A stretch of 64,000 bases of DNA, from positions 10,044,001-10,108,000 of the forward strand of contig CP075495.1 of the NCBI GenBank assembly GCA_021613535.1, read 5' to 3'. Below are positions 1-64,000 of this stretch, one piece after another (the first letter of the stretch is position 1; every line of letters begins with the position of its first letter). Under the pieces are notes generated by a model. The model did not search any database. It was not told where the DNA came from and was given only the letters and a program-made list of their open reading frames with translations. Both the position numbers and the translations under genes were made by a program. The stretch comes from Adineta vaga (taxonomy: Eukaryota; Animalia; Rotifera).

Positions 1-529
1 AACTATCTATATATTCATGTGCATTTCATATACATTTATTAGATATATAATATATGAATGAAGAAAAGATATTGTTAAGATATACATTACGATAGAAAGA
101 TTGATACAAAGACGAGATACATCTGACAAAATTAGTTTTTATTGAGGTTTTGCCTTGAATTTTATTAATGTAAACTATTCGTTGTACATAATCGTTTTGC
201 ACTATCGTTTTCATTTTGATTATGTTGTTCATGATTGACTACAGTTGTATTAGTTAATTTTCTTTTATTAATCGATGATTGTAAAGCATCAATGGTTGGT
301 TGATCATCATCATTAACAATATCAACAATAACATCATTGTCATCAGTTGTCATAATCATACGATCATTACTATTTATCCGATTTTGATTACCATTATTAA
401 ACATTGCATCCATAGCATCTCGAAGACATACACTAACATCTGGCATAACAGATAAATTTGTTCGAGCCTTCAATGAAAAGAATAGATATAAGAATCAACT
501 TAGTTCAATAATAAGATGAAATTTACCAT
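1..529 (-). CDS. Uncharacterised protein, 3' part probably runs off the window edge
   Basis: ATG at 529 followed directly by a GT donor, a short intron, then a coding exon (ARTNLSVMPDVSVCLRDAMDAM..., ORF 165-473). No family recognised. Confidence 0.5.
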
Positions 530-663
530 TGCAAAATAGAAAACTAACTGTTGAATATCTAAAATTCAAGAAAAAATACAACTTATAGTATTCATACTGA
601 TTACTAATAACTAATATTCATTATATTCTTCTTTTCATTACACAAAAAAAAATAGAAAAATGA

Positions 664-2130
664 TTAATTTGTAGCTTGACAGGATGATAGTAAACTATGT
701 AATGATGTCGCAAACGCTGTGGGATTTCGATAAAATGAACAGTTTTGTGAACATGTCATTGGATCAGCATCCCATATCGTTGAATGACATGAACATAATG
801 TTGGCACATTGATTCCACGTTTTGAACAACGTTCTCGTAATGTTGTTTTCAATGCTCGAATGTATCTTGAAGAAGAAAATACACATGTGAGTATTGTCAG
901 ATTTTGTTATACAATTATTTATATACCGTTCAATTTCTCGTCGTTTTTGTTCATGAATACGTTGTTGTCGAAGACGAGCTAATTCTTTTGGATCAGTACT
1001 ATTTACATCAAGGATGGATTCGTCTGGAAATGATATACAAATTAATTTATAATGATCTGTTATATAACTTACTGGAAATTGTTGATATTTGTTGTTGTTG
1101 TGCAAAAGATTCTTCTTGATGCAAACGTTCTGCTTCTTTTAATTCAACAAGACTAAATAATCAGAATGATAACAGATCAAATAAGAACTTGATGTTTTTT
1201 TTCCCGCTAACCGTTGCATTTCTTTGTTTTCTTTACTTAGAAGTAAAGCTTCTTTCACTTGTCGTCGTTCGATTGTCATAAATAAAGCGCGTGTAGCTTG
1301 AAGACGCTTACGATTTTCCAAATTTGTCAAACCACAAGTTAATGAATCTATATATGGAAAAGAGTCTAAAAAAACACAGAATATTCTTCAGTTAGCTTTC
1401 ATACCAGTTAATGCATTCAATGCAAATGTTGAAAGATGATTTTCACTCATTGATCGATGAAGTGTTGTGTCTTAAAAGAAAAATAAATTGATTTCATTTT
1501 CTAATTCTATTGAAAAGTATATTACCTGATGGTGGACGAATTTCTTCATTTTTATTTGTTTTCTAAGGAAAAGAATATAACATGAAGTATTGAGCGCTAA
1601 GAGATTATCTTACGATTGTTATCGGAATAGGATTTAGCCAAGTTCCTGCAGATGGTGTATCATCAGTGGATGGTAAAATATCTGATTGAATAAGTTGTTT
1701 GGAAGCTAAACGTTGTTTACTATGACGAACACGATTTGTTAGTTCATTTGGACGAAATGTTGATGATTCAAGCAGAGGAGTTGTAGCTCGTTGAGATAAA
1801 ACAACAACTGTATCAGCTGGAGCTGGTGGAGGTGGTAAAGCAACAGCTTCAATCTATATATCACAAAGAGAATATGTAAGATAAATTATCCTTCAAACGT
1901 ACTGTTTTATTAGTAGTCTGTCGTTGAACATGATTTTGAGCCTCTCGATAGAGACGAAGTCGATGACGAACAAAAGCATCCAGTTGTTCCACACGTTGTC
2001 GACGTTCATCCATATGTCTTTCAACATATGCTGAATATTGTTCGGCATTATGCTAAATAAGTATAGAAGTTAATTCAAATATCAAAAATATTATCCAGTG
2101 ACCTACAGCAGCATCATTCAAAGACATCAT
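664..2130 (-). CDS. CCDC15: Coiled-coil domain-containing protein 15 (centriolar), multi-exon
   Basis: C-terminus RYIRALKTTLRERC..VPTLCSCHSTIWDADPMTCSQNCSFYRNPTAFATSLHSLL matches the CCDC15 motif PLCCC..FWDAHPDTCANNCIFYKN..AY..AL. Also RALFMTIERRQVKE. Start at 2130 is inferred. Confidence 0.8.
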
Positions 2131-2201
2131 TTTGCTTACAAAAGATTAATAAGATAAGATCGATCAAATCAAGTCAAGTCAATGTGAAGAAAAAAAATAT
2201 T

Positions 2202-2215
2202 GTTGGGATGACAAC
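2202..2215. promoter_or_regulatory. X-box (RFX)-like site upstream of CCDC15
   Basis: GTTGGGATGACAAC, a 14-bp imperfect palindrome ~70 bp upstream of the inferred ATG of a centriolar gene. Confidence 0.35.
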
Positions 2216-2968
2216 AATAAGAGAAGAGGAAAAGTAAGAGGAGAGGTTGCTTGAATTAACAAACGTGATAATATGAGTACAGATGACGCTATCGTCTGTC
2301 ATGTATATTTATTTGAGTTCTGTTGAAAGATCTATTGATGAATAGAAAGATAAAGTTGTTAACTCGTTGTTTTCTTTTTAGTAAAGAACAGTTTATAATT
2401 TTAATGAAATATTAGGACTATATGTTAAGATTCTATAGATATGATAGTATTGTTGAGTATATATTTATTAAACTTAAAAAAGATTATATTTGTACTTGTT
2501 GAACATATTTTGTCGATTTCTTTAAAAAAAATTAATCATAAAAATATCTGAAAAATTTCTTTGTAAACTTTGTGAAATATGATTTATTATTCTAAAGATA
2601 AGTAAGAGAAATTGTTTTGGTTTCATTTCTACTTCATTAATAAAACAGTAGAATGGATTTCTTTTTCTTTCGTTTATTTGAAATTTGATCGTCAAAATAC
2701 AGAATCATCAAATCTGGATGCACATTCATGGCTGCAATACAATATGTTCCGAGGAAAAAGCGTCATCATCTTTTATATGTACCTAATCATGGAAACACTA
2801 ATGAAGAAGTAATCACTGATTGATTTTCTTCTAATCTTCATTGCGTATGTATACGTAGATAAAACAAGTGCCCAATGACAATAAAGCTAATGTCCAATCA
2901 TTCCTGATCGAATTCAATCAATATTTCTACACATTCAAACGAAGCAGTCAAAAGAACATATTAAAGAG

Positions 2969-4926
2969 ATGAACAATGAAAACACATCAAAAGAGAATAG
3001 TCCTTCTCAACATACTTGCTATAAGTAAGTTATTTCTCTCAGAGTATCATAAGATATGATATATTCAAAGCTTTTACAACACATATTTTTGATAGTAAGG
3101 CTAACTACAATAATACACATTCGATATTGAATGTTATAGATAGATAGAATAGTTTTTCTTTATTGGAAATATACATATAAGTTTTTTTTGTCGATTTCGA
3201 CATCAGAAGAATAGATGTATTAACTGTTATCACGCATGTTCCTATCTATTTTAGACAGCTAAGCACGAAACAGAAGCTTGTTTTCAAACTAATCGTTATT
3301 GCACTTTTGTTTGTGAGCATTGTATCCATTATTATTTTACCTCCTGTAGTTTTGCTAGTTATCCGTCGAACAACTCTTCGTAAGTCATTAATTAAGCGAA
3401 ATCAGTGATGATATATTGCTGATTTATCTAGCTACCAGTACTGCAACGGTAAATCCATGTTCTTCAACAACATGTATTGGTCAAGAAACACCTAATCAAA
3501 TAGTTACAACAACAGTTCTTTATCAATTCAATGGAAATGCGAATGACTCAAGTGGACGTTTCGTTGGAATACCTTTTGGTAATCCCACATATGTGACTCA
3601 ATCTTGTGTGGGTACTTCGGCATTGAATTTGAATTCTGGTTCATTTCAATACATTCAAATACCATATGTTAATTTAGAAAAACAAAGTTTTACTATAGAA
3701 ACATGGCTCTATTTGACAACTAATTCAGTTGTTGGTGATTTCGGAATATTTAGTCAATGTGATTTAGATTTGATTTGCTTATCAATAAGTTTAAAAAATG
3801 GACGGTTTATTCTCTCATTTGATTCTATGAATATTCAGAATAAAACATTGGTTGGTACTACTTTATTTTCTATAAGGGAATGGATGCATTTGACAGTAAT
3901 CTATGATGCCACATTATATCAACAAAGAATCTATATTAATGGACGAATTGATGCTGTCTCGAATGGTATCGTTTCTGCATATCAAGGAGCTTCGAAAAAT
4001 ACAACAACGACTGTTGGACGAAGTAGATTTCTTTCATCTGGATTCACATTTTTTCAAGGGTAAGTATAGTTCTTATCATTTTTCGAAAATGAAAGTATTG
4101 TTTCGTATTTTATTGTGAAAAAATCAATTGTTTCTTTTTTCAATGATAGAATTTACTTTCTAGACGAATCGATCACTTTAAAATTTCCATTGGTACAGTT
4201 CGAACTACTTGCCAAATTTATAATGATGCAACACTAACAGCATATTATCCGTTTGATACTAGTAGTACATTCGATGATTTTAGTGTCAATCGTTTTAATG
4301 GAATTGCATCGAATACAACTGTAATATCTGCTGGACGTTATGAACAAGCAATAAATTTTACATCATCAATAAGTTACTTTCAAGCACAATCTTTTCCAGT
4401 AATTCGAAATACATCAGGATCGAGTCCACCTTTTACATTTTCACTTTGGGTTAATCCAACCTCACCTATAGGTGGTGGTTCGCTCGTTCATATTTCAAAT
4501 TTACCATCTGGCGCTGGTTTTCTATGCTATGATCTACTTGCTTTGACAATGACTGGTGCTCTAGTGGTTCAATTTATGGAAAGTGGATTTTCTGTAACTG
4601 GCTTACAAGGACCTATCTTACCTATAAATACATGGTCTCATATTGCTGTCATCTATTCAAGAGAAAATGGAATACGACTTTTATTCAATGGACAAGTTTA
4701 TGTGACATCTTCATTAATAGCTATTCCTCAAAATATAGCGAGATGGGAAGTACCCTTGTATATTACGTTAGGTAATAATAGTCCATTAGGTCCTTCGAGT
4801 GGAATTACGTGTCAAACAGGTTCGATTTCATTCGTATCAGGATCTTATATTGGTGCTATTGATGAATTTCGACTTTATAATCGAGAATTGAATGCTCAAG
4901 AACTATGTAATCTTGTTAATATATAA
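2969..4926 (+). CDS. Type II membrane protein with two LamG/concanavalin-A-like (Laminin_G_3) domains, copy 1
   Basis: TM exon at ~3255-3378 (LIVIALLFVSIVSIIILPPVVLLVI), then YQFNGNANDSSG, SFTIETW, WMHLTVIYD, IYING, and a second domain ending IGAIDEFRLYNREL. The true start may be an upstream ATG at 2728. Confidence 0.8.
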
Positions 4927-5329
4927 AATTGAAAAACAAATTCGTACACCAATATAATCTTTGTACATCTATGAAAATTGAGAGCAGACATCACACATTC
5001 TCTTCTAATTTTACAATCTTAAAATACGAATTCTATTTGTTAGGAAAACAATAACAATAAAAATGAACTTATCGAGGTGATTTGTCTAAAACTAATTTTT
5101 CTGTTTGATGCTCTATAATAAGGAAACCATTGATGAAACTTTGTAAATATTTTAATTAAAAAAAGGATTTTTAAAAAAGAAATATATGGAATAGTGAAAC
5201 ATTCCAAGTTTCGGTACCACTCTAGCTATCTGATTCAAATAATTACGGCATAAATTACATTCGTATTTTTCCGAATTTTTAATTTTTGTAATCAGAAAAA
5301 GTTTTCAGCAACAGAATTAGAACATATAC

Positions 5330-7580
5330 ATGTTGAAAGAAAAAGTTTCGAACACAAAACATCGACCAGTGATTACAATTGTACCGAGACGATTATCCGC
5401 TATACGACAGAAAGTAATACTATTGCTAATTCATCGTCAACAAAAACTAACTGCTTTATTTAGATTAATCCGCTGTCTACTGATAAACAATATGGTCTTG
5501 CTGATAGTAAGAATGATATTCAATCTACAACAATACCAACAATTCTTTCTGCTCGAAAATTAACAAAAACAGATGGTAAACATAATTCAATAGACACAAG
5601 TTCAAAAAATGTTAAAAGTGATTCACAAAATAAGAGAGTCTCAACATCTAGTAATGTTTGTGCTTCAACATCAAATGAGACCAATGTCCTTAGAAACATG
5701 GAAGATTCGAAACAATCGAACAGTGATTCTAAAAGATTGTTCAAGTAAGAAAGATTTTCATCTCCTTTTATAATGTATATTCATTCAATAAAACTGAATA
5801 CTGACATGTACGATATTTATTAAAAACTATAAATCGAATGAGAAGAAAATATTAACTTTTATTTCGTATGTAAATTATTTTCTGTCTTTTCTCTATAGTC
5901 GTTCGACACCTAAACAAAAGTCTTTCATTAAATTAATGATAGTAATACTAATCATTGCTATTATCGCAGTAATTACTATATTTCTACCAGTCTACTTTCT
6001 TGTTATTCGACGACCTAGTTCACAATGAGGGTGAATAGTTCGAAACCGAGAAATTGAATCTCATCATTTTACCATTAATTTAGCTTCCTTCACGAATATA
6101 ACTATCTCAAGTTGTTATGCAACAACATGTCTTGGTCAAGAAACACCCTATCGTACGCGCATGATTACTGTGCTCTATCCTATCGATGGGAATGCAAATG
6201 ATATAAGTGGATATGCAAGTGGAATTGCATTAGGGTCAAATTCACCTTCATATACTGGTTATTCTTATTTCGGTTACCAGGCAATTACTCTTTTTTCATT
6301 CCTTCAACAGTATGTTATGATTCCATCTGTCAATTTATCAGAAAAAAGTTTTACAATAGAAACATGGATTATGAGTACCAGTGCTGCTGTAACGGGTGAC
6401 TATGGAATCTTTGGTCAATGTGATTTGAGTTTGAATTGTTTGTTAATAAGTGTAAGAGATTCTCGGTTTGTAGTCTCCTTTAATTCGACAAAGACGAATA
6501 GTAATACATTGACTGGAACAACTTTTATTACTCCAAATATTTGGTTTCATCTAACGATAGCTTATGATGCTTTATTGTATCAACAACAAACTTATGTTAA
6601 TGTCTTCTGGATGCGATTTCCATTCGTAAAATACTTCCTCATCAAGGAACTTTAATTGGATCAACAACAACGATTGGGAGAAGTGTCTCACTCATGTATG
6701 GAACAACACATTTTCAAGGGTTTGTATTATTTTTAATATGATTAATTACCATTCGATATTATCTCTTTTCTTGCAAGATTTTTCTTTGAGAAATATATAT
6801 TCCAAAAAAAGCTTTTCATTCTATAGACGAATTGATCATTTTACTATTTCGGCTGGTGTAATACGGACTACCTGTCAGATTTATAATGATGCAACATTAG
6901 CAGTTTATTTTCCATTTGATACAATTGATCCATTTAATGATCGTAGTACCAATCTTTACAATAGCATTGCTTCGTCTTCAGTTACCATCTCTACAGATCG
7001 TATTAATCAAGCACTTTATTTTACATCAAGTACGAGTTATTTCCAATCACAATGCTTTCCAAATTCAAAATTGGATGATCCACCATTTACATTTTCATTC
7101 TGGATTAATCCATCTTCATTTATTGGTGGTAGTACAATCATTCACGTGTCAAATTCATTGCATGGCAATGGAACTTTGTGTTTCGATCTGCTTGCGTTGA
7201 CAAATACTGGCAGTGTGGTAGCTCAATGGATGCTTTGGTCCAATGCTGTTGAGGGCATTCAAGGCCCAGTTATATCTGCAAACACATGGACTCATATAGT
7301 TTATATTTATTCCAGACCAAATAGTGTACGTCTTTATATTAATGCACAATTGAGTGTCACAACACCAAGTGCCGGCAGTATTAATTTACGAGATTTCGAT
7401 GCGCCATTTTATATTATTTTGGGTAACATCAGTCCTTTAGGTTCATCAGCATCTGTTAATTGTAATACTGCTGCTAGTTTTCCTATAGTTTCTGGATCAT
7501 TTATTGGTGCTATTGATGATTTTAGAATCTACAGTCGTGAATTGAATCCGCAAGAGATTTGTGTACTAGCTAATCTATAG
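5330..7580 (+). pseudogene. Double-LamG membrane protein, copy 2, disrupted
   Basis: Same exon layout as copy 1. In-frame TGA at 6026-6028 after the TM segment. One-base frameshift at ~6602 (AAT G-T CTT CTG GAT GCG versus copy 1 NGRIDA). Second LamG exon is intact. Confidence 0.7.
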
Positions 7581-7818
7581 TTATCTATATGTATATTCTT
7601 CTTAATGATGATGATAAAAAAACTCTGATTGAATTTTTTCCTCAAGATATTTTTGAAAATTCTGTTTTATAAATTGTCTTAACTGTCATTAAATGAATGT
7701 CATTCACTGAATTCTCTTCATTTCCCAATTCTTCAAACGTTTCTTGAATTACATTCAGGATGGGCTGTCATGTGATTAAACATGCTTTCTAGTTTTACTC
7801 AATTTAAAATGAGTTGAA

Positions 7819-9581
7819 ATGTCTAAAAAAACCTTTCTTAAGATTTGTCAAAACTTGCTCGTCATCACGTTCTCTTCGTATTGTTTTTTCCATTTGTATT
7901 CAATCTCATTTTTTTTAGGTGAATTATTTTCAAATCCAATGAAAAATAATCACATAATGATCGCCAAGTAACTTCAATAGACACATTTTCGAGTTTCATT
8001 ATTAAAAAATTGGTACACTCAACATCTACACAAGAATTCAGTCTTTTCTTTTCATTTAACTATTTATTAGATACGTTCGTGAAATAAAGATCAACGCAAA
8101 TATACCTCATAAAAAGCATCCCCTATGTATTTCATACATACTACGACAAGTGCTTCCAGTTACAAAAAAATTAAAAAAATAGTCGCATTCACTCAAGATA
8201 AAACGTTAATTTCCATAGATCAAACTAGATTTTTTCAATGAAGAAGTTCAGTCTATACGAAATACTAATAATTTTACAACTCAAAATAATCAATTCATAT
8301 CGAACCCACCAGAATTATTGCACACATATGGAAATAATTATTGATATGCTGGCATTCGTTATTACTGCAGTAGCTGCCATACTTCCTTCAGTATATATAT
8401 ATTTGTCATTCGTTGATCTAATTCACAATGTTCGTATTCATTTTATGAATTAAATGAAGAGCTATATTTTTGAATGTGTATTTTTCAATTCTAGCTTCAT
8501 TTACTAATATTACGGTATCAGACTGTGATGCAACAACATTTATTGGTTAAGAAAGACCTTATCGTACATCAATGATTAGTGTGCTGTATCCATTTACGAT
8601 TAATATTCCAAGTGATTATGGTGTATTTTGCTCAATGCGATTCCGATTTAGTATGTTTCGCATTGAATATAAGAAATAGTCGTTTTATTCTTTCATTTGA
8701 TTCAATGAATACAACCAATAATACATTAGTTAGTACCATAGTGCTGACTGGAAACTGTTGGGTACATGTTGCAATTGTTTAAAATGTTGTACTTAGTCAA
8801 CAACAACAACTATTGGATGAAGTTTATTCTTCGCGACCGGTTTTTCTGACGGTCGGTAGAGGATAGTTGCTTATTGATTAATTTTCTTTTCTAGACGAAT
8901 GGATCATTTGACGATATCAGTTGGAATTGTACGAACTGCTTGTCAGATATATAATGTTACCACATTAATAGAATATTATTCATTTTATACTAATGGAATT
9001 TTAGTCAGCATAGCGACATTACCTAATGGCCGTGTAGGACAGGCGATATATTTTCGTCTAGGAACAAGTTACTTTCAGGCATTCTGTTTTTCATTCTTGC
9101 GTCTTATTAATCCAACTTCATTAATAGGCAGTGGTTCATTGATACATATATCTGCCATTCAAAATGGTAGTCGATCTATTTGTTATGATCTTCTTGCTTT
9201 CTCTTCAACTGGAGCTCTAATTGTACAATGGATTCAGAATACTGGTGTTGTTAATGGAACTCTAGGACGTACTATACCAGTCAACACATGGACTCATATA
9301 GCTGTTGTATATGGTTTGGCAAGTGGCTTACGTCTTTTTGTCAATGGTCTATTCTCTAGTTCATCTCAAAATACAAACAATTTAAGTTTACAAGATTATA
9401 ATGTGCCAATTTATATTACATTGAGCACAAATAGTCCGTAGGGTTCTTCATCAATTAGTACTTGCCAAAACGGTACAATACCACTTGTATCAGGTCAATT
9501 TATAGGTGATATCGATTCATGTCGACTCTACAACCGAGAATTAGATATTCAAGATATATGTGTGTGCTAGCTAATATTTAA
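7819..9581 (+). pseudogene. Double-LamG membrane protein, copy 3, heavily decayed
   Basis: Homologous fragments (FAQCDSDLVCFALNIRNSRFILSFDSMN; CYDLLAFSSTGALIVQW; NTWTHIAVVY) with stops at ~8548, 8780 and 9439, internal deletions and a terminal frameshift. 5' boundary is approximate. Confidence 0.75.
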
Positions 9582-10196
9582 TTTTGAACAATGAAGCTCG
9601 AAGTAAAACCTAATATGTTTATTTTCAATAGTATATTAATATATTGCAGGAATGAAATATAAAAAAAAAAAAAAAAATCTCTGCTATACTTAAGTGTACT
9701 ATTACTGTCATTGTATGGATATGTAGCTAATTTGATTTATCTCAAAGCCTTCAATGGAAATTTCGTTTGAGTATATCGAATTTTCATATTATCCTTTTTG
9801 TCCGTCCGTCATCTGCAAGTACGATCTATTAAATTTATTTTCTTTACCTGTTTTTCTGATTCGATTTCGCTGTTCGACGTATGTATGTCATCATTTCATC
9901 CACGTATAAACCGTTCATCAAAACATCCAACCATACGATTCTTCTCAATACTCTAACAATCATTCTTCATCATGTCGAGAGAACATGTGAGGTGGCGCAC
10001 TCTTTCTGTCTGGTAAATACTAATACTTCATTGTTTATTTCCTGTTCTGTTGCAGATTCTAGACAAAAGAATAGCTTATCATCAAAGAAATTTAAAATTT
10101 GCTTTATTATCGTTTTTTTGTAAGTTAAAAATTTGTTGAATTCGAACAGAAAAACAAGGAGAATTTTTTATTCAGTGTTTTATATTTGTATCAATC

Positions 10197-11057
10197 ATGA
10201 GTTATAATTTTACTGCAAATCAGGCAGCACAGGGAGCAAACTATGCTGGACGAGCGATGAATGCATTTCAATCTGCTGTCAACATCGACAATCAACAGCC
10301 GCAAGCTGAAGGTACTACATTCTGGTTTCGATGGTTCATTCGAGTTGTTGCTATTGTTACTGGACTTCGTAAGTTTCTACGACAGAAAAAAAAGAAACTC
10401 AATAACAATCGTTTTTTTTCTATTTTTCATAGTTGCAATGCTTTGTGGATTGTTTGGTGCATTAAGTATATCACCTTTTTGTATCATTGCTGGCGTTATG
10501 ATGATGTTCGTATCAATCTTCTATTTTCGAAGATAAAAGTTTATTTTTCTAATCTTTCATTAGTTTTCTGGGCTGTGCATTAATTATGTTCGAAGTACCA
10601 GTTTGTTGTCAATTCGTGCAATATACTCAACCTTTAGCACAATTTTCTCAACAAAGTCCACCATGGAAAAAGGCTATACTATATTCAGTGTATGTTTAAT
10701 TGGAAGAAAATTCCTATTCAAATGATATTATTTTTGTATTTATAAAAATATTTCAGACCACCATTAGTGCCATTACTTTTCTGCCATTCATTAAGCATTG
10801 TATTTGGTTTTATCTGTTTATTGGTCAATGGCGCCATTCAATTCATGTTAGCTGTTGGCAAAAAGTAATACTACATTTTCTATTGAAAACATATGTTAAT
10901 GTAAGATTTCTTTTCTAGAGCACCATTAGAGGATATGCTTCAACGAGCAGGTGTTGGTAGTAATCTTCGAGGTCCACCTGTACCTGAAGGTCCACCAATG
11001 AATGCTCCTGCAGCACCATCAAATGATAAGGGATTTACATTTACACCCTTACATTAA
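10197..11057 (+). CDS. CACFD1: Calcium channel Flower homolog, 5 coding exons
   Basis: Spliced product: WFRWFIRVVAIVTG..CGLFGALSISPFCIIAG..FEVPVCCQFVQY..PWKKAILY..LAVGKK, typical Flower motifs. Confidence 0.85.
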
Positions 11058-11973
11058 ATGAAATCAATAAGAAAATATTCCAAGTGCGATCATTAGTTAT
11101 CAATCTATATTGATGTATTTTAGCATTTATTTCACTCTATTTGTCAAATCAAATTTAGTCTTTATTATTTATATATGTATATCTACTGTTGTCAATCATC
11201 TTTTCCTCTTTACTTTGCTTTAGTTCATCCTTTTGTTGTTGTTGTTATTGTTGTTTCGTACGATTGTGACGTTTGGTTCTCGTTGTTGTCGTGCTAATTC
11301 TCGAAGAAATATTTCTTTGAAAATACTCTTCACAACGAGATTATGCACAAATAATATTAATCATTTTCAAAGATTATTATGATCTTAAGAAATATTTGTC
11401 TTGTTCTATACAGATTCCAAGCATAGTTTCACATCTATATTAGAACAATTATGAAAATTCAACTTCTGTATATAGTAAAGTTTTAATGCGAATACTTCAT
11501 TGTGAAATGTTGAGCATACAAAACAGAGAAGCATACGCTGCTAGTTATGATTCACTTAGTAATATTCTTTTAAAACTATGGGCGGAAAAAACATACATAT
11601 ATTCCTAGTTAATCTTTTGGAAGAAATCAATCGAAATGTTTACGTTTTTATCGTGAAATCGTACTAAAAGAACTTCTATTGTTAACTGAGATAAACTGAT
11701 CTCACGCTGTATTTATTAGAATTGATTTATGATCTTGTCTTGAATGAATAATGTTTTCTATTGGTATGTATATAAATACATATATTGAGCTCTATACATA
11801 TACGAAATTATGAAGAACATTAGTGAACAGCGAATGTCTATGCTTTGTTGTTTGTTTATTAATTTTATTCTTTTTTTCTCAATATCTCTCAAATATCAAG
11901 TTGGTAATAAATGATGTCAAAACGAGAGACGTATAATCGAAAACAAAGATGAATTGCCAAACGAAAGATTGTT

Positions 11974-12535
11974 TTATTTCGATTTTTGGCTAGTTGGTTG
12001 TGTTGTTGCTGGTGCGGCTGTTTCTGTTGCGCCTGCTCCTTTTTTCGATTTCATAACCATAGCAACGATACGTTGTTCTTCAATGAGAAAAGCTCGAACA
12101 ATACTAAGAAAGAAATAGAAATAGAAATATCTGAAACCTAGAAGTTCTTTGTCTTACCGAAGTCGAACACATTTAGCACATCGTGATCCACCATAAGTAC
12201 GTGAAACAGTTTTCAATCGTTTTGTCATTGACATACGTTCTTTGGGGCGAGATGCTTTGATCTAAATAAAATAAATCAATAGATTCAATCACAAATTTCT
12301 TCAAGGGAATTTACGCCTGGTAATTCAACTTTACAATCACCACATTTGGGGACTGTTCCTCGTTTTTTAACATATTGATATGTTAATTTACCACCGGGTG
12401 TTTTGACACTGAAAACAAAATCAATAATTTCGTTTTTTTTATTGATAGAACTCGTTTAAATTTAACATACACTTTAACCCGATTGGATTTGGTATTGTAT
12501 GATAAGCGGCGACGATAAGTTAATCGTTGGACCAT
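11974..12535 (-). CDS. RPL34: 60S ribosomal protein L34 (eL34), 4 coding exons; absent from the ORF track
   Basis: [69 protein letters not shown]. Confidence 0.97.
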
Positions 12536-12842
12536 TTTTTGTCGATAGATTTTCTTTTAAATGATCTAAAAATAAAATAAAATGATATAGATTTTCCAAA
12601 ATAGGAATAACTTGCGAAAAAACTACTGGAAAGAATAAATAAACAGAATCGACTTCATCTATATTTTCCTATTGGCTAAGAATTAATAACCAATGAAAAT
12701 TAGATGCGAATCATCGAACCTCGCTCAAAATGCATTTATATGTTATAAAATCTTTTTGAAGGATGTTACTTAGTAAGCAGTATTCATGAATGGTGTATGC
12801 ATTGTTCATGTCATAGTAGTATGTAATGTAAGAGTCTTTTTG
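12536..12842. promoter_or_regulatory. Bidirectional promoter between RPL34 and TPGS1
   Basis: Divergent ATGs ~300 bp apart. Opposed CCAAT boxes (ATTGG at 12671, CCAAT at 12690), pyrimidine tract TTCTTTCC on the minus strand at 12628-12635, X-box-like GTTACTTAGTAAG at 12765-12777. Confidence 0.5.
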
Positions 12843-14288
12843 ATGGCTGCACGTTTTCAACCTAAAGGTGTTCCAAGTGGTCGATTAACGCCATCAAATC
12901 CAACTACATCAGCAACAAATTCAACGTTCTCAATATCGTCACCAACAACATTTGCTAACACTGTTAGTGAAACGGATCAAGCTTATCTTGGTAAAACTAA
13001 CTTTTCAAACCATGAATTTCTTTGAGAATGTCTGTTCATTTAGATCGTATAAAAGCACGAGAAATTATTTCAGAAGCTTTATTACAAGTAACTCGAATTA
13101 AACCTGATAATCCAATTGATTTTCTTTATAATTAGTAAGTTATTTGTTCGTATATCAGAATTTTTATTTCGATTCGATCGAATAATTCCAGTTTTGAAAG
13201 TCAATGTCAAACAAATCCGTTTGAAAAAGCATTGACACGTTTACGTCTTGCTGATCCAAAACATTCATCGTTTAATTCTTTACTTGTTGAATTATATTCA
13301 TATTTCAATGCTTGTAAGTGAATAGAGACCTTTTGATTGAATCAAAATGATCTATTCTAGCAAATAATGACGTTGTTTTACTCAAAGGTGACGTATACAA
13401 TAAATTATTAGATAATTTATGTAATAAGTAAGATGAGTATGATTTATATGAATAAATAATTAAATAAATTTCTTTACTTATTCTAGCCAAATGTGGTCAG
13501 GATCAAAAGATCATCGAACAACATTATTATCACTAGTTAGTCTTCGTCCAAATGATGCTGTTAGTTTTAATATATTTAAATATGGTATTCAAGCAATTTT
13601 ACTAGCAAAAGGTTAGTAGAAGGAAAAAAAAGTAGATGTCTACTCTGATATTCTAATCATTTCGTAGTTGTGAGAGAAGTCGACTGATATCTACTAGTCA
13701 AGTGATTGTGTTTATAAGAGAATAGAAATATTATAATTGTTGCCTTATAGTTAGTTCTCCAGGATATAATAAAAACATATCTAATGATTTACTTTTGCTA
13801 ATATGGAGATGCTATTGTTTGAGTTTTATTTTGTATATTGAATAGATCATATGTTAAGAGTGTATGTGTTTGATTATTTAGAATTTGATAAATTGGCTCA
13901 ATCATTATACATTTCACTGGCACATCATGCCGGTAGCAATACGGATGTAGATCGATCTATTTGTGATATTCTTTTACAAATGCTTACAACTTCACTTGAA
14001 ATGCTCAATAAAACGCAAAATGATACTTTCAGGTAATCACCTAATCGTTCATCTTTCTTTCATGTGGATGAAAAGAAATATGTTTATCTAATGTAATCAT
14101 ATTACTTTATTTTATTTTGTAGTCTTCACGAATCCATTGTAAAATTAAGTCCACATCAAGTTAAACAAACGTTAGAACAACGTGGATCTTTATCACGATC
14201 ATCAACTTCCAAAAATCGAATAACTTTAGAAGAATTTCAAAATTTAGCTATGTCTATTTATTTAACTACTATTAAAAAAATTCCTTAG
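12843..14288 (+). CDS. TPGS1: Tubulin polyglutamylase complex subunit 1, multi-exon
   Basis: RIIa-like motif EALLQVTRIKPDNPIDFLYNYF, then KALTRLRLA..SFN, LKGDVYNKLL, DAVSFNIFKYG, EFDKLAQSLY, collinear with TPGS1. Confidence 0.75.
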
Positions 14289-14353
14289 CAGAAAGATCAA
14301 CAACAAATGTTATATTTCATAATTTCGTTATATTTTACTAATTCTTCTTGTAG

Positions 14354-17300
14354 ATGTCTTCCGTAGCATATAAAAATGACATTCCACTTGATATTGATGA
14401 ATATGATTATGCAGGCGATGACAATGATGATATCAATAATGGACAAGTAGAAATGTATGATGATGATGAAGATAGTAATGATGAAGAGCAAAGAATTCGA
14501 AATAATCATGCAGAACGAAATAAAAGTCATACATCGTCAAATGATGAAGCAAATCTAATTGATTACGTGATTGAAGAAGAAAAAGAGATTGGTGGTATGA
14601 AAGGTGAAGATAGTTATTTAACAAGTCGATCAACGACGTATTCAAGGTATAAAAAGGAGTTTTTTTTTTATTTGAAGGTTTAGTTTTTATATTATAAATG
14701 ATGTTTACAATAGTTTAATCAGTGAAGGTGATGAAGAAGATGAAGAAGAAGATGAACAATCTCTTTCGAATGAAGTAATCAAAAGTAAAAAGCAAAAAAT
14801 CACGGCAAAAGAAGAAGGTCAAATGATTCGAGCACGAGCTTTTCTCAATCGACTTGATATGAAAGTACAAGGAAAAGAAGATGCAGTCAAACAACTTCGG
14901 TACATTCTTGACTATTTTCATAAAAATTTGTATTGACCAACTATTGTATCTAGTGAATCAATTTATTTAACCAAAGACAAAATTGCTAAAATGGAACAAA
15001 ATCGATTACAATTAGAAAATAATATCGCTCGTGCTCAAGATCAACAAAATGTGTAAGTCATCATCGATCATATACATTCAAATAGAGAGGAACATTATAC
15101 GTTGTTGTAGTACCATCGTCAATCGACTTCGTAGTGAATTAAATCGTGTTGAACATGAAATTATTCTTGAACACGATGTTCTCAAAGATCTTCACGACAA
15201 AGTTGATGTTGCAGAGTATGTAATATTGAATAATACTTTTTCTTTCAACTTTCATTGTTTATAGAATGGATCGAACCAAAGCGATTGTTGAACGAGGACG
15301 TTACAATGCTGAAGACAATATTCTTAAAGACAAAGAAGATATTTTAATTGAACAAAAACATTCCCTAGCACAACAACGTCAACGTCAAGAAGATTGGAAA
15401 GTTACTCAATTGAAACGAGCACATCAATCAACATTAAAGTATAGGATAAAAAAAACATCATTGTTAATTTTTATTCGTTAAAAAAACGTCAATATTTTCT
15501 ATAAATATAGTAATCAAAAACAAGCTCTTGAACAACAAGCTGCAGCACAACGATTTGCACTCGATGAAGCACGTCGAAGTAAAAAAGTAGCACATAAATA
15601 TTTACAACAAACATTTGAAAAGTAATGCACACACTATTTTTTTTTTCATCTATATAATCATTGAATTCATGTTTGCTTGTTTATTATATAGAATTCGTAC
15701 GGAAAAACGTAATGAAGAAGAAGCTAGTCGAGTAGAAACGGAAAGAAAAATTAAAAGTTTACTTAACCTACGAAATGCTATCGAACGTAATAAAGATGCT
15801 ATTACAATTAAACTAGCCCAAAAACGCGCACAAGAACGTGATCTACGTGATGCTCAAAAACGTGAACAACAGTCGATTGAAAATGAAGGACAGAATGGTT
15901 TATTCTATATGTTACGTAAAGAGAAAAATGAAAAATTAGAACAAATGCAAAAACGTTTTTCTGAACAGCAAGAACAAAATCGTTTAGTTATTGTGGATAA
16001 AATTCTCAAAGAAGAAAACGAAAAAGAGAGAAAACGTAAATTATATCCAGAATTTTACAAAACAAATAATAAATCATCCATGATGAGATCAAAAGATATT
16101 TCACAACCTAGTCAGTAAGTTAGATACATCTATTAACAAAAGAATCAATTATTGTTTTTCAATTATTTTATGTTGCAAACTCAATCTATTGATGAAGAAG
16201 AATCAACACCACCACCAGTGCCACAAATTATGCCAACATCACACTTAGATATTGATCCAATTGAATATGCATCATCAATGACATCAGCTTTTCAACATGA
16301 TGAATTCGATGATGGTAATATTTATCATTCTCTTGTTGATATCTTCAATGAAATGTATTCACTAGATATGGATGTTAATTTGGCTCAACCAGAATTTAAT
16401 GGATTATGGGATAAACAACCAGCTAAACAAGAAATTGATCCACTTTTCAATCGTTCGAAACATTGGAAAACAAAAATGGATAAAGTAAGATTTCATTATC
16501 TTAGCAACATCGTTCTATTGAAAATAAAATTCTGTTTTTCTTTTCGAAAGGATATTTTACAACGAACATTAGCTAGATTAAAAGAAAATGTTGTTCGTGA
16601 ACAAGTCGTTGGTACAAAACGTTATGAAGGAACTGTACCATTTAAAAGTGATCCAACAGAAATTTATTTCAAAGTTTGTATAAAAAAATAGAGTTAATCC
16701 ATGGAAAAATAGGATATATTTCTATTTATGTAGGATTTCGATGTAGGAAAGATTTATCGAACTCGAGTGACCTTAACAAATGTGACATTGACAATTAATA
16801 CATTAAAAATAGTCGATCTATCGGAATCACTAAAAGATTTCATTACACTCAAGTAAGATTTTATTTTTATTCTGATAATTTACTAGTTTGTTTGTTCATA
16901 GATTTGAACCACCAGGAATGATTTCGGCTGGAATGTCTTGTTATCTTTCTGTGACTTTCGAACCAAAAGTAAACAAAATTTTATATTGTTCCGTTTTTAA
17001 TATGTTTTGTATCTTTAGATCAATGAAAATCTTCGAGGTGAAATTAAATTTCTTGCGCAAACAGGCATGTTTACTGTTCCAATTCGTTGTGAAATCAAAA
17101 AAGTTGAGGTAAATAATAAAAAACAATCAACAAGTACAGATCACATTAATATTTAGTTGTCATTGGATAAAACGTCGGTTAATGTTGGAACAACAGTTGT
17201 TGATGAACGTCTTCATCAAAGTATTACCTTACGTAATGATGGTGGATTAGGTACTAATTATCGTTTGATCAAAACAAGTTTATTACGTAGTGAACAAGCA

Positions 17301-20300
17301 GAAAATGAAAAAGAACAAAAGAAAACTACAGAGTCAACAACAACATCATCATCAGAAAAACAACCTACACCTGTATCAGGTATGATAAAAACTAATTTCA
17401 TACGAAAAATAATCATTTTATTGTTTTCAGATGTAACAGATTTAGTTCAAAAAGAATACGTTGAAGTTTTTACTATAAAAACTGCTGAAAAGAGTTTTCT
17501 TGCGCCTCATTCATCGATTACATTTCCAATTGAATTTAGTGCTCCTATTGCTGGTACTTTTCATGAAGAATATTCACTTGTATTCGATCAAAATCATCCC
17601 GAAGTATGACACTATTAATATTTACTCGTAACGACATTTTTTTTCTCGTTATTTTTTTTAGTTGAAATTTTCGGTTAATGCTCAATCAATTGATGTACCT
17701 GTTTGGATTGAAAATCCATCGACTGAATTTAAAATTTGTATGTTCGATCGTTTATATCAAGATGCACTTGTTCTTCGTAATCGAAGTTCAGCTGCACTTC
17801 GTGTATCCGTTGATATACAACCACGTGCTTTACAAAATCATATTGAAATTGTTCCACGTACAGCTTATATTCAAGCAAAATCTAGTTTTAGTTTACAAAT
17901 TAAATTAATTGCACGTCCATCCATTGTTGATGACAACTTACCTCTTGAAATATTTGATCCAACATATAATACATTGATTGTTCCACTAGAAATTAAAGTA
18001 GCTGATCAAATTCGAACAGTCCCATTCAGTATAAGTGCTGTATTAACAACAAGTGATGTACAATTTGATGTTGAACATATCGATTTTGGATGTTGTACAA
18101 CAACAGAAAGTGTTGTAGCAAAGATACATCTAAAAAATCATTCATTATTAGCACAACCATTTGGATTTGTCAATCTTCCTGATGTAAGTCATTTCTCTAT
18201 ATAAATGTTTAAAACAAAACTTGTCATCATGTTTATTTCTATTTTCTTCATTCTAGTATATTCAAGTACAACCAAATGATGGTTTTGGTACTCTATTACC
18301 TGAAGAAACTGTTCCCTTACATGTTCTCTTCAGTCCATCAGCAACCAAAGAATATCGATGTACACTTACATGTAAATCATTAATTAATCGGTAAATCAAA
18401 ATTTCTTATCATTGATTTGAATAATTATTTTCTTCTAGTGAATTTACTCTCGATTGTCAAGGTGTTGGTGTTTTACCACCACTCTCTCTATCATCGACTG
18501 TCATTCATTTTCCAGCTACACCAATTAGTGATCAATCTCTAGCTACTTTTTATGTTGATAATCGACATTTGGATAAAAATCATTTTCGACATCCAGTACC
18601 ACGTATTGGAAATGGTATAAGAATCATTTCTCTAATCATATAAAAATGAAAATATGATTATTTAGGTGAATTTGCTCCTGTTGGTCCTACATCTTTTCAA
18701 TTTGATGTACCAGAAAATGCTCCGATTACAATTTCACCACTTGTCGGTACTGTTGAACCTGGAACTGTACGTGCTCTACAATTCTTGTTTTCTGGTCTTG
18801 TACCTTATTGATTGTATTTTTATAATAAAACTTTAGAGACAAAAAATAACAGTTCGACTAGCACCGAAATTAGATCCAAATGATATACGTGCTGAATCAA
18901 TTCGTATGAAAGAAATTGAATTAAGACGACAAATGGATGGAAAAGATTCACCAAATAAAGGCGAAGTATGAAAATCAAATGTTTTCATCAATTTTTTTCT
19001 AAATAAAACATTTTTTAGTCGAAACATAAATCAACAGGTTCTACCTCTCGACGACGTGATACAACTGGTAGTTTAAGTGGTGATAATATTTCCCCTGCTC
19101 CAGAACAGTAAATCACAACTGTTCATTGTTTTCTAATTATATTCTTTAATTATATAAATATTTAGTTCAAATGATTGGTCAATAGCTCAATTATCTGTGA
19201 TGAAATCGTTTACATCATCACTTTGTTCTTTTCTTATTCCATGTTACGTTGCACCGGGCGAATGTCATCGAGCCGGTATATTAAATTATGAGTAAGAATA
19301 ATTCTACATTATTTTTCATTTGATTGATTAGTATATCATTAGTGTTGCAAATACCCTATTTCTTCAAGTTCATTGTCCAATTGTTCGACCAGAACTGATT
19401 GTCATATCTGATTATGGACAAACAACGATTGATTTTGGTTCGGCATCAATGGGACAAGAATTATCTCGAACAGTTCTTGTACAAAATATAACGAATAAAC
19501 CAATTCAGGTAAGTTTTACAGCAAGAATCAATTTGTTTCGAGATTTCTTTTCATATGAATGCGCATTATTTAGTTACACAGTACTCTATTGAATATTGGT
19601 GGACCATTTCGATTATTGAATGCTCTACGAAGAATGGAACCAGGTGGTACAGCACCAATTAAATTAACATTTACACCAAATGCAACTATAGAGGTTTGTT
19701 TCAAACATATAACAATAAGATCAATGATATGATTAACGAATATGTTTACAATAGTTTTTAGAAACACTGGAATTGAATAGTGAAAGTTCAAAATCAACAT
19801 TATGTTTAAAAGGTAGGAAACTTGTTAATATTTCGAAATGAGTTTTGAAAATTGATTATATCAGGTGTCGGTCTAAAACCAAATGTTCAATTGTCATTTG
19901 ATACAAGCAATCCATTTTCAATGGGATGTGTGTTAGCTAAAGATCATATTGAAAAAACATTTCAGGTAAGATCAAATATACGATGGTATTTTAATGAATT
20001 ACTTACTGCTGCAGTTCTTATCGATAAAATTAAATGTTTATCTATCTTTTCGAAGATGTAAGCAGAGTTGAAAAGACTCGTTTACCTTCTGTAGATATCT
20101 TTCCTTTCTTTTTCTTTCGCTAGTTTGTTCTCTATCAATAGTCGTATATTTATTTTTTTTACTCGAAAACATCAGTTGTTAATTAGTCTTTTACATCTAT
20201 ATACCCAAAGGAATACTACAGGTGCACTTTTTCGTTAAATAAAGCTACATCGATGACAGTTTTCACTCTAACCTTATGCTTATTACTTCTATGCACCTAT

Positions 20301-22772
20301 TTACTTACCTGTCGTTATTTTCGTTTTCGTCGTCTCAAATACATCTTCGATCGATATAGTCATACTGCTCTTGATTACCATACAGGACTTGAAATAAGTC
20401 AATTAACATGTTTTTGGGAAATGCCTTATCTTACTGGCTTGTCTATCTCATTCGCTCTATTCAAAACCTATGGTATACCTAGTGTTTCACGATTACTTGT
20501 TCAAACTGATCAATTAGCTCGGTTAGATATAGCTGGTCGTCGAGCAGAAGATACAGGCGTACTTCTTGCTGAATGTTTCGAAAATGATCTAGATTCTTCT
20601 CGAGCTCGAATGGCATTAGCACGTATTAATTACCTGCATAATATGTATAGGAATCGAATCAGTAATGATGATATGCTTTATACACTTAGTTTATTTGTGT
20701 TCGAACCTTGTCGGTGGGCAGAGAGATTTGACTGGAGATCTCTTACGACTATTGAAATCGAAGCACGGTTCATATTTTGGAAAGAAATGGGTGCACGAAT
20801 GAGTATAGAAAATATTCCATTGACAATGAAAGAACTAGAAGATTGGTCAGTTGACTATGAAATTAAACATATGATCTATTCGAAAGACAATCAAATATGT
20901 GGAGAAGCAACATTAGCATTATTACTTTCAGTATATCCAAAATGTTTGCAAAAGTTTGTTCGAAAAGTTTTAATATCATTAATTGATGAAAGACTTCGTT
21001 TATCCATGGGTTTTGAAGAGCCATCTAATTGGATAAAACAATTAACACTTTTGTTATTTCGTTTTCGAGCTTTTCTTCTCTTACATTGTGCATTACCACG
21101 TATTTATCCAGATAATTACGGTCAAGCATCTAAATTTTGTCCAATGACTGAAAAGAACAGATATCAGCGAACGGGATACTTTTTTGAACCGTGGTATGTG
21201 AAAGAAACATGGTTCAATCAGATATTTTTATTTCATGGAAAACGACCAAGTTCTAAATATCGAAGTGAAGGATTCAAAGTCGAAGAACTTGGACCAGAAA
21301 AGTTCGCTGGTAAAGGTGTTGAAATCTTAATAAAAGATGCAGAAAAAATGAAACAAAGAGCTATTGGTCAAAAGAAATACTAATTCTTTTTATTTGTGTT
21401 CATTGTGTACTTAATAAGACGTGGAAGAAAAAAGCTTTTTTTATCTTATTTATTTTTTAAATTATAAAACAAATTTCTATTTTTCTTTAGATTATCAATC
21501 AATCAGAAACTCAAGTGACATTTCGAGTTGATCTAGCCAGTCAACATGTACATAATCGAACTGAACAAGAAAATAAAAATGTCTGGGGTTCTACATTTGA
21601 TTCTAATAAATATACGATTGGTAAGTCATGCATCGTACTGGTTCATTTGATTCATGAATAAATACAATTGTAAGGTCCACAAAACTTAACTGGTCGATCT
21701 GTATTTGATATAACTCCACTAAATGGAGTTATTCCAGCTGGTAGCAAAAAACAATTAACTGTAATATTTAGTCCAGATCATGATTCGGATTTCTTTTCGG
21801 ATCTTGTTCGTATTACTATATCAGATCAGGTCTGTTTAGAGAAAGAACACTTAAAAATTTGTATCATATACTCATAATTAATTTATTATAGCCTGTAAAA
21901 CTAGAATTTCGTTTACGTGGTAGTGGTCGTCAAAATACTATGTTCATACGGCCATTGGATAATGCAAATGTCGTACAAAAAAGTCTTCTACCAAATATTA
22001 GTGATATGGTAACAACACAAATGCAAACAATTGGTTAGAACTAATTTAGTGCAAAAGTTTTGTTTAGAACTGAGTCTATGCGTAATTTTTAGATCCGACG
22101 GAAAAAGGAATGCCAAATAATATTGTTGTTTTACTTTGTGCACAAATGGTTGCTGGAAAATATGTACCTGCTCATCGTGAATTGATGATTGGTTGTGCAG
22201 CATCGAGTGGATCTAAACGAGTATCTTGAAAACAAATTTTTTAATATTAGGATAAAGATTAATATAATTTTGATTTTTAGAATGGTGATTATTCATTTGA
22301 TAATATGAAAGATATTAATAATGAGGGTTTTACTGTCGATAGTCCAAAAGTAAATATTTCAGTATATTTCGAAAAATATGCAACTTTTTCAAATTGAATC
22401 TATAGAGTTCAGTAGAAATGGGAACAGAAAAGGCGGTGAAAATTACTTGGACACCACCATCTAATTTTGATGTAAGTTTTTCCATGAATCTTTCTGACGA
22501 AAAAATTATTGATTAATTTGATGTTCCACTAGCCTAATGAAGCTTGTCGAGCAACAGTAACTGTTACAACTAAAGGTGATGTAACACGAACATGGCGTGT
22601 TATTTTAATTGGTTATGTTGATCCAGCTTCACTTTCTGATAAACGATTACCACGACCAACTAAATATCGTTCGACTATCACCACGGGTACTCGTTCAAAT
22701 GCATCAGTAACTGGTGCAAGTCAAATACTCACATTACAAGAATCTATACAAGAAAATGAGAACACAACATAA
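14354..22772 (+). CDS. CFAP74: Cilia- and flagella-associated protein 74, many short-intron exons
   Basis: N-terminal coiled coil then ASH/Ig-like domains. FKSDPTEIYFKDFDVGKIYR..FEPPGMISAGMSC..FLAQTG, CMFDRLYQD, VQPNDGFGTLLPEE and VIFSPDH match CFAP74. Confidence 0.92.
20253..21383 (+). CDS. ER-bound oxygenase MpaB/DUF2236-family protein, intronless, nested in CFAP74 intron 19966-21490
   Basis: 376-aa ORF with an N-terminal TM anchor and FALFKTYGIPSVSRLL, RRAEDT, ALARINYLH, ISNDDMLYTLSLF.FEP.RW, GFKVEELGPEKF.GKG, as in fungal MpaB-like proteins. Confidence 0.85.
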   Translation: MTVFTLTLCLLLLCTYLLTCRYFRFRRLKYIFDRYSHTALDYHTGLEISQLTCFWEMPYLTGLSISFALFKTYGIPSVSRLLVQTDQLARLDIAGRRAEDTGVLLAECFENDLDSSRARMALARINYLHNMYRNRISNDDMLYTLSLFVFEPCRWAERFDWRSLTTIEIEARFIFWKEMGARMSIENIPLTMKELEDWSVDYEIKHMIYSKDNQICGEATLALLLSVYPKCLQKFVRKVLISLIDERLRLSMGFEEPSNWIKQLTLLLFRFRAFLLLHCALPRIYPDNYGQASKFCPMTEKNRYQRTGYFFEPWYVKETWFNQIFLFHGKRPSSKYRSEGFKVEELGPEKFAGKGVEILIKDAEKMKQRAIGQKKY

Positions 22773-23261
22773 GCGATTGTATTGTTTCTTTTTTATAGTA
22801 TAAATATTTAATAAAAATTGAAATTAAAATATTAATAATATAAAAGTTATTCGTGGTCAAATATTTGATTTACTTATTAGGGAACAAAATAGTTTGCATT
22901 AGTCATCGTTGTCTCAATGTTTCAGTAATCTTCGTATCTAATTCACCTGAGGCATCTTTACGATGACGTGGGTAGTGTACTTGAGCAAAACATAAGAGAA
23001 GCAATCGAAAATTATGAATGGCAACCAATATTCAAAGGTCTTATTATTTTCTCTTTTGCTATTATCATATTTTATAAATGACTAATTCAATCAGAAAATC
23101 ATGTTAGCCGTTTTTTTTATTCGATAAAGCATTAAATATGTAAGTTTTATTCGATAAAATATATGCATATAGAGTTCTAAAAGATGAATACTAAAAGGTA
23201 AATAAAGCGAAGAGTTTTTTTTAATATTTAATGAATGATTATTTGGAATGTATCTATTTGT

Positions 23262-24098
23262 TTATTCTTCTTCTTCTTCTTTGTCCTGTTCACCGGCTTC
23301 ATCAGCATTCTCACCATCTTCATCACCACCTTGTTCTTCGTTCCCAGCATCAGCTTCATTTTCATCGTTGCCCGTTGGATTTGAATTATCAGGTTGAACA
23401 GAAGAATCATTATTACCATCACCATCTTTTTCGACTATCCATGTCGTTTTTCCATCTTCATCCGATTGATTTTGTAATGTAAATCCATTTTGAAGCAGAA
23501 TATCCAGAACACGTTGTGAACCTTCTTGACAGAGTACTCCATCTTCATGATCGGATAGGAATTCATTCGTTAAACTTTCTTGTAGAATACGAATCTATGA
23601 AGAATTAATTTAACCAATCAAAAATATATGATCAATATTCAACTTGAGAAGTTGTCGTTCTTTCTTTTTTTTCTGTATATTTCTGTTGTATTACGGAGTA
23701 TAAAAATATGATTATTGAATATAAGAATCTCGAGGGAAATTGTTTTATTATTATTCAGTTACACTATCAGATATGGAAAATAATATCAACGATCGATCTA
23801 ATTTTTTTTTGACTAATAGAAAATTCACTCATTGGTGATACTTTATAACGAGAAAAATGTGTTAAAATAACAATGTTCACTAATGGAAAGCATCATCAAA
23901 CTATCCGTGTAGTTTTGACTTCATTTTTCGTAAAATTTTGCTACTCATATTCATCTGATGATTTCATAATTTTGCTTCTCTTCGTGTACCTACCACTTCG
24001 GGTGAAATTTTGTAATGTTCAACACCAGTTGAATGAATTAATACAGGACCAGTTTCAGTTTTATCCGAATCACATGATAAAGTTAGTTTAAGTGCCAT
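23262..24098 (-). CDS. Small GFRP-like (GTP cyclohydrolase I feedback regulator fold) protein with acidic tail
   Basis: Spliced: MALKLTLSCDSDKTETGPVLI..ISPEV|IRILQ..SQRVLDILLQNGFTLQNQSDEDGKTTWIVEK plus a D/E-rich tail. Resembles GFRP EVGPTMV..PELMQHL..RIVLDKLERRGF..WCLHK. Confidence 0.5.
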
Positions 24099-24484
24099 GA
24101 TTTCTCTCGATTGTATGAAACTTCCTCTTCGTCTGCTTGTACCAAAATGCAAATGTCTCTGTGACTTTCCTTCTTCCGATCCACTGATATATATATATAT
24201 ATAGTGAGAGAGAACGAGAGCGAGCACGAGCAAGATCTGTAGTTTTTTTTCTCGTTTTTTTTCCCTCAGAAGACAAACTCACGCGTAGAAGAAAAAAAAA
24301 GAACTCATCATAATACGTAAAAAGCCGGCACTACAACAAGAAACAACATCAAGCATAAAAGAGAGTAAAAGTATAGAATAAGACAACGTATAAAAAATAG
24401 AATAACCAAACAGACAAAAAGAAAAGAATTGGACGGAGAATTAGAGAATAAAATCATTCACGAAAACATTGATAATTATTCGTA

Positions 24485-27400
24485 TTAATCATCATCATCA
24501 TCATTGTTATTATTATTATAATTTTTGTAGGAATTATTGGACGGCAAAAGACGAAATGGACCTATAAAAATATTATTTAATCTATGTTCTTACAGAATAA
24601 CCTTTGAACTACTTACTGTCGTGATCATCATCATCATCATCCTGTTTTTCATCAACTTCTCGATGATTATAGTGATTGGAAATGATTGGTTTCGATTTTT
24701 TGCTTGATTTATAAGATGCTATGAAGAACGAGAGCAAGAAAAGTAAAAGATATTTTCGAAAAATATGAACATAAAACATACAATCTGGTGAATTACTACG
24801 ATCTGTTATTGAGCTTGATGAAACTAGAGAGCCACCCTTTTCTAAGCGTTCACATAATGTTTGAATACGTTTTTTTAATCTGCTTATATCCATATTTGCT
24901 GTTGAATTTCCAATGGTATTGGATGTTGTACCCAGATCAGTATTTTTCGAACGTGCAAGCACAGTACGTAAGGCATAATTGACCGCTGCATCTACAGTTT
25001 CTTCCCAACCCTAGAATACAATCGGCAATATATCGATGTATGCATAGAAAAAGCAATCCTTTTGAAAATTAACATCATCTTTTATCTATTTTGAGTTTTT
25101 AATTTAAGTTTTAGAGAGCTGGTTTATTTCTTATTGATCAAGTTTGATTGGAAATTCTATAGAAGTTCGTCGTCTATCCGTATTTCGTAGCTTTTTATTT
25201 TTGTTCGTACTCAAAAACAAACTATGTTCCTAGAGTACGAACTGTAGACAATGAAATTCTTCGATAGCTTTGAGATCGACAAAATGTCGTTTTATCGATC
25301 CCTGGGAATAAGAAATAATTAGCTCTTTTGAGAGAGACAGAGAAACAGAAAAGGAACTGAAGCAATATTATATATTCAAAACGAAGCATCGCTCTGATGA
25401 TCTTATTTTACAATGAATAAGAATGTACGAAACTCATAATCGAACTCATAAACTTTATTTTAATTCAAGTTTCATCGATGTAAACAAAAGTGTCTGCTAA
25501 TATGAAATCTATGCTAACACTTCGAATGAATATACATTTGATTAGGCAATTATTTCTGTTGAATTGCCGACTATGTAGTGTTTATAATCAGAGCATACTG
25601 CTCATATTCCCTTATATACTCGTGCTTTTTGTTCTATGAGAACGGATGAAAATTGAATTTATTTAATTAATGAAAAAAATTCAAGGATATATTCAGTTTC
25701 ATGTCTAACTTACTTGTTCATTGTCATCTGATATAACAGGTGAAAGAATCGCATTAAGTAATTGCGTATTCTCGTTTGATAAATTCACGCTAATTTTTAA
25801 AAGATGACAAATAAGTTTCGTTGCACATGATAAATCATGTGAAGCACGATTTAATTCATAACGACGTTGTTCATATCGATTAGCTAATGCAAGAATCTAA
25901 AATTTTTACAATGAAATCATTTCATTATATGTTTTTCTTCTTCTCTCTTGAAGTTTTCTACGCTAACCTGTTGATTGGTGTTTTCTAATAAAACATCGAG
26001 ATTATCCAGTAATGTTGGTGTTTTATCTTTAAATTTATTTAATAAACGTTTTTGTATGGCACGAAATTGTTTTGAACAAAGATCTAATGTTGAATTGATT
26101 TGTTCACATTCGACACGTAATTCATAATGACGATCGATTAATAAGAAATATTCATTTAATGGTAATGGTTCACCAAATTCAAATTCAATTGTCGGTGATG
26201 ATGAATGTAATCTTTCAATAAGTAAATTACAAAATAACCAGATACTAGCAAGAGAATCAGATTGAAAACGATATTTTTCTAGAGAAAAGAAATTTTATTT
26301 TTATTATTGATAAATAAATTAAAATGATATATTTACGTGATTTTGATGAAGCTAAGATGGAAATACTTTCATTTGAACCATAGAATCGAGTAGTTAGACC
26401 TTGTTGTTGATTGCTATCGCCAGATGATAGTTCTAACAAATAAGTTTTTATTTTCTTCTATATTTTGAAGAGTAAAACGAAAGCAAAACTTTCTTACCAG
26501 GAAAGAGTGTATTCATGTCAACTACAGGTTTATTAGCGCCTAAGGTTATTTTGCATTGACTACCAGTGGCAGTTGATGTTGCTTGTTGAAATGAACGTGC
26601 AACTAGTTTTAATGGTAATTTATACGCCTTTTGAATTGTGTGACAAACATCTAAATATTAAGAAGATTTTTATTAATCATTCATTTCATATTATTCTTAA
26701 AAAATGAAAAAAATTTTCTTACTATCTGACATTGTATTGTAAGAGATCGTAAATGTCGCTTCGAGACTCCATGGTGTAAGATCTTCTCTCATCCAAAATT
26801 CAATCGTTCCTGTACCAACAGCAGCAGTACCTGAAAATCAATTTGACGTTTTATATTCAATATTATGATAAATCAAATACGAACCACCAATATGACCCAT
26901 TCGAATTTCATTAGGTTGTGCACATAGAGGACTGTTGACATGAACAGTAAGAAGAACATTTTGAATGGCTTCATTACTTTTTACACGAACATTTAAATTT
27001 AATGTTGGTACATTTGATTCAACATCACTTCTTTGAAATCGTGTCTCATCTGTCATCTAAATAAAGAATTCATTTATAAAACTCAATTCGTTTTTCTTTA
27101 CTAATACGTACAGAATATTGATGAGAATCTTCAATTTGAATGATAACTTGTGCATTTGCTCTTCGTTTCACTACCAAAGCTAAATACCAAAAATTTCCAT
27201 GATATCAACAATAAACAATTTCCAATAAATTGTTATTCTTACCTGGATCATTCATTGCTTGTTTGATTTGTTTATTTAATTTTGATAATTGTTCTTCAGC
27301 ATCTTGTACATTAATCATTGTACTTGGCATTATTGTTGGAATAGATGTTGAAACAGGATCCGTACCCAAATAACAACATTGTAAAAAACCTGTTTCACTC

Positions 27401-29137
27401 AATGTACAGATCATACCACGAATTCCTCTGAAGAAAAAGAAAATATTTTCTCTATAGAAGAAAAAGAAAATCAACTTACTGCATCGTGCATACATCAATT
27501 TGAACAGGGACAGAATCAATATGTGCTGCCCAACGGATATGAGCATCTTGAGCAATGAACAATGTATGAGAATGTGTACCAATGATATATCGAACACTTG
27601 AAGCAAAAGAATCAGATTGTTGAACTAAATAGAAAGATCATTAACAATGAATGCAAAAATAATTTGTTTTATTCTGTACAACTCATAGTTTTCATTAATT
27701 TAATACCGAAATATTCTACAAGAATACATTGAAATGAGTTTCAAAGATCATCTTACCATTATTATTATTATTATTATTATTTTCACTGTTATAAACAATA
27801 AATGAACTTGGATTATATTCAAACTTGCTCATAAATATCAATTGTCCATTGTCATTCACACAGAATAGATTTCGTTCACCTAATAGAAATTCATTCAACA
27901 AATCGATTTATTTGAAAAATGAATTATATTAGTTCTCTTACCTAAAACCAAAATTGTTTGTGATGTATTTCTCGTCCGTTGTGTTGTTTGTATTCCAAGT
28001 GCACATTCGCCCAAATTAAATGTCCATTCTGGTAGAATTCGTTTTGATGATTGAGATACAGATAAGGATGACTCATCTTCTACACCTTTACGTCGTACTT
28101 CACTATTATTACTTGATCCATGATCAACGCCACTTGATATTGCCAAAGCTTGATATCTAATCGATCGTTGATATGAATAGAGAACGAATCTTCTCTCGTC
28201 ACTTACTTATAACATTCAAGATGATAATTACTTGAAACAGTTAGAAAAGCATCGGATCGAGATAAGTAACAAAGTGGCCCAGGAAGGTAAGTATTCGGAA
28301 GAGATTTAACCATCGATTGTCGTTCATATTCAAAAACAAATAAGACACCATCAAGTGTTTGAACGCAGATATATTCAGGATTAGTAGAATCTTTGTCTAG
28401 GAAACGATCAATATATTAAATAGAGAGAAAATCAAGATAAATTTTGTTCGTACTTCCTTTTCCACCACTACCGAAATGTCCTTTACACATATTAAATGTT
28501 GGCCGATTTATATTATGTTCATAATTTAATTCTAAATCAATTTGTCGACCATGTTCAGCCATACCCGAATGTTCTAAAATCAAAAACTAATTTTCTTCTT
28601 CTTCTTCTTTTCGATTAATTTCATTTACCATTATAATCATAAACGGAAAGTTTATGAGAAAATAAAACGGCTATTTGATTAGTAGATGATGTACTAAAAT
28701 TAATTAAAATGACCTTAGTTCGAATTAGACATTTTGACTTTTTAGAAAAGAGAGCGAAGAATAAAAATCGAAAGACAAATTGATCATGCATGACGAACGT
28801 TTTTCAAGATGATATTTACCTGATAAAATTTCCAATTTCAATTTGAACAATTGGCATGCCAAGATTTTTTTCCAAAAGTAAATCCGTTGCATGATTATTT
28901 GTTATTGATTCTGGATCTGAATTACTTGGATTATAGATTCGAAGTATTCCCGAATGACTTCCAACGATAATTTTATCTAAAATTCGAAACATATTAACAA
29001 ATAAATTTAAAAATCATAAATCCATTCTTACTATTGGACTCATCATTGAATGAACCAGCTTTTAAACAACCATAATCAAATTGTTCACCTGAACCAACTT
29101 GACAAGACCACCATTCACGTGCTTTAAATAACGACAT
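24485..29137 (-). CDS. BBS9: Bardet-Biedl syndrome 9 protein (PTHB1), multi-exon
   Basis: N-terminus MSLFKAREWWS..EQFDYGCL, plus ICVQTLDGVLFVFE, LPGPL, PEWTFNLGE, LQCCYLGTDP, QFRAIQKRLLNKFKDKTP, GWEETVDAAVNY. Confidence 0.96.
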
Positions 29138-29351
29138 GTTTTTCTACTTCGTAGAAATGATATTACAATGATTTTTCTAGCACCATTATCCAACGATTTC
29201 AGTATGCTATGTTCATTAAGCGTTAGAAAAAACAGAAAGAAACAATCTGAAACACAAAACAAAACTTTTCTTTTTTCTTCTTTACACAGAAACCATAAAT
29301 TTTCTATGACAAACAAACATAACAGAAGAAAAGAAAAAAAAATTCCTTTCT

Positions 29352-30659
29352 TTATTCTTTATCATTTTCATTGGCAAGAAATTGTCGTTTTTTAGTTGTA
29401 TTCATAAATGGACGATATTGCCATTCAGTATCGCAGGCATCTAATTGATCAAAAGTACCTAGTTTAATTTGATACACTAAAAAAAACAAAATGCTCTTTG
29501 CTTCGAAGAAATTTAAAGAAACTATTGCTTACATTTCATTTCAAAACGTGGACCAAGTTCTGTTAATTCAATTTGACCTTCATTTTTCTTGTAGATATGA
29601 TGACTAAAAATGAAATAGAAAGAAATAAAACGAATTCATTTTTTTTTCTTCTTTCTATCGAACCGAAATGAAATGAAATCATCTTGATTCACAAAAGTAA
29701 TTGTTCGATGACTGTCTTCTTTTGGTACAGGAAATAGATATTTCAGAATATTTGTTGTTCGTTGTCCTAATTTTGATGTTAAATTTGAAAATATTAAATG
29801 TGGATATTGTTCAGACATTGGTCCAACATCGGGTACATCATGACGCATAACAACATTACTCAATGAAAATGATGCAGTAGGTCTAAATAATATCGAAATA
29901 AAATAGTTTATATCTTTCCTAAAGTTCTATTTACCCATATGGAAAATGACTGATTTGAATAACGTCTAAAGAAATGGAAATGATGCTAGTTTTTTTTTAA
30001 ATTTCATTCAAAATTAAAACTTAATACTGACCGGGTACACCTCTGGTTTCTTGAACAAGAATAAGATCTGTTACTTGATTACTACGACAAGCTTCGACAA
30101 TTTGTCGTGAATTGTAATTACCACGATTGATACGTTGAGAATTTGGTATCAAACGATTCAGTTCCTAATATTGAATAAAACCATTCAATCTTATTGAAAA
30201 ATAGTCCTTCTCTTTTGAAATTACTTTAGAAAATTGTTTTAATTTCGAACTGGGATCATGTGATGTTGTAATAATTACTTTGGGATCTTCTGCACCAGCC
30301 CAACGATATTCATCATCTTCAGCTGATACGATACCTATTAGAAAAGATATTATCTATTGATAGGTATTCAAATTCTTTTGAAGAAAAAAAAAGAAAACAA
30401 ATCAATCTAACCTTCTCCACCAGCATCATCCCAATCGGTTTGTTGTTGTAATTTTAATGCATCATCTCGAAGATCTGTTGGAATTTTTCTATTTTCTAAA
30501 TAAAGAAAACGAAACAGGTGTTACCACGTCGAAATCAATTTTCTTACCATCAATCGCTTGTTTGAGTCGATTCTTTTTATCTTCGATTGTTTTTTGTCGT
30601 TGTTCAATCGACTTCTTATAGATATATTCTCGTCTTAAACGTGCTTGTCTTCTCAACAT
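29352..30659 (-). CDS. IMP4: U3 snoRNP protein IMP4 (Brix domain), multi-exon
   Basis: [80 protein letters not shown]. Confidence 0.97.
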
Positions 30660-30802
30660 CTGAAAAGGAGAATTTGAATTCTTTTTTTTCTTCTTTTATC
30701 AACTGATTTTATTAAAAAATAATAAAAGAAACGAAACTTGATCGTTTATTTCAAAAGAAAAGAAAGATGAACGCAACTATGCATTTGTTTTTTGTTTTGT
30801 TA

Positions 30803-31837
30803 TCACGGTCGATTACGATTTTGTCGACGATATCTATCTCGACCATTGACGAGCGTTAAATCTTCATGAAGAATTTCATCTAATGTGAAACCACATGAAT
30901 TTAAAATATTGAAATGATTATTTAATTGTTCAATACGATCTTTACCAAGTTTATTAAAAACTTCACGTAATAATCGTAATGAACGATTTCGATGAAACAT
31001 TATTAAACATTGCTGCTCATCACCAGGCCAACGGTCATCAATATCTTGTAATTGAGTAAAGTACATTGGACATCGTTTTGGATTGGTATCCCAATTATAA
31101 TTATGATCAAATATTCCATTCGTTCCATTTGGTGATTTGTCACAATCTTCAAGTCGTTTCCCACAGAAATAACACCAAATTTGCGAACAAGTTGGACATG
31201 TCATATGTGTGCAAGAATCATCTTTCATGCCGGCAAGTCCACATTTTGGACAGGAAAGTTTTTGACCATTTTCAACAGCTGAATCAAATTCCTGTTTATC
31301 ATCAGCTAATGCGACACATGTAAAATGTTTAAAGATTTCATGCTCATCATCAGCATAATCATTCACAATTTCGGGTAGAGCTTTTCTACATATCAAACAC
31401 GATGTTTTTTTACATTCGGCACGTTCACAAAAGAGAAAACTTCTGTCGTAAATACTACGTATAACAGCAAAACTACAAAATGGACAATTATCTAACCGTT
31501 CTTCGGGACCAACAAGTTCCTTAGCCCAAACCAATGCAAGCATATTTTGATTGTAAAATTCAAGTTGATCTGGTGTTAATTGTCGTTCAAATACACTGGT
31601 ATTCAGTTCGACATGACATTCAACACAACGCAAAGGAATATAGAGTTGAGGATCAGAGAAAAACAAACTGACGATATTTTTCGAACATTCAGTACAAAAA
31701 TGATGTCCTTGTATACATTGTACTCCAGGATGATCAGGTTCTAAATCGCAACCACATGCTCCACAGATTATTTTTTTCTTCTCTTTTGTATTGGATGACG
31801 CTGTTGATTTTACATCTTCTTTCGGGGTCGACGGCAT
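30803..31837 (-). CDS. RBR (RING-IBR-RING) E3 ubiquitin ligase, intronless
   Basis: RING1 (CGAC..C..HHFCTEC..CVEC), IBR (CPFC..CERAEC..CLIC..H..C), RING2 (CPKC..KDDSCTHMTCPTC..WCYFC). Confidence 0.88.
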   Translation of the reverse strand: MPSTPKEDVKSTASSNTKEKKKIICGACGCDLEPDHPGVQCIQGHHFCTECSKNIVSLFFSDPQLYIPLRCVECHVELNTSVFERQLTPDQLEFYNQNMLALVWAKELVGPEERLDNCPFCSFAVIRSIYDRSFLFCERAECKKTSCLICRKALPEIVNDYADDEHEIFKHFTCVALADDKQEFDSAVENGQKLSCPKCGLAGMKDDSCTHMTCPTCSQIWCYFCGKRLEDCDKSPNGTNGIFDHNYNWDTNPKRCPMYFTQLQDIDDRWPGDEQQCLIMFHRNRSLRLLREVFNKLGKDRIEQLNNHFNILNSCGFTLDEILHEDLTLVNGRDRYRRQNRNRP

Positions 31838-32245
31838 TTTATTTTTCGATAATGAAGTAGAAGTACGTTGGTAAAGGAAAAAGTAAATATGTGTGAAGGT
31901 AGGAAATAAAAAGTAAAGAACGACTTGTTTTTTTTTTAAAAGAGAAAAAGAAACGAGACGCTGAAAAAGAAAAGAAAGAAAAACTAAGATTCAATGCATC
32001 ACTCTTTCTCCCTCTTCTTTCTTATTTCGCGTAATCTAGAAGTTTTAAGTTGTCTGACGCAATTACAATCAAAATTACTTACCTGAATAAATAGATAGTA
32101 AGGTAAAAGTAATTCATAAACGAGTTTCTTATTTTTTATTATTTTCTATCATTCATAATATTTGTATCACAATACGAATTATCATTGCTTATTTTTTTAC
32201 TTTGTCTAGGTAAAAAATTTTATCATCATTGAAATTATTGATTCA

Positions 32246-33772
32246 TCATGTTACTGTATTGTCACCGTACATAGTTACAACACCAAAAGATAATACTGAG
32301 CCAACAAAAGTACCGGAAGTAAATGCCTTAATATGATAAAAATTCATTGATATTATTCACATGCATTCTCATAAAAGAAATTCTTCAATTATCTTACCAT
32401 CGTCATTAATGCTCCCACAGTACTTGTTAGTTGTATATGTACTCGTCGTGGTGCGTATATCATATTAAGAGAATTACAATATCCATGTGATATAGCGAAT
32501 ATTAACATTAATATCGAATAGATAGCATCATGTTTAAATAGATATGGAAATCCATTCGAATTCGGAAAATGACAAAAACCAAATAGAATTATGAAAAGAA
32601 ATCTTGATAAACATATGAAAAATAGAAGACGTGGATATAATAATGATGGTTTATGAAGTTTTAAAGATATCATTCTTCCAAATGTATCACCGAGATAAAA
32701 TAAAAGAAATGTCATTACTTGAGCATATAATCGAACAGTCCATAATGGATTTGGATAATCTATGGATGGATATGCTGGTTGAATTTTCGATAAATATGCT
32801 GGAAATAATGATAATGTCGAAACAAATGTTAAAAATACACTGAAAAAATTCCATTTGATATGTTTATATGCTACATATAAACGTTCTCGTACACCTAAGA
32901 GTGAAATATTTAGCGTTTGATGATAATCATCATTGTATGATGATGATTCATGAAAGAATGCTTCATATTCATTGTTAATCTCTTGTACTGCTGATGAATA
33001 GATTTGAAAAAGATGAGATTTTTCCAAGAAGAAATAAATAATTATATTTGATATTAAAACTAATATTGCAAGAAAAAAATAAATTGTTGCAGAAGTTGAT
33101 ATATTGCTTGAAAGTAAGAGCGATATTATAGAACATATAACAACAAATACACCACCAAGTGCTTGACCAGAAATAAATCCTATTTACAAAGAAGAAAGAA
33201 AAACAATTCTATATTTCATTTTCAAAACTTCGACATTCTTTTGCTTATCTAAATAAGAAAATTCTACCTTGTATATATCGACTAGGTAATGTTGATGCTA
33301 ATGAAAAGAAACAATTTAATAGTATTGCACTACAGACACTTTGTATCATGACAAGTACCATTGTTATAGCAAAGAATATTGCACGCCATTTTTTAACATT
33401 GATAAGAGTAAATGCAAAACAAGTAAGTAAACATAGAGTTATACCAGTTAAAGATGTATAGATTCGATATTTATGAATATATGGTACATAAATAAATGTG
33501 ACAAGAATAACGGTAAGAAAATTTGTTAATGATGCACATATTGTCACTGAATTTTCATAGAAAAATTCTAGATGAGACATCGATATATTCGATGATGGAT
33601 CATGTAGTTTATGACGAAAATACGGATCAGCTGTAATGAAAAAGTTAAATGGTAAAGTCGTGCCTAAACCAAGCCAAATAAATGCAATATACGACCAAGT
33701 ACCATGATAGATAGATCCAATTAAAGGTGTTGTTGCAGCACTTGAACGAGGTAAATCAAGTGAATTATCCAT
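32246..33772 (-). CDS. Equilibrative nucleoside transporter (SLC29 family), 3 coding exons
   Basis: LGLGTTLPFNFFITADPYF, ISGQALGG, LTFVSTLSLFPA, GDTFGR, ISHGY..MIYAP; multiple TM segments. Confidence 0.92.
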
Positions 33773-34093
33773 TGAATCTGTAAAATAAAATCTATAAACT
33801 TATTAAATCATTCATTTTCATAAGAAATATCTAGAAAAAAAAGAAGAAGTTTTTCTTTATGTTGTTTTAATGCAATAAATAGGTCAATTTGAGCATTCAT
33901 TTAACATCTATTTCATTCTTAATATACATATACAAATGCAAAGAAAAATGAATGTTCATATATGCACATTTAGATGAAAATTTCATAGAGACTTTGGTTA
34001 CAACATTTTCTTGTTGTTTTTTTTTCACAGAAAAATAAGAAGACATGAACAATAGATGATTGTCGAAAAGAATTCTCAGACAAAACAAAAGAT

Positions 34094-34748
34094 CTATCGT
34101 TTTATTCGTGATGCAATCCAATCTAAACCTTGATATAAACCTTCACCAGTTAATGCACAACAGGCTTGAATATGCCAAGCTTGATCTTTAATAGATGTCA
34201 AACATAATTGTTTGGATATTTCAGCAGATGTCATTGCATCTTTAATATCTTGTTTATTTGCAAGAATTAAAACTGATGCTGAACGTAAATCTTCACTTTG
34301 TAACATATGAAATAATTCTTCTTTTGATAGGGGTAAACGTTCACGATCTGTACTATCAATAACTAGAATAACATATTCTGTATGTGCATAATAAGTTTGC
34401 CAAGATGAACGTAATGATTCTTGTCCACCAATATCCATCATAAGAAAATGAATATTTTTAAAAACAACTTCTTCGACATTGGAACCGATTGTTGGAGATG
34501 TATGCACAACTTCATTCATTAAAAATTGATAGAGTATTGTTGTTTTACCTTCAAAAAAGAAACGATACACATAAAGGATTTTCTAGAAGAAGAAAAAACA
34601 TCGATTGATCTTACCAGCATTGTCAAGACCAACAATAATGATTTTATGTTCTTCATTTCCTATTTTAGAAAAAAAGAATTTTTGGAAAATAAACAATTTA
34701 TATTATCTTACCGAAAAGTGCCCATAATTTCGAAAATAAAAATCCCAT
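34094..34748 (-). CDS. ARL5: ADP-ribosylation factor-like GTPase 5, 3 coding exons
   Basis: [77 protein letters not shown]. Confidence 0.96.
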
Positions 34749-37135
34749 GGCTAATCTAAGTAATTTAATTTAAATATACATATAAAAATAATATTTTTCC
34801 TAATAGAACAGAAATAAAATAAACATTGAGTATCTGAAAAGAAAAAATGATTTAAAGATCACACACAAATGCAGATGATGTATATATATATATATATATA
34901 ATATATACGAGCGAGAGAGGAAGAAAATGCCAGTACGTTTTTTGTATGACAACGAGTAGCTAGTGAAAAGGACGAGGTGACGATAACTTCACTTCAATCA
35001 TTTACTTATCACAACATAACAATAGAGAGTAGAAAAGGTAAAAGAAATTTTCTTTTCGTGATGAATCTTCGATTGGATGATCTACAAATCAATAGATGCT
35101 TTTTTTCATGAAAACATGAGATTAATGCGACATCTAGCGTTTGAATCAAAAGAAAGAAAAGTACTTCATTCTTACAATCGATTTATTATTGATTATATAT
35201 TTGCAAATATCTAATTGTTCTAAATAACTTCTTTCGAAAAAAACAGCTCATATTATCTATATGGATTAACATTTGAATACAAAAATTTCAAGGAGAACTT
35301 GACTAAATAGTAACGAAAAAAGAGATTGTTATACATATTACATAATGAAAATAACTTCTTCAAATATCGAAAGTTTGTCATGTAAATGATTTTTTAAAGG
35401 TCTTTCTTGAAACAATATTCATCTTTTATTTTTCCAACAATACAAATGAAAGAAAAAACCAAACATTTAAATGATCGTTCATATTACATAAAAAAAGACT
35501 TCACTTTTATTGAATATCAAATCAGACTTTCTTCTTACACAATCAATGAAAAGAATTCATTGCGTACGAATAATACAATTGAAAATAACACTATGAATTG
35601 AATTGCACCATTGTTTTACACGATACAATTTCCAGTGTACATGAAAATTGAATAAAGATGTTTTCATCAATTGTTCCTTTTTAGTACTAATTTGATTTTC
35701 GAAAGTTGAATATTTCGAAGTGAAATTATTTCTCACTATTGCATTTCCTAAACATAATGAAAACAAAGAAGATTAAGGAACGAGATATTCTTTGAATTTA
35801 TCTACGTACTTGTTCCATGTTTATACAAGCTTTGTTTCGTATAAAATTTGGATGTTTGTTCAAAAGAAGTTATCGGCGATCGTTCATAAATTGTTGGATT
35901 AATATTCTTTAAAATAAATAAATGTGAAGACAATGATCAAATGAATCATTCTTACATTTTTCGAATGAAATGTAAAGTTAAATACAACAATTTTTGATTT
36001 TACATGCATGTTGATATATGTATTCTTTCTCAAAGCTTTCTTCTTTTCTTATATAGAAGATTTCTGAATTACAATGACACATAAGTATTTATATGTAGAG
36101 AAGAGGATAGAAGATGAACGTGAGTGGTAAACTTCATCACGCGAACTTCATCAAATATACAAAGTAAAAATATCGAGGATGAAATAAACGATTATTTAGA
36201 GGCGTAGAACATTCTATGTTGTTATGCAAACATGAAATCATGTGCTTTGGAGGATTGAGAATACAAAACAAGACAAATGATTATCTCGTTTTTCTATAAA
36301 TTCATAACGAATAGTTAATCTTTATCTTTCAGAATTTCTACGCAAAAAAAAAATCTATCAATTGAAATTCAATTTAAAAAACAAACAAATGTTGATTCTA
36401 ATCTACAGAAAATAGTTTAATGCCGTATGTATATATTTAACTATTTCAGATTCTGAATAAACAATGAAATATTTACGTATGTGCTAAATGTATGTCATAC
36501 AAAGTCTATCGCTAGAAAGTATTCTGTTATCTCGAACTGAATTTAGAACGTGTAGGAAGTATAAAACAAATCTGTTGATTCCTAGGAGTATTCTGTCTCA
36601 TTTACTATTCAGAATATGGTGACAATTTATTGTACTGAACTATCATTATATGTTGACATAAAATAAGCTAGAAATATTTACGATCTTTTTATTCTCTGGA
36701 AAAAACCAATGTCATAGGTACTACTCTCATGTTTTTAATCTAAACTGAGAACATTCAAGTAACAATTAAATACAAACTTCTATGAGATATTAATGAATTA
36801 ATTATGCGTATAAGTCATGTTCAAGTGTTTATACGATATTCATTTACCTTAGAAAAAGAACAGATTACCTTTGCTAAACATGATACTTGATATTATTCAT
36901 GCTGATATTCTATCTTCTTATTCATCTCAAAGATCGAGATGATAAACATGTTGACAGAAATCTTATTCAACATGCATTTTTGTCAAAATATTAACGACAA
37001 CAACCGGATACAATTATCGGATTATATTGCTTCTCTTTTACATAACGTTTCCATTAATTTTTTTCTTTTTCGAATAATATAACTAAAAAAATACACTCAT
37101 TATAAAGAAATCTACAATTGTTTTTGCTATGTATG

Positions 37136-40100
37136 TTAAACAGTTGTCATCTTTAGTTCAATATCATTATTGTCATATGTACTGTTGAAATGATCATCGA
37201 AATCAATGGGCATAAAATCATCACTTGTACTAAGTGCTGTATATGTATATGTATTTGTTAACGCACGATTATGTTCCGTATTCGCACGTGTCGTTGAATC
37301 AATTGATGATGATGAATGAGAATATGTTGATGAAGCAAGAATAATAACTGGTTTGATATTTGGTATTGCTTTTAAACTTCTGTAATGATATGTTGTGGAA
37401 TTATTTTCATAGATATTTTTCGTTTCACATGGTAATGGTGTTGAACTATATTTTCCATTTGTTGATGAAGTGGAACTTTGAGAATGATATCGATTGGTTT
37501 TAATTAATGATAAAGCACGATTTTGTTTGGTTTTCTTTTGTATACAATCAATAAAACATAAAACCATCGTTAAGATAACGATAAACATTAGAATCGATGA
37601 ACCAATAAATACGGCAAACATTTGTTTACGTGTTGCTAGAGAAGCGATCGATGAAGGATATTGAAAAACAGGAGAATACATTGATGTTGATGGCGAAACA
37701 GAATATGCATGAGCCATTCGTTTACCTTGTTGAAATTCTTCAGTAACGAGACGCTAAAGATAGAAAAAAGAAATACATATTTCGAAAGGTCTTAAACGAA
37801 TAATAGATTTCTTCTTATATGATATGATTCAATGGAATAATTCTCATTCGTATAATTATTCTTTTACGAAAGAAAGAAAATGACGTCTTCCTATGGAATA
37901 ATTTAGGATATTATAGCACTCAATATAACTCATCTATATATTTATATCTAGTTGAATGTTATATGATTTCATTGAATAAATGAATAACCAAAGTAATTTT
38001 TATTTTCCTCTCTAAAAATATCTATTGAATAGATACTAATTTAGATATTTTCATCAGTATGTTTTTAAGAGCTCATTACACGAAACAATCTCTCTGTGCT
38101 ATGGTTAATGTGCCATCATGATACCTCGAAATTTAGAAATAGAAGATTTTTAGGAATCAAATTAACATTGAATCAATGAGTTTAACATCGTTTCCATTAA
38201 ACTGACAACTTACCAGGGATGTATCTTCATAATTATTATTTTTCACAATTGTAATCCAATCTGTTGTATTTGAACCGATAAAAAGGCGTAAAGTTTCGAC
38301 GATAAGACATGGTGTCGGTTGACCTTGATCACGTATTTGTACATGTAAAAGAATTAATGAATTGTCCACAATTATATTTGAATTTGTTTGAACACTCAAT
38401 GTTCCATTTAATGATAGATGAATATATTCTGGTGATGTTACAGGTGATAATTCAAATGTGACATTTCCATTCGAATCTTTATCATTATCGGTTGCAATTA
38501 AATGAATAAGAAAAAGTTTAGGTGTTAAATCTCGATTAATTATAATAAATGATGATTCAATATGTAATTGTGGACAATGATCATTTTCGTCGAGTATTTC
38601 AATTGATATTGAGAGATTTGTCGATTGTCGAGGATTACCATGATCAGATATAATTAAAAATAATGGATAGAATGAACGTATTTCACGATCGATTGAACCA
38701 TTTATTGAAATAGTTATAAATGTTATTGACTAGAAAACACAGAATCAAAATTAGAATTATTTATTTTCTTTTACGACGTATTACCTGAGAAATATTACTC
38801 TGTTGAGTAACTATTTCGAATGGAATATCAAAGAATGCCCAATGAGGATAGATACTAATTCGTCCATTTTGTTCATCTATATCATCATCACGACATGATA
38901 CTGTACCAATGACAGTTCCAATGGCACTATTTTCTCTAATTGACCAGGATATATTTTCGTGAATATCACATACAGGAGAATATTCATTTCGACTAATAAC
39001 TGTAAATTTGATTATCCCTTGAGATGATAATGATGGTGTACCTTTTTAAAATCAAAATAAATTCTTATATAACCTTCAATATTGCATAGATCTACTTTTT
39101 CAAATGTTAATAATGATCCTTTTCTTTTTTTTGTATCAAACGAGATTTAAAGGTTAATCTTTTTTTGCATACAAAGAATTCGACTCCTGTCATCCTTGTG
39201 ATATTCGAGAATTTTATTCATTTAATACAATTTTCTCATGTTAATTAATTCAAACATCTTTCTCAAAAAAAAAACAGTTGAATGACTCTTATGACATTTC
39301 ATGTTTTTTTCTTTTCTTTCGACTAATTATTCATTACTTCATTAAACATAAGTAAAATCATGTTTCATTTCATCGCGAAAGATTAACACGAAACTGACAT
39401 TCATAAGTAATATGAACTACCTTTATCTTTTGCTTCAACTTGTAATATATAAGTATCTTGTTGTTTTCGATCGAATTCGACCATTGCTCGAATAATTCCA
39501 CTTTTTGAATCCATTTGAAAGAGATTATCATCATTATTTATAATTGAATAAATAATTTCTCCATTCATACCTTGATCATAATCAATTGCTTGTAAATGAT
39601 AGATATCATAACCATTATTATTTGTTAATTTAACATGTTCATTGATAGTTGCTGACATATTATGTTCAGGAAATTTCGGTATATTATCATTTTCATCGAG
39701 AATAAAGATATTTATATTTATATACGTTGATTTTGATAAAGGTCGTCCATGATCAGTTGCTTCTAATGTAAAATTATATTTCTCAATCTGTTCACGATCG
39801 AGTAATTCTTTCGTACGTAATTCACCTGTATTTTCTGTTAAACGAATTAATTCAAATGGAATTAAAGATGTTTGAAGAAGTTTCCAAGTAATACGACCAT
39901 TATCACCGGTATCTCGATCGGTAATCGATAATGATAATACAAGTGAATTAATCGATATTGATTCATTTAAGAAAATGTCAACTGAATTATTAGATGAATT
40001 TTTTATACTATTCGGATATATATCAATTATGGGTGAATTATCATTTTCATCTAATATATGAATTAATACTCTAGAAGAAATATAAAAAATCGATTGAGTC

Positions 40101-41173
40101 ATATTATATTGATGATACTTACATGCAAAAATCTGTTTTATAACCTTCACCTCGATCTCTTGCTTCAATTTCTAGTCGATGTGTTGCTTTACTTTCATAA
40201 TCTAGAGAAGATTTAATACGAATATCACCAGTGATTTGATCAATTTCAAATGAATTATCTTGATTAATTAAATAATAATTAATTTCACTATTAATTCCTT
40301 CGTCATCATCCGTTGCATGTACATGACTCACAATTGAACCAATCTGTAATGTTTCACTTACATTATTTAGAATATAAATTGGTTGATCAAATTTTGGTGC
40401 ACAATCATTAATATCATCGATTATAATCGAAACATGTAATACACCTGTATGATTACTACCATCACGAGCAATAATATCGAATTGATATGATGAAATCAAT
40501 TCACGATCAAGTTTTTGTTCAACAACAAGTGACAAATCACTACGTAATAGATCATAACGAAGAGAAAATGGAAGTGCTGTTGTTGAAACAATTGAATAAC
40601 CTTTAATATATATAAAACAAACTAATCGATAGTCTTAATGGATTGGTTGTACTTACCAATAATACTATTATTTCCTTGATCTTGATCTACAGCTGCTTCT
40701 AATTTAATCATTGCACCTATTTGTGCATGTTCAACAATAGTTAAATTCAATCGATTATTGGTAAATGTTGGTTTATGATCGTTTCGATCGAGAATTCGTA
40801 TAGTAATCAATTCAATATTGAATTGTTCACTATTAATAAGAATTTCTAATTCTAAATCACACCATGTATCACAACGACAACGACGTAATCGACATAGTTC
40901 ATCTCGATCGATTTCTTTTTGTATTGTTAGAATTCCACGTGTCGAATGATTAATTATGAAATACATATAAGGAAATTCATCACGTTTAGCTAAACTAAAA
41001 TCCACATTAATACTATCCGAGAAATTTTTTGGAAAGAATAAGCGTCGAAGATTGATCACTTCGGTTTGAACAGGTGATTTTTCTTTTGTACGAATAAGAA
41101 AACGATCATCTTGTTGACACTTACAACAAGAGAACATTATTAATATGAAGAAAATAATAATAAACGAAGGCAT
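37136..41173 (-). CDS. Protocadherin (signal peptide, ~6 cadherin repeats, TM, Ser-rich tail), 6 coding exons
   Basis: Repeated DxNDxxP, LDRE/LDYE and AxDxDxGxNG motifs; EC1 IDRDELC..C; TM segment MFAVFIGSSILMFIVILTMVLCFI. Confidence 0.9.
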
Positions 41174-43697
41174 GGCATGATGAAAAGGGAGAGAAATATA
41201 TCAATAAAGTTTCATTTGAATCATGTCATTCTAAAAATGTAGAAATATAAAACAAATGAATATTATTATTTAATAGATTAGGAAATAGTTAAATAGATAT
41301 GTTTATATGTTTTAGAACGATCGGATTACAAAGAATGAAATATTATTGTTCAGATAATCATTGCATCCTTAAGGAAATAACATGTCTAAGTTAAATGACG
41401 AGACAACCAATTCAAGTCATTTGTAATATGAGAGGGAACTATTAGGAAAGAAAAGTTAGCAATATAGAGAATAAATGATGTCGTGACAATTAAAAACATT
41501 TGATAATATGCCTTGTGGCATAAAGTGCCTGTCACTTGTCTTCTTTCGAACTTTAATTGAGAACAAAAGAACAACGAATCAATAATAAGTAATTGTATTG
41601 TATGAGAAGTACAGATACGAGATGATTTAGTTCTTTTGAACAGATATACCATTATCTAATATATAAATCTCTAGTTTGATTAAAAAAAGATGTAGAAAAG
41701 GATCAAGATATATATGTAAGAGAAGATGTTGTTACTATATACATTTATTTGCCTCAATATGACCTACAAATATCCTCACACTTTTAATCAATTTTCTTTT
41801 TTCTCTCTCTCATTCTCTCATCATAAAATAAGATGCCGCCAATACGAGCATCGTTTCTCATATCTTCTTTCGTGTAATTGCACTCGACACCATCCCCATT
41901 AATGCACCGTTCATTGTCATTGAAGCAAATTGACTTCAGGCCTGACTCGCATCTCGAAACTATACATATGAATGTCTCGTGCTCAATATATAAAGTGTTC
42001 TATGTTTATCTATGCAATACCTTACGTCGACATAATGATAATGGAATCCGTACGATAGCACTTATTCTTCATTTATTGAAAAAATCAACTTTCTTTGTCT
42101 TGACTAGAAATAATGTTAGAGGCTATCACCTACCCTTACTTGTTAGCTCTTCTTGTCTTTGTTTTATCAGTATAAAGAACAAAAAAGAAAAGAAAACAAA
42201 TAAACAAATACTTGATCAGTCAGTACTGACAGATGTTCAGTTGCATGTCACATCGATGTGATCAATTCATTTGCTAGTAGGAGAGAAAAAAACGGAATTT
42301 CAAGAGTTTGCCTATGTTTATCTTTCGTTATTTCTCTTTCCGTGTTTGTAATGTTACAGTACAAGCACATGAATTAAATATGTAGAAAGACAAGGTAAAG
42401 AACGACGAAGAAGAGAGACAAGAGTTTTTCCTTGCATTATTTATCATCTATTCTAACTGTCATATTCAAGACGACGTCCTTGTCAAAATGGACAAGAGAT
42501 TTTTTCTTCTTGCTTATCTATAGATGGATAATGAAGAATGATGTCATCAGTAATTTTAAACATTTGACTTACTTCAATCGAAGACTTAACGGTCTGTTCA
42601 TTATTCTCAGCATTTAGTTACACATTTACCTCAAACTTAAAGAAGATGATGAAGACGAAGACGAAGAAGAGGAAGAAGAAGAAAAAGAGGAGGTCAATCG
42701 ATCCAATATGTTGTACTTCATTCTGTTTCTCTCGTTCTCTCTCTCTCTCTGTCTTCCTCTTTTCACTGTTTTATTCTTTCTGGTCACTTGAAACATCTAT
42801 GAATAATAATCATCATTGTAAAACTAACGAGAGAGTGAACAAATACTGATAGAAATTAAATATTAATCAATAACATCTTCTAACCGTTTGTTGAGTCGTT
42901 GAATTGAATATATAGTCATACCAATGTCTTCGGGGATTTAAAATTCTCAATGAGGGTCAACAATGAACAAGAAAACTGTCTTGTTCTTCCATTTTCTTTC
43001 TTTTCTTTTATTGACTATCCACATCAATATATAATCGCTATACTCGTCGTGTGGAAGAAAGAAAAGGTGTACGACGTGTGTAAGCAAGAACATCTTTACA
43101 TTTTATATCGTACTCATACTTTCAACACGATAGCATGATGGTCAGTTCAATTAAAAACTTGCGTACTTTCTCTTTTTATTCATTCATTTCTTTTGATGTA
43201 TATTCGATTAAACTATTTTATATCATTGATTGTCTACAGAAAAAAGAAAACGTGTTGATGACGATTTTATTCTCGAAGATGTTACAAATTGTCGCTTATG
43301 TCCCTACTTTATTTTTCTAACACTATTTAATCTTGCTGTTCGTACACACATATTTGAGTCATATTAATGTAACTACTGATCATATCTATCGCAGAGAAAA
43401 AAAAGCCAAATATGTACATGATGATAGAGAAGTGTTGATGATGTTCTAATTCTACCTAATTATTCAAAGGAAAAGAAAATAAACTCGAACAACTGACTTT
43501 AATTTGGTCTGTCGATGTCTATACACATGAAGCAATTAGTGTTACTGTATTTAAGCTATGCCTGATGTCGATATTCAATCAAGATCATCTCATATGTGCG
43601 TGCATGTAAAAGAAGATGACAAGTCTATTATTGGTCTCCTCCCTTCTCCATCAGAAACAGAAGCAGCAGCAGTAATAACGATTACTTTGTGAGCATA

Positions 43698-43724
43698 TGA
43701 TGATGATGATGATGATGACGATGA
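43698..43724. repeat. (GAT)n microsatellite; similar tract at ~44807-44834; (TA)n tracts at ~24186, ~34881 and ~63226
   Basis: Direct reading of the sequence. Confidence 0.85.
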
Positions 43725-46700
43725 TCATGGTGATGCAATCGATCGTCTTAACGAGAAGATTACCTGCACGCACGCTTACTCAATTGATTCAGTAGTCAAA
43801 ACAAAAGCAATCGAAGTTCGTCTTCTTTTTCTTTTATTCTCTTCTATATTTTATTTGTTTACGTTCGTGAATAGTTATTCTGACTAGTCACTAATCGTTT
43901 TCAAGTTTAGTCACGACTACAATGTCTGTTTTGGATGACTGACAAGCAAAAAGAAAACATACTCGATATCATCATTTGACGTGACCTGAGATAGACAATA
44001 AAAGAATATAAAAAGAAATGAAAGAAATAAGAATCAACAACTTCCGTTGAACACTCTCTACTCTCTAAACTATGTAGATAGAAAAAGCTAAGAAAATTTC
44101 ATTAGTCCCATTGCTTGCTATTGTCGCCCGATGTCGATGACATCGGCAACTTAGTTGAAAAAGTTCAATTAATCGATTCAATTTCCATCTGATTACGATC
44201 GATGTTCCCATCAGAAATCGATTTAATCAATAAAAATCTGATGTTTTTTGTTCTCAAAGGAAAACTCTCTTATCTTTAAGATTCACTCTTCTATGTATCA
44301 TCTATTGTCATGTTCAGTCAGTCAGTCAGTTCAATATAACAAATAATAAGAGAATGACAACAGCTGAACGCTGCTGTTACACATTTAGATGTCATAAGAC
44401 AGATAATAAAAGAAGAAGAAGAAGAAGAGAGAATGATGAAATGAAGCAAAATAATATAGACCGGTGTATTATTCATAGTTATGTTAACAGATCAAGATAT
44501 TTTATTTGTACTTACTGTGTATATACACCCTGGGGATAGATGATGTTTTTCTTATTGAAGAAGAAAAAAATGATGATGTAGATAGGATATCAGAATTGTT
44601 GGATATGTCAATCTTCTTTTTTCTTCATCTCAACTTGTTTTGTTGATAGTTATGAAGAGAGTTGTATGTATGTTCAATTAGAATAGGAGTGCGAACACGA
44701 GAATAAGAGAACATTACTATTCTTCTCCCTCTTCTTCGTCTTCTCTTCTTCGTGTTCTTTTTTCTCCTTCACATCTTTTTCCCTATCTCTCAAGTACTAT
44801 CGATCTTGATGATGATGATGATGATGGTGATGATGTAATCTTTTTCAAACGTTATTTCCAGACATGGTCATGGTTCAATTGAGAATTGGAAGAAAAAAGA
44901 AACTATTTTGTGATCAATCTTCTTCTTTTTCCTATATCTACAGAGACTTCGTGCATTATATATTTATATCCATACTTTTATACGAGTTTCTTATTCTCTT
45001 CAAATCTTAATTCAATTTTTAAAAGAAGCAATCATCATTATCATTATCATTGACTAAATCTCTTGAGACATGCAACATGGATAATAACAATATTGCGATG
45101 ATTATTAGACATTGACATAACAATACCAAGGACAAACATAGAAAAACGACTGATGAATCATTTTTTCTCTTATTATGGTTTTACTTTGATGATCATCGTT
45201 AGAAAAAGTTTTTGTTTTAAAGTTAATCAACTGATATGAAAGAATAATCAATAGTTCATTGAATGATTTTGATTGTGAGAGAGGTGAAGCTAATACTCAG
45301 GAAATTTGTTAACCATAATAAAGAGAAAAAGTGCACGTCTACTGGTCATTGCGTGTAGACACCAGATCTATTGTCTTGAAGATTAATACAAGACTAATTA
45401 CTAAATGATTGCTATTGTTTTCATTAGCTCTCAATTAATTATCGATGGATAGAAGAAAAAAGAAAGGAAACTTGTTGATGTCCATCATTTTTCAATAGGT
45501 AGTTTCATTCTTTTTCATTATGGAAGAAAAAAAATTATTCAATCATTTGTCAATTTAGATTCAATGATGATAAAGAACAAAACGAACATGAAGACAATAT
45601 ATCACTGTCAAACTATTTCGTATTGAATGGCAATTGCATCTGTTATGTCCTCGAAATCATGATTAGTTCGTTGATATATACTCCAATGAACAATGACAAT
45701 AGCAGACAACGAGAAGAAATGTCAATATGACAAAATTATTTCATCAGAGCGAAACGATTATGAGAAAAAGTTATCTAACAAAAGATAGGTTCTGAAATTT
45801 TGTTCAGATTGTTAATATAAATCTTTTTCGTCTTCTTTGAATTTGTTTTTCTCTGAGAAAAACCTTGGTTAGTCATTCAGCTGTAAAATCCGTTTTCTTT
45901 GAAGATAATATTGATCAAAGCAAAATGTCTAAGATAACCATGGTTAATCCTCAAAACAGCAAATGAATAGAAAAAACCCATCCATCTACATGCAAACTTG
46001 TAATAAGCTTATGATCTATATTTATATTATGATACATTTGAGTAGAGATTTTCGTCGAGTTAATCGATCAACTGAATGCATTTATTCTGTTGATTTGGTT
46101 AGATAAATATTTTCTTTCTCTATATACCAACTATGCAATATCTTCATTAATCCAAACGATATTTAACCTTCATTATATCTGATACCTTGAATTCAAAGGA
46201 GAAAATTATTAGAAGAAATCTTCATCAATAGATTTCTACTCGATAACTGATGTTTCAATAACAAACGCGTGTAGATTGTTTATATAGAAACAATCAATGT
46301 GACTTGAGCGAGAATATTCTATAAAGAAAAGAAAAACATTGATTGTAATCTAGACAAAACTTGAATAATGACTGTCGATTAGTTTCGAAACAGATTGATG
46401 ATCAATTGCAGGCAGTAACTTATGAAAGTAGATCAATACTAATATACGTTTATTATTTTTAGATAAACATATGATTCTTTTCGTAAAAGTCATCGATCAT
46501 AGCAAGTCATATTTTATTTACAGATTTTATTTTTTGTTATATATTTAGAAAATAACATGTCTCGTTGCCAATGATGTCCGATGATCAATCGTAAGCTCAT
46601 GAAATACATAGAAGAATCTCATCTGAAGGATGAATAAGAACGTACGTTTAAAATAAACATCGACGTCAGACTATTGTTCGCATCTATAGAATTAGTAATG

Positions 46701-49700
46701 TCAGAGGTGGGCAGAACATTGACTCAGAAAAGTTCCTATTAAATCTAGAGCAAACTCATAATATGATTTCACAAATTTGAATAACAAAAAACAGCCGTCA
46801 GTTGTATGCATGGCCGCTGTTCGTTCTGTTTTTGTAATGAATAAATAAATTCCTTCTCTCATTTTGTCGATAACATGAATTCTGGAAATAAATAGATTCC
46901 AACAGATGTTAATGTAAAATATCATAATCTTTCTAATCAAGAATGACTCAGATCATAGTTATGAAACATCCAACAATGCTATTTTTATTAAAGTGATTTA
47001 TTAGTAGATCATGCATGATTAGAATATTCTGTAAAAAATGAATCCATTAAGTGTATGTGTGGAAATATCCTAACGTCATCACTCAACGTATACTCTCAAG
47101 AATGAGGGTGTGAATATCAGAGACAAAGTTTCGTAAATTTCCCCACCTGCACAGTTTTATTAATTCTAATTGCAAGAATACATTAGCAGTTGATGATGCT
47201 TGAGTGAAGTTATAGAATAAGTGCATACATGTCGATATAGTCAGAATTTTCAGATAGAACATATAGAAGAAAGGGACATTTACAGTTGACAGTGGTAATA
47301 TAAAAGTACATTCGTTATTGTTGTTCTTTCTATTATCATTCTATAAAGCAAACTCATCTACCAAATTGTGATCAATGAAAATATTTATTCTTATAGTATA
47401 AGGCTATGTGTTAAACACAATAAATCACTATTGTTCGTGTGCAAACCTAAATGAATAGAATATATAGTTGTATATCTTGAATTTATCCAAAGAGAAACTA
47501 CTGAAAGATTCACATGTAAAAATAATATTTACTGACTGAACTGGAATGATGTAACCACTATTTTAAAAATTAAATTAACTGAATTTTGTGAAGAATGATA
47601 GTATGAAAATATTCGTTATGTATCGAATGACTTATTAAACAATAAAACAAATTTCGTATCCATACACGTCAAACTATATATGATAGCATTGGAAAGTTAA
47701 CTAATATATTGTGCTTTGTGCTAATTATAGTTAGAGACGAATGTAGAAATGGTAAAATCATGACTGTAAATGAATTGATATTGTTAATAAATTTTTATAT
47801 TTGAGGCATCAATCTTTATTAAGAAATATAAATATAGATTTTCGAGTGGAAACTTATTCGTTGCCTTAAACATAATATTTTTACGTCATTTAATTAAAAA
47901 CAAACAGACTCAATATAATGCGATGTGAACAAATGTAGTATGTCGACATTTCTACAATCAGTTGAATTTATAGTTAAGATTTATTCGTACGAATTCATTC
48001 AATCATGGAAATAAGTTCATATAAGAATGAAAAAACTAAGTGTTTTCTAATTGGATTTTACTTTAATCTCGACACTTTTCATTAGTCTTGAAATCAGATG
48101 AATATTGTGGATAGATGGGAACTGTCTTTTGGTTCTTTTATTTGATAAATCCTATTAGACTTTAACTGATATTTCAATATAATTAAAAGCAATGTCAAAT
48201 AAATTTAACAGCATTCATCGATTTATTTCCTTTATTGATATTCGAACGAAAAAAATAGAATCTATTAAATATTTGAAATAACAACGTATGACATACATTA
48301 GAGTACGTTGATGTACTTAGAAGTAAATCAAACGATAATTTCAATGTTGAAATCGCTTTTCTTGTCGAAATTTTAATCGTCGAAAAAATTCATTTGGGAA
48401 TAAATCGTTAATATTGTCGCTTGCGTCAAACACCGAAGAGATCTCGTCATGACTGCGTCGACTACGCCATCGGCCAAGGATAAGATGATATTCATGAAGC
48501 TAAGAAATAACAAAATAATTAGTAAAAAGAAATCATAAAAGTAATCGAAATACTTTTTGTAAATAACGTCTTAATTCTTCTTTTGTGTGAAAAACTTCTG
48601 GACGAGTCGGTGGTGCTGAAAATATGAAAGTCATATTTTATCATAAATATTTAATTATTTATCGAAACTAACGTGGCACATTGGATAAGATTGCTTGAGC
48701 AAAACTGAAAAATACAATCATTAATATGAGATATAGAATCGTCATTTTGATACTCATGATGTTGATATTATCTAGAAGAAGGAACTTGAATTCTTAATAC
48801 CTTCACATTATTTATCGTACGTGCTGGTAAGCAATGTTAACTAAAGGATAATATGAAGAAAAACGTAGTCTTATATAGACAGATGACTTCAATAAACCAT
48901 CGGAGTTTACGTTAAGAAAAGCATATATTATTAAAAAATAATCTCGGAGAAAAGTAGAAGAATTGTTTCCATGCGGAATTACCTGATAGCATTATGCCGA
49001 ATACTTTCAAACTACGATAAAAATGTCTTTATAAATATACACACCTAGTTTCCAATTCTTGAACAGATGGTTTCTGTGTATGATAAATATCGAGGGGAGA
49101 AAGAGGCGTAAACATATGATCTTCGTTAAAAGTACATAATGTTTTTTGACCTCCATGTACATAATGATTTCGCGCTGTCTAAAAGTTTTATTATCAAGAT
49201 ATTCTTAAAAATAATGCACTCTTATTTTTACATATAAATAAATATATTCGGTTGAATAAAACTCTTTCCGTGCTGCGTTTTCTCATCTAAAAAAGTATTT
49301 TATTCGCCTTGCTAGATAATCGTTCTAACTAAAAAGACAAAGAAGGAAAAGTCAGATTTAGTTTACCGTTCTACCGTTAAATAGATGTTTTAATGTGTCA
49401 AATAAAATGACAGAATTATCTGACAAGAAATTAGAAATTTACTCATGAGAAAAAAAACGCTGTATTTATTTCTTTCTGTCATAATCTAGATGATGAAAGG
49501 ATGAGTTATCAAATGAAAACAAAAAAGACTTCATTATTTATTCCTTGGAGCTTTTCTTTTTCTCTTTGGTAATCATTGTTTGTAAGAAAATTGAGTGTAA
49601 AACCTCCCGTAACTACAATTTATATTGATTATTCAAATCGAACAACTATCTATATATAGATGCATTGGTAAAGAAACAATGGAGGGAAACTCAACTAGTT

Positions 49701-52700
49701 CTCATTTGAATATTGTTTTCTATTTTGAAACAATATCCTCGAAATAAATTATGCAACACCTCTGAATAAGATGTCTTTAGATCATATTGACATTAATATA
49801 TCAATTAAACGTTTGCGAAGTTTTCTTCTGGAAATGGAAATAATTACAATTAATCCTTATATTTCTAAATGAACAGATAGAAAACTAATCGATAATGAAT
49901 AACGGATATGAATATGACATATATAGGGATATAAAAATGAAATGTTTTGACTCTTTCTCTTTTTTGAATTAAATCATTTGATTTTGACAAGAAAAGACAA
50001 CACTCTCACGTGAAGATAAAATGATTAGAATTAATTATCTTACATTTCATTAAGAAGTCATTTGGAAAATAGCAAAAAAGATGTTCAGAGAGATTCTTCA
50101 TCTAAGCAGCTTTATGCTCGTTCGAAAGTAATACAATTTTATTTAATAAAATTTTCAAAAAAAAGATGAAATTTCATTGAAAAATAGATTATGAAGCTTA
50201 TAAAATCTTTCTACGCAATAGAATGGTCTGCTCGACATTTAATAATATTTATTACACATGATATAAACATTGTTTTGAGAAGACTTTATTCTAAAGTGAT
50301 ATCTTTAATCTTACATTTTTGACATCAATTTCTAGAGATGCCTTCAAAGAAAGTCACATTATATTTCTCGAAAAGTTCATAACTAATCTTTTGTACTATT
50401 AGTTTTAACAATAACTCTACTTAATTTCTTTTTTTTTTCTATAAAGATTAATTACTTTGTCACACAAATTATCAAGATAATCGAAATCTTGATTGCATGA
50501 CTTTTTCGATTTAAAAACATTATGAAATCAGAATCTGTTTTAAAATACATCTTATAATCCATATGATAAGATATCGATGAGATGTACCTATAGACTGTAA
50601 AAAGATTAATTTACCATGAATGTCACGTGAAATATCATTTCCGCAAGAGAAGATCAAAGAAAAAGAAACTAATTGTAAATATAACTAAATAATCATTAGC
50701 AATTTAAAAACTTATTTTCTATTCTATATTACTTATTCACTTACATGATTGATGAAATCAGACTCTTTGATTGTACCTAAAGATAGTTCTAGATTAGTCG
50801 TATGTTCTTTTGAAATCATAATAAAGATACTTTTTGTTATTGTCTCTAGAGAATGTTAATAATGAATCTCTATCTTTCTAGAGAAAAAAAAGAGAAGATA
50901 ATATTAATTAGTTTCTGTTTTGACAAGCTTATTATAATTTATATATGACTATTTGTCGATGTAGATTGAAAATGTAAAATAAATACAGACTGACTTCCTT
51001 TGTTTTACGATAAATAACTATAAGATAAAGTAAAACGAAGGAAAATATTTCCTATAGACATTCAAACTGACATCCAGCATACAAGTCTGATACTGATATG
51101 TAAAAGGTAATTATATCACTTCCAGTTTTCTTTAATTTAGTTTTTCTTCAAGATAAATATGAATATATGTATTTATTGTTTTGTTTTGATTTGATTTATT
51201 ACGAATTCTCCACAGAATGAAGAATATGGAAATTATAAGTGATATCTTTGAAAATTCATTTCTTGTCGACAATTGTAGAAAAAGTCTCTTGAGAATTTTT
51301 CATAACATATGCCAGATTGTTCCTTGTGTTGAAATGTATCGAATTTATTTCAGACTTATAGACGTATACCTCTAATTTGAACTCTTTTTTTCTCGAATGA
51401 CTAACTAGAGGTTTAGTACATTTACATATTTAAGATAATTTATCAAGAATGTCAAGTTCATGACTGTAAATTCTCATCTTACAGATGTTCTTGTTTTTGA
51501 ATTCTAAATATTAAAAGTTTTGATTATTTTTACGTTCAGTTATTTGTTTTGTTGATTCATCATTATGTAATGGTGCATAACTAAAAATCATCTGATATTT
51601 CTAATTGCTCAATCAGTGAAAATTGAACCGTTTCTAATTCTCGACCATCTGATGGTTTTAATGCCAATGAGAGACTAAAAATGTTTAACTTGTAAATCAA
51701 AAACTGATGATAATACTAATGTAGTATCAACATTTAATGAAGGATCTGAATCTCAATTACTATCTACTATAAAAAGAGGAAAAAGTGTACGAAGTTTTTT
51801 TTTTTGTCATTTTCTGCATGAATCAATTTCATTGGATAAACGACCTTCAGTAAAATTCATTTGCACTCTACGAACATTAGCTTCGAAATATCGACAAACA
51901 AATATCTTTTTCTACATCATTCATTAAATCATTGTGAACGGCAATAATTAGTCATTTTTGCTCGACGTGTATATTATTCAGCTTTTCGAACATAGTCAAC
52001 AGTATATTTTCCATATTGAAACGGAACTGTAATTAAACATGATGAAGTACGTTGATGTCGATCAGAAAATATCATGGAATAAATAGAACTATTCTAATAT
52101 ATTTCATGATTCATACATACTTTCATAAGAAAATCTGCAGATTAAAGTACACAAATGGGTTCTACATATTGATCGAATAAATATTTGATCGCATACATAG
52201 AGATATATAAGAAAAAAAATATTTAACTTGTTCACACTCAGTTATCTGTCAGGAACCAGTTTCATATACTTGCTGATCTACTAATAATGCAGTTATTTGT
52301 GGTAAAGAATGAGATTGTTCAATTGGATTCGTTATCTGTATGTACATATTTGGTCAAGAAAAAAAATCTGTTTTATATAATTCACATCAGTAATGGAGAA
52401 AAATAAGATTACGAATATTGATCGAGAAGGGTTTATGATAGTTGAAGATGAATAGAAATATGACATTTTAGAATGTCTGAGTCTTAAAAGGCAAGTATTT
52501 TCTCTCACAATCATGTCATTTACAATAACATGAAAGCTTCGATTCAGATATGTTTTGTTTTCTTGATGCAAAATTAACGGAGTAGATTTTTCTCGATTGC
52601 CATTTAAAACCAACAGTTTCCACTGCATTATTCATATCAATGCAATTGATTATGGTCGAAATAATCGTTAGATATTTTCAATACAAGCTATGTATCGTGA

Positions 52701-53134
52701 AAGAAAGAATATTACTTATATTATTGTAATAATCCCGAAATATAGATCACCAAAAGTTTACTGCAAAAATAATGAGAACGTCGAAAAATATACCCTTCTT
52801 TTAGTAATCATGCTTAGTAATCCGATTACATATTCGTTAATCTAGATGATTTTATTTTGAATAACTTTTTAATTATAATACATCTGTTCTTTGATCAAAT
52901 CAGGTCGTTTGAGTTCGTTTTTGTTAATCGTAGACCACAAGACACTATCTCCGTAGAAGAAAGTTATCTGCTCATATGATTTATGAAAGAAAATGTATTC
53001 AGTTCATAATATGTTTTAGACAACCGATTAAATTATTCAAAATTCAAAGTGAAACAGTCTGTTTGGTATTAGTATGTTATACAATGAAATTAGTGATAAA
53101 AAAAGAGACAAAATTATGATTTTCTTCATTTTTC

Positions 53135-53165
53135 GACGTTTCGTCATCTTCGATGACATCGTCAG
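53135..53165 (-). ncRNA. Minimal type I hammerhead ribozyme motif (minus-strand copy)
   Basis: Minus strand reads CTGACGA-T-GTCATC-GAA-GATGAC-GAAA-CG-TC: core CUGANGA, 6-bp stem II, GAAA, palindromic ACGU, then GUC triplet. Confidence 0.65.
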
Positions 53166-53268
53166 GATACCACGAACTATACCATCATATTTAATTTTTG
53201 TGTTTAAATCTTGTTCATAGTGAAGTCATAATGCTTTCAATAAATATGATGGTATAGTTCGTGGTATC

Positions 53269-53299
53269 CTGACGATGTCATCGTAGATGACGAAACGTC
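53269..53299 (+). ncRNA. Minimal type I hammerhead ribozyme motif (plus-strand copy)
   Basis: CTGACGA-T-GTCATC-GTA-GATGAC-GAAA-CG-TC; predicted cleavage after C53299. Stem I pairing is weak (about 2 bp). Confidence 0.65.
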
Positions 53300-55357
53300 G
53301 AAAAATGAAGAAAATCATAATTTTGTCTCTCTTCACAGAAAAATCACCTATTTTTGTTAAAAATTGCATCTTATTTTAATTTTTGTGTTGAAATTAGTGA
53401 TGTTTAATAAATTCGATGAAAAAAATCTATATCTCAGTTCAATAGGAGAGAAACAATGTATATTATTCAATATTTGATAATATTATGAAAACATATAAAA
53501 ATTCTTTGATCGCAATTGAATTTATTTCGTTAAATTAGTCAAGATAGAACTTGAATGGTAGACAGTGAAGCATTTGAAAATTCTAACAGAACAAACATTA
53601 CATGTAGCTAAAACAACTTTCCATTTAATCATATCAACTTATTTAAGTAATGAAAATTTCCAGTAATAGGAATATTTAGAAATAGTCTATTTAATTTCAG
53701 TAACAAAATACAAAGAATCAAGAACTTTGCTACAAAAATACTTTTCTTTTAAAAATATTACATAAAAATTTTATTGAAATACAATTTAATTAATTATATT
53801 ACATAAATGTTCTCAAGAATTTTAAGTTTTCATTCGATGTTGAGTCTTATGGATATCATTTCAAAAAAAATAAACTTCATAATACATAACATCAACGACA
53901 TTTCACTAACTTATTGTTTTGGACTAGATACTTGTGCATTGACGTATTACAAAGTTGTTCCTATTGTTAAAAAGATTAAACAATACTGAGAATTAGAAAA
54001 AAAAACTTCATTTCCTCTATTCTTTTTAATGAATCATGCATATCATATATTCTCAGAACTTCTCTCATTAAAAAATGTACCGACTAAAAAAAACTATTTC
54101 TTCCTAGAAAAATTTCTCTAAAAGTCGACGGAAGCTCGAGATATATACTTTGTTGAATCTAATATTGAAGAAAAAAACAAAATTTTCTCGCAAAATAGTG
54201 AGTAGTATTGTTTGAATATTAGAAAAATTTCCACTAATGTTGAAAACTTAAGATAAATGAGTAGTTAAGATAGCAGATATCGTTGTTTAATTTGAAAGAA
54301 TTCAATTTATTGACTTTTCTAACTTTCAAAGGGAGACTATTTTAAATAATTATACAAACAATCGCTTCAATTTTCAAGGATACAAAGAAATGTAATGTTT
54401 CATTTTTTTTTCTCTTAAAACTTCTGGTCATAATCTTTAGACAGTCCAAAGTTTTAACCATCTTTTTCTCTAGATGATTCGCTTGAAAAATACAAATTTT
54501 GAATAATAAACAAGTTTGAACTTTGCTTTTTGAAAAAGTGTGTTCCCTTGCCAACTAAAATAAAAATTACTATTTTCTTTTCATAGTCATCGATCATTTT
54601 CGTTTTGAATAAAAACTCCTTTTGCTTCTCTTGCTTGTCAATGCACCTTTTTCGTACGAAAATTTATAAAAGGACGTTAGTTTCCTTTTCTCATTTGAAT
54701 TCCATTACCAATGATATTTAAACAATGAATATATTAATATGAAAATATAATGAAAGAAAAAAGAATTGTCAGTGAAAAAAATTGATTAATAAAAAGGAAT
54801 CTACATTTTTTATCTTTTTCTTCATACTCATACTTTCCGAATCCTAAGACTTTAGAAAAAACCAGAGCGTAAGATTTTTCATTTTTTCTTACTAATAATA
54901 GTTCATGACTCGAAGTATATAGTAGGTTTTCTTTCTTTGACAAATAGCTCTAATGAAACATATTGAATTTTTTATTAAACATCGTTGAGAACGATAAAGA
55001 AGTCAAAAAAAGGAGAAACTATATAAATTTTTAGTTACTATAGAAATCTGAGATACGATAATGGAAACGAGCGCAACACATACATACATAGTTCTATTAA
55101 CCTCTATGAAAACTTCGGGCGAAAGGTTATAAAATGCACCTTATCGTACTTTCTGCCTTTTTTGTATACTTCAATTATATATTGAGAAGAATATCGGCTG
55201 TTTTTTATTACAGATTATTCAATTTCTACCACGAATCAATCAAGCAAGAAACGTTTTTATTAGATCAAATTTTTCAATTCTTTATTGACTCAAATAAAAG
55301 TTCTTAAAAACTATAGAAGTAATACTTCATTCACTCATTGACGATTTATAGTTAAAA

Positions 55358-56936
55358 ATGCAACGGTAAGTAAAAGAGAACTGTAAGAATCATTTTTATT
55401 ATAGAAAATCGACATTTTCTTTGAAAATATCATTCGGTCAATATGCCATTCGTTATAGTACTTTCATATGTCGTTAATATTCAAAAAGAATCTTCTAATC
55501 TATTTTCTCGTATGTTTAACATTCATGTAATTCTAAGGTAAAATAAATATTTGATCGTTTAATTATAAACCGAATTGAAAGAAAGAAATTCTTTTCATTC
55601 TTGAAAAAAATCTCCTTTTTTTCTTGATTCCTTTATAATGCATATATGTTTTGTTTGAATTATCAAAAAATTTTCTTTTTATTTAAGGATGAATCAAAAT
55701 ACCAATGAAACAATGAAACGTGTTCCTATGTCCATTACATCAACATCACCGATATCATCATCATCATCATCATCATCATCATCGCGTGTTCATTCAAGAG
55801 ATCATTCACCACCACCGGATCTTCTCTGGATAAGTAAACAACAACAACAACATCCATTAGCACACACACATCCATTAAAGAATACAGTTCGAGCAAATAA
55901 CAATGGTGTACGCTATAAATTTGATGGTAAACAATGGCGAGCATTATGTCAATCAGCTGATGGATGTGAATGTCGAAATTTAGCATTTCGTTCATCGTTA
56001 TGTCAAAAACATTTTTATAAATCACATCTTTTAAAACGGCCATATAAAAAATCTGGATCACATTCCGCTGCAATACGAGGAATGCCACCACTTGCTTTGA
56101 GACGACCAATAAATCATCCTCAGTATCATCCTATGAATGAGCATACATATGAAGAAGGAGAAGATTCAATTGAAGTTTTGGAGAATAATGAAGTAAGTTT
56201 AATGAAAAGAAAAATAAAGTCTTACATGTATATGTGTAAAATGATTTGATTTATTTAGTTTAAATTAACCAAACCAGGCAATTGTAATAAAGTATCAAAA
56301 AATGAATCTGAACAAGAATTTACTTATTTTTCAATTGATTGTGATTCACAATTTGAACCATATACACATGAATTACAACCGATAGAATCGAAATCAGTAT
56401 GTAAAAAATCTAGTCTTGAAAAAATAAATAGCTCTTCTCTTTCTTTCGAATCTTTATAGTGTTCACAAATGAATCGAATGAATTCGACAAGTAATGAAAT
56501 TCTTGTATCAAAAGAATCTGAAAATCCATCGTTTAATATTTCCATGCTAAAAATAACTGAATCAATCCGTTCCGGTTTACCACCATTAACACGTACTGAA
56601 GAAAAATCTCTAGCAAATGAACTTATTATTCAACTACCGAATGATATATCCTTCTCAATGGCTGAACAAATAGCACGTCGTCGAGCATGTGAAATTGTTA
56701 TGGATAATTATTCACATCAATTATTCCCAACTAATATAATATGTGAATGGTTTTATGATTTTCTTTTACGTAATCCACGTTTACCCATACATTTTCCCGC
56801 ATGGTTTTCTTCAGTTAAATCAACAATACCTTCAACTGATCAAATTATTGATATTAAAATATGGGAACTTGGATTGGTAACAAGATCAGTGATAGCATCA
56901 TCTTCATCATATTCAACTAGTTCATCATCACCATGA
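55358..56936 (+). CDS. Putative nuclear protein with a Capicua-L-like Cys/His motif and a CENP-B/Tc5-like HTH, 4 coding exons
   Basis: GVRYKFDGKQWRALC..C..LCQKH and LTRTEEKSLA..RRRACEI..WFYDFLLRNPRL. Micro first exon ATG CAA CG splices in frame to 55688. Confidence 0.6.
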
Positions 56937-57529
56937 CAGAATTTTCTCTTTCGTGTTGATATTTTATTGTTCTTGTATTCTTTTTTTTTCGTAAAATATA
57001 AATTAATAAGTCTATATTGAGGTCATATATTAAAATTATAAATTTTTGTTTTCTATGATAGTTGAAACTAGAATGACTTGTATTTCGTATTACAGCAAGA
57101 TGAGATGGATAAAATTGAATAGTATACAATTATTAGTTGATGCTATTATCAAGTCTATACTTAAAGCATCAAAAACTAGGAGTAATTATGCTTTGTAAAT
57201 ATCAGTCCATGCAAGTAAAATATATTGAAAACAGTAGGTTTCATATAAGTCTATATATATGACATTGATATAACTAAAATTTTTACACAAGAAGTCTAGC
57301 ATCTTAACCATATGATCGAGCAGATGTATATGTTTTTTTGGTGACATATAGTATTATGAAATTGATAATGCACATTCTAGAAGTAATTAAGAATTATCTA
57401 TGAGTCATTGCATCAGGCAATAAAGTTTTTATCTCGTGAGAATCTGATCAGATGTTTTATTAAGAAAAATTATTGTGATACTATCCGATCGAACATCATT
57501 CATTTTAATTCAAATACGAAAAAAATAAC

Positions 57530-58206
57530 ATGCACGTCTTTCTTTTTATCATTGTTGCAGCCAGTACCGTTTTCTCAACCAGTCAAGCTGCATCAAGTAT
57601 AGTTTTTCGCTGAAAAAGAGAATTATTCATTTGAATATTTTGGTAATAGATTGTTCGCTATGTAACTTGGGAGAAGAATTTATTCCATCAAATGGATACA
57701 ATTGTTTTTCACTAAGTAATGCCCATGTTGCTTGTACTTGTCCTGATCAACGATATACACTGGATAAACCTTGCCGTATGATATTTCTTGAAATAGTCTA
57801 ATTAATTTTCTATTGATGAGATTTTTATAGGTATTTGTGAACGAGAAAACATCTGTGGTGATAATGCCGGAAATCTATGTTCAGAAGTATTAGATACGGT
57901 ATCAAGTACTCAAAACGATGAAACACATCATTTTAGTTGCTTTTGTACTGATTATACTTTCTTTATCGGAAAAGCTTGTCCATCAAGTAAAATTTCGAAA
58001 ATTCCTTCTCCGATTATATTCTCTTTGATTCTTTTCTAGCTACAACAGTAGCAACAAGCACTACAACAACACAACCAACAGATCCAGTAACAACAACCCA
58101 ATTTATAGATACTACAGTAACAACCACGACCCAAAAAATGACACGACCACCAACAACAACAACAAAAACAACAACAGAAGACGATGAATTCGTTGAATAT
58201 AATTAG
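57530..58206 (+). CDS. Small secreted protein with two six-Cys EGF-like modules and a Thr-rich tail, 4 exons; absent from the ORF track
   Basis: Signal peptide MHVFLFIIVAASTVFSTSQA; exons CSLC..C..CTC..C and C..C..C..CFC..C; tail TTVATSTTTTQPT. All three introns are phase 1 and splice in frame. Confidence 0.75.
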
Positions 58207-58484
58207 AAACTAACTCTTTCGCATTATTTAATCACTTTAATCATTAAAAACTATGCTTTAAGGATCCTTTTTCTTTTCTTTCTCATTCAGTTTGTCAATA
58301 AAAAAGAAAAGGAATTATGAAATCATTCGAAAGAAAAATCGAATATTTATCGTAAGCTGCTAGGCATTCTTGTATGAAACTCCAACGTTTGTTTGCTTTT
58401 TAAAAACGAAAAAAAAGAGATGTATTTATAGAATTGTATATTAAAACTCAGATGACATACTAGAGAAGTAAAGAACATCAAAAG

Positions 58485-60170
58485 ATGGCGACATCACGAA
58501 TAAGTATCAATACAAATCTATCTTCTAATACACGTGAACAGCGTCAAGCTCAAGTGCGTATACGTGCACTTCAACGACGAACTAGTAAGTAAAATATTAA
58601 GACAAACAATTTTTGAAAGAAATAATATTCGTTGCTGTTGTTGTATGTAATGAATAATTTAATGTATTGTTTATTCAATAGACGCTCTATATGAAGATTT
58701 ATCTCGTTCATCAATTCTTGCTAAAACAGCTGTCGATGATTTTAAACAAGCTTATACATCAATTACAAATGAATTTCAAGAACAACGGCAACATCTTCTT
58801 CAACATCTTCATCATATTAAAGAAGATATAAAACAGTAGATTATATTCTTTTCATTAGAATAATCAGTCATCTATTAAATATTTTGCTTAGATCAACAAG
58901 TGAATTAAATAAAATACATAAAAATCTTCATACTGTTCAGTCTCATCAGCAAACAAAAAAGTGAAATTAATAGTTGTTCGTTGTAAATTTCATTTAAAAT
59001 GATTTTATACAGATCCTCAACGAATTCAACTAATGATGAAATTCATCAAATGAATGATATGATTGAAGATATTGATCGTGTATTAATTAAAATAGCACAA
59101 CAATTGAAACCCGTAAGTACGTTGATTTCTCTTTCTCGTCTTATTTTCCTATACAAGAAAATAAATAGTTTCGTTATATACCTTCAAATGATCAAACAAC
59201 AATCAATAGACCATATGGTTCACGATTTGCTAAAAACTCATATTATAAAACGATTGAATTACCATCAACATTATCCAATGATAATCAGAATTTTTCTATG
59301 TATAGACTTTACACTATTGATGTAGATATAACGCCAAAATGGGTTGTTGCATCTATTGATAAACGCATCTTTCTATGTGATACCGAAGGCGAAGTACGTA
59401 TATTTTCGTATTCACGTAGTTTACGTCGACAACCATTATTAACAGAACATTTTCATCTGGCTACTTTACGTGTAATATTATCATTTACAGTTACAGAAGA
59501 TTATTTAGTTGCATTCGAAGCTCCTACACAAACATTAACATTACATACACACCATGGTGGAATACTTTTACGTTTATCATTTCCATATGATCCTATTATG
59601 ATGATTCGAAGTAATTATCATAAGAAGAATCAAATTTGGACATGTAGTCATATACAACGAAAATGTTATCGACTTCTTCTCGATCATTTGATGAAAGAAG
59701 TAACAATTTTTGATGAATATGATTTAACAAATTCAATTTCAAATTCGGTTCCAGCACCTATTGGAATCTCAACTGATGATAAAGATCGTATTGCTGTACA
59801 TGATATTAATACAGTGACATTAGATCGTCTATTACTCTTTATTAATGATGAAATTATGACTATATCACTTGATTTTGTTAAATATCTTGATAGTCTAGCT
59901 ACGTCTCGTATTGAACATATCTTATTAATTTCTAAACAAGAACATTTAGTTGCTATTATTTATGCACCGAAATATTCTATGAATGAATTACGTGAAATTA
60001 TTATTGCAGATATTAGTGTTACTCCGGCACAAATACTCTATCGTTTACCTGAACCGAATGGTATTCGAGGTGTTGATATAACATCAAATGGTGAACTAGT
60101 CTATACAGTTCCAACACAAAAAAATAAACGAATTCCGACTAAAATGCACATCTATAGTTTATTTCGTTAA
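58485..60170 (+). CDS. Uncharacterised protein, N-terminal coiled coil plus C-terminal NHL-like/beta-propeller-like region
   Basis: Short helical exons (58485-59112) and a long terminal exon with PIGISTDDKDRIAVHD and IRGVDITSNGELVY. Confidence 0.55.
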
Positions 60171-60692
60171 TGTATAAATTGATCATGAAATGTTTTCTTA
60201 ATTGAATAAGATTATTGGAATACGAGAAGATATTTTACTAATGATTACAATTTCTATTTGATAGCCATCTAGTTTGAAAAAGAAAAGAAGAAATACGTGA
60301 ATATAATAAATCTGTTTTTTGTTATTTTTTTCAAGGAGAGATAACTGTATGATAACTCATTCAACGACCAATGTACGCAAAATAACAACAAAAACAGAAT
60401 GAAATTATTTATATTTATGAGTATCTATACATGTGTGTGAATACATACATAGCATAGCATAACATCAATAATTAACATGAAATAAATAACGCGATTCGAT
60501 TCGTTTTTCGTTCGTTCTTTTATAAAGATAAAATACGGAATATTTCATTTTAATAATCATGTCTAATGATGACTACAGTTATATTTAACTTGTCTCGTGT
60601 TTTATCACCTTTATACTTTTCAACCCATTGCTTTTCTATGAGTCTATTCTTTATGCTATTCATACCTGTCGATATTCAAATAAAGTAAGAAT

Positions 60693-61450
60693 ATGAGATC
60701 GTTAGTAATATACGTAATCATTACTTGTTTTGCTGTTTGGATTGGATATCATCGATATAAGATCTCACAAGTAAAATTTAATCTTATATTTTATATTCAG
60801 AAGTTTATCATATAAACTTATTTTAGTTCACACGAAGTCGATCGAAAGGTTCATATAATATTTCATCTTCACAAAAAAATATTACGGATGAATATCAATT
60901 CTATAATCGATCTGAACAAAATCGAAATGGTTATTTTGAATTTAAACATATCGTTTACAAATACGGACTTTGTGGTAATCTTCAAACGCCTCCATTGAAA
61001 CGACCCTGTACACCCTATTTACATGTACATCCTTATCAAAACGAACAGTTTATACTTCTTCAAGGTCAACTATCTTATCATCTTGGTGCAACAATTCATT
61101 CCTGTGATATTCATACATGTCCATCACCAATTATAATTCCACCATTAGTTCCTCATACATTTTGGATGAATGATAATCAAGAAGATCTAATTCTAACTAT
61201 TCGCATTGAACCCGCATATAGAACTTATGGATTACGAGCTGAATCATTTGAAAATATAGTTGGTGCTCATCGTGATAATGTTTTAAATCTATGGCAAGCA
61301 TTTGTCTTTATTGAAAATATTGATACATATCCCGTATTTCTTCCATTATTTTTCTCGAAACTTTTTATTAAAACTGGTTCTTTAATTGGACATTTACTCG
61401 GTTATCAAGTAGAATATGATGAATATACAACACGAAATTTTGAAATTTAA
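60693..61450 (+). CDS. Cupin-domain protein with N-terminal signal/anchor, 2 exons
   Basis: HVHPYQNEQFILLQG (cupin motif 1) and IPPLVPHTFW (motif 2); intron at ~60771-60827. Confidence 0.8.
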
Positions 61451-63183
61451 TTAACTAAGTGTATTTTTATTTGATGCACCATGTTTACAAACTTTCTTTC
61501 CACGTATCATGACTTCATGTAAAGCATAGAATTCGACTAGTGAATAGATAATTAATACAAAAGGTGTTAGAAGAAAATGAAAAAGATTTCGAAGAAAAAA
61601 AATACATTCATCAACATTTAACAATCGGGGAATAAATATATCAATGATGAAAGCAATTAAAAATGCGAACATTTGAATTGTAAAGAATATATACATGAGA
61701 TAGATAATAGAACTGGGAATTTCTTCAAGGAGAAATAATGTCGAGATAAAAGATGTTAGACTATAAAGACCACTTGAACAGAGCAATATACCGTAATAAA
61801 TAAGAAAAGTTATTGACCATGAAACTGACGTCAATAATGGAATACGTCGAGATTTTACCATAAAATAATGAAATACTTCAGCTGCACCTATTGTCCATCG
61901 TCGTGCTTGTCGTGCCCATTCCATAAATTCATATTCAATAGTTCGACCACATGTAGGTCCACTTAAAACAGGTGTTAAAACCATTTGAATCGAAAGACGA
62001 TGACCTGTTACACCCATCCATCGAATAAGACATATAATATCATCCATTTGATAGGCAGGATGTACGAAATTTCCTGCCTTAGCCAATGATAATGAAAAAG
62101 AAAAAATGCTCATTGTATTAATAGAAAATGGTATTAATGCACCTAACATTAATGTACTTCGAAGTATACCAGTAATGCGCGTGAAAAATGATAGACCATC
62201 TAAATTCCAATTGTAAAATAATGGTGGTTGATAAATAGTTGTTAATGCTGGAAAATTTGCTTTTATATATTGATAAGTTAATGCAGCAATGTATTGTCGA
62301 TGAAATTGTGAATCAGCATCACATGTTGTTATGAGAATATGATCTCCATTGGTTTCATTTAATTTTAATTGTTCAACTGCTGTACGTAATGCATAATTAG
62401 CATTCGAACATTTACCTGGAATTTCATTGACAAGTCCATATGGATGTATAGTAAAAATAAGTTTTCGAAAACCTGTTTGTGCATAATAAGTTTCTAATGT
62501 TTGACATTTTAAATGAACATCTGGTGTACGTTCTTCAAATGAGATAACCATCGTTATCCGACTAACTTCTGTTTGTGCGGCAAGAGTATCCACACTTCGT
62601 TTGATTAATTCTAATGGTTCTTTGTAACAACTAATAACAACCAAATGCTGAATCTTATTGCTTTCTTCAGTTGTTAACAAAGCAGAATAATCATCATATC
62701 GATGACTAAAAAATAGAAATGCGACTAAAGACAAAACAAAAGGAGATAGCTATTAACTAACCGATATAGTATAAACGCATTACGTCCTGCAAGCAGACTG
62801 ATGATAAGCCAAATGATTACAAATATACATTGAATAGAAGGTAAAATATATATAGCTAGTTCATTGGAAACAAACGGAAGCCAAAGTGGTAATGGACAGA
62901 TGATCCAAACAAGTAAATTGAAAAGTAAATTCCAACGAAATCGTTGTTGTCCACTTTTGATATCATGATGATTGATTGGAATTGTTGATTCTGGTATCGA
63001 TATACTAATATTGTTATCTGATATTTTTGGTGTTGATACTGGTAACACTTCTTCTGGTATTGTATAATGATCATTAGATGAAATAGCTCGTCGATATGCT
63101 GGCTTATAGTCAATTTTTTCTGGTTGGAATCCTGTATTTTGATAACTAGAAGTTGCTTTGAGAATTTTTTGATGAAACGACAT
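61451..63183 (-). CDS. Integral-membrane family-2 glycosyltransferase, processive type, 2 exons
   Basis: YKEP, IPGKCSN, TCDADS, QMDD and RQARRW (QxxRW signature); TM helices at both ends; intron 62706-62761. Confidence 0.88.
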
Positions 63184-64000
63184 GATTTTAGAAATTGATT
63201 TTTAATTAAGTTATAATTTGCTGAATATATATATATATATACATATGCTGCTTTCATAGTCACGAAATGTACTTTTCTTCCATTCTGTCACGATTAAGGA
63301 GTATAGCTAACATGATGACTCATATGTTTTACTAATATAAATAGAGTATACTTATACAAGACTTTCAACCCGCGCAAAGCTATTGATTCATCGTATGATG
63401 TACTTTTAACACCAGTGCATGATCTTAAATAAGCTTTTTTTAAGTCGTGACTCATATTCTATATTATTTAAAGAAAACCACATTATGCTTTTAATAGACT
63501 CGTAAATACCACGCTATGAGTAAAACTTCTCAGCTGATTATAGTACGATAAAAAGTATTAGAATGAAAATATTTTGAAAAAAAATTAAATAACATTCGTT
63601 GTCTCTATCTATTCATTGGCGTTGACAACTATTGTCGACAAACAAGTCTAGTGACAACTCAACGGAAGATCCACCCGGTTGTCAATTGTGTTTTTTCCGG
63701 TTTCATATGTGTATACATCAATGTATGTTAGTGCAATACGATTAGCATCCATTCGTTGTTATTCCTAGGTCGTTTGTTTCTTAACATCTTTTCTCGCTTT
63801 GCCATCTCAACTCAAAAGAATCGAATGCATACAGTGCGTGAAGATCGTACATGGTGAGCGCAAGCTAGCAAACGTGCATGCACGCGCGTCTAATTGCCAG
63901 GAGATCGCTTTTCATCCGGCAACACACATGCAACGCTCGACGACGTCTAACTTAACACAGAACAGAAAAGAAAGAACAGCATGAGAACGATCATTTTCGC

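Follow-up and report, generated by a model that had tools for sequence, protein, structure and literature searches.

The 291-bp insert found in the window (the whole 64,000-nt stretch of Adineta vaga DNA analyzed here) most likely originated as a copy of a short retroelement (185 nt, non-coding and non-autonomous) that came from the pseudo-LTR (pLTR) region of a Penelope-like element (PLE), its integration having been carried out in trans by the reverse transcriptase (RT)/GIY-YIG endonuclease of a PLE. As it carries the same minimal hammerhead motif and the same insertion scars as PLEs of this genome, a Penelope enzyme is the most likely agent of its insertion. The family to which it belongs is a new family of an already described kind, not a new kind, and the original prediction of an undescribed family is plausible. 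To our knowledge, no class of retrotransposons is less well understood than PLEs. In vitro mapping of the cis-requirements of PLEs dates back only to 2024, and a natural 185-nt passenger, keeping the hammerhead motif and about 90 nt downstream of it, represents a compact natural experiment.

The features of the insert are listed in Table 1. It is bounded by perfect copies of the 13-mer TGAAATTAGTGAT (13 of 13 positions identical), as was originally noticed. The inverted arms, initially described as 90 bp long with one mismatch, do match at 89 of 90 positions over that core, and can be extended to 93 nt (53101-53193 and 53241-53333, 98% complementary) with two mismatches, 53103/53331 and 53150/53284. 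The latter, the sole mismatch of the 90-nt core, is located in the helix II loop, where the difference between the arms had been placed. Between the right arm and the right duplication there are 55 nt of unique forward sequence. The last 14 nt of the forward unit form a direct repeat with the segment preceding it, with a spacing of 185 nt, and the first four nucleotides of this segment (TTTA, 53190-53193) are microhomology common to the end of the inverted arm. The unit contains no ORF.

Table 1. Coordinates of the insert and its parts (positions in the 64,000-nt window).
Feature	Position	Strand	Comment
Putative target-site duplication, left copy, 13 bp, TGAAATTAGTGAT	53085..53097	.	Exact repeat; flanks single copy
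Inverted truncated copy of the unit	53098..53193	-	Spans unit positions of about +37 to -53 on the - strand, counted from the cleavage site
AAA filler	53098-53100		Arm proper starts at 53101
Minimal hammerhead motif of the inverted copy	53135..53165	-	CUGA starts at 53165; C17 at 53135; loop II GAA
Partial upstream copy of the unit 3' tail, TTTAATTTTTGTGT	53190..53203	+	Identical to 53375-53388
Complete forward unit (one), 185 nt	53204..53388	+	
Minimal type I hammerhead motif, forward	53269..53299	+	Predicted cleavage after C53299
Optional "tail", 30 nt, between alternative element ends +59 and +89	53359..53388	+	
Putative target-site duplication, right copy, 13 bp	53389..53401	.	Exact repeat; GTTT directly after

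The 13-mer was also considered as a part of the arm, since it coincides in 10 of 13 positions with the arm-equivalent sequence of other copies. This assignment was rejected, as its own right-arm equivalent is only about 70% identical, compared to 89/90 for the arms; the resemblance may reflect priming microhomology or chance. A search of the genome with both flanks revealed no paralogous empty site, each flank being single copy.

The expected genomic copies were found, at least seven loci in total. Four of them, on three chromosomes, are complete insertions built on one plan: a flanking repeat, an inverted partial unit, a little more than one forward 185-nt unit, and again the flanking repeat. 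The flanking repeats (TGAAATTAGTGAT, AAGATTAATTAT, AAGGTTTTTATT and GAAACAATT) are exact over 13, 12, 12 and 9 bp, and the target DNA is AT-rich. The inverted truncated copy is situated at the 5' side in the window copy, in the copies C4a, C5 and C4b, and in the distant L044, with a different junction in each. As both the flanking repeats and the internal junctions of the other copies differ, these are independent insertions. The old copy L044 has no definable target duplication. Arms within one copy are 96-99% identical, while different copies differ by 9-25%; the window insert is a young copy.

In the window copy, C4a and C5, the forward part consists of 185 nt plus a terminal redundancy of 14-40 nt that excludes the ribozyme, and the tandem junction is identical in all three, the +89 end being directly followed by unit position -95. 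No locus inspected (a set without C3:17354221) carries two same-strand ribozymes, each having at most one per strand; the tandem arrays that had been envisaged were not observed.

The outer ends of the insertions cluster in two separate classes, at +56 to +59 and at +84 to +90 past the predicted cleavage site, 30-31 nt apart. Ends at +58/59 are seen in C5 and C4b, while the window copy and C4a have ends at +89/90. Insertions with both ends intact have the tail at only one of them (+90/+56 in C4a and +59/+84 in C5, these positions being partly counted by hand). The inner ends are variable. Five of eight inferred nick sites are located just 5' of GTT, yielding the palindromic signature AAC-N9-13-GTT; the family suggests a symmetric, testable target signature.

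In agreement with the original prediction, each arm carries a hammerhead motif, so that both strands have one: CUGACGA-U-GUCAUC-GUA/GAA-GAUGAC-GAA-ACGU-C. The forward motif comprises CUGACGA, an unpaired U, a 6-bp helix II closed by the loop GUA, GAA, the palindrome ACGU, and C17. Helix I has only 2 bp (53267-53268 with 53300-53301). According to the sequence, the ACGU palindrome could form helix III in a dimer, and cleavage would need dimerization through it. In the minimum free energy fold of the monomer helix II forms, but the core GACG pairs with the cleavage-site CGUC. The minimal hammerhead descriptor matches the 64-kb window at these two places only, with 0.02 matches expected by chance per dinucleotide-shuffled window (0.007, if helix II of at least 6 bp is required). 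At that rate 10-30 chance matches are expected genome-wide, so the motif alone is not decisive, and the family context adds the rest. Genome-wide, the hammerhead pattern has 51 matches compared to five for the reversed control, a 10-fold enrichment.

The Rfam hammerhead models did not recover the motif: RF00163 (Hammerhead_1) and the other models of clan CL00010 gave no match at E<=10, either in 1.5 kb or in 246 nt, and the only hits of these scans were sub-threshold matches to miRNA hairpins. Such a miss is expected, since minimal hammerheads of PLEs lack a hairpin in helix III and may have just 2 bp in helix I (PMC4209133). For the same reason the assumption that there is no ribozyme here, made from the Rfam miss and the short helix I, was dropped; moreover, RT-linked elements of this genome show the same architecture. 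The motif is likely a minimal hammerhead of the PLE type, with predicted activity. Other hammerheads of the A. vaga genome, with helix I of 5-6 bp, score 31.6-33.6 bits, just below the 34-bit Rfam cut-off.

Conservation of the motif in homologues, anticipated in the original prediction, holds for most of them. The core positions C3-A9, G12-A14, A15.1/U16.1 and H17 follow in the right order in seven of the ten instances of the family, namely the two arms of the window copy, the two arms of C5, two copies of the duplicated C3 fragment, and L044. The exceptions are both arms of C4a, in which GAAA is destroyed by a 3-nt insertion, and C4b (A9 to U, A15.1 to G). Either the motif is dispensable for mobility, or C4a and C4b decayed later. 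The ribozyme core of these two members was apparently already broken at the time of copying, a point relevant to the need for the ribozyme in mobility; the hammerhead may be dispensable for insertion.

At the locus C5:2788794, which is 69% identical, every core position is retained, while N7 and loop II vary, C-G is replaced by G-C in helix I, and U-A by A-U in helix II. Across the alignment all positions of helix II pair (100%), one change in it being compensatory and another a wobble, and helix I has one compensatory change, this covariation evidence coming from one divergent sequence. Overall, 98.8% of cells are paired, and six of 500 shuffles do as well.

The same genome harbors PLEs with matching properties. 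An intact element encoding RT and GIY-YIG is located at C2:285706-289634, on the same chromosome as the insert. It has 120-bp pLTRs at 100% identity, a 2.2-kb inverted 5'-truncated copy, and a flanking repeat of 12 bp. Its end classes are 31 nt apart (+45/+76 by the maximal flanking repeat, or +53/+84, if 8 nt common to the element and the repeat are counted). The hammerhead of its pLTR has an unpaired U, a 5-bp helix II, an AGCU palindrome and a 3-bp helix I. This common architecture is in line with the suggested Penelope-type mobility in trans. Moreover, two more RT-linked elements have the same minimal hammerhead architecture, and at a fourth RT/endonuclease locus (C2 at 16.25 Mb) a matching motif lies just 3' of the frame. 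The proposed Penelope minimal hammerhead, of the architecture described in PMC4209133, is thus present in at least four RT-linked elements of the genome. In genome-wide family searches a 1309-aa PLE frame scored 42 bits for RVT_1 and 28 bits for GIY-YIG; Pfam hmmscan of this frame yielded nothing at 1e-3, and its RT paralogues are 25-37% identical. Its assignment is based on the family-search scores and on these paralogues.

The link to PLE genes foreseen originally was found at the level of motif architecture, while an autonomous partner sharing the unit sequence was detected neither by whole-element BLAST, nor by the core pattern with three mismatches, nor in the flanks of PLE protein paralogues. 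A weak similarity to the pLTR of C2:285706-289634 is seen over the stretch between hammerhead and tail, the alignment score of 18.5 being about 4 sd above mononucleotide shuffles (mean -1.6, sd 5.0, maximum 14.5).

The insertion may have proceeded as follows. The PLE enzyme would introduce two nicks into an AT-rich target, one per strand and 9-13 bp apart. Each freed 3' end would then serve as a primer for cDNA, with synthesis beginning at either of two internal positions of an RNA intermediate, about 58 and 89 nt past the site of hammerhead cleavage. One cDNA, running past the unit boundary into a second, tandem or circular template, would give the forward copy, this run-over yielding the terminal redundancy of 14-40 nt. 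The other cDNA would give the inverted copy, the two would be joined by microhomology at a variable point, and the target would be duplicated by gap repair. Two end positions 30-31 nt apart, together with head-to-head copies having variable inner junctions, agree with priming from both nicked strands at two RNA sites.

A further possibility, which we consider rather unlikely, is a self-standing ribozyme replicon of the retrozyme type, with a unit-length circular or multimeric RNA as the template and a PLE enzyme recognizing the hammerhead-plus-tail module alone, without kinship to a resident autonomous element. A circular or multimeric template would agree with the +89|-95 junction, which is precise and recurs in three independent insertions. 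If this were the case, Penelope integration would have in this family its smallest natural substrate, one that defines the cis-requirements, and a symmetric preference for nicking at |GTT would become apparent.

Another explanation denies the existence of a self-standing 185-nt family. The copies could be extremely 5'-truncated, dead-on-arrival insertions (solo pLTR pairs) of an autonomous PLE missing or lost from the assembly. Both 5' truncation and solo pLTRs are common in PLEs, including those of A. vaga (PMC3846280, PMC8557442), the genome search has yielded no autonomous partner, and the motif contains an ATG where PLE ORFs start here, the frame being open in the inverted arm of the window copy and in C3a. 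However, in most copies the frame from this ATG is closed after three codons. Moreover, an autonomous element would show ORF sequence after +89 and 3'-UTR sequence before -95, whereas the window copy, C4a and C5 have one and the same internal junction. As it is common to three independent insertions, the template already had the 185-nt period, and truncation is an improbable explanation.

The long inverted arms with a flanking duplication superficially resemble a MITE, which was the initial reading: a palindromic repeat formed at the DNA level (a MITE, a foldback transposon or a replication-generated inverted duplication), with the hammerhead-like motif arising by chance. The generic sub-threshold miRNA-model matches and the chance frequency of the motif (0.02 per window, that is, tens per genome) fit such a repeat. 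The arms, however, are not terminal on the right side, the flanking repeats of 9-13 bp have no fixed length, and the two end classes do not correspond to fixed TIR termini; on these grounds a MITE or foldback repeat was rejected. In addition, inner junctions differ, and the motif architecture is common to RT-linked PLEs of this genome, 10-fold enriched over the control and covarying, which leaves a DNA-level origin very improbable. That the inverted arm is an assembly artefact, the true locus having the forward unit only or nothing, is hardly credible: tandem and inverted PLE structures are known to trouble assemblies (PMC8557442), but the same plan with different junctions recurs at four loci on three chromosomes and in the autonomous PLE, and the arms, having one or two real differences, are not exact copies.

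Integration of a pLTR-derived unit by a PLE enzyme is hence the preferred reading. It also matters for annotation, as Rfam models miss such motifs, and generic hairpin or miRNA matches at these loci mislead.

PLE insertions are recognized by a partial tandem together with an inverted copy truncated at its 5' end, by a target-site duplication of variable length and by an optional tail of 30-31 nt (PMC8557442, PMC3846280, PMC11167929). A tail of PLEs generally measures 30-40 bp. The tail, 31 bp long in Pen2a of A. vaga (PMC3846280), is the interval between two internal RT start sites, both strands being cut and extended (PMC11167929).

Short non-coding PLE passengers with pLTRs and head-to-tail insertions are also known among non-autonomous Chlamys elements, e.g. 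MRC1 of Chlamydomonas (Craig et al. 2021, PMC8557442), but these share 3' ends with known autonomous families and have no hammerheads, unlike the family described here.

Metazoan non-LTR retrozymes (Cervera & de la Pena 2020, PMC7229834; Li, Clavereau & Pollet 2026, bioRxiv 10.64898/2026.07.22.740005) likewise consist of short AT-rich units (150-450 nt) that are non-coding, contain a type I hammerhead and have target duplications longer than 4 bp; they have been proposed to originate as non-autonomous PLE derivatives; the terminal redundancy seen here fits a tandem or circular template. By definition, the monomers of a retrozyme are arrayed head to tail, and each of them has a canonical hammerhead (helix I of 6 bp, loop-loop contacts), which makes circles excisable (same references). 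The motif of the present family, in contrast, is of the minimal PLE type, and, as no locus has two same-strand ribozymes, the family is not a retrozyme in the strict sense. Thus, of the original label "Penelope-like/retrozyme", the first half is supported and the second does not apply.

The closest ribozymes are the minimal hammerheads of PLEs, also reported in rotifers, and especially the Penelope variant of Drosophila virilis (Cervera & de la Pena 2014, PMC4209133). They share with the present motif the core CUGANGA...GAAA and a long helix II (6 bp) that is preceded on its 5' side by an unpaired nucleotide. Helix I may be reduced to 2 bp, and helix III is a short palindrome (a 2-nt insertion giving ANNU), which implies dimers. 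As each locus here has one sense ribozyme beside an antisense one, the dimer would form between molecules; activity is predicted from the motif.

Finally, the pLTR-only and trans-mobilized PLE insertions of A. vaga (Arkhipova, Yushenova & Rodriguez 2013, PMC3846280) have a shorter, inverted pLTR beside a direct pLTR, a 31-bp tail that may be present at one end, junction microhomology and very low copy number, all of which are observed in this family, as well as target duplications of 8-10 bp, compared to 9-13 bp here. The Asn-rich ORF block of the autonomous PLE at C2:285706-289634 also matches that report. The differences are that the unit measures 185 nt in total and has captured no sequence between its repeats, that the repeated part (14-40 nt) lacks the ribozyme, and that the assembly has no autonomous element with a matching pLTR. 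In those insertions, as would be the case here, non-PLE or non-coding content is mobilized through pLTR sequences alone.

Judging from its sequence anatomy, the insert in the window belongs to the non-autonomous elements mobilised by Penelope-like elements (PLEs), namely to the type of a solo pseudo-LTR (pLTR), with a PLE minimal hammerhead motif. It comprises 291 bp between two 13-mer copies of TGAAATTAGTGAT and lies in AT-rich DNA with few ORFs, its flanks being single copy in a genome search. The perfect 13-bp flanking duplication and the hammerhead motif on both strands were recovered as originally predicted, and the arms, described with one mismatch over 90 bp, match at 89/90 positions of that 90-nt core, the sole mismatch lying in the helix II loop (the 93-nt arms add a second one). 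The insert is asymmetric, with 55 extra bases (53334-53388) between the right arm and the right 13-mer; 53375-53388 recurs as 53190-53203, at a spacing of 185 nt.

Features of the window insert (positions within the window), its family and related motifs; ends are in nt relative to the predicted cleavage site C17 (C53299 in the window copy)
Feature	Position	Strand	Remarks
Flanking direct repeat TGAAATTAGTGAT	53085-53097 and 53389-53401		13/13 identical
Inverted arms	53101-53193 and 53241-53333		93 nt each; two mismatches (53103/53331; 53150/53284, in the loop of a local hairpin)
Hammerhead motif CUGACGA-U-GUCAUC-(GUA or GAA)-GAUGAC-GAA-ACGU-C	53269-53299; 53165-53135	+; -	one per arm
Ends of the window copy			right (forward) +89; inverted arm outer +37 (truncated)
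C4a (L002)	C4:481 kb		complete insertion; right (forward) +90, inverted arm outer +56 (partly read by eye)
C5	C5:1.935 Mb		complete insertion; right (forward) +59, inverted arm outer +84
C4b	C4:537 kb		complete insertion; right (forward) +58, inverted arm outer near +89 (partly read by eye)
C3a/C3b	C3:17.51 Mb and C3:19.53 Mb		100-bp unit fragment inside 3.1-kb segmental duplication
Segmental duplication (L009/L010)	C3:19530566-19533665 / C3:17512437-17515536		3.1 kb
L044	C5:2.789 Mb (C5:2787294-2790324; motif C5:2788794-2788824)	-	69% identity over 190 bp
Flanks used for nick sites	window 53085/53401; L002 1467/1814; L005 1434/1781; L006 1449/1665		
C2 element, open frame	C2:285706-289634	-	1309 aa; PLE apparently intact
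Solo copies, GGCAC/GUGCU type	C1:16.13, C1:16.28, C3:18.39, C5:0.40, C5:16.86 Mb		
Near-threshold Rfam hammerheads L013; L014; L015; L016	C3:19714842; C3:19516122; C3:648480; C1:17046778	-; +; -; +	

BLAST and pattern searches of the genome (100.8 Mb, 6 contigs; the window corresponds to C2:10044001-10108000) with the 185-nt unit, a non-coding segment carrying the motif, yielded the predicted further loci, on C3, C4 and C5. The window copy, C4a, C5 and C4b have a common plan: direct repeat, inverted partial unit, forward copy and the same direct repeat, the forward copy exceeding one unit in the first three and being slightly shorter than one unit in C4b. All four flanking repeats are different (TGAAATTAGTGAT, 13 bp; AAGATTAATTAT, 12; AAGGTTTTTATT, 12; GAAACAATT, 9), and the inversion junctions, which in every case show microhomology over a few bases, vary as well, hence these copies are independent insertions and not one locus duplicated. 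Arm identity inside each copy is 96-99% (89/90, 134/135, 110/112, 27/28), and identity among copies is 75-91% only. Similar arms and perfect flanking repeats support the predicted young age for each insertion, though arm similarity could also be maintained by gene conversion within palindromes. The two C3 duplicates (99.87% identical, with 2 Mb between them) hold the same 100-bp unit fragment with an intact motif (N7 = U). L044, an old relative, contains an inverted segment of its own (66 bp, 92% identical); a target duplication is not recognisable there.

With the predicted cleavage site as origin, the outer ends of the insertions form two classes that differ by 30-31 nt. The inner ends are freely variable; in copies with both ends intact the longer form is seen at a single end only. 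These classes match the published PLE signature. In A. vaga Pen2a, a 31-bp "tail" is optional at one of the inverted pLTRs (PMC3846280), and PLE insertions have been described with a partial tandem, a 5'-truncated copy in inverted orientation, and a tail of 30-40 bp that may sit at either end (PMC8557442). In vitro, both DNA strands are cut and then extended by a PLE protein, which initiates reverse transcription at two sites inside the RNA; the stretch from one site to the other makes up the tail (PMC11167929). Moreover, one internal junction, where the +89 end is directly followed by unit position -95, is common to the window copy, C4a and C5, so that the template already had a 185-nt period. 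Such a period could come from a circular template, from partly tandem units, or from switching to a second RNA template.

Assuming target-primed geometry, in which each strand is nicked at the 3' side of the duplicated segment, four insertions give eight inferred nick sites (^, nick): ^GTTT, ^GTTT, ^GTTT and ^TTTA on the top strand, and ^TTGT, ^GTTG, ^GTTA and ^GTCA on the bottom one. ^GTT is found at 5/8 of them, versus about 2% expected in 30% GC DNA, and GTTT(A/G)A starts 3/4 right flanks. From these four insertions only, we infer a preference for the palindromic target AAC-N9-13-GTT, to which a dimeric nuclease acting on both strands would be suited.

The proposed check with hammerhead models was negative for the window copy: Rfam scans of 1.5 kb and 246 nt around the insert gave no hammerhead at E<=10, returning only generic miRNA-hairpin matches below thresholds. 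Since, in addition, helix I of the putative ribozyme has 2 bp only, the insert was first read as a foldback/MITE-like repeat with a chance motif. This reading was reversed by the literature and the genome evidence. PLE minimal hammerheads have a long helix II with an unpaired nucleotide on its 5' side, a short helix I, and a helix III that is a short palindrome, functional only in dimers; in that of Drosophila virilis Penelope, helices I and II have 2 and 6 bp, respectively, and helix III contains a palindromic insertion of 2 nt. Such variants are missed by the standard descriptors of Cervera and de la Pena (all PMC4209133). The predicted architecture of the window motif is that of PLE minimal hammerheads. 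Furthermore, the pattern CTGANGAT-N12-18-GAAASSTH has 51 matches genome-wide versus 5 for the reversed control. Most of the 51 can be assigned to one of about a dozen sequence families and have a clearly paired helix II; this motif class is thus real in the genome, and the window family belongs to it.

Among eight sequences of the family, N7 may be C, G or U and loop II is variable; one helix II pair of C3a is a U-G wobble. L044, 69% identical, retains 15/15 core or palindrome positions. Two of its pairs are exchanged: 2.1-1.1 is G-C instead of C-G, and the fifth of helix II is A-U instead of U-A. Paired cells constitute 98.8%, with two pairs showing double changes (matched by 6/500 shuffles), and pairing drops to 14-62% in slid registers of the alignment. 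This is supportive of selection on the motif, but thinly, as both double changes stem from the single sequence L044. Lesions of the predicted core speak against selection in every copy. In C4a, a 3-nt insertion (GAACGAACGUC) eliminates GAAA in both arms (L002 1524-1580 and 1679-1735), so the template probably already carried the broken core, and C4b has A9 changed to U and A15.1 to G. These lesions fit the observation that PLE ribozyme mutants still insert in vitro (PMC11167929), and the putative ribozyme may thus be a passenger.

The unit RNA alone folds like shuffles (z = 0.04), the core GACG in the computed monomer pairing with CGUC at the predicted cleavage site. A read-through transcript of 53098-53388 is predicted to form a near-perfect 93-bp hairpin (-158.6 kcal/mol, z = -24.5), which would mask both putative ribozymes and would be a likely Dicer substrate. 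This hairpin explains the sub-threshold miRNA-model matches (MIR4371, MIR4245 and others), which give no evidence of a miRNA gene.

As an autonomous comparator we considered the C2 element, a PLE with RT and GIY-YIG, whose RT has about 35 paralogues elsewhere in the genome. Residues 700-1150 of its frame form a block rich in Asn (30-39% N), a peculiarity reported for A. vaga Penelope ORFs (PMC3846280). It has 120-bp pLTRs of 100% identity, a 2.2-kb inverted 5'-truncated copy upstream, and on both sides a 12-bp flanking repeat TTGATTAAACTC with a microhomology overlap with the element sequence; its end classes are 31 nt apart (+45/+76 by the maximal flanking repeat, +53/+84 counting 8 shared nt). 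The pLTR hammerhead (CUGAUGA-U-GAUGC...GCAUC-GAA-AGCU-C) has a 3-bp helix I, with the ATG of the ORF within helix II. The same architecture is found in two more RT-linked elements (C5:761 kb, C1:7.72 Mb), and a fourth RT/EN frame (C2 at 16.25 Mb) is closely followed on its 3' side by a match of the pattern search. From hammerhead to tail, the window copy can be aligned only weakly with the C2 element pLTR (score 18.5; shuffles: mean -1.6, sd 5.0, max 14.5), hence this element serves as a structural model and is not shown to be a partner.

Several helix-II families among the 51 matches, such as the GGCAC/GUGCU type, have solo copies far from any RT, so that solo pLTR-type insertions seem common in the genome. 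Four hammerheads (L013-L016) came close to the Rfam threshold, most of them towards a chromosome end and surrounded by PLE/Athena-like RT matches. Two matched Hammerhead_1 at 33.6 and 31.6 bits, against a cut-off of 34; in these, helix I has 5-6 bp and the palindromic helix III is of the AUCGCGAU type. The other two resemble type III (31.8 bits) and HH9 (28 bits), respectively.

Of the original Penelope-like/retrozyme label, the first half is supported by the ends, the tandem and the inversion. The hammerhead of metazoan non-LTR retrozymes is canonical, with a 6-bp helix I (PMC7229834), whereas the window motif is non-canonical, and genome pattern searches found two same-strand ribozymes at no family locus; with a single ribozyme per strand and such a motif, the insert falls outside the retrozyme definition. 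Animal retrozymes have been argued to be non-autonomous PLE derivatives (preprint 10.64898/2026.07.22.740005), and the unit family would lie at the PLE end of a retrozyme-PLE continuum.
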